From the human T2T-CHM13v2.0 reference genome, Homo sapiens: a stretch of DNA of 64,000 bases. How positions within the stretch are numbered: position 1 is the first letter of the stretch; each line of letters begins with the position of its first letter. A program made the translations under genes and the position numbers. Where the stretch lies: the NCBI RefSeq assembly GCF_009914755.1, contig NC_060944.1; one strand, written 5' to 3'. Under the pieces are notes generated by a model, which saw only the letters and a list, made by a program, of their open reading frames with translations, made no database searches and was not told the DNA's origin. Below are positions 1 through 64,000 of the stretch, one piece after another.

Positions 1-27
1 GGATTAAGGTTCTTCTTTTGCTTATAG

Positions 28-335
<308 letters not shown>

Positions 336-811
336 CAACATGATTTTTTTGAAAAGACTACCTCTCTCCTTTGAATTTTAAAATCAACTTACTGATTTCT
401 ACATAAAATCCTACTAGGATTTTGATTCACCTTTGGATTCATTGTTCTGAGTCATTCCTTCCTTTTTCTGTGCATTTGCAGTTGAGTTTTTTTCTCAATC
501 TGCTTCCTGCCTGTAGAATTTTGGGATGCAAAGGCCTCTTTTTACTTTTTAAGATTTTTTAAAAATTTGAAATGATTATAGAGTCAAAGATGTTGCAAAA
601 ATAGAAAGGTCCTGTGTACCTTTCTCCCAGTTTCCTCCAGAGGTAACACTGGACAAAGCTAGTACAATATCAAAAGCATAAAATGGGCAGTAGTACAATA
701 TACAAACCGTGTTCAGATTGTACCAGTTTTACATGCACTCATTTGTGTGTTTCATCACCATAAGGATCTCTCTTGTGCCATCTATACCTCCCTCCTCCAT
801 TCAGTACCTAA

Positions 812-1148
<337 letters not shown>

Positions 1149-2036
1149 GAAACCACTAATTTATTATCTACTCTATAATTGTTGTCATTTCAAGAATAGT
1201 ATATGAATAAAAGCAAGTGAAGGTATTAAAAATGTTGTATGAGTGGAATCATACAGTGTGTGACCTTTTGAAGTTGGCTTTTTTCACTCAGCATAATGCT
1301 CTTGAGATCCAAGTTATTGCATGTATCAATAGTACTTTAAAAATCACAGAAAGTTTCAAAAAATATACATAGAGGTTTTGTGTACCCTTTGCTCATTTTC
1401 CTCCAATGGGTGGGAAAATCTTACATACTTTTGGTATAATATCAGAACCATGTATAAATTCAGGTAACCACCATCACAATCAAGTATAGAACTGTTCTGT
1501 TATCCCAAGGCTTCCTCATGCTATTCATAGCTACAGTCACCCCTCCTTCCTCTCACCCCAATCCCTAAAAGTCCCACTTCATCTCTATAATTTTGTCATT
1601 TTGAAAATATTATATACATGGAATGATATAGTATGTAACCTTTCAAGATTGGCTTTTGTACTGGCTTTTCCATATAATGCCCTTTATATCCACTTAAGTT
1701 GTATCAGTAGTTTTTCCCTTTTTTTGCTGAGTGCTATTACATATAACACAGTTTGGCCATTCACCCATTGAAGAATGTTTGTTTCCAATTTAGGGCTATT
1801 ATGCAGGTTTTTGTCTCCACACATAATTTTCATTTCTCTGGAATAACCTTCAAGGAGTATGAATGCTGCCAAACAATTTTCCAGAACATCAGCAATATTC
1901 ATACATTGATAGACCTTCTCTGCATTTTGACTTGCTTTTAGAATGGTCACTATTTTATTTTAGCTGTTTTAATAGGTGTGTAATGATATCTTACCATAGT
2001 TTTAATTTACATTTCCCTAATGGCTATTGAAGTTTA

Positions 2037-2456
<420 letters not shown>

Positions 2457-2974
2457 CTAGAAAAAGAGTCTTGCTCTGTCACCCAGGTTAGAGTGCAGTG
2501 GCATGATCATAGCTCACTGCAGCCTTGAAATCCTGGACCCAAGTGATCCTACCAAGTAGCTAGGACTACCGGCGCTTGCCACCATGCCCAGCTAATTTTT
2601 TTTCTTTCAAGACAGGGTCTTGCTGTGTTGCCCAGGCTGCTTTTGAATTCTCCTGGCCTCAAGCCATCTTCCCACCTCGGCTTCCAAAGCACTGGGCACA
2701 GGTGTGAGCCACTGTGCCCAACCTGTTTGTCTGTATTTTTACTTTTGAGTTTTGAAAGTTCTTTATATATTCTAGATATGAGTCCTGTGTAAGATGTGTG
2801 ATTTGCAAGTATTTTCTTTCTAAATTTGTATGTCTTTTATTTCCTTTTCTTCCCTTATTGTACTAGCTAAGACTTCCAGCACTACATTGAATGAAAGTGG
2901 TGGGAACAGACATTCTTGCCTTATTTTTGATCTTGAGTGGATATATGACACATATAGTATATGTCACTAACAAT

Positions 2975-4128
<1,154 letters not shown>

Positions 4129-4153
4129 ACATGTATTATTTAGAAATGTGGTG

Positions 4154-4608
4154 GGATTTTTGGATTAATAGAAGTGTATTTAAGCAGGAATACATAAAAT
4201 CGTCATTGCTAGACTTAATATGAGATGTTAAATGTTTGATCCAATTTTTCTTCCTGGATAAGCTTTTCTTTCCTATCCCTACCGGATCCGATTCCACATA
4301 GAGCTACTGGATGAGTATTTGATAATGGGTCTGAAATTGGGATAGACATGTGCTGATCTTACACAAGTCCAACAAATTAAGCCAAGATGTTTGATGAGCC
4401 CTCGATGAATCATCATTGGTTAGGGTCATTGTGCTGATTAAGTACCCCTGTTTAAACCCAGATTTATGGCCAAATGCTCAGGTTGCAGTTTGTGGAGGTA
4501 TGTCATATTCAGCTGGATTGAGGGTCATGGGCAGAGGGGCCAGGTGTGATGGAGTATACTTTGGGAGAGTCATCTTGGTGACCCAGTGCACAACTGCGCC
4601 TCTTGACT
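4154..4608 (-). pseudogene. Processed pseudogene of NDUFB4 (complex I B15 subunit); CDS remnant 4573->4215
   Basis: Minus strand reads MTLPKYTPSHLAPLPMTLNPAEYDIPPQT ... [12 protein letters not shown] ... ALCGIGS ... [21 protein letters not shown], matching NDUFB4 ([37 protein letters not shown]). Intronless, with frameshifts and a deleted TM segment. Flanked by a near-perfect 24-bp direct repeat (4130-4153 / 4609-4632). Possibly the annotated NDUFB4P10 (from memory, unverified). Confidence 0.92.
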
Positions 4609-4619
4609 CATGTATTATT

Positions 4620-7750
<3,131 letters not shown>

Positions 7751-8189
7751 GTTCTCTCTCTCTCTCTCTCATCTCTAGATCACCTGATCCAGCAGGTGAT
7801 CTGCCCACGTTGGCCTCCCAAAGTGCTGGGATTATAGGCATGAGCCATCCTGCCTGGCTGAAATCCTCTTTTTATTTGTACTCTTTTTATCCCTGCAAAT
7901 CTAAGGTGATGTTTTTGGATATATAATCCTTTTTAAAACTTGTGGGTCACTTTGAATCTTATTCAATATTACTCTGTTAGACAAAAGACATGCCCACAGA
8001 TTTCTTTGCAATAAGCCCTTCTCTACTCTAGGCTTCTGCTGAGATGGCTAAGAGACAACAATCAGCCGTAAGATTTCCAGAATCACTATTGTTTTGATTT
8101 GGAGGATCTGTGAGACATATCCATAATTTGTTTAGACTCTTTAAATATGACTGAATAGTATTCTGAGGCACTGCCTTAAGTCTTTCTGA

Positions 8190-8498
<309 letters not shown>

Positions 8499-8619
8499 TG
8501 AGTTTTGCTAGGAAGCCATTTTTAAATTTTACTATCATCTGCTATTTGGAGAGGATAAGCATTTTCTAAATCATGAAGTCTTAGCTCTTTCATGTTTAAC
8601 ATTCTTTCCTTTTAAAAAG

Positions 8620-8865
8620 TTCAGCGTTTTTCAACTCGAGCCCTATTGATATTTCAGCTAGGATAATTATTTGATGTGTGTGTGTTTGGTGGGGGGATTG
8701 GGGTGGTTTGAGGGGGGCTGCCTTATACATTGTAGGATGTTTAACAGCATCCTTGGCCTCTGCCAACTAGATGGCAGTAGCAACCTCCCCAGCTTTGACA
8801 TCTAAAAATGCCTCCAGACATTGCCAAATATCCCTTGGGAGGCAGTGTCACTCTCACTGGAGAGC
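8620..8865. mobile_element. MER20-like hAT DNA transposon
   Basis: tgtaggatgtttaacagcatccttggcctctgcc...aaaaatgcctccagacattgccaaat motif. Confidence 0.65.
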
Positions 8866-9074
8866 TCTTGCTTTAGTTTATCCCTTTGCTCCTCCCTTTC
8901 ACTATAGGCAGCAAGAAGAAAGCAGGTGGCGCCTTTAACATTTTGCTTGGAAATTGCTTTACTTAGATCATCAAATTCATTAGGCACATTTTCTGTTTTC
9001 CACTTTATTGAAGGCAACAGGGTTGCTAATTTTTGTGTCACAGTATAGTTTCCAATAATATTTACTTCACTTGT

Positions 9075-9420
<346 letters not shown>

Positions 9421-10072
9421 CTAAGGGCCGAGGCTTCTTTAACAGCTTCTTCAAGGTGCTTTAGGTTTTTACTATACTCTTCTCAAAGTCCAATTCTAAT
9501 GCCACTCCTGCATATTAGAGTACTGTTACAGCAGTACTTTACCCAGTACCAAAATCTTTCTTTTCCCCTTTAAAAATTTTTTTCTTTATATGTTCCAATG
9601 AACAGAATTTTAATATGTTACCTATTGCTGCATAATAAACTATCCCAGAATTTAGCATCTTAAAACAAGAAGTATTTACTATCTCAAAGTGCTTGAGTAT
9701 CAGGAATCCAGGAGTGGTTTAACTGAGTGGTTCTGCCTAAGTTTCCCATGAGGTTTCAGTCAAACTGCTGGCCAGGGCTGTAATTATCCCAAGATTTTAC
9801 TAGGGCAATTTTATCAATTTCCATACTCAATCATGTGGTTGCTGGCAGGCCTCAGCCTTCATGGGCTCTTGGCCGGAAGCTTCCTTTCCTTGCCATGTGG
9901 GCCTCTCTATAGTGGCTGTTGACAAAATGGCAGCTTGCTTCTCCCAGAGTGAGTGACCCCAAAAATAGAGTACACACTAAAGACAGAAGCTGTAGTCTTT
10001 TTTTTTTTAATTTGAATTTTAGAAGTGACATACCATCATTTCTGGCATATCCTGCGGGTCACATAGGTAAAC

Positions 10073-11320
10073 TAATGGTGGCAGGAAGCAGACAGGTTCC
10101 TAGGTGGGAAGGGGTGGGTCCTTGGTGAAACCCCACCTTCAAGCCAGGGATGACCTGAAGCCTGACAGCCAGGCCTCCAGTTCTGTGTGGAGTCCACTAC
10201 CTAAAGTGAGAACTTCCTTGATGCCTTTTGGCCAATCAGATGGTGCTTTTTCCTGACCCGGCCAGATTCATGGACTCGTTGGGACTACCTGCCTGCAGAT
10301 AGGAGCTACCCACTTTGGGTCTCCTCTCCTCTGAGAGCTGTTTGGTCAGCCGATAAAGCTGTTCTCTGCCTTGCTCACCTTCCAGTTGTCTGTGTAACCT
10401 CATTCTTCACGGATGCTGGTCAAGAACTCAGGACCTGCCAAATGCGGGAGTAAAAGGAGCTGTAACACTTTCCTGGCCGGCTCGCTGAGGTGCAGGTGGG
10501 AGCTAAAGGGGCTGTAACACGTTCCTGGCTAGCTCGCTGAGGTGCAGGTGGTGACACGTTCCTGAACTGCTGGAGTGAAGAGTGGAGACCCTTCTGGAGG
10601 CCCAGACCTCGGGATTCTCCGAGCCAGAGCGGTAACACACTAGTTCTCCTGCCCTCTGCCAGCGCCAGGCTGCCACCCCATGCAACAGGAAGCAGTGGCA
10701 GGGCCAGGCCAGCCCAGGAGCCACAGGCCGGAGCAGGGTGGCAGGACTGAAAGAGCAGTAACACAAATGGGCTGAAACTCCACCCCCTGAAATACAGCAC
10801 CCCCACCTCGCTGAGCGGCTGCCGGTGATGAGAAAGAGAGAAGAGCTGCAGCCCTTCTGGGGGCCCAGATCTCGGGGCTCCCTGAGGCAGGGCTGTGACA
10901 TGCTGTAACACCCTCTTTGGGGCTCTGCAGTTCCTGGTGTCTCAGAGCTTTCAGGTGCCACTGCGTTCCCCTGGTCCAGACGCTGGTGCCTATAGCAGAG
11001 GTCGCTTGGGGTAGGTCTGGTCCAGCCAGAGCCTTGCATGGAGCTGGTGCCTGTGCCAGTGCCTGGAGCTGCTCACGTGGCTGCGGCAGCTTGTGTGCCT
11101 GGCTCTGTGTGGTGACTGGACCTCACGCTTGCTCACACACCCCCCCACCACTCCATGCCTGGCTTACCCTTGGTAGGCATGGGATCCGGGCTGCACTAGC
11201 CAAGCACAGCCTGCCAGGTGAGTGGGCAGAACGAGTGGGCACAAGCAAAACTCCAGCAGAGGCACCACCAGCCACAGAGGTTTTGCACTGACCAAGTGAC
11301 ACCCAAAGGATCCCGTGACA
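10073..11320. mobile_element. ERV1 solo LTR, MER52-family-like, inserted into an older MaLR (MLT1-like) LTR
   Basis: GC-rich LTR with repeated gctgtaacac blocks and terminus aagtgacacccaaaggatcccgtgaca; the ORFs here are LTR artefacts. MLT1-like sequence lies at ~9610-10070. Confidence 0.65.
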
Positions 11321-11444
11321 TAACCTTGGTACAGTGTAGGAGAGGACTGCCCGGATGTACATGATAGGTGGTAAGGAACATTGGGAGGTGTTTTGTGGCT
11401 GACTGTGGCCACAAAAATTTCCATTTTATTCCATCCAATATGTT

Positions 11445-12727
<1,283 letters not shown>

Positions 12728-15362
12728 ATGTATTTTCTAATATCCCTTGGACTTCATCTTTGACTCATGTTTTATTTTGAAGTATTGGGATTGTTTTTCA
12801 GTTATCTTTCTGTTATTATTTCTATTTAATTCTGTTATGGTCATACAACATAATTTAAATTCTTCTAAATTTGTTGAGGATTGTTTTTGTTGCCCAGAAT
12901 ATGATGAATCTCTCACTGAATGTTGTATGTGCAGTTGAAAAGAATGTTTATTCTGCTGTTGGTGGGTAAAGTGTCATGAATATAATTAGGAGAAATTAAT
13001 GATAGTGTTAAGGTTTTCTATATCCTTGCTTTTTTGGTCTACTTATTTTATTGATTATTGAGAGAGAAGGGTTGAATTATCTAGGTGCAATATAGATTTT
13101 TTCTGTTTCTTATTTCAGGTCTACTGGTTTTTACTTCATATATTTTTGAAGCTCTGTTGTTAGTATATACACTCTTATGACTGTTAAGTCTTCTTGGTGA
13201 ATTGAACCTTTTATTATTAAATAATACCACTTTTCCTCCCTGGTAATAGTCCTTCTTAAATCTACTTTGTCTGATATTAATACTGTCACTCCAACTTGCT
13301 TGGTTTCATGTTTGTATGGTGTGTCTTACTCCATTCATTTTTTTTTTAGGGATCCAATTCCTCTACACATCCTTTTACTTTTAACCCATATATTTCTTTA
13401 TATTTAAAGTGGGTCTTGTGGACAACATATTATTGCCTCTTACTTTGCTCCCAATCTGCTAATTTGTCTTTTAATTGATTGTCTTTTTACTGATACACTG
13501 GATTAAAATCTATCACCTTGTTATTTGTTTTCTAATCTTTCATCTGTGCTTTTTTTCTTTTTTCTTCCTTGATTTGGATTATGTTTCGAAAAGGAAAACT
13601 CCCAATCTCATGGGTGCTGCAAGTAGACAAGATGTATTGCATCTGATTGAAATAGTTTATTATTCATAGCACAACAAACAGTGTGAACATCAGCATAGTT
13701 GTATTGGTTCCCCTGGTCCTACATTCAACAGATGATGCAGTGAGCCCAGATGCATGGTATTCACACAGTGGGTTTGCATTGTAGCTGAGGGACCTAGGCC
13801 CAGCACTTTTTATTTTATTTTATTTTATTAATTAATTAATTAATTTGAGACAGGGTCTCACTGTGTTGCTTAGGCTGCTCTCGAATTCCTGGGCTCAAGT
13901 GATCCTCCTGCCTCAGCCTCTCAAAGTGCTGGGATTACAAGCATGAGCCACCACGCCTGGTCCCAGGACATTTTTATAGCAAGCAGTAAGCAAGCCTGCC
14001 TTGGTCTGAGAAATGATCTCACCTCTCAAAACTCTAGCTGTACTAACAATCCTGAACAAGGACCCAGGTGAAAGAGAGGTCTGGGCCTTGTGATCTTGAC
14101 ATACTCAGCAAGACACGTTGGACACAAGTGGCCTAGGGAGGAAGCCTCCCAACATTAGAAAAAATTATTATATGTACTTGTTTTCATGTTCAACAGTCAT
14201 TTTAAAAAATAAATTTTATTGTATATGTTTAAGGTATACAACATGATGTTATGGAATACATAGATATAGTAAAGTGATTACTATAGTGAAGCAAACGAAC
14301 ATATCCATCATCTCACATAGTTACCTATTCCAGCATTTTTATGATTCCATTTTCTATTATTGGCTTGTTACTTACACCTCTCTAAAAAAATTTTTTTAGT
14401 GGTTGCTATTGAATTTACTATATCTTTAATCAGTCTATCTTCAAATAATGTTATACCACTTCTTATATATCATAAGGACCCTTTAACAGCATATTTCCCA
14501 TTCCTCCATCTCCTCATTTTTACTGTTGTTATTGTCATACATTTCACTTTTATATATGCTATGAGGCCACAATGCATTGCTTTAGTAAAGCAGTTACCTT
14601 TTAAAGTGAGTAAAAATGAGAAACAATGTCTCTTATATTTACCTTTATTCTATCTGTTTCCAGAGATCATCATTTCTTTATGTAGATCCAAGTTTCTCTC
14701 AGGTATCATATTTCTTCTGCTTACAGAACGTCCACTGGTAATGAATTTTCTCTCTCTCTTTTTTTTTTTTGATCTGAAAAAGTGTATTTCCTTCATGTTT
14801 GAAAGATGTATTTGCTAGGTATAGAATTCTGGATTGGCAGTTTTTTGTCTTTCAGCATTTTAAAGATATGACTCTATTATCTTCTGGTTATATAATTTCT
14901 GATGAGAAGTCTTCTGTAATTCTTTGTTCCTCTGTAGGGAGTGTGCCTTTTTCCTCTAGATGCCTTCAATATTTTCTCTTTATCTTTGGTTTTCAGCAAT
15001 TTGAATATGATATATTAGGTTGTGTTTGCATGTGCTTCTTTGTTGTGTTTGTATATTGGCATTTAATCTTTTCTGGATTCTGTGAGTTTCTTGGCTCTGT
15101 GGTTTGATATCTTTCATTATTTTTGGAAAATTATTAGCTATTATATCTACAAATAAATATTGTATCTACATATATATATATTTTTTTCTCTGTTTCTTCT
15201 CCTTCTGGGATATGAATCACTTATATGTTAGCGCTTGGATATTTGTTCTGGTTTTTGTTTGTTTGTTTCACTCTTTTCTTTTTCTGTTTCAATTTGAGTA
15301 TTCTCTATTGACCTATCTTCAAGTTCACTGGTTATTTCCTCAGCTATGTCGAGTTTACTGAT

Positions 15363-17701
15363 TGATATAGTTTGGTTGTGTCACCACCCAAATCTCATCT
15401 TGAATTGTGGTTCCCATAATCCCCACGTGTCATGGGAGAGACCAGGTGGAGATAATTGAATCATGAGGGTGGTTCCCCCATCCTGTTCTCATGATAGTGA
15501 GTTAGTTCTCACAAGATCTGATGGTTTTATAAGGGGCTTCCTCCTTCCCCAGGCACTTCTCCTTGCTGCTGCCACATGAAGAAGGACGTGTTTGCTTCCC
15601 CTTCCACCATGATTGTAAGTTTCCTGAGGCCTCCTCAGCCCTTTGGAACAGTGAGTCAATTAAACCTCTTTTCTTTGTAAACTACCCAGTCTCAGGTATG
15701 TGCTTATAGCAGTGTGAGAACAGACTAATACAGTAAACTGGTATTGGTAGAATGAGGTGCAGCTATAAAGATACCTGATAATGTGGAAGCAGCTTTGGAA
15801 CTGGGTAACAGATAGAGGTTAGAACAGTTTGGAGGGCTCAGAAGAAGAAGGAAAATGTGGGAAAATGTGGAACTTCCTAAAGTCTTAGAGGGCTCAGAAG
15901 ACAGGAAAATGTGAGAAGGTTTGGAACTTCCTAGAGACTGTTGAATGGCTTTGACCAAAATGCTAATAGTGATATGAACAATGAAATCTAGGATGAGGTG
16001 GTCTCAGATGGAAATGAGGAACTAGCTGGGAACTGGAGTAAACTTCACTTTTGCAATGCAAAGAGACTGGTGGCATTTTACCCCTGCCCTAGAGATCTGT
16101 AGAACTTTGAACTTGAGAGAGATGATTTAGGGTATCTGGCAGGAGAAATTTCTAAGTGGCATAGCATTCAAGAGGAAGCAGAGAATAAACTTTTGGAAAA
16201 TTTGCAGCCTGATGATGTGATAGAAAAGAAAAACCCATTTTTTTCTGGGAGAAATTCAAGCCCCTTACAGAAATTTGCATAAGTAACAAGGAGACAAATA
16301 TTAATCACCAAGACAATGGGGAAAATGTCTCCAGGGCATATCAGAGACCTACACAGCAGCCCCTCCCATCATAGGCCCAGAGGCCTAGGAGGGAAAAATG
16401 ATTTCCTGGGCCAGGTCCAGTGCTCCCTTGCTGTATGCTGCCTCAGGACTTGGTGCCCTGCATCCTAGCCACTCAAGCCATGGCAAAAAGGGGCCAAGGA
16501 CAGCTCGGGCTATTGCTTCAGAGGGTGCAAGCCCCAAGCCTTGGCAGCTTCCATGAGGTATTGGGCCAGCAGGTGTGCAGAATGCAAGAATTGAGGTTTG
16601 GGAACCTCCGCCTAGATTTCAGAGGTTGTATGGAAATGCGTGGATGTCCAGGCAGAAGTCTGCTGCAGGGGCGGAGCCCTCATGGAGAACCTCTGCTAGG
16701 GCAGTGCGGAAGGGAAATGTGGGGTCAGATCCTACACACAGAGTCCCCACTGGGGCATTGCTTATGGAGCTGTGAGAAGAGGGCCACTGTCCTCCAGACC
16801 CCCGAATGGTAGATCCACCAACAACTTGCACTGAGTGTCTGGAAAAGTTGCAGACACTCAATGGCAGCCATGAAAGCAGCAGGGAGGGGGTCTCTACCCT
16901 GCAAAGCCACAGGGGTGGAGCTGCCCAGGGCTGTGGGAGCCCACCTCTTGCATCAGTGTGACCTGGATATGAGACCTGGAATCAAAGGATATTATTTTGG
17001 AGCTTTCAGGTTTAATGACTGTCCTATTGGATTTCAGACTTGCATGGGGCCTGTAGCCCCTTTGTTTGGGCCAATTTACCCCTTCAATTTCTCCTATTTA
17101 GAATGAGGGTATTTACCCAATGCCTATAACCCCATTATATCTAGGAAGTAATTAACTTGCTTTTGATTTTACAGGCTCTTAGGTGGAAGGGACTTGCCTT
17201 GTCTCAGAAGAGTCTTTGGACTTGGACTTTTGGGTTAATACTGGAATGAGTTAAGACTTTGGAGGACTGTTGGAAGCACATAATTGTGTTTTGAATTGTG
17301 AGGACATGAGATTTGGGAGGGGCTGGGGCAAAATTATATGGTTTGACTGTGTCCCCACCCAAATCTCATCTTGAATTGTGGTTCCCATAATCCCCACATG
17401 TCATGGAAAGGACCAGGTGAAGACAGTTGAATCATGGGGGTGGTTTCCCCCATCCTTTTCTTGTGATAGTGAGTTACTTCTCATGAGATCTGATGGTTTT
17501 ATAAGGGGCTTCCCCCTTCGCTGGGCACTTCTTGCTGCTGCCATGCGAAGAAGGACGTGTTTGCTTCCCCTTCTGCCATGATTGTAAGTTTCCTAAGGCC
17601 TCCCCAGCCCTGTGGAACTGTGAGTTAATTAAACATCTCTCATTTATAAATTACCCAGTCTCAGGTGTGTCTTTGTAGTAGCGTGAGAAAGGACTAGTAT
17701 A
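15363..17701 (+). mobile_element. Full-length THE1 (ERVL-MaLR) element: 5' LTR 15363-15732, internal 15733-17333, 3' LTR 17334-17701
   Basis: Two homologous LTRs (tgatatagtttgg..cccaaatctcatcttgaattgtggttcccataatcccca ... gactaataca), THE1-type internal region, 5-bp TSD CTGAT (15358-15362 / 17702-17706). Confidence 0.9.
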
Positions 17702-18169
17702 CTGATAAGCCTGTCAACAGCATTCTTCAAATCTGTTATATGTATGTGTTTTTTCTTATTTCTAGCATTTCTCTATGTCTCTTTTTTTGTAGTCTTCATA
17801 TTTCTGCAAAAATTCCCCTTTTGTTCTTTCATATTGTCTACATTTTCCACAAGAGCCTTTCATATTCACGTATTACTTATAGTTGTCTTAAGTTCTGTGT
17901 CAGATAATTACAGCATCTGCATCTTGCACCTGGTCTTGCTTTCTCTCTCTCTCTCTTTCTCTTTCTCTCTTTCTCTCTTTAATATAGAAACAGGGCCTTA
18001 CGATATTGCCCAGACTGGTCTTCAGACTCCTGGCCTCAAGCATTCCATCTGCCTTGGCATTCCAAAGTGCTGGATTATAGGTATAAGCCACCACACCTGG
18101 ACTGCTTTGTCTCTTGACAGTAGGTTTTTTTGGTATTTTAAAAGTTGTGTGTGTGTGTGTGTGTTGTAA

Positions 18170-19934
<1,765 letters not shown>

Positions 19935-20977
19935 TTAGATGAAGTATCTACTCTATCCATTAATGAGAAATAAGAATCAAACCAACCCAATGAAATAGTT
20001 CTTAGAAGATGAAAACTACAACAGGATAAAAGGGGAACAGGCACAGGATAAAAGGGTTGTAAGCACAGTCTCTAGAGGCAGTCTACCTGGGCTTAAATTC
20101 CAGGTCCATCACTTACTAGCTGTAGGGCCTGGGACAAGTTCCTTCACCTCTCTGTATCTCAACTTCTGTATCTGTAAAGTGGAAACAGCAAGAGGATTAA
20201 AAGGGTTAATTTTTGTAAAGCACTTATAATAGTGACTGGCACATAATAAGCTCTGTGGAAGTGTTAACAATTAGGGCTTACTTCCTATAATTTCAGAAAT
20301 TTGTGGAAGACAGCAGTTCCCTCCCTTTCTCAGAACCCATTACCATCAAAACAGCTAACGATTACTGAGCATTTCCAAAGTGCCCAAGTCCTGTAACTAA
20401 CCATTTTATATAAATTATCTTATAAGAGGGAGGGATTAATTATTCCTCTTTAGTAGGTAAGAGATCAAGGATCAGAGAAGTGTTTACCCAGCTGGCTAGA
20501 GGAATCAATAGGTTTACAACCCAAGAGGGTCTGACTGTATTGCCTGTGCTCTTAACCATTGCATTTGTTGCCTCCCACAAACTAGTTTCCATGCTTGTAA
20601 ACTAGTGGGAAAATTGCATGCTGTATTTATCTCACAGGGTTGTTTTGAGATCCCAATAATGTTAAGAGGCAGTGCTTTAGTGTACAGAGTGCTGGTCCCC
20701 TGACAGGGAAACCTGAATGTGTCAATGATTTGTTCACACTTCCCTCCCTCTGCACATGCCCTTCTCCCTCTTTTCTGCTTGTTGAACTCATGTCTTCAAG
20801 ACTTAGCTCAGATATCAGCGTCCAGATTTTATTCTAACAGTGGAGGAATTTAGGCAACGCCGCGTGGCGGGGGGGTCGAGGGGGGCACACCAGACTTGTG
20901 TTCTGAAATGACAGCTGACTTGTAATGCAGGGAATGGAGTGTAGCCGGGCCAGAATGAGTACAAGAAAACCAGATAG

Positions 20978-21283
<306 letters not shown>

Positions 21284-21679
21284 AAGAAAACCAGATAGAA
21301 GGTTACTGCATTAGGAGCCCAGGCGGGAGGTGGTGGGGCAAACGGAAGGAATGGTGGACTGGAAAGATATTTAGGAAAGAGAATCGACAGGAAATGGAGG
21401 TGTATTTTAATATAGGCAGCGAGGGAGAGGGAGGTGGCAAGGATGACTCCTAGTTCCTGACTTGCTCGCGGATGTTTGTCGAATGAATGATCCAGTGACC
21501 CCAAGGCAGAAGTATCTCAGAGAGATCCCCCCACTCCCCTCCCCGCACCCGTCACCACGCTGCCTTCGGAGCTCTGACCGTAAGGGGGTGGATGGAAGGC
21601 AGGAGGAAGGGAATGGCCACGGAGTCTTGGTCCAGGAGCTGCTAGACTGGACACTTCTAGCACTGGTCTGAGCCAGGAG

Positions 21680-23300
21680 ACGCTGCGAAAAGAGGGCAAA
21701 CGTTTCTCCTCTCGCAGTTGCCGCCTCGCCCCTCCACCCCCGCCTGGCCAGCAGCGCAGCGCCCCTCTTAGCACCGTGGAGGTGCTGGCTCCTTGCCGGC
21801 GTCGGGGGGCGCGGCGTAGCGGCCCACCCTTCCAGCTCTGACCCGCCCGGCCGGCCCGGCGCCCACCCCGCCCAGTGTGCTTGGTAGGTTGGGCGGCGGC
21901 TCTGTCTAGTCCCAGAGCCAGGAATCAGGGGCAGCCGGGCGAGTCCCAGGGCAGGGGTCCTCCGCCGCCTTGCACCTGCCCTGCTGGGCGGCACCGGGTC
22001 AGTGCCCTGCCCCCTCCTGCGGGTCCCAACTCTCTCTTTCCCATCGTGCGTCCTCTGGAGAAGTGCGCGCGTGTAAGTGTGGCGAGTGTGGCCAAGGGTG
22101 CCGGAGGCAGGGTTCGGGTGCGTAGTCGTTGCGTGGGCGCTGCCCAAAAGGCGCAGAGCATCAAGTGTGCGTGGGCAGAACCGGCGCGGGCGCCCGCCGC
22201 GGGTCTGCGCGGGGCGGGGGCGCAGCAAGTGCATCCGAGCGAGCGGAGACTAGCGCACCGGCGTCGGTGGCGAGGGTGGTGCAGAGGAGTCCGGCTGGGC
22301 GGAGGGAGGAAGGATGGGTGCGGGTAACTTTTTGACCGCCTTGGAAGTACCAGTAGCCGCGCTCGCAGGGGCTGCCTCCGACCGCCGGGCGAGCTGCGAG
22401 CGAGTGAGCCCGCCACCGCCCCTCCCCCACTTCCGCCTCCCGCCTCTTCCTCGTTCCCGGCTCCCAGGGCCCGTCGGTCCCCCGGGAGCCCTGGAGGCGC
22501 AGCCCCACCCCGGCCGGCGCGGCTCGCTCCCACGCCCCCGCCGCGGCCTCGCTGGAGCGGACGGACTGAGTCAGAGGGGGCGCCAGCGCTGCAGGTAGGG
22601 GCTCCGGCGGCGGTGGGCGCAGGTGCCGCGGTGGACCGCGGAGGGGACCGGAGCACGAGGGGAACGGCCTTGGGGGAGCGCCCTCCCCCCGTCCTCCGCC
22701 GACGCCTCGTGTCCCTTTTTAGGGAATTTTTTCCCTCTTGCTGGCTCCAGTGCGGGTGGGGCTGAGACCGAGAGGGAGTTCTCCATTTCGCTGGCTCCTG
22801 CCCGGCCCCTGGCAGCCTCCTGCCCCCAAATCTCTTCACCCCCTTTCCAGTACCTATAGGTCGCGTAAACAACTCCCTTTCTCCAGCTCTGGGCTCCGCG
22901 GCCCCCCGGGGGACAGCTCCTTCAGTCTCGTGAGATCGGTGGGGTTAGGGGGAGGGGAAAAGAGAGGGGGTGTCCCAGAGCCCCTGGCCCCCGTCAGCTC
23001 CCCCACCTTGGCCTCTCCCTCCCCCTCCTCGCTGCTGGAGCACAGGCTCCAGGGGCCCTGGGTATTTTTAGCGTTGTGACCTGGGCGGCAGCTCTAAGAG
23101 CCTTTCCCGGGAATCGGCGTCAGCGCCTCGCTCCTCCGCCGCCAGCCCGCGGCCGCACGGTCTCCCCAGACTTCCGTGGCCCTGCCTTGGCCAGTCGGGG
23201 TTGGGTCCCTCTCCACCTCTGTGGCGCCCGTGGAGCTGGCCAGGGTCTGGGATACGCTGGGTGCAGATGAGGTGGGGAAGGCAGTCTGCGGAGGATGACG
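21680..23300. promoter_or_regulatory. DBNDD2: CpG island / DBNDD2 promoters and alternative first exons
   Basis: Very GC- and CpG-rich, with GC boxes; candidate donors GT at 22073 (gtaagt), 22324 (gtaact) and 22595 (cag|gtaggg); AP-1 site TGAGTCA at 22567-22573. Confidence 0.85.
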
Positions 23301-24329
23301 TCTGATCCTCAAGCTAGAAACTCCCTTGCCTCTGGTGATGGGCTCAGAGCAGAACGCCGGGAAGGAGATGAGCGAATGGGAATGAATGCACCGACCTGGG
23401 CTGGCCCATAGCCTCAGTGCTCTGGCAGGGTCTCAGCTTCTCAGCCCTAGGGGTCAGGAGGCCTGCTCTGAACTGGACCCAGAACCCGCCTTTCCAATTG
23501 CTCCTCACTGACTAATGGGGAGATAAGTCAGTGAGATGTGTCCCAGGAGGGGGACGCATAAAGAGCTGTTGGAGTTCAAAGGAAAGATGGTAGTCTCCTA
23601 AATAGCTCACCTTCACAAGCAGGGTCTTGTATTTGAGGCAGGTAGGTTGGTTATGCCATTTTCAGATGGGAAGACTAAGACCAGAAAGGTGATTTCCTTA
23701 GGGGCAGAGCCTAGTCTGGAAGTCAGGCCTGTGACTTCAGAGCAAGGGTTTGGGGTAGATGGCACATGCGTGTGTACGTGTTTGTGTGGGTGGAGAGAAA
23801 AGGAGGGGCGCGGGAGGAGTTGCTTTAGCCTTTGTCTGGGTTTTGAAGGATGGGAAGGGGTGGGCTGCAGCACTGGAGGAAGGGAACCCTCCACCCTGAG
23901 ATCTCTGTCTCTATCCTATCCTGTCCCTGGCCTTCTGAGGCAAGCGGGGCCAATTAAGGGGAAAACGTACCTCCTCCATTTGTGCTGAACCAATCCCTCC
24001 AACCCCTCTCAGGAGGGCATGATATGGAGAGTTGGGCATTGGCTGTGTTCCCTGAATACAGAGTATCTCTCTTGTGGTGCCTGGAACTGGCATCCCCTTT
24101 GTGGAGCTTAGGGCAAGCCCCGCCTCTGCATGAGACTTGGTTTGTGGGACACACTTGGTTTCAGGGAAGGGGAAAGAGGTCACCAAGGGCAGAGGTGTCC
24201 AGGCCGGAGCCAGGGGCCCCACTGTTGGGATGCTGGCTGCAGTGGGGCGCCCCAAGCCCAGGTCCCCTCTGTCTTCTCTTTCGACTTTGCAGCTGTACTT
24301 GTTTTGCTCCTCTACCCGCAGGAGCTGAC

Positions 24330-24468
24330 ATGGACCCAAATCCTCGGGCCGCCCTGGAGCGCCAGCAGCTCCGCCTTCGGGAGCGGCAAAAATTCTTCGA
24401 GGACATTTTACAGCCAGAGACAGAGTTTGTCTTTCCTCTGTCCCATCTGCATCTCGAGTCGCAGAGAC
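24330..24468 (+). CDS. DBNDD2: DBNDD2 first coding exon (exon starts 24322)
   Basis: Acceptor cccgcag|gagctgacATG; donor gagac|gtaagt. Confidence 0.95.
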
Positions 24469-26002
24469 GTAAGTCCCAAGTCCTGAGAAGAGGGACTGGG
24501 GTAGGGTAGGGAGGATGTCCTGTGGGTCCTGAATCTTGTGGCACTCTCTCCCCTCTGGTTTTCTTGGCCCTCTATGCTTCTAACTTGGGACCTGACATGT
24601 AACTCTCACTGTCCTGGTGTGCAGCTTGGGTCCTCCTGACTTGCCCACTTCTTGATCCGCAGCCCCCATAGGTAGTATCTCATCCATGGAAGTGAATGTG
24701 GACACACTGGAGCAAGTAGAACTTATTGACCTTGGGGACCCGGATGCAGCAGATGTGTTCTTGCCTTGCGAAGATCCTCCACCAACCCCCCAGTCGTCTG
24801 GTATGCCCCTCTGCTTTGGGGACTTCAGTGCCAGTCAGCCAGAGCCGGATGTCAGGCTCTGAAACGAGGCTACAAGGCTGGGCTGGGGAAGTACACAAGT
24901 AAGGGCTGGAAGTGGGTGTTTCTACCAATGAAACAGCTGCCTGTTCTGATTTTAGGGAAGTTGACCCTGAGGGAGAACTGGGTTACACATCTCTAATCCA
25001 AAATTCTGGGAACGGTCAATCTCTTCTTTAATTTTACATTTGTTATATTAATATAATTAGTCACTATAATTAAAATAATGTAAAATTGTAATTTTTATAT
25101 TTGGCAACTTAAGTAGTTTTAGTCATTATAATGATATTAATATGTATTGAGTACTTTAGTAGGTTCCAATACTGTACTAAAGTACTTTACATATATTATC
25201 TCAATCCTTACAACGTCCTGTCAGGGTAGGTGATATAATCTCTATTTTATAAGCAGGAAATTAGGCTCAGAGAAGTTAAGTCACATTGTAGCCAGAAGGT
25301 AGATAAACTGGAATTCATGTCTGTCTGACTCCAAAGCCCATATGCTTAACTTGTAAGATAGATATTCTTTTAATTAAAACTGCTACTATTTATTGATGGC
25401 TTACTATGCCAGACATTTTATAAGCATTCTTAGGTTTTATTCCCAAAACCCTTTGGGGATGTAGGTATCCCTTTTATTTTGCAGAGGAGGAACAGAGTCC
25501 TTGAAAGGGAAAGTGACTTGCTCAAAGCCACTCAGCAGCAATAAGTGATGTAGGTGGAACTTGAACTCTTGCCATTGATTGACCTGACTGTAGATCCCAG
25601 ACATGGTGTAATGACGTGGAAGGAGCTGGCAGTCAGGAGATGGTGATCTTAATCCTGGCTCTTTGCTGGATTGGCAAAGTCACTTTGGACAAGTCTCTGC
25701 CCCACTGTGGACTTTAGTTACTCCTGGCCAGATAATCTTTAAGAGTTCTCTGAAGCCCTGTTTGTGGCCTGACCAGCTTTTCTCTCTGGGCAGGGGTGGA
25801 CAACCATTTGGAGGAGCTGAGCCTGCCGGTGCCTACATCAGACAGGACCACATCTAGGACCTCCTCCTCCTCCTCCTCCGACTCCTCCACCAACCTGCAT
25901 AGCCCAAATCCAAGTGATGATGGAGCAGATACGCCCTTGGCACAGTCGGATGAAGAGGAGGAAAGGGGTGATGGAGGGGCAGAGCCTGGAGCCTGCAGCT
26001 AG
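24330..26002 (+). CDS. DBNDD2: Dysbindin domain-containing protein 2 (CK1BP), 161-aa isoform; join(24330..24468,24663..24800,25794..26002)
   Basis: 139+138+209 = 486 nt, GT-AG junctions in frame: [28 protein letters not shown]...[19 protein letters not shown]...[11 protein letters not shown]...GGAEPGACS*. Confidence 0.97.
24663..24800 (+). CDS. DBNDD2: DBNDD2 second coding exon
   Basis: ccgcag|cccccata ... tctg|gtatgc; [26 protein letters not shown] (dysbindin motif). Confidence 0.95.
25794..26002 (+). CDS. DBNDD2: DBNDD2 last coding exon
   Basis: tctgggcag|gggtg; Ser/acidic tail ending GACS-TAG. Confidence 0.95.
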
Positions 26003-26445
26003 CAGTGGGCCCCTGCCTACAGACTGACCACGCTGGCTATTCTCCACATGAGACCACAGGCCCAGCCAGAGCCTGTCGGGAGAAGACCAGACTCTTTACT
26101 TGCAGTAGGCACCAGAGGTGGGAAGGATGGTGGGATTGTGTACCTTTCTAAGAATTAACCCTCTCCTGCTTTACTGCTAATTTTTTCCTGCTGCAACCCT
26201 CCCACCAGTTTTTGGCTTACTCCTGAGATATGATTTGCAAATGAGGAGAGAGAAGATGAGGTTGGACAAGATGCCACTGCTTTTCTTAGCACTCTTCCCT
26301 CCCCTAAACCATCCCGTAGTCTTCTAATACAGTCTCTCAGACAAGTGTCTCTAGATGGATGTGAACTCCTTAACTCATCAAGTAAGGTGGTACTCAAGCC
26401 ATGCTGCCTCCTTACATCCTTTTTGGAACAGAGCACGGTATAAAT

Positions 26446-26451
26446 AATAAA
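26446..26451 (+). terminator. DBNDD2: DBNDD2 polyadenylation signal AATAAA
   Basis: AATAAA about 445 nt after the stop codon. Confidence 0.75.
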
Positions 26452-27170
26452 CTAATAATAATATGCCAACCATTCGACTTCATTTTTCATATTGCAAAGA
26501 TATCAAACCCACTACATGTCTTTAGCTCTCTAACCGATCCCATATTCCTATCACTCACTCATTCCATTTATTCAAGAAATGTTTATGGAACACCCATGCT
26601 AGGCATCTGGAATACAGTTTTGAGCAAGACAGGCTGTACTGTATACCTGCCTTCATAGAGTTTACTGTTTATGGAGGAGAAAATCAAGTAAATACTACAA
26701 TTCACAGTGTAATAAATAGCATGATGAGGAACTACTCTGGTACCAGAAAATAGGGGCATGTTAACCTAGTTTCTATGGTCACTGAAGAGCTGTTTTTAGC
26801 TGAAGGACGATTGGGAGTTAGCCAGGCACAGTCCGTAAGCCAGGCAGAACGAGCAGCTCGTGAAGACTTTAAACGGAGAGAGCATATCCTTGAGGAGCTA
26901 AAAAACATTGCGTTTGGCTGAATTGTTGGATTTGAGGAAATGAAGGGAGAGTTAAGACTGACAAAGGTCAGGTTGTAAAATCCGTTGAAGCCTGGATCAG
27001 GTTTCAGTTTGACAGCTAGTAAAAGATCATGACTTAAGATATAAAGTTATTTCCTCATATAGAAGTTAAAAAGTACAGGTCTACATGAAAGCTCCATCGT
27101 TACTCAGCACTGGGCTCCTTTTTTGCTCTTTTGCACATGGTTTGCATTCTTAGCAATATCTCACATCTAA

Positions 27171-27600
<430 letters not shown>

Positions 27601-30439
27601 TAGTCTTCCAGCAGAGTCTCTCAAATCAGTGTCTCCAGATAGACGTGAACTCCTTGGCATGTCAAGTGAGGGGGTACTCCAGCCATTCTGGCTCCTTACA
27701 TCCTTTTTGGAACAGAGGGCTAGTCACCCAGATGGGGAGTTTCAGAAAGGACCAGGTTTGAGAAGAAGGCCATAAATTTGGTTTGGGACATGTTGAGTTT
27801 GAGATGTCTTTGAGACATCCAAGAGGATATGTTGAGTAGGCCCTTGCACCCATGCATGTGGAATTTAGATAAGAGGATTGAGCTGGAAAAAGAAAACGAT
27901 CAGTTCTCAGTGTATAGGTGGTAAGTGAAGCCATGGGTGCGAATGACAGGAGAGAATGCCCAGGGAGAGAATGCTGAATGAAAGAAGAGGTTATAGGACC
28001 CAGTCTTAAGGAACATCAACTCATTTCTCACATTCAAAAAAAAAAAAAAAAAATCAGTCCACCTCCCTTCATACATTGAACATCACCCATGGGATCAGTG
28101 ACCTTCAGCCAAAATCCTAAAGCTTTTTGTGCCACCCAAGGTTGAGTGACAAGGCTGCAGTCTTCCTATTGTCCCATCCTGCTCTCACCCCTGCAGGAGG
28201 CCAGTGTAAGTATCTGTTCCTAAGTGTTTTTCCTAACACTAGTGAGAAACCTGTGGGAACTCCAGGGAAGTAGGAGTGTCCACCAGCCACTCCCTGTCTC
28301 TAGGAAGCTTGTGGAGTGAATACCTTCTGTGCAAAAGCCTCTAGGTCCAAGTTGAGATCATCCACTGAGCTGGGCCAGGGCCCAGTCCTCTATTAACTTT
28401 TGGGGTTTTTCTGGGTTGCTTATGACCTTGCTGCACATAGAAGACATAATCTCTGTCCTCTTGTGGCTTCTCTCCTTCCTTCCTTTAGAGTAGCAAGGTT
28501 CTATCTACCTCCTGTCTGACTGTGGCTGAGCCATCTCTTGGGCTGCGGCCCATGATCCCAATAGCTTTGCTGTGCAGGGCTTCTCAGCTCCCAGGATCAC
28601 CCCCCTTCCTTCCATGGTGAACGATGAGAAGCTAGACTGGCTTGGTTGCCGTCAACATGTCAATAAATCTCTTAGTAGCCCAGGCACATGATGCGAAGAT
28701 TGTGGGGAGCCTGCCTTGAGAGAGGGATTTACAGCCCTCTAGAGAAGTAGAATTGTTTCTGAGCCTATGGGGAGCCTTCAGTTTGGCTGCTATGAGCCCC
28801 AGCCCTGCCTGGAAAAGTCTAGTGTCAGCTGAGACCCCAGGACTACTTCCTAGTTGGGACAATAACCTTTTCTCCTGCCGAACCACAGGGGCTTGGCTGG
28901 CCTTCAGAACCATCATCTCCAGCTGACTGTTTTTTGTTTCTTTGTTTTTTTAAAAAAACTTATGGGGGTTTCAAACGTACAACAAATATAGAAAGAAAAA
29001 TATCCCAGGTTCTCATCATACAGCTTAAAAAATCATCAAAATAGTACCAAGATTGTATCATCTACCCACCACATATTTTTAGTGGAAAGACATTTATGAT
29101 AACTCTTGAAAGAAAGAGTAGACTATAAAACACCATATTCAATATGGTCACTTTTTAAAAAAATGATAATCTTCAGATTCACCATTTGATTATAGTGTTG
29201 CATTAAAGTTAAACCGTGGTTTATGGCAGTCCAGAGCCTAGCTGTCTGGTTTTTGAGGCCACACAGTGCCTTTGGAGGTGGGAGGAAGATCTGGAGCCAG
29301 CTCTAAGTCAAGGAGCCCAGCTTTCAGTCTCCAAGCTACAGCGTGGCTTCTGATATTTGCACGGACTTGTCATAGGGTGGACATCCTGACACACTTCGGA
29401 AAGGAGGCACCACAGCTCAGAAAAAGTTTCCTTAGAAGGCTTACACTGTAGCAACCCCAGGAGTGCACAGAACTTGACACTGAACAGCATGGCAGAGTAG
29501 GGAAAATACAGAACTGTGCTATGATGTCATCTTGTTTGTTCATTCATTCACACATTACTGAGCACCTACTATGTGACAGTCACCTTGCTTAGGCAACAGA
29601 AATACTAAGGTGACCATGAGCTCTTCCAGGAGCAGACACAGACACAGGTAATGGAAACAATGTGATGAGAGATGTAGCAGAAGTACATGAAGCCTGTAGA
29701 CCACTAGAGGAGGAGAAGGTAAGTCTTCACTAGAGGTGGCTGGGTCCTGAATGATGGAGATGGGCAATTTCAAAAGGAAAACAGAGAAGTACAAAATAGT
29801 CATAATGATGGCAGCTACCTTTAAAAAAGTATTATTTTGAGGTTTGATAGTGTAGACTATAGTCCTAGCTCCATCACTCATTGTAATCTTTATTATCTTA
29901 GTTTATGTACTTCTTAATAATAACACTCAAGCAACCCTATCACTTAGGCACTATTATCTACATTTACATATTAGTGCCTAGGTGACAGGGTTGAGTGTTA
30001 CTATTAAGCACTTGCTACATTCCATATCCTACATGTACATAATTTCTCATCTTAACAACAACCTTGAAAGTAGGTTTCTTCATTATACAAATGAAGAAAA
30101 GTGACACTTGGGTTGATCATGCTCATATGGATTAAAGGCTGGCATAGGGATTTGGACTCCTGTCTTTCTGACATCTAAGCCCATGGCCTTCCTAATATTT
30201 CGTGTCTAATGGGGCAGGAACACTGAATGCAGGCAGAATGAAGGCATAATGAGATAAAGACATCTTTCTGACATTTCCTTTCTGGAAATGTCTGGTTGGT
30301 TGGCGCATATCTTGGCAGACCTGCCTGACACCAAATTGGCTCTTTCTAGAAGTGTGGTCATGAGTGTCACCAAGAGACTGTTCATGAAATCCTTCATGAA
30401 TGTGTTTCCCATAGGGCAGGTGGAAAAACTAAAGCATGA

Positions 30440-31560
30440 CTTTAACTTTGGAACTCCGAAAAAGTCAATAAAAAGACAAGCCAGTAAACAAAGGGGTGAG
30501 GGTGCAGAAGACTTTAACAGACCTTTCACAAAAAAATAAAAATTAAATTAAAAAATAAATGGCAAATAAGCACATGAACAGATGCTTAACATTTTTAGTT
30601 ACCAGGGAAATGCAAATTAAAACCACAATGAGCAACCACTACATACATACCCAAGTGGTCAAAACTAAAAAGTACAAAAAATTAGAAACTTCAAATGCTG
30701 ACCAGGATGTGGTACAATGGAGACTCATAGTTTATGGAAACATAAAATGATACATTTTGGAGAAAGGTCTGACAGTTTCTTATAAAATTAAACATACACC
30801 TGCTCTCTGACCCAGCAATTCCACTCTTAAATACCTGGCCAAAGGATATGAGAAATATACGTCTACAAAGGAGCTTGCACAGACAGCAGCCTTGTTAATA
30901 ATAACCAAAAACTTTAAAAGTGCCCATCAAGAGTTGAATGGATAAATTAATAATACTACGCAGTAATAAAAAGAATTGTGGATACATGCAAGAACATGGA
31001 TGATTCTCAAAAACATTCTTCCCATGAGAAAAAAAAAAAGCCTTACACAGTATACATACTATATGATTTCATTTATATTTAGTTCTGGAACAGATTAATC
31101 TATTGTGGGAAAAAATCAGGGTACTAACTGCCTCTGGAAGGTGATAGAGGAGCAGGGATTGACTAGGAAAGGGTATTGCTAATTTTCTGGGGTTTTAGGA
31201 ATGTTCTGTATCATGATAGGAGTTCAGGTTACATAGGTGTGTGCATTTGTCAAAACTCAGTGAATGTGTACTTTGGATTTGTGCATTTCACTGTATGTGA
31301 ATTTTACATCAAAATGCAATCGAATACTGAACTCTAGTTAATTATATGCATGCTTAACTACTTAAAGGAAAGTGTACTAATGTCTGCAATTTACTTTGAA
31401 GTGCACCAAAACACAAGATGGAATGATGGATGTATAGACAAATATGTGGTAAAGTACAAGTATAGTATAATGTAAATAGTAGAATCTAGGTGGTGGAAAA
31501 TAGGTTTATTGTAACAGGTGCTCATTCTTTCAATTTTGTTTGAACATTTTCGTAATAAAA
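30440..31560 (+). mobile_element. Old L1M 3' fragment
   Basis: agggaaatgcaaattaaaaccacaatgag, gacccagcaattccactc, L1ME/MC-type 3' end finishing in aataaaa. Confidence 0.75.
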
Positions 31561-31859
31561 GAACCACTTATTTGGGGGTTTTGCAGCAAATGGAGACACT
31601 AGAAGCTAAGAGGGGCAGGAGGTTCCTCTTACTTTGGGAAATGCAAATTAAAACCACAATGGTTTTCCCAAAAGTAATTGATCTTTTTCAGTCAATGTTT
31701 CCTCAACTATCAAATGGGTAAAATGGCAGTGAAGGAGCTTCATATTATTAAGCATTTCCTGGTGGGTGGAATACGCCATGAACTAGGTGCGGCCTCAAGC
31801 TGGTTACTCGCCCTGCCTACTCCCTCTCGTGTCCTCCCAGTACCCCCTTAGACCCACCA

Positions 31860-41676
<9,817 letters not shown>

Positions 41677-42069
41677 TTCTTGCCCTTTCCAGCAGCTGCA
41701 GCTGCCGTTTCTCTCTGGGGAGGGGAGCCCAAGGGCTGTTTCTGCCACTTGCTCTCCTCAGAGTTGGCTTTTGAACCAAAGTGCCCTGGACCAGGTCAGG
41801 GCCTACAGCTGTGTTGTCCAGTACAGGAGCCACGAGCCAAATGTGGCATTTGAATTTGAATTAACTTAGAAATTCATTTCCTCACCTGTAGTGGCCACCT
41901 CTATATTGAGGTGCTCAATAAGCAAAAGTGGTCGGTGGCTGCTGTATTGGACAGCACAGAAAAAGATTTCCATCACCACAGAAAGGTCGGCTGGCAGCAC
42001 TGGCCAAGGTGATGGGGTGTGCTACACAGTGTATGTCACTGTGTAGTGGATGGAGTTTACTGTTTGTGG

Positions 42070-42075
42070 AATAAA
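42070..42075 (+). terminator. PIGT: PIGT polyadenylation signal AATAAA
   Basis: AATAAA about 395 nt after the stop, followed by GT/T-rich downstream sequence. Confidence 0.85.
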
Positions 42076-42892
42076 AACGGCTGTTTCCGTGGTTCTTTGC
42101 CTCTTGTCCTTGAGTCCTGGGAAGAGCTGGGGACTGGGGATTGTTTGCTGAGTGCCTGAACAGGACCTCCTACCCTATGCCTGCAACCCCCTCCACAAAA
42201 AACAAAAAACCCTACCTCCTCCCACCTGGCCGGAAATTTCTTCTCCTGATCTGCTCCCCCTGTCCTCCCCATCCCCATCTGATTGTGATTCCCAGAACTC
42301 CCCGGGTTGTTTGGGAGTGTTTCTGAAAGCATAATCCATGGCCATGGAAATGAATCATCCTACTTCTTGGGGGCATTGAGAGTCAGTCCACATCAGCAAG
42401 GGTAGAGTGGAGAGGTGGGAGGGCTCTGGGTGGTGGGTCTCTAACTGTAGTGTGCATCAGAGTCACTGGGGGCACTTGTGAAAATAATGTATGTTCCTGG
42501 GGTCCAGATCCTACTAATTCAGTTGGTCTGGGTGTGGCCCAGACTTTGACTTTTTAGCAGGCTTCTCAGGAGCTCCTGCTGTGCTCTGTCCTCAGACCAC
42601 CCCCAGGCTTTGAAGCCAGGCTCATTGGATTGAAGCCCGCCCCGCCCACCTCCCTTGCTGGTTACATAACCCTGGATTTCTGTAAAACAAGCCTTTAGGC
42701 GGTTGCCTCCCACTGCCCTCATCTTCTGTCTTTTCCTCTGGCACACTTGGCATCAACTGTGTGTTATTTGCAGTTCCCCCCACCTCCTACCCCACTCAGT
42801 TCTCCCATCATAGTGGTTTGGCCTAGAATGCCCTATTCCACCAACCATGCACACCTCTCAACTGCCTGGTTCCCTCATAAAACCAGATGAGG

Positions 42893-43299
<407 letters not shown>

Positions 43300-44621
43300 T
43301 TATCAGCTGGCTGCTGTCCTTTGACTTCCACCAGATGGTGTGCTTCCTGGAGGCACAGGTTCTGTCTTTCATTAAGACCTGACCCATCTCAGGACATGTA
43401 AGTGCTCAATCAGCAAACGCTAAATGTATTAACTGGGTATGGGCTATTCTGGCTTGAGATCTGGGATCCAAGATAGGGATGGGCAAGGGGCACTCTGGAA
43501 GCTCCACATGTGTGAGTGCAGCAGTCTTAACACAGTGGTACAGGTGTCTCTGTAGCCAGCATAGATGGGCTGTGTAGGTTCCTTGAAGGGTTTTAGGAGC
43601 CCTCAGCACATGCGGGTGGTATGTGTGCATATGTAGGAAGGAAAGGCGGTGAGCTAGTCTAGACCATGGGCAAAGGCAATTTGTTCAAGGTGCTTTTACT
43701 TGAGTTTACTTCAAAAGCAGTAAAGGAGCAGACTGTAAATGAGACAGGAACGCAGGTGAGTGGATACACAAAGCTAAGTGGTCTGTGTAGTGTGCCTAGT
43801 GTGGGATGGAGCATGCATAGCATGGGGTGTCTGCCAAGTCAGAAGAGCACAGAGCTGTGGCCTGGCTCTCTTTTATACCCGCAGCCCTGTCAGTACCTAG
43901 AAACGACCTCCACTACCATGCCACATGTAACCTACGCTCTGGCAACACCCACATATTTCTAGATCAGACCTCCTCCCTGGATCTTGGATTCATTTACCCA
44001 ACTGCCTACTTGCTTTCTCCATTTGGATGTCTAAAGACATCTCAAATTGAATATCTCCAAAACCGAGCTTCTGATGTGCTCCACCCCACCCCAAACAGGC
44101 CCAACCATAGTCACCTCATCTCTGTAAAAGGTAATTCGTGTCTTTCCAGGCACTCAGGCCAAATACCTTTGAGTCATCCTTGTCTCTCTCTCATCCTGTT
44201 TGCACCCTACCTTCAAAATAAATCCAGAATCCCACCCCTTTTCACCACCTCCACTATTATCAGTGAGGTTTTCCCTGGCCATACCCTATTTCAAATTGCT
44301 ATCCTAGCACGCTACATTCACCTGGGGAACTGAAAAAATCCTGATGCCCAGGCTTTACCCAAACCAGTTAAATCAGAATTTAATGTGGGACTCACAGAGT
44401 CTCCAAGTGACACCAATGTGTAGCCAAGCTTAAGAACTTGGTCTTATTTTTAAAGTAGTATGAAAACTTACTGTCTCTCCTAAGCATTCTAACAATGGAT
44501 ACTTTTCAGAATAAGATTGTGTAAAACAGAGAACTCACTTTTAACTTTATAACAATTTATGTATTGTTTGTCTTTTTAAAACAAAAGTATATGTTGAGTT
44601 TATAATAAAAATAAAAATTTG

Positions 44622-44938
<317 letters not shown>

Positions 44939-45138
44939 TTAATTAAATCAAATAGGCATCTGGGAGGTCTGGCCCCAGGTCTTCCCCCAGACTGAAGGGT
45001 GACCACAGGTGAGCCCTTTCAATATCTGGGCCTTGGACTCCCGCTGAGGTGAAAGTGACCGGGTAGCCTGTTGGAGCCAGCCCTGTCCCATAGGCTATGG
45101 GTCTCAGGGTCCTCTTTCCCAATAGCACTTCAGCTCAC

Positions 45139-45212
45139 TTGAGGTCTTTTCTGAGCTGGTCATGCCCACCAGGCAGATGGCAAGGCAGGGCACAGAAGCT
45201 GCTGAGCTCCAT
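45139..45212 (-). pseudogene. Colostrum trypsin inhibitor (CTI/ELP) pseudogene, exon 1 (signal peptide) with 2-nt frameshift
   Basis: Minus strand: Kozak ggcaccATGG, MELSSFCAL / (frameshift) CLAICLVGMTSSEKTS, then a phase-1 donor A|gtgagc. 74 nt versus the 76 needed for 25 codons + 1. Resembles carnivore/bovine CTI signal exons (recalled as MKFSLFLALC..LVGITSLEKAS). The position next to PIGT matches the known ELP/CTI synteny. Confidence 0.75.
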
Positions 45213-45257
45213 GGTGCCAAGGGCTGAGCTCCATGAGCCAGGGCTGGGAGGCTGGAA

Positions 45258-45331
45258 CTTATACCTGCAGAAAAAGAAGAGTCCCTGTTTCCACAGGACA
45301 AAGGAAATATCTTGTTTTTGATTTCTTGGAA
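45258..45331 (-). promoter_or_regulatory. CTI-pseudogene promoter: TATAAG box (45263-45258) and STAT5/GAS site TTCTTGGAA (45323-45331)
   Basis: Both motifs are directly visible, with the spacing expected for a milk-protein proximal promoter. Confidence 0.6.
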
Positions 45332-46495
45332 GAGGAAGCACTCTGGGCAAGAGGTATGAGCCGGGATGAAGTGGACTCCTTGTCTGGAGGTGGTGCTACA
45401 CACCTTGGAGGGGCTCCTGGGAGCTACTGAGAATGTCCCCTAAGTCAGTATTCCTGCCTCAGCTGAAATGCCAGTCTTCAGCCTCATCTACTGCACACTT
45501 GAGTCCATGAGATTTTAGAGTGGTAAGTGACCTTTGGGGTCTCAGTTTTCCTATCTGTAAAGGGAGTGGGCTGGACAATGAACAGCTGTTCTCCATTCTT
45601 TTGTTATTGGTTCCCATCCAGAGCCTCCCAGCTAGTTGTCTCAACATCCCAGGGGAGAAAGCATAGCTCTTTGTCCATTGGTTTATTTATTCAATTTAGG
45701 AATAATGAGTGTATTGTTTTATATGAATAACCATACTTATTTAAAAGATCAAACTAAACTAAATAGTACAAACAAGCGAAATCTCTCCCCAGAGTCTACT
45801 ATGGTGCTGTGCAACAGAAATATAATACAAGCCACAAATCGAATTTTCAATTTCCTAGTAGCTTTTTTAAAAAGTAAAAAGAGGGGCCAGGCACAGTGGC
45901 TCAGCCTGTAATCCCAGCACTTTGGGAGGCTGAGGTGGGCAGGATCACCTGAGCTCGGGAAGTTGAGGCTAATAGTGGGCTGAGATTGTGCCACTGCACT
46001 CCAGCCTGGGTGACAGGGAAGGAGACCCTGTCTCAAAAAAAAAAAAAAAGAAAGGAAAAACAGGTAAAATTAATTTGATGATAGTTTATTTGAGTACAGT
46101 ATATATATCATTTCAATATATAATTAATATGAAATAAAAACTAATGCAATATTTTACTTTTCTTTATATTAAGTCTTTGAAATCTGATGTGTACTTTAAA
46201 CATTTATAGCATATAACAACTAATATTAGCCATAACTCATGTGCTCAATAGTTGCATGTGGTCAGTGGCTACCATATTGGACATTGATGCTCTACCATAT
46301 AAAGCAACTATCAGTAACTTCAGGATAACCTCATCAACATTTTGTTAGATTGATTAACAAAAATAATTCTACAAAAATGAAGAGTTTATGGATATTGTTT
46401 TCCCTGAATTTTTGCATATTTTCTTTATACCTGAAGGACAATTTTATGGGGTAATATTTTAAAAAATAATTTGACTTTTTTTTTCCTCTTTCTAG

Positions 46496-47152
<657 letters not shown>

Positions 47153-48911
47153 TAATGTCTTATTTTATTAAAGTTTTTGTTTTTTAAGCTGAAAGCCCTC
47201 CTATAAATTTTTCCTTTTATCAGATTTTCTGCTGAATTCAGTTATCTGTGTCTGTTTCTTTTCTCCAGCGTCCTTTCCTTTTTAATTTTCTTCTTTTTTT
47301 CCTTTCTTCCCTCCCTCCCTGCTTTATTTTCTTTCTTCCTTATAACTGTATGTAGTATGGTGCATAGCTACTCTGTCATTTCCCTTCATCTTCGTCAGGC
47401 TCAGTTTGGGCAACTCTGCCCTGTCCTTTCGCTTATTCTAATTGGTGTCAGTATATTCTCTTTGGTTTCCTTCTCACCATATCTGAGATCTATTGTTATT
47501 TCCATCCCTACCCCCCAAATTGCAGTCTGAAGTTTGCCTCTATACACTTCTGTGGAGCCTAAAGTCATGGGGTTGAGGGAAGAAAGGAATGCTATTGGAG
47601 ATGTCTCTTGACTATGATGGGCAGCCTGGGCTCTGCTCTCTGGAGATTTTCTTAAATTCCTGGAACCACAGTTGGCTTCCTCTAGTGACGTGTTATTCCA
47701 TTTTTGAGAAAGTTTCCCTGGAGCTTTGGATCAGCCAACCAATTAGAAATTTGAGCCTTGGGGAATGGCAAACCTTGGTGGGCTTTTTATCTCTGTGGAG
47801 ACCCCAAGAGCTTGGGTGGGACTTGAATTTTCTGGGGATGCATCTTGACTTTTTGCATGCAGTTCTCTAACACTCCTCCCCAAAACTCATATTAAAATTT
47901 AATCCCTAATGTGGCAGTACTGAGAGGTGGGGTCTTTAAGAGGTGATTGGGTCATGAATGGATTAATCCATTCACAGATAAATGGATTAATGGATTATCA
48001 TAGGAGTGGGACTGGTGACTTTATAAGAGGAAAACACATAGTTTAGCATGCTCAGCCCCCTCACCATGTGATGTCCTGAACTGCCTCAGGACTCTGCAGA
48101 GGGTCCCCACAACAAGAAGGCTTTCACCAGGTGCATCCCCTTGACCTTGGGCTTCCCAGCCTACAGAACTGTAAGAAATAAATTTGGTTTTTAATAAATT
48201 ACCCAGTTTCAGGTATTCTGTTAAGACACAGGACAAGAAGGCTACTCAGTTGCAAGCAAGAGCCATTTCTTATGGAAAAGGAAGTGTGAGTCAGAGTGGA
48301 GCCAAGAACCTCTGGCAACAGGTGCACAATTCAATTTCAGAATTGCCGGGGCTCAGTGATTGCTCTGAACTTCCCCTTTTAAAACGGTAGTGAACATAGT
48401 GGTTTCCTGTGCCAATCTCGCCATTGCAGGTTGGGTGCATGTGAGGCAGAAAACATGTCTCTTTAGTTCACAGGTTTTCAGATGGAGAGAAACTCTACCC
48501 ACGGAACAGAACCCAAGACGCCTCTTTGCAGCTGGACTTGATGTAGATAAGCTCCAGAAATTGGAGCTGAGTTTGATGTCAAAATAGGATGAGGTGTTTG
48601 TTTGTTTGTTTGTTTGTTTGTTTGGTTTTAAGACAAACTCACTCTGTCACCCAGGCTGGAGTGTAGTGGTGTGATCACGGCTCACTGCAGTTTTGACTTT
48701 CCAGGCTCAAGCAATCCTCCCACCTCAGCCTTTTGAGTAGCTGGGACTACTACAGGTTTGTGGCACCGTGATTGGCTAATTTTTTATTTTTTATAGAGAT
48801 AGGGTCTTGCTATGTTGCCCAGGCTGGTCTCGAACTCCTGGATACAAGTGTTCCTCCCACCTCAGTCTCCCAAAGTGCTGGGATTACAGTCATGAACCAC
48901 TGCATCTGGCC

Positions 48912-48950
<39 letters not shown>

Positions 48951-49865
48951 TGGGAAGTAGGGCAGTGGGGGTAGGTGGGGACGGGTCTTGGAGGAAGTTA
49001 TATTTTACATATAGGAAAATTTTAACTAATCTGTCTCAGTTTAAAAACATGTCTGCAATTTTTCTGGCACTTGTCCCATTGAGAATTGGGGTCAATCCCC
49101 TTTTTGAATCTGGGCTGACCTTGCCGACTCCATCATGATCAGTAGAATGCAGTGGAAGAGATACTGTGTGATTTCTGAGGCTAGGTCAAAAAAGGCTGTC
49201 CTTCCATCTTGCACTCTTGGGATGCTGGCTCTGGGTGATGCTGATGTCCATGTGAAAAGTCTGACTACCCAGAGGCCACTGCTGAAAAGAACACATGCAG
49301 TGGACACCGGCCAACAGTTCCAGCTGAGTTTAGCCTTTTAGTTTAGCCTTTCTGCCAAGGCCCTAGACATGTGATTGAAGCCATCCTGGGTCCTCCAGCC
49401 CAGCCCAGCCCAGCTGGGTACCACAGAATGACCTCAGACATGGCCACAAGGAGCAAAAGAATTCCCCAACTAAGCCCCGCCTGAATTCCAGACCTACAGA
49501 ATCCACGTGCATCAGAAAAGAGTTGTTGTTTTGTGCCACTAAGTATGGATCCTGGTAGGCAACTCACTGGAACAACTGGTGAGAATTTTCAGGACTTTTG
49601 TATTATTTCCTCTTTCTCCTGCACCTCTTCTGGAACAGAGCAGTTGGGGATAGGACCATGACGAAACACATCAAGATATTCTATATTTTTCTGTTGCTAC
49701 TGCTTTTTGAAGTTTATGGAATGAGGTTCTACTGTTTCCCATGGTGGTTTACTGCTGCTGATTTTTTTTTTTTACCTGTTTTTTTTTTTCTCCTATCCAA
49801 TTCAATAGAAACCAGAGAATGAACATTCTATTGTGAAACTATCCTGCCATCTGCACTTTACTCAG

Positions 49866-50872
<1,007 letters not shown>

Positions 50873-52599
50873 CCCAGAAGTCTATGTTTTAAATGAAAAC
50901 TTAATTTTAAATAGTACAAAAATATTTGTAAGGTTTTTTATTTTCTTAATCATAAAAAGAACATAAGAGATTAAATAGGTGATATTAAAGAAAGAAAAAG
51001 AACGCCCATGTTCTTACAACACTAATACAATACCTGTGAACATTTTGTTTCTCTTTCCCCTACATAGCATTATTTTTTGTCTGTTGATTGAATTCCCTCC
51101 CCTCCCAAAGTTTTTTTTTTTTTTTTTGTATTAAGCCAAACCACAAATAAGTATCATTTATGTTAGATGCCGTGCTAGGTGCTGCTGATACAACTGAGAA
51201 TATGTCAGATACAGCCCCAGCCCTTTTTGATTTAGAGTCTAGCTGGTGAGGTCATTTACCAAATAATGATGCATAATCATTCCATAAATACAAATGATGG
51301 TGTTATGAAGATAAAAAGAGGGTGCTCAGAAAGAACTAAGGGGGTACAATTTATTTTATTTTAGAAATTCTTTTAGATTCAGAAAGTACGTGTGCAGGTT
51401 TGTTGCACGGGTGTATTGCATGATGCTGAGGTTTGGGCTTCCAACGATCCCGTCGCCCAAGCAGTGAATATAGTACCCAACAGGTAGTTTTTCAACTTTT
51501 GCTCTCCTCCATCCCCCCTTCTGGAATCCTTAGTGTTTATTGCTCACATCTTTGTGTCCTTGTGGGGATGCAATTTAGATTGAGGCTCAGGGACAGCTTC
51601 TGTGAGAAAGTGACCTTTAGGCTGAGCAGAAGGAGGTGGCAGGAATGTGGAGGGAAGACAATCCAGGTGACGGGAACAGCTCCGAGGTGGGGAAGAGCTC
51701 CCAGTGATGGAAGAGGCAGCTTTGTGGCCAGAGCTGGTCAGCATGGGAGAGAGTGACACAAGGGCCTGAAAGAGGACCCGTGTGGCCATGGTAAGCCCAT
51801 TGGTGATGAAGCCAGGGGCACCAGGTGGACCTGGTAAAGGAGGACAGATTTCACATTCACAAGAATCAGAATCTACTGAACGCTTTTAGGCGGGTGGAGA
51901 CACGATCAGCTTCATTCACTTCCTTCCCCCATACAGTATTTACTTTTCACTGAGGTGTGATATAATGTATCCAGAAAAAAGTGCAGAAATGTATAACCCA
52001 GTGAATTTTATAGAACATTACCAGCATCCTAAAAGCACCCCTTCCACTCATTCCCCTAGAGTAACCACTATCTTGACTTCCAACTATTTGCCTGTTTTTG
52101 TACTTTCCATGTAAACGCGGTCATCCAGCAGGTGCTGTTTTCTATCTGGGTTTTTAACTCAACGCTATGTTTATGATGTTCATCCGTTCATTACATGTAG
52201 TTGTAGATCATATTTCCTTCTTTAAAAGATCACACTGGCTGTAGCATGAAGAATGAGCAATTTCAAAATTAAGCAAAATATTAAACAGCTAAGAATGGAA
52301 ATAAAATTCAAGTCAATTTCAAAAAGAAACACAGGGACAGATTTTGCCAGATACCTGGTACAGATTTTGCCAGACATATGGTACATTTTGTTCGTTACTA
52401 TATCTCCAGAATTTTCCTACCTCTTTCTCCAAATAGAGAATATTTAAAAGTTTTCTTAAAAACCCTGATATATAACATTTGCAATGTTCTCTACAGTTTG
52501 CAAAGTGTTTTCCTAATGATTTTCTGCTTTGATCCTGCAAAATCTTATGAATGCCAGTACCATTTCCCTTTTACAGAAGAAGAAACTGGCTCAAGAAGA

Positions 52600-52940
52600 T
52601 GAGACATGATGCTTTGTAGCCGAGGAATTGCCTCAGGTGTCACCATCCCCGTCCCTGCGAATTGGAATTTCAGGCGGGGGCGAGCTGCTGGCTCTGCCGG
52701 CAAACTCGCCTTATCCCACGCCGCCGAAGGGTCCAAGCTTTCCAGCTGCGTAACACGACCAGGCCCCGAGCGCTCTGGCCCGGGGGCAGATACTTTCGGT
52801 TTGCAGCTCTCAGGGCAGCGCTGCCCTGGGACGCCCAGTGGGTTTTCACGGCTCCCCTGGGTCTGGGATCAGGGCAGCTCCGCCTAAGGGCGCGGCCCAA
52901 TCTGAGGGTTCGTCGCCCCCGCGTGGTCAGACGTGGGAAT
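52600..52940. promoter_or_regulatory. Small orphan CpG-rich island (candidate promoter)
   Basis: CpG-dense, with GC-box-like and CCAAT (ggcccaatct ~52895) motifs; no adjacent coding gene in the window. Confidence 0.5.
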
Positions 52941-52949
52941 GGCAGCTTC

Positions 52950-56457
<3,508 letters not shown>

Positions 56458-56564
56458 TGGGGGAGCACCTGTTGGAGACACAGCATCTCATCCCCCAGAC
56501 CTGCTGAATCAGAATCTGCATTTCAAGAAGATCCCCAGGCAGTTCGCAGGCATGTGCACATTTA

Positions 56565-57458
56565 TGTTGACAAAAAGAGTCCAACTCTGTCAAATATTTG
56601 AAGAGATCTATTCTGAGTCAAATATGAGTGACCAATGGCCTGTGACACGGCCCCAAGAGACCCTGAGAACATGTGCCCAAGGTGATCAGGCTATAGCTTG
56701 GCTTTATACAGCTTAGGGAGACATAAGACATCAATCAATACAAGTAAGATGTACATTGGTTTGGTCCAGGAAAATGGGACAACTGGAAGCATGGGGTGGG
56801 GGCGCTTCCAGGTCATAGGTGGATTCAAATATTTTCTGATTGGTAATTGGTTGGGAGTTTATTTAAAGACCTGGAATCCACAGAAGGCATAGAAGGGAGT
56901 GTCTGGATTAAGATAAGGAGTCATAGAGACCAGCGTTCCTATTATGCAGATGAAGCCTCTAGGTAGCAGGCTTCAGAGACAATAGATGGTAAATGTTTCT
57001 TATCAGACTTAAAAAAGTGCCAGACTCTTAGTTAATTCTCACCTGAATCAGGCAAACAACCTGGAAAGGGAAGGGGATTCTCTACAGAATGTAGATTTTC
57101 CCCACAAGGGACAGTTTTGCAGGGCTATTTCAAAAATATGTCAAAAAATATATTTTAGGGTAAAATACTTTGATTTCTTTCAGGGCCTCTCTGACATGTG
57201 GTACTTACACCAGAGTGAGGCTGGAATTTGGTATCCTATTGCTAATCTGTTTTGTTAGTCTTAAGATCTCTGTTTTAATGTTACTGCTGGTCAGTTGTGC
57301 CTGAATTCCAAAGGGAGGGGAGTGCAACGTGGCGTGTCCAATCCCCCCTTCCCATCATGGCCTGAACTAGTTTTCCAGGTTTCTTTGGAATCTCCTTGGC
57401 TGAGACAGGGGCTCCATTCCATCAGTTGGGGGATTTAGAATTTTATTTTGGGTTTACA
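56565..57458 (-). mobile_element. MER4-group solo LTR (antisense)
   Basis: tgttgacaaaaagagtc ... ttagaattttattttgggtttaca, the reverse complement of the MER4 LTR ends. Confidence 0.75.
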
Positions 57459-57651
57459 ACAGTAAGCAAAATGCTTTCCTGAGTTCTGAGAGTCATTCTA
57501 GTGAGTTATCCAACTTGAGGGGCGATTGTGGAACACTAAAATTTGTATAGCCAATCAGTCAGAAGTGTGAGTGACCCCTGGAATTTGCGCTTGTATCTGA
57601 AGTGAGAGCAGGGTCTTGTGGGACTGAGCCCTTAACCTGTGAGGTCTGTGC

Positions 57652-58195
57652 TGTAAACCAGAAATAAAATTCTAAGCCCCCACCCATCTGAATGGACCCC
57701 TCCTCTTGGCCAAAGGCGTTCCAAGGTTAACCTGTAAAACTAGTTTAGGCCATGATGGAAAGGGGGAATTGGACATTAGCACTAACATAGACCTTAAGCT
57801 GATAAGCATTTACAACCTCTTCTCTCTGAAGCCTGCTAAAGTGGAGGCTTCATCTGCATGATGAAACCTTGGTCTCCACAACCCCTTACCTAACCCAGAC
57901 ATTCCTTTCTACTGATTCCAGATCTTTAGATAATAACCAATTGCCAATCAAAAAATCTTTGAATCCACCTGTGATCTGGAAGCCCCTCCCATCTTTCTGA
58001 ACTCAACCATTGTACATCTTACATGTATTGATTGATGTCTTATGTCCCCCTAAAATGTATAAAATCAAGTTATAGGCCGACCACCTTGGGCCCACGTCAT
58101 CAGGGCCTCCCCTGAGACTGTGCCACAGGCATGTCCTTAACCTTGGCAAAATAAACTCCAAAATTGAGACTTGTTTCAGATACTTTTGGTTTACA
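57652..58195 (+). mobile_element. MER4-group solo LTR nested in a MER21-like LTR
   Basis: tgtaaaccagaaataaaattctaagcccc ... ttttggtttaca; MER21-like text continues on both sides (gtctgtgc | taactcaggagtgtcagaa). Confidence 0.72.
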
Positions 58196-58279
58196 GTTCT
58201 AACTCAGGAGTGTCAGAAGTGAATTAATTTGTGAACACCTAGTTGGTGTTGGAGAATTTGTTGGTGTTGGAAAAGATAC

Positions 58280-58913
58280 TGTTACCGGAAAGAGGTCCCA
58301 ATCCAAACCCCAAAAGAGGGTTCTTGGACCTCGTGCAAGAAAGAATTCAGGGTGAGTCCATAGAGTAAAGTGAAAGCAAATTTATTAAGAAAGTAAAGGA
58401 ATAAAAGAGTGGCTGCTCCATAGGCAGAACAGCCCCAAGGGCTGCTGGTTGGCTATTTTTTTCATTATTTCTTGATTATTTGCTAAACAAGGGGTGGATT
58501 ATTCATGAGTTTTACGGGAAAGGGGTCAGCAGTTCCTGGAATTGAGGGTTCTTCCCCTTCTTAGATCATATAGGGTAACTTCTTGACATTATGATGGCAT
58601 TTGTAAAGTGTCATGGTGCTGGTGGGAGTGTCTTTTAGCATGTTAATGCATTATAATTAGCATATCATGAGCAGTGAGGATAACTAGAGGTCACTTCTGT
58701 TGCCATCTTAGTTTTGGTGGGTTTTGGCAGGCTTCTTTACTGCAACCTATTTTATCAGCAAGGTCTTTGTGGCCTATACCTTGTACCGACCTCCTGTCTC
58801 ACTCTGTGACTTAGAATGCCTAACCTCCTGGGAAAGCAGCCCAGCAGGTCTCAGCCTTATTTTACCCAGCTCCTATTCAAGATGGAGTCTCTCTGATTCA
58901 AACGCCTCTGACA
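58280..58913 (-). mobile_element. MER41B solo LTR (ERV1)
   Basis: Reverse complement starts TGTCAGAGGCGTTTGAATCAGAG and ends ...CCGGTAACA; 634 bp; 4-bp TSD ATAC; tandem GAS motifs. Confidence 0.88.
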
Positions 58914-59038
58914 ATACCATGTATTTGGTGTTAGGAAAAAACTCTCCAGACTCACTCATCCCTGTTCTTTGGTGGCTAAGGGGAGAAATGAGTTTGGGTA
59001 GCTCCTCCCCAAGACCCTTACCAGTTATCTGCATTTTA

Positions 59039-59393
<355 letters not shown>

Positions 59394-60416
59394 TTAATGG
59401 TAGCTTGTCCTGGCTCCAGCACTTACTAGCTGTGTGATCTTGAGTAAGTTACTTATTCTTAATTTCCTCATCTGTGCAGTGGGGATGCCTGCCACACAGA
59501 TTCTTTACTCATTTTTTACTAAAATGTCTTATTCTCAAAGACTTTGTCTACCTACCTCCAAGTAAGAAAATCCGATATGAAATCATTATTTTATTTCCCC
59601 CTTCTAAGAATTAATCAGAAGGATCTAGAACAGCTTAACTGCCTGAGGCACCTGTAGGCAGAAAGCAAGAAACTTGTTCTGTATTCTGAGAGTTTGCTGG
59701 AGGTTTGCTCGAGGGCCAAGGTGTGCTTCTCCCAGGCTGTCAAGATATTAGTAATAACTCCAGGCCCTCACTTTCCTATGTCTCAACTATTATCCTCTCG
59801 AGATCTTTGAGTGTCTTCAGGCTGGTGAATCTCATAGCATGAGAGTGCTGCATGTTAGAGCTAGATTCCTAATAAGGAGGTGACCCATGGTCAAATACAC
59901 ATTTTTCTAAGGAACTTAATTATCCACATTCTATTCAATGACTGCAGCACCCCCCACTACCAGTGAGCATCAGGAGATTAATTTATTTGACAAATATTTG
60001 CCAAGTACCTACAAGGCATTGCTCTCCATAAGCCTCACTTCCTGTGGCTTTGCTGAGTTTCTAAGGTATCTCTGGCTTTGTGGTTCTGGGGTTGAACCAC
60101 ATGTGAGGTGAGGGTTGGGCATGGTGGCACCATCCTGGGCAACAAAGGAAGACTCCATCTCTTAAAAGACATCTAGGGTGATGGAGGAGTAGGGGAACTG
60201 AGGTCCTCTGCTCAGTCCTTGGGCTACTTTCTAAATTACACATTCTGATTGCCCTCTGCTCCTGCAGTGCCCACAGCCTTCCTCCCTCCTTCCATCTTCA
60301 TGGGCTGAGGCCATTCCATTCATGGGCTGAGGCCATTCCAGAAGGAAGGTGAAGGAAGTGATGGGGGTTGAAGGGAGAGGCCCTGGGAGCCTGCAATAGC
60401 TGCAACTGGAAGGAAT

Positions 60417-61124
60417 TGTAATCGCCCAATGGGTTCACCTTGCCCACTGCCTAGACAGAGCTGATTTCTCAAGACAGGGGAATTGCAATGGAGAAAGAGT
60501 AATTCATGCAGAGCCAGCTGTGTGGGAGACTGGAGTTTTATGATTGCTCAAATCAGTCTCCCCAAGTATCCCGGGATTGGAATTTTTAAAGATAATTTGG
60601 TGGGTAGGGGCTCGGGAAGTGGAGAGTGCTGATTGGTCAGGTTGGAGATGGAATCACAGGGGAATTGAAGTGAGGTTTTCTTGCTGTCTTCTGTTCCTGG
60701 GTGGGATTGCAGAACTGGTTGAGCCAGATTACTGGTCTGGGTGGTGTCAGCTGATCCATCAAGTGCAGGGTCTGCAAAATATCTCAAGCGCTGATCTTAG
60801 GTTTTACAATAGTGATGTTATCACCAGGAGCAATTTGGGGAGGTTCAAACTCTTGCTGCATGATTCCTAAACTGTAATTTCTAATTTTGTAGCTAATTAA
60901 GGCAGACTGTTACCCAGGTAAGAAGGAGGTATGTTTTGGAAAGGGCTAGTGTCAATTTTGTTTCAGTCAAACCATAAACTAAATTCCTTCCTAAGGTTAG
61001 TTCTGCCTACACCCAGGAATGAACAAGGACAGCTTAAAGGGTAGAGGCAAGATAGAGTTGGTTAGGTCTGATCTCTTTCAGTGTCATAATTTCCTCAGTT
61101 ATAATTTTCACAAAGGCAGTTTCA
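60417..61124 (-). mobile_element. LTR8-family solo LTR (ERV1)
   Basis: Reverse complement starts TGAAACTGCCTTTGTGAAAATTATAACTGAG; 4-bp TSD GAAT (60413-60416 / 61125-61128). Confidence 0.8.
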
Positions 61125-63086
61125 GAATCATGCCATAAGTCCTCCACATTCCCCAAGTACCTGGCTTGTGCCGATCCCTTAGTCCACTTTTCTACCCTCT
61201 TCTCTTCCAGTCCCAATCCAACTGTGCTACAAAGCTCATATCCAGGTCCAACCCCTGAGAAACTTCTCTCGATCCCCTAGTTGGAAAAAATCATTCCCTC
61301 TTCTGACCTCCCATGTCGAGACCATTTATAACATGTTAGAACTCGATTCCTAACAAGGAGGTGCCCGATGATCAAATACACTTTTTTCCAGGGAACTTAA
61401 TTATCCTCATTCTATTCAATGACTGCAGCACCATCCCCACCATCAATGAGCATGAGCAGATTAATTCATTTGACAAATATTTGCCAAGTACCTACAAGGC
61501 ATCGTTCTCCATGAGCACATAGCTGTAAACAAAACACAGCAGCAAAGGACCCTACCCTCTAGGTGAGGCAGGCAATAGAAAAATAAGGAGATAATATGTG
61601 AGTCATGACAAGCATTTTGAAGACAAAATAGTGGAAGGGGATAAGGAGTAATGGGGGTAAAGGAGGTGCTGCTCTTTTATGTAGACCGGTCAAAGAGCAG
61701 AACCTGTAGAAAGTAAGTGAGCATCGTGACCAGCTGGGAGAAGAGCAATGCAGGAAGAAGACGTGGTTAGTGCAAAGGCCCCAGGAAGACTGTGCCTGAT
61801 GTGTTTGAGCAGCAGCGATGAGGCCAGTGTGGCTGGGGCTGAGTGGGTGGGGTGGGAGAGTGTAAGATGATATGGTCAGAGAGGCTGTGGGGGCAAGCCT
61901 TGTAGGACTGTATAAAAACTTAGGCTTTGTAAGAGAGATGGGAAATCACAGGAACATCATGATCTGATTCAAATTGTCACAGGATCCCTCTGGCTGCAGT
62001 GTGGAGAGTGGCCTGTAGGGGACCAAGGGTGGAGACAGAGGGCCAGTGAGTAGGCTACTGCACCAGTCCAGGCAAACACTGAAGACCTGTGTATATGTGT
62101 TGTTCCCTCGGTCTGTCTCAGGTCTGTTGAATAGTAAGAATGCTTTGCTCTGTTGAAGATGATTCCGTTCTTTACATAAGTAATTAAATGTCTTTCCTTT
62201 GCTGTTTCCTGATACCTAAATGCAGTAATATATGCTCATGATAGAAAACTTAGAAAATAAAGAAAAGCATTAAACAATAAAGATTTCCAACTCCTACAAC
62301 TCAAAGAAAACAGATAAATCATCCTACTTTAGAGGACTAAATGTACAGGAACTCATTGATTTGCTCATCAAAAGGTGAAGAGGGAAGAGTAGCAGCCCCA
62401 GGTAGAGCTACCCAGCAGGCGAGGCTGCCCTCAGGAACCACAGCCTTCCCTTTCCTAATGATTTCTACTCTGTGGCACCCACACTTCCCTCCTCAGGGCT
62501 CTGGTGTTATCCTCCTTCTGGGTCTCCATCATATCTGCTCTCAGCAAAAGATCCAGCTCATTCATCCAGCCCCAAGGGACAGGGCTTCACCTCCGGACAA
62601 GGGTGAGATGAATGAGGTCTTGGACACAGAATTTAAGAAGTCAAAAACCTCAGCCATCAAGATAAATCATATTAAAATGCAATGGTTTAAAAAATTAAAA
62701 TTAATTTTAAAAGTCCATGAACAAAATATAAACATTTAAAATAAAGACAGGGTCCAACCTTGCACCTGCACAGTCCTGCCTTGCTCTCTGCACCCTAACC
62801 CAGCCCTGCTCAGCCCAAGAGCTTTGAATCTGAATACAAATCATTCCAGACTTCAAGATCAAGTTAAAGTGTTAATCGTCTACCAGAATGTGATTTCTAG
62901 CTTTAAAAAGAAAACCAAGAAAACAACTTCCACATCAATGCAAAGGTTTTCTCATTTCACCAGGTTTTTGTTTTCCGTCTGTTTACCTGATGGTTTACTA
63001 AAGAGGTGAAGAAGTCTGTGGCTGAATGAACACATTGAATAATTGCAGAGACTTAAATTCTCAAATATTCATAAAAATATTTTACC

Positions 63087-63400
<314 letters not shown>

Positions 63401-63450
63401 TAGACCGCTGTGATGACCATCTTCTTATTGACCCTCCTTTGTCTCTGGAG

Positions 63451-63600
63451 CCCCGCCACCTGCCTTCTACCTGGAGCCTTCCTTCCAGGTCCTTCTTCAA
63501 CATCAGCTCCAGGATCTGCAAGATCTTTGGATATGGCCGCTGCAGAAGGAAGGAGAACCACTTCCTGGAGAAGCAGGAGTGAGCCAGGATCTGCCACACA
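63451..63600 (+). pseudogene. Decayed BPTI/PTI-like Kunitz-domain exon (unprocessed pseudogene)
   Basis: After a pyrimidine tract and AG (63449-63450), phase-1 reading gives (A)PPPAFYLEPSF; after a frameshifting deletion it reads RSFFNISSRICKIFGYGRCRRKENHFLEKQE*ARIC. Compare BPTI [57 protein letters not shown]. Confidence 0.85.
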
Positions 63601-64000
63601 AGAGAGCCGGGAACCCAGGGCATGGGTTAAGGCGAGGAGCAGGTCCGGAGGGAAGATCTGAGGCAAAGAGGTAGAGTTCACAGGTCCTACACCCCTCGCA
63701 CCTACACAGTGTCCCTCCTCTGATGCTGAGGCTCTCTCTGCCTTCCGAGGAGAAAGTGGCGACGTGTCCTGTGAAACCGCAGACTTAACACATCTTCCAA
63801 AAGCCAGCTTGGCAGGAGGTCACTGCTAGAAGCACCTCTGAAATAATCTGAGCCGTCTTACCTGTTCCCCTTTTTCAGATGGGAACACTGAGGCAGCCAC
63901 CCTGCAGAGTGAGTCTGCAGTGCTCCTGAGCCACCCCCCTCCAGGCTTGGCAAACTCACTGCCTTCTTGTCTGTTGCCTTGACTGCAGGGAGGACCAGAG

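What the first reader, a model, noticed from the sequence alone, without database searches (positions are those of the whole stretch)
63451..63600. Fossil human aprotinin (BPTI/PTI)-like Kunitz exon with the reactive-site loop deleted
Seen in sequence: a branch-point/pyrimidine tract/AG at 63428-63450, then G|CC CCG CCA CCT GCC TTC TAC CTG GAG CCT TCC TTC = APPPAFYLEPSF, in the same register as BPTI [12 protein letters not shown] (CysI TGC->TAC). The ~26 nt that should encode TGPC-K/R-Axxx (CysII and the P1 reactive site) are missing and the frame shifts. The rest reads RSFFNISSRICKIFGYGRCRRKENHFLEKQE*ARIC, with CysIII, IV and VI kept and CysV changed to TGA (63580-63582). The 'YG.CR.K.N.F' pattern is BPTI/pig-UPTI-like rather than the generic 'YGGCxGN'. 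Established: the bovine PTI/TKDP Kunitz genes lie in the region syntenic to this PIGT-WFDC locus, and no functional human BPTI gene is known. Inference: this is the dead human member of that lineage. The breakpoint CAGGT(C/A)C could occur at both ends of the lost segment, suggesting microhomology-mediated deletion. The ORF track shows only part of it because of the frameshift.
Basis: partly seen in the sequence, partly recalled or inferred. Interest (0 to 1): 0.9.

Follow-up and report, generated by a model that had tools for sequence, protein, structure and literature searches.

The report
Dead aprotinin-family Kunitz exon in human
This is the decayed remnant of a protease-inhibitor (Kunitz) exon from the gene family that gave cattle aprotinin; in humans it makes no inhibitor and survives only as one exon of a non-coding RNA.

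Summary
Window 63451-63597 (+) is a broken Kunitz-domain exon. The 3' two-thirds (63487-63594) passes the Pfam Kunitz cut-off, is found by a whole-genome scan, and is the only Kunitz hit between PIGT and WFDC2. The 5' piece (63459-63485, other frame) matches bovine BPTI codons 2-10 at 20 of 27 bases, against 6-15 of 27 for 24 human Kunitz domains. Between the two pieces 26 nt are missing: the reactive loop and Cys II. Cys I reads TAC and Cys V reads TGA. The exon start is a spliced acceptor, exon 3 of lncRNA NR_159957.1.

Published synteny places the single ancestral gene ELP/CTI (colostrum trypsin inhibitor) in this interval. It describes PTI/STI/TKDP as ruminant-only descendants, calls human CTI a pseudogene, and says its Kunitz exon is absent. 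I located the CTI promoter and exon 1 relic at 45139-45263 on the minus strand. That is 18.2 kb from this exon and in the opposite orientation. The exon is therefore probably a second dead family member rather than CTI exon 2 in place. Whether it is a true PTI orthologue could not be tested, because no other mammalian sequences were available. It is a non-functional pseudogene relic of modest interest that RefSeq does not annotate as a pseudogene.

The parts
63427..63450 (+). Intron end: branch-point-like TTGAC, pyrimidine tract, AG acceptor (63449-50)
   Evidence: Sequence read. The exon start 63451 is annotated for NR_159957.1.
63451..63485 (+). 5' piece of the Kunitz exon, entered in phase 1 (|CC CCG CCA CCT GCC TTC TAC CTG GAG CCT TCC TTC). 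The Cys I codon reads TAC at 63468-70.
   Evidence: One search gives the translation. Searches show 18 of 21 and 20 of 27 nt identical to bovine BPTI codons 2-10. One search gives 6-15 of 27 for 24 human Kunitz domains.
63486..63486 (+). Junction: one base where 27 are expected. 26 nt are lost, covering BPTI residues 11-19 (Cys II, P1 and the binding loop), and the frame shifts.
   Evidence: There is no length variation in this stretch in 24 human domains. Both profile alignments stop here.
63487..63579 (+). 3' piece of the Kunitz domain (RSFFNISS...KQE): Cys III and IV kept, N-I-S sequon at 63499-63507.
63580..63582 (+). TGA at the Cys V position
   Evidence: Reading through with X adds 6 bits.
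63583..63597 (+). End of the domain (ARICH) with Cys VI at 63592-94. In this frame a TAA follows at 63628-30.
63451..63670 (+). Exon 3 of lncRNA LOC105372631 (NR_159957.1), which contains the whole relic. The donor at 63671 is in phase 1 of the 3' piece's frame.
   Evidence: The phase is counted.
45139..45263 (-). Context, a separate relic: promoter (TATAAG 45263-45258) and exon 1 (ATG 45212 to 45139, 74 nt, donor GTGAGC) of the human CTI pseudogene.
   Evidence: Of 25 stop-free ATG+74 nt+GT candidates it has the highest hydropathy. Sequence read. The dog CTI exon 1 primer matches 16 of 26 directly before the ATG; 12 of 171,950 positions reach that level. This fits the paper's description: reverse strand, next to PIGT, 2-nt deletion, GT kept.

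Best explanation
This is a dead Kunitz-domain exon of the ELP/CTI-PTI inhibitor family, the family that occupies the PIGT-WFDC2 interval in therian mammals. It encodes nothing functional.

All three disulfides are broken: Cys I is now Tyr, Cys II is deleted and Cys V is a stop. The protease-binding loop is gone through a 26-nt frameshifting deletion.

Its phase-1 splice acceptor still works, so the exon is carried as exon 3 of the lncRNA LOC105372631.

It is not the in-place exon 2 of the published human CTI pseudogene. That gene's promoter and exon 1 lie 18.2 kb away on the opposite strand, next to PIGT. Most likely it is what remains of a second family member, head-to-head with CTI, whose first exon is lost or unrecognisable.

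Shown: Kunitz origin, the lesions, the splicing, the family affinity of the 5' piece, and the position and strand of CTI exon 1. Inferred: that it was a separate gene, and when that gene arose.
For: Kunitz origin.

Homology of the 5' piece to BPTI. Its specificity against 24 human domains.

The 3' piece is only 9-15 of 36 identical to 23 human domains (COL7A1 left out because of a 3-residue insertion), so it is not a recent copy of a living human gene.

Synteny of CTI, PTI, STI and TKDP between PIGT and WFDC2: PMC3426482.

CTI exon 1 on the minus strand at 45212-45139. No Kunitz signal between PIGT and that exon, which agrees with the paper's report that exons 2 and 3 are absent there.

No single inversion turns the order (exon 3, exon 2, exon 1, all minus) into (exon 1 minus ... 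Kunitz plus, distal). This is my own reasoning.

Acceptor in a PTI/STI-like register rather than a CTI-like one.

lncRNA exon.
Against: I could not see the paper's own alignment of human exon 1, because supplements are closed. My exon 1 assignment therefore rests on one 26-nt primer plus the paper's verbal description.

No first exon for a second gene was found on the plus strand upstream. No second copy of the CTI promoter or exon 1 was found in the interval.

The published view is that the extra family members are ruminant-specific.

The acceptor could be a cryptic site adopted by the lncRNA.

A general Kunitz profile gives no score to the 5' piece, so its homology rests on the match to BPTI DNA alone.
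Confidence: 0.55

Rival explanations
1. It is the 'missing' exon 2 of the human CTI pseudogene itself, moved about 18 kb and inverted by a complex rearrangement. The authors themselves wrote 'excised or transposed'. Alternatively, my exon 1 assignment or the paper's strand remark is wrong.
For: It is the only Kunitz remnant in the interval. It has the N-x-S sequon at the ELP/CTI-conserved Asn-42 position. The paper needs a fate for exons 2 and 3. lncRNA exon 4 read in phase 1 gives 7 codons and then TGA, loosely like CTI exon 3. That resemblance is weak and could be chance.
Against: It is on the opposite strand and 18.2 kb distal to the exon 1 relic, and no single inversion gives this order. 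The acceptor lies 5 codons before Cys I, against 17 plus a split codon in all ELP/CTI genes, and the frame upstream has three stop codons. The dog and cow CTI exon 3 primers find nothing near it: no site near the relic is among the five best ungapped matches per primer.
Confidence: 0.25
2. It is a decayed duplicate of one of the living chr20 Kunitz genes (SPINT3, SPINT4, SPINT5P, EPPIN, WFDC8) rather than of the CTI/PTI family.
For: It lies in the same gene cluster. SPINT3 ties for the best BLOSUM score over the 3' piece, at 13 of 36 identical.
Against: In the 27-nt 5' register these genes match at only 6-11 of 27, against 20 of 27 for BPTI. Identity over the 3' piece is no higher than to unlinked TFPI. 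All six known motifs lie telomeric of WFDC2.
Confidence: 0.05
3. Chance resemblance: it is an ordinary lncRNA exon with no Kunitz ancestry.
For: The domain is only partly matched and the genome-wide E is 0.02. Pyrimidine-rich sequence gives Leu/Pro/Phe-rich translations in every frame. One example is the signal-peptide-like ATG+76 nt+GT at 63413-63488, which I judge to be a coincidence.
Against: Two independent signals sit side by side on one strand in the correct order: the profile hit and the BPTI DNA match (about 0.003 expected per window). They lie inside the Kunitz/WFDC cluster, behind a phase-1 acceptor of the kind described as typical of this gene family.
Confidence: 0.02

Closest known systems
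Bovine PTI (BPTI, aprotinin) and STI genes
   Same: Same syntenic interval, between CTI and WFDC2. 20 of 27 nt identical over codons 2-10. 12 of 28 residues identical over residues 20-47, including the Arg and Lys after Cys IV. The acceptor-to-Cys I distance fits the 192-bp exon.
   Different: The human copy is broken: frameshift, stop codon, and three of six cysteines lost. It carries an N-x-S sequon that PTI/STI lack. There is no similarity after Cys VI (5 of 27 nt). The literature dates PTI/STI to within ruminants.
ELP/CTI (early lactation protein / colostrum trypsin inhibitor), including the published human CTI pseudogene
   Same: It lies in the PIGT-WFDC2 interval. The sequon sits at the conserved Asn-42 position. 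It has phase-1 exon architecture. Human CTI is already described as a pseudogene.
   Different: Opposite strand and 18.2 kb from the CTI exon 1 relic. The 5' part of the exon is short, unlike the 216-bp CTI exon. The paper reports the human Kunitz exon as absent.
SPINT5P and the frameshifted WFDC6 Kunitz motif (other decayed Kunitz units of the human 20q13 cluster)
   Same: They are non-functional or doubtful Kunitz units in the same cluster.
   Different: Those keep full-length domains (SPINT5P 57.9 bits, profile 1-52) and are annotated. This one lies centromeric of WFDC2, lacks a third of the domain, and RefSeq annotates it only as a lncRNA exon.
Human TFPI Kunitz domain 1
   Same: It is the most similar human domain over the 3' piece (15 of 36) and ties with BPTI in the PDB search at 23.1 bits.
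   Different: It is unlinked (chr2). Only 7 of 27 nt match in the 5' register. This is family-level resemblance only.

Membership tests
Kunitz/BPTI domain (Pfam PF00014) | Profile score at or above the curated cut-off (21 bits) | tested here: met
   23.5 bits. 26.8 bits in the genome scan.
Kunitz/BPTI domain (Pfam PF00014) | Six cysteines forming the I-VI, II-IV and III-V disulfides | tested here: not met
   Only III, IV and VI remain. I is TAC, II is deleted and V is TGA. It is a relic of the family, not a working member.
Kunitz/BPTI domain (Pfam PF00014) | Reactive-site (P1) loop and an open reading frame | tested here: not met
   26 nt are missing between residues 10 and 20, which causes a frameshift. 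There is an in-frame TGA.
ELP/CTI orthologue (as defined in PMC3426482) | Lies between PIGT and WFDC2 | tested here: met
   Window 63451 lies between the PIGT end (42091) and the WFDC2 start (85608).
ELP/CTI orthologue (as defined in PMC3426482) | Reverse strand, next to PIGT, in one three-exon unit with exon 1 | tested here: not met
   The relic is on the plus strand. The exon 1 relic is on the minus strand at 45212-45139, 18.2 kb away. The paper's own exon 1 alignment was not visible.
ELP/CTI orthologue (as defined in PMC3426482) | 216-bp exon 2 with about 18 codons before Cys I | tested here: not met
   The acceptor in use is 5 codons plus a split codon before Cys I. Upstream in that frame there are stops at 63411, 63414 and 63429. 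An older acceptor lost to decay cannot be excluded.
ELP/CTI orthologue (as defined in PMC3426482) | N-glycosylation sequon at Asn-42 (BPTI position 24) | tested here: met
   N-I-S at 63499-63507.
PTI/STI (aprotinin) lineage | 192-bp Kunitz exon: 3-5 full codons plus a split codon before Cys I | tested here: met
   The relic has 5. The PTI figure is inferred from the exon size, from genomic PCR spanning residues 2-62, and from the phase-1 rule.
PTI/STI (aprotinin) lineage | Closer in sequence to PTI/STI/TKDP than to CTI (tree placement) | not testable with these tools
   No CTI, STI or TKDP sequence was obtainable. Only BPTI fragments were available, from a primer and from PDB alignments.
PTI/STI (aprotinin) lineage | No N-glycosylation sequon in the domain | tested here: not met
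   The relic has N-I-S. The paper says PTI, STI and the TKDPs have none.
lncRNA exon (RefSeq NR_159957.1) | Annotated spliced exon with AG/GT boundaries | tested here: met
   Exon 63451-63670. AG at 63449-50 and GT at 63671-72.

The most novel reading that the evidence does not exclude
The relic is the human orthologue of the founder of the ruminant PTI/STI/TKDP cluster. On this reading a second, plus-strand, short-exon (PTI-type) Kunitz gene already sat between CTI and WFDC2 in the common ancestor of humans and cattle. The aprotinin lineage would then be several times older than the published 25-35 Myr, having been lost in most mammals and expanded only in ruminants.
Probability: 0.25. Interest if true: 0.55.

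Novelty: new member of a known kind. Interest (0 to 1): 0.4.

Why it matters
The finding adds a seventh Kunitz unit to the human 20q13 WFDC/Kunitz cluster, and the only one centromeric of WFDC2. Two dedicated studies did not report it. A six-frame motif screen looked for GCxGN and NNF, which this relic lacks (PMC3209443). An mVISTA study concluded that the human Kunitz exon of this interval was excised (PMC3426482).

It gives a concrete human sequence against which the origin of aprotinin, the spleen inhibitor and the trophoblast Kunitz proteins can be dated. It is also a clear example of a dead coding exon whose acceptor has been kept in use by a lncRNA. It has no evident bearing on human physiology.

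Tried and rejected
1. In-frame reading of the 5' part (SLEPRHLPSTWSLPS directly ahead of RSFF, with no deletion). Ungapped BLOSUM scores against 23 human domains are all negative, from -1 to -23. Both profiles stop aligning at the junction. Rejected.

2. Exon 1 fused to exon 2. ATG 63413 + 76 nt + GT 63489 reads MTIFLLTLLCLWSPATCLLPGAFLP, the same layout as SPINT3 and CTI exon 1. There is no DNA similarity to SPINT3 exon 1: 25 of 78 matches, and 10% of random windows do as well. Local alignments to 7 paralogue exon pieces give p values of 0.10-0.86. The same bases match BPTI exon 2 DNA. Rejected as coincidence.

3. PDB searches with the frame-2 and frame-0 translations of the 5' region gave peroxiredoxin noise at E 0.7 and above, and no hit at all.

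4. The three allowed word searches for proteins found no candidate (relic ORF), no candidate (EPPIN Kunitz exon), and 7 proteins that are all EPPIN/WFIKKN-like or invertebrate, none of them CTI or PTI (pooled alignment A1). Candidates left out as unnamed numbered 3, 1 and 13. These blanks say little.

5. No intact signal-peptide exon was found on the plus strand at 45300-63400: 96 phase-1 ATG...GT candidates, none convincing and none with a TATA box. A decayed one would escape this scan.

6. No second copy of the CTI promoter or exon 1 was found in 46001-86000 (best E 0.44). A weak nhmmer hit of the relic to 42220-42429 (minus strand, 4.3 bits) is poorly aligned noise.

7. Dog and cow CTI exon 3 primers have no site near the relic, or between PIGT and CTI exon 1, among their five best ungapped matches. 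So lncRNA exon 4 cannot be called CTI exon 3.

8. Literature. No paper found or 73 mentions a Kunitz remnant at this place. LOC105372631 occurs in one paper, a smoking-interaction association study seen in the search listing only. PMC6387120 and PMC1817651 (passages only) added nothing. GENCODE could not be consulted.

9. The microhomology idea could not be tested, and dating the lesions was not possible without other mammals.

Full report
WHAT IS THERE. The sequence at 63300-64000 was read. Behind an antisense Alu (masked 63060-63375) lie a pyrimidine-rich stretch and an AG at 63449-50. RefSeq starts exon 3 of the curated lncRNA NR_159957.1 (LOC105372631) at 63451. The lncRNA's exons are 43271-43397, 45297-45522, 63451-63670 and 64098-64435. 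From 63453 one frame reads PPPAFYLEPSF. From 63487 the next frame reads RSFFNISSRICKIFGYGRCRRKENHFLEKQE, then TGA, then ARIC. RefSeq annotates no pseudogene here. SPINT5P is a different locus, 303 kb away.

IS IT A KUNITZ DOMAIN? Yes.
- Pfam Kunitz_BPTI matches the ORF 63367-63579 at 23.5 bits (cut-off 21), E 6.6e-5, profile positions 17-47.
- A six-frame scan of the whole genome with PF00014 returned 37 rows at E up to 10. This site is row 31: 26.8 bits, E 0.02 for the genome, profile 17-52, one TGA inside. Eight of the 37 rows fall in chr20:47.18-47.49 Mb, the WFDC/Kunitz cluster.
- I cut 24 human Kunitz domains out of the reference and built an HMM from them. I ran it with all filters off on 2267 six-frame pieces covering window 42000 to WFDC2, with the sequence beyond the window taken. 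This piece scored E 2.4e-6 and the next best 0.26. It is therefore the only detectable Kunitz remnant between PIGT and WFDC2.
- Reading through the TGA with X raises the score from 26.8 to 32.8 bits. The stop therefore sits at the Cys V position and the Cys after it is Cys VI.
- Over the 3' piece the relic is 9-15 of 36 identical to 23 human domains (COL7A1 omitted because of an insertion). TFPI K1 (15) and SPINT3 (13) are highest. It is not a recent copy of a living human gene.
- In the PDB search (89 sequences at E up to 10), the best single-domain matches are BPTI and TFPI, both at 23.1 bits. The 3' piece alone does not single out BPTI.

THE 5' PIECE. Three readings competed.
- (B) An in-frame reading through SLEP.
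- (C) A signal-peptide-like ATG (63413) + 76 nt + GT (63489). This has exactly the exon 1 layout of SPINT3 (76 nt) and of CTI, and would mean an exon 1-exon 2 fusion.

General Kunitz profiles score none of the three. B scores negatively against every human domain.

The decision came from a paper. Table 4 of Clauss et al. 2011 (PMC3209443; passages read) prints the primers used to amplify BPTI from bovine genomic DNA. The forward primer gives the native DNA of residues 2-10 (P-D-F-C-L-E-P-P-Y). Its first 21 nt match 63459-63479 with 3 mismatches. That is the only match in the window, and 0 of 100 shuffles gave any. Over 27 nt the match is 20 of 27.

The shuffle control flatters this pattern. 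The human genome holds 152 matches at 3 or fewer mismatches, against 10 for the reversed pattern. That rate still predicts only about 0.003 per 64-kb window, and far less for a site directly ahead of the profile hit on the same strand.

As a control, the same 27-nt register in 24 human Kunitz domains matches the relic at 6-15 of 27 and BPTI at 9-16 of 27. The chr20 neighbours score SPINT3 8, SPINT4 6, SPINT5P 11, EPPIN 8 and WFDC8 10. Reading A stands. C is a coincidence of pyrimidine-rich sequence and has no similarity to paralogue first exons.

THE LESIONS. BPTI residue 10 aligns to 63483-85 and residue 20 to 63487-89. The spacing between these positions does not vary in 24 human domains. 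One base stands where 27 should, so 26 nt are gone. With them went Cys II, the P1 residue and the binding loop, and the frame shifts. Cys I reads TAC (63468-70) and Cys V reads TGA (63580-82). Each of the three disulfides has lost a partner. No inhibitor can be made.

WHICH GENE WAS IT? I read Pharo et al. 2012 (PMC3426482): abstract and outline, sections 5, 10, 21 and the first part of 12, and passages of sections 7, 8, 9 and 33. Supplements were closed. The paper reports the following.
- The milk inhibitor gene ELP/CTI lies between PIGT and WFDC2 in marsupials and eutherians, 'on the reverse strand'.
- It has three exons. Exon 1 runs 76 nt from ATG to GT. Exon 2 is 216 bp, with Cys I at mature residue 23.
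- All ELP/CTI proteins carry an N-glycosylation site at Asn-42.
- In cattle CTI sits next to PIGT. A 602-kb insert between CTI and WFDC2 holds PTI, STI and TKDP1-5, which the authors derive from CTI within ruminants 25-35 Myr ago.
- The Kunitz exons are 192 bp in PTI/STI, 196 bp in the TKDPs and 175 bp in SPINT4. Of the bovine Kunitz genes compared, only CTI and SPINT4 carry the sequon.
- Human CTI is a pseudogene. Exon 1 is present with a 2-nt deletion, and exons 2 and 3 are 'absent', 'excised or transposed'.

The relic has N-I-S at the Asn-42 position (BPTI residue 24), which is the CTI state.

WHERE IS HUMAN CTI EXON 1? I listed every ATG followed at exactly 74 nt by GT, on both strands, between PIGT and WFDC2. 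Each candidate had to be stop-free when read as 8 codons, a 2-nt gap and 16 codons. That gave 25 candidates. The most hydrophobic starts at 45212 on the minus strand. It has TATAAG at 45263-45258, a GTGAGC donor, and a TTCCAAGAA (TTCnnnGAA) motif at 45331-45323.

Table 3 of the paper prints the dog CTI exon 1 forward primer. It matches 16 of 26 directly before this ATG. Only 12 of 171,950 positions in the 86 kb reach that level. Of the 2838 sites followed by ATG only 2 do, and the other is an Alu.

The CTI relic therefore lies 3.0 kb beyond the PIGT 3' end on the minus strand, as the paper describes. No Kunitz signal lies between it and PIGT.

CONSEQUENCE. The Kunitz exon at 63451 is 18.2 kb distal to CTI exon 1 and on the other strand. 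No single inversion converts the ancestral order into this one. The simplest reading is a second family member, head-to-head with CTI, lying where cattle carry the PTI/STI/TKDP genes.

Its acceptor is 5 full codons plus a split codon before Cys I. For PTI I infer 3-5 codons from three facts: the exon is 192 bp, residues 2-62 are contiguous in genomic DNA, and second exons at this locus start in phase 1. CTI has 17 plus a split codon. The relic's donor (63670/71) is in phase 1 of the 3' piece's frame, and 220 + 26 nt would make a symmetric phase 1-1 exon. There is a 1 in 3 chance of that phase agreement.

WHAT COULD NOT BE SETTLED. No CTI, STI, TKDP or other mammalian sequence was obtainable. 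I found no first exon for it and no second promoter copy.

WHAT IT DOES NOW. As a protein-coding unit it does nothing. As RNA it is exon 3 of a curated lncRNA. Whether that transcript has a role is unknown. Exon 2 of the same lncRNA overlaps the dead CTI promoter on the opposite strand.

KNOWN OR NEW? The family, the synteny and the death of CTI in humans are published. This exon is not mentioned in any paper my searches found. Clauss et al. screened 1.8 Mb around the locus in six frames and found six motifs, all telomeric of WFDC2. They used GCxGN and NNF, which this relic (GRCRRKENHF) lacks. Pharo et al. reported the human Kunitz exon as absent. It is a new member of a known kind.

Noticed in passing
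window 45139-45335, minus strand: Promoter and first exon of the dead human CTI gene: a TTCCAAGAA (TTCnnnGAA, STAT5-type) motif at 45331-45323, TATAAG at 45263-45258, ATG at 45212, 74 nt, then a GTGAGC donor. ATGGAGCTCAGC occurs twice, 22 nt apart (45234 and 45212). RefSeq annotates nothing here.
   Followed up: yes
window 45297-45522 (+) versus 45258-45335 (-): Exon 2 of lncRNA LOC105372631 overlaps the CTI promoter relic on the opposite strand. The same lncRNA therefore passes through remnants of two dead inhibitor-gene units.
   Followed up: partly
window 63413-63490, plus strand: An open ATG + 76 nt + GT with a signal-peptide-like translation overlaps the Kunitz 5' piece in another frame. 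It has the same layout as SPINT3 and CTI exon 1. I judge it a coincidence of pyrimidine-rich sequence.
   Followed up: yes
window 63445-63452 and 63471-63478: The 8-mer CTGGAGCC occurs twice, 26 nt apart, giving 'LEP' in two frames. The spacing equals the size of the deletion. The 26-nt units are otherwise only 13 of 26 alike by my own count. Unexplained, probably chance.
   Followed up: partly
window 63060-63375: An antisense Alu is inserted 75 nt upstream of the relic's acceptor, in what would have been intron 1.
   Followed up: no
G000 chr2:169940949-169941083 (+) and chr9:32707430-32707537 (-): Two further Kunitz profile hits above the cut-off (32.1 and 23.7 bits), each with two TAG stops inside. 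They may be other Kunitz pseudogene fragments.
   Followed up: no
G000 chr20:47271027-47271186 (-), the WFDC6 region: The WFDC6 Kunitz motif appears as two overlapping profile hits (profile positions 1-24 and 23-53), which suggests a frameshifted domain.
   Followed up: no
L001 98-122 (window 64098-64122): lncRNA exon 4 read in phase 1 gives a split codon, 7 codons and then TGA, loosely like the short CTI exon 3. AATAAA lies at L001 394-399. The dog and cow exon 3 primers do not match it.
   Followed up: partly
window 66168-66193 (+): A 16 of 26 match to the dog CTI exon 1 primer lies 2.7 kb downstream of the relic. It is not followed by ATG. Probably chance.
   Followed up: no
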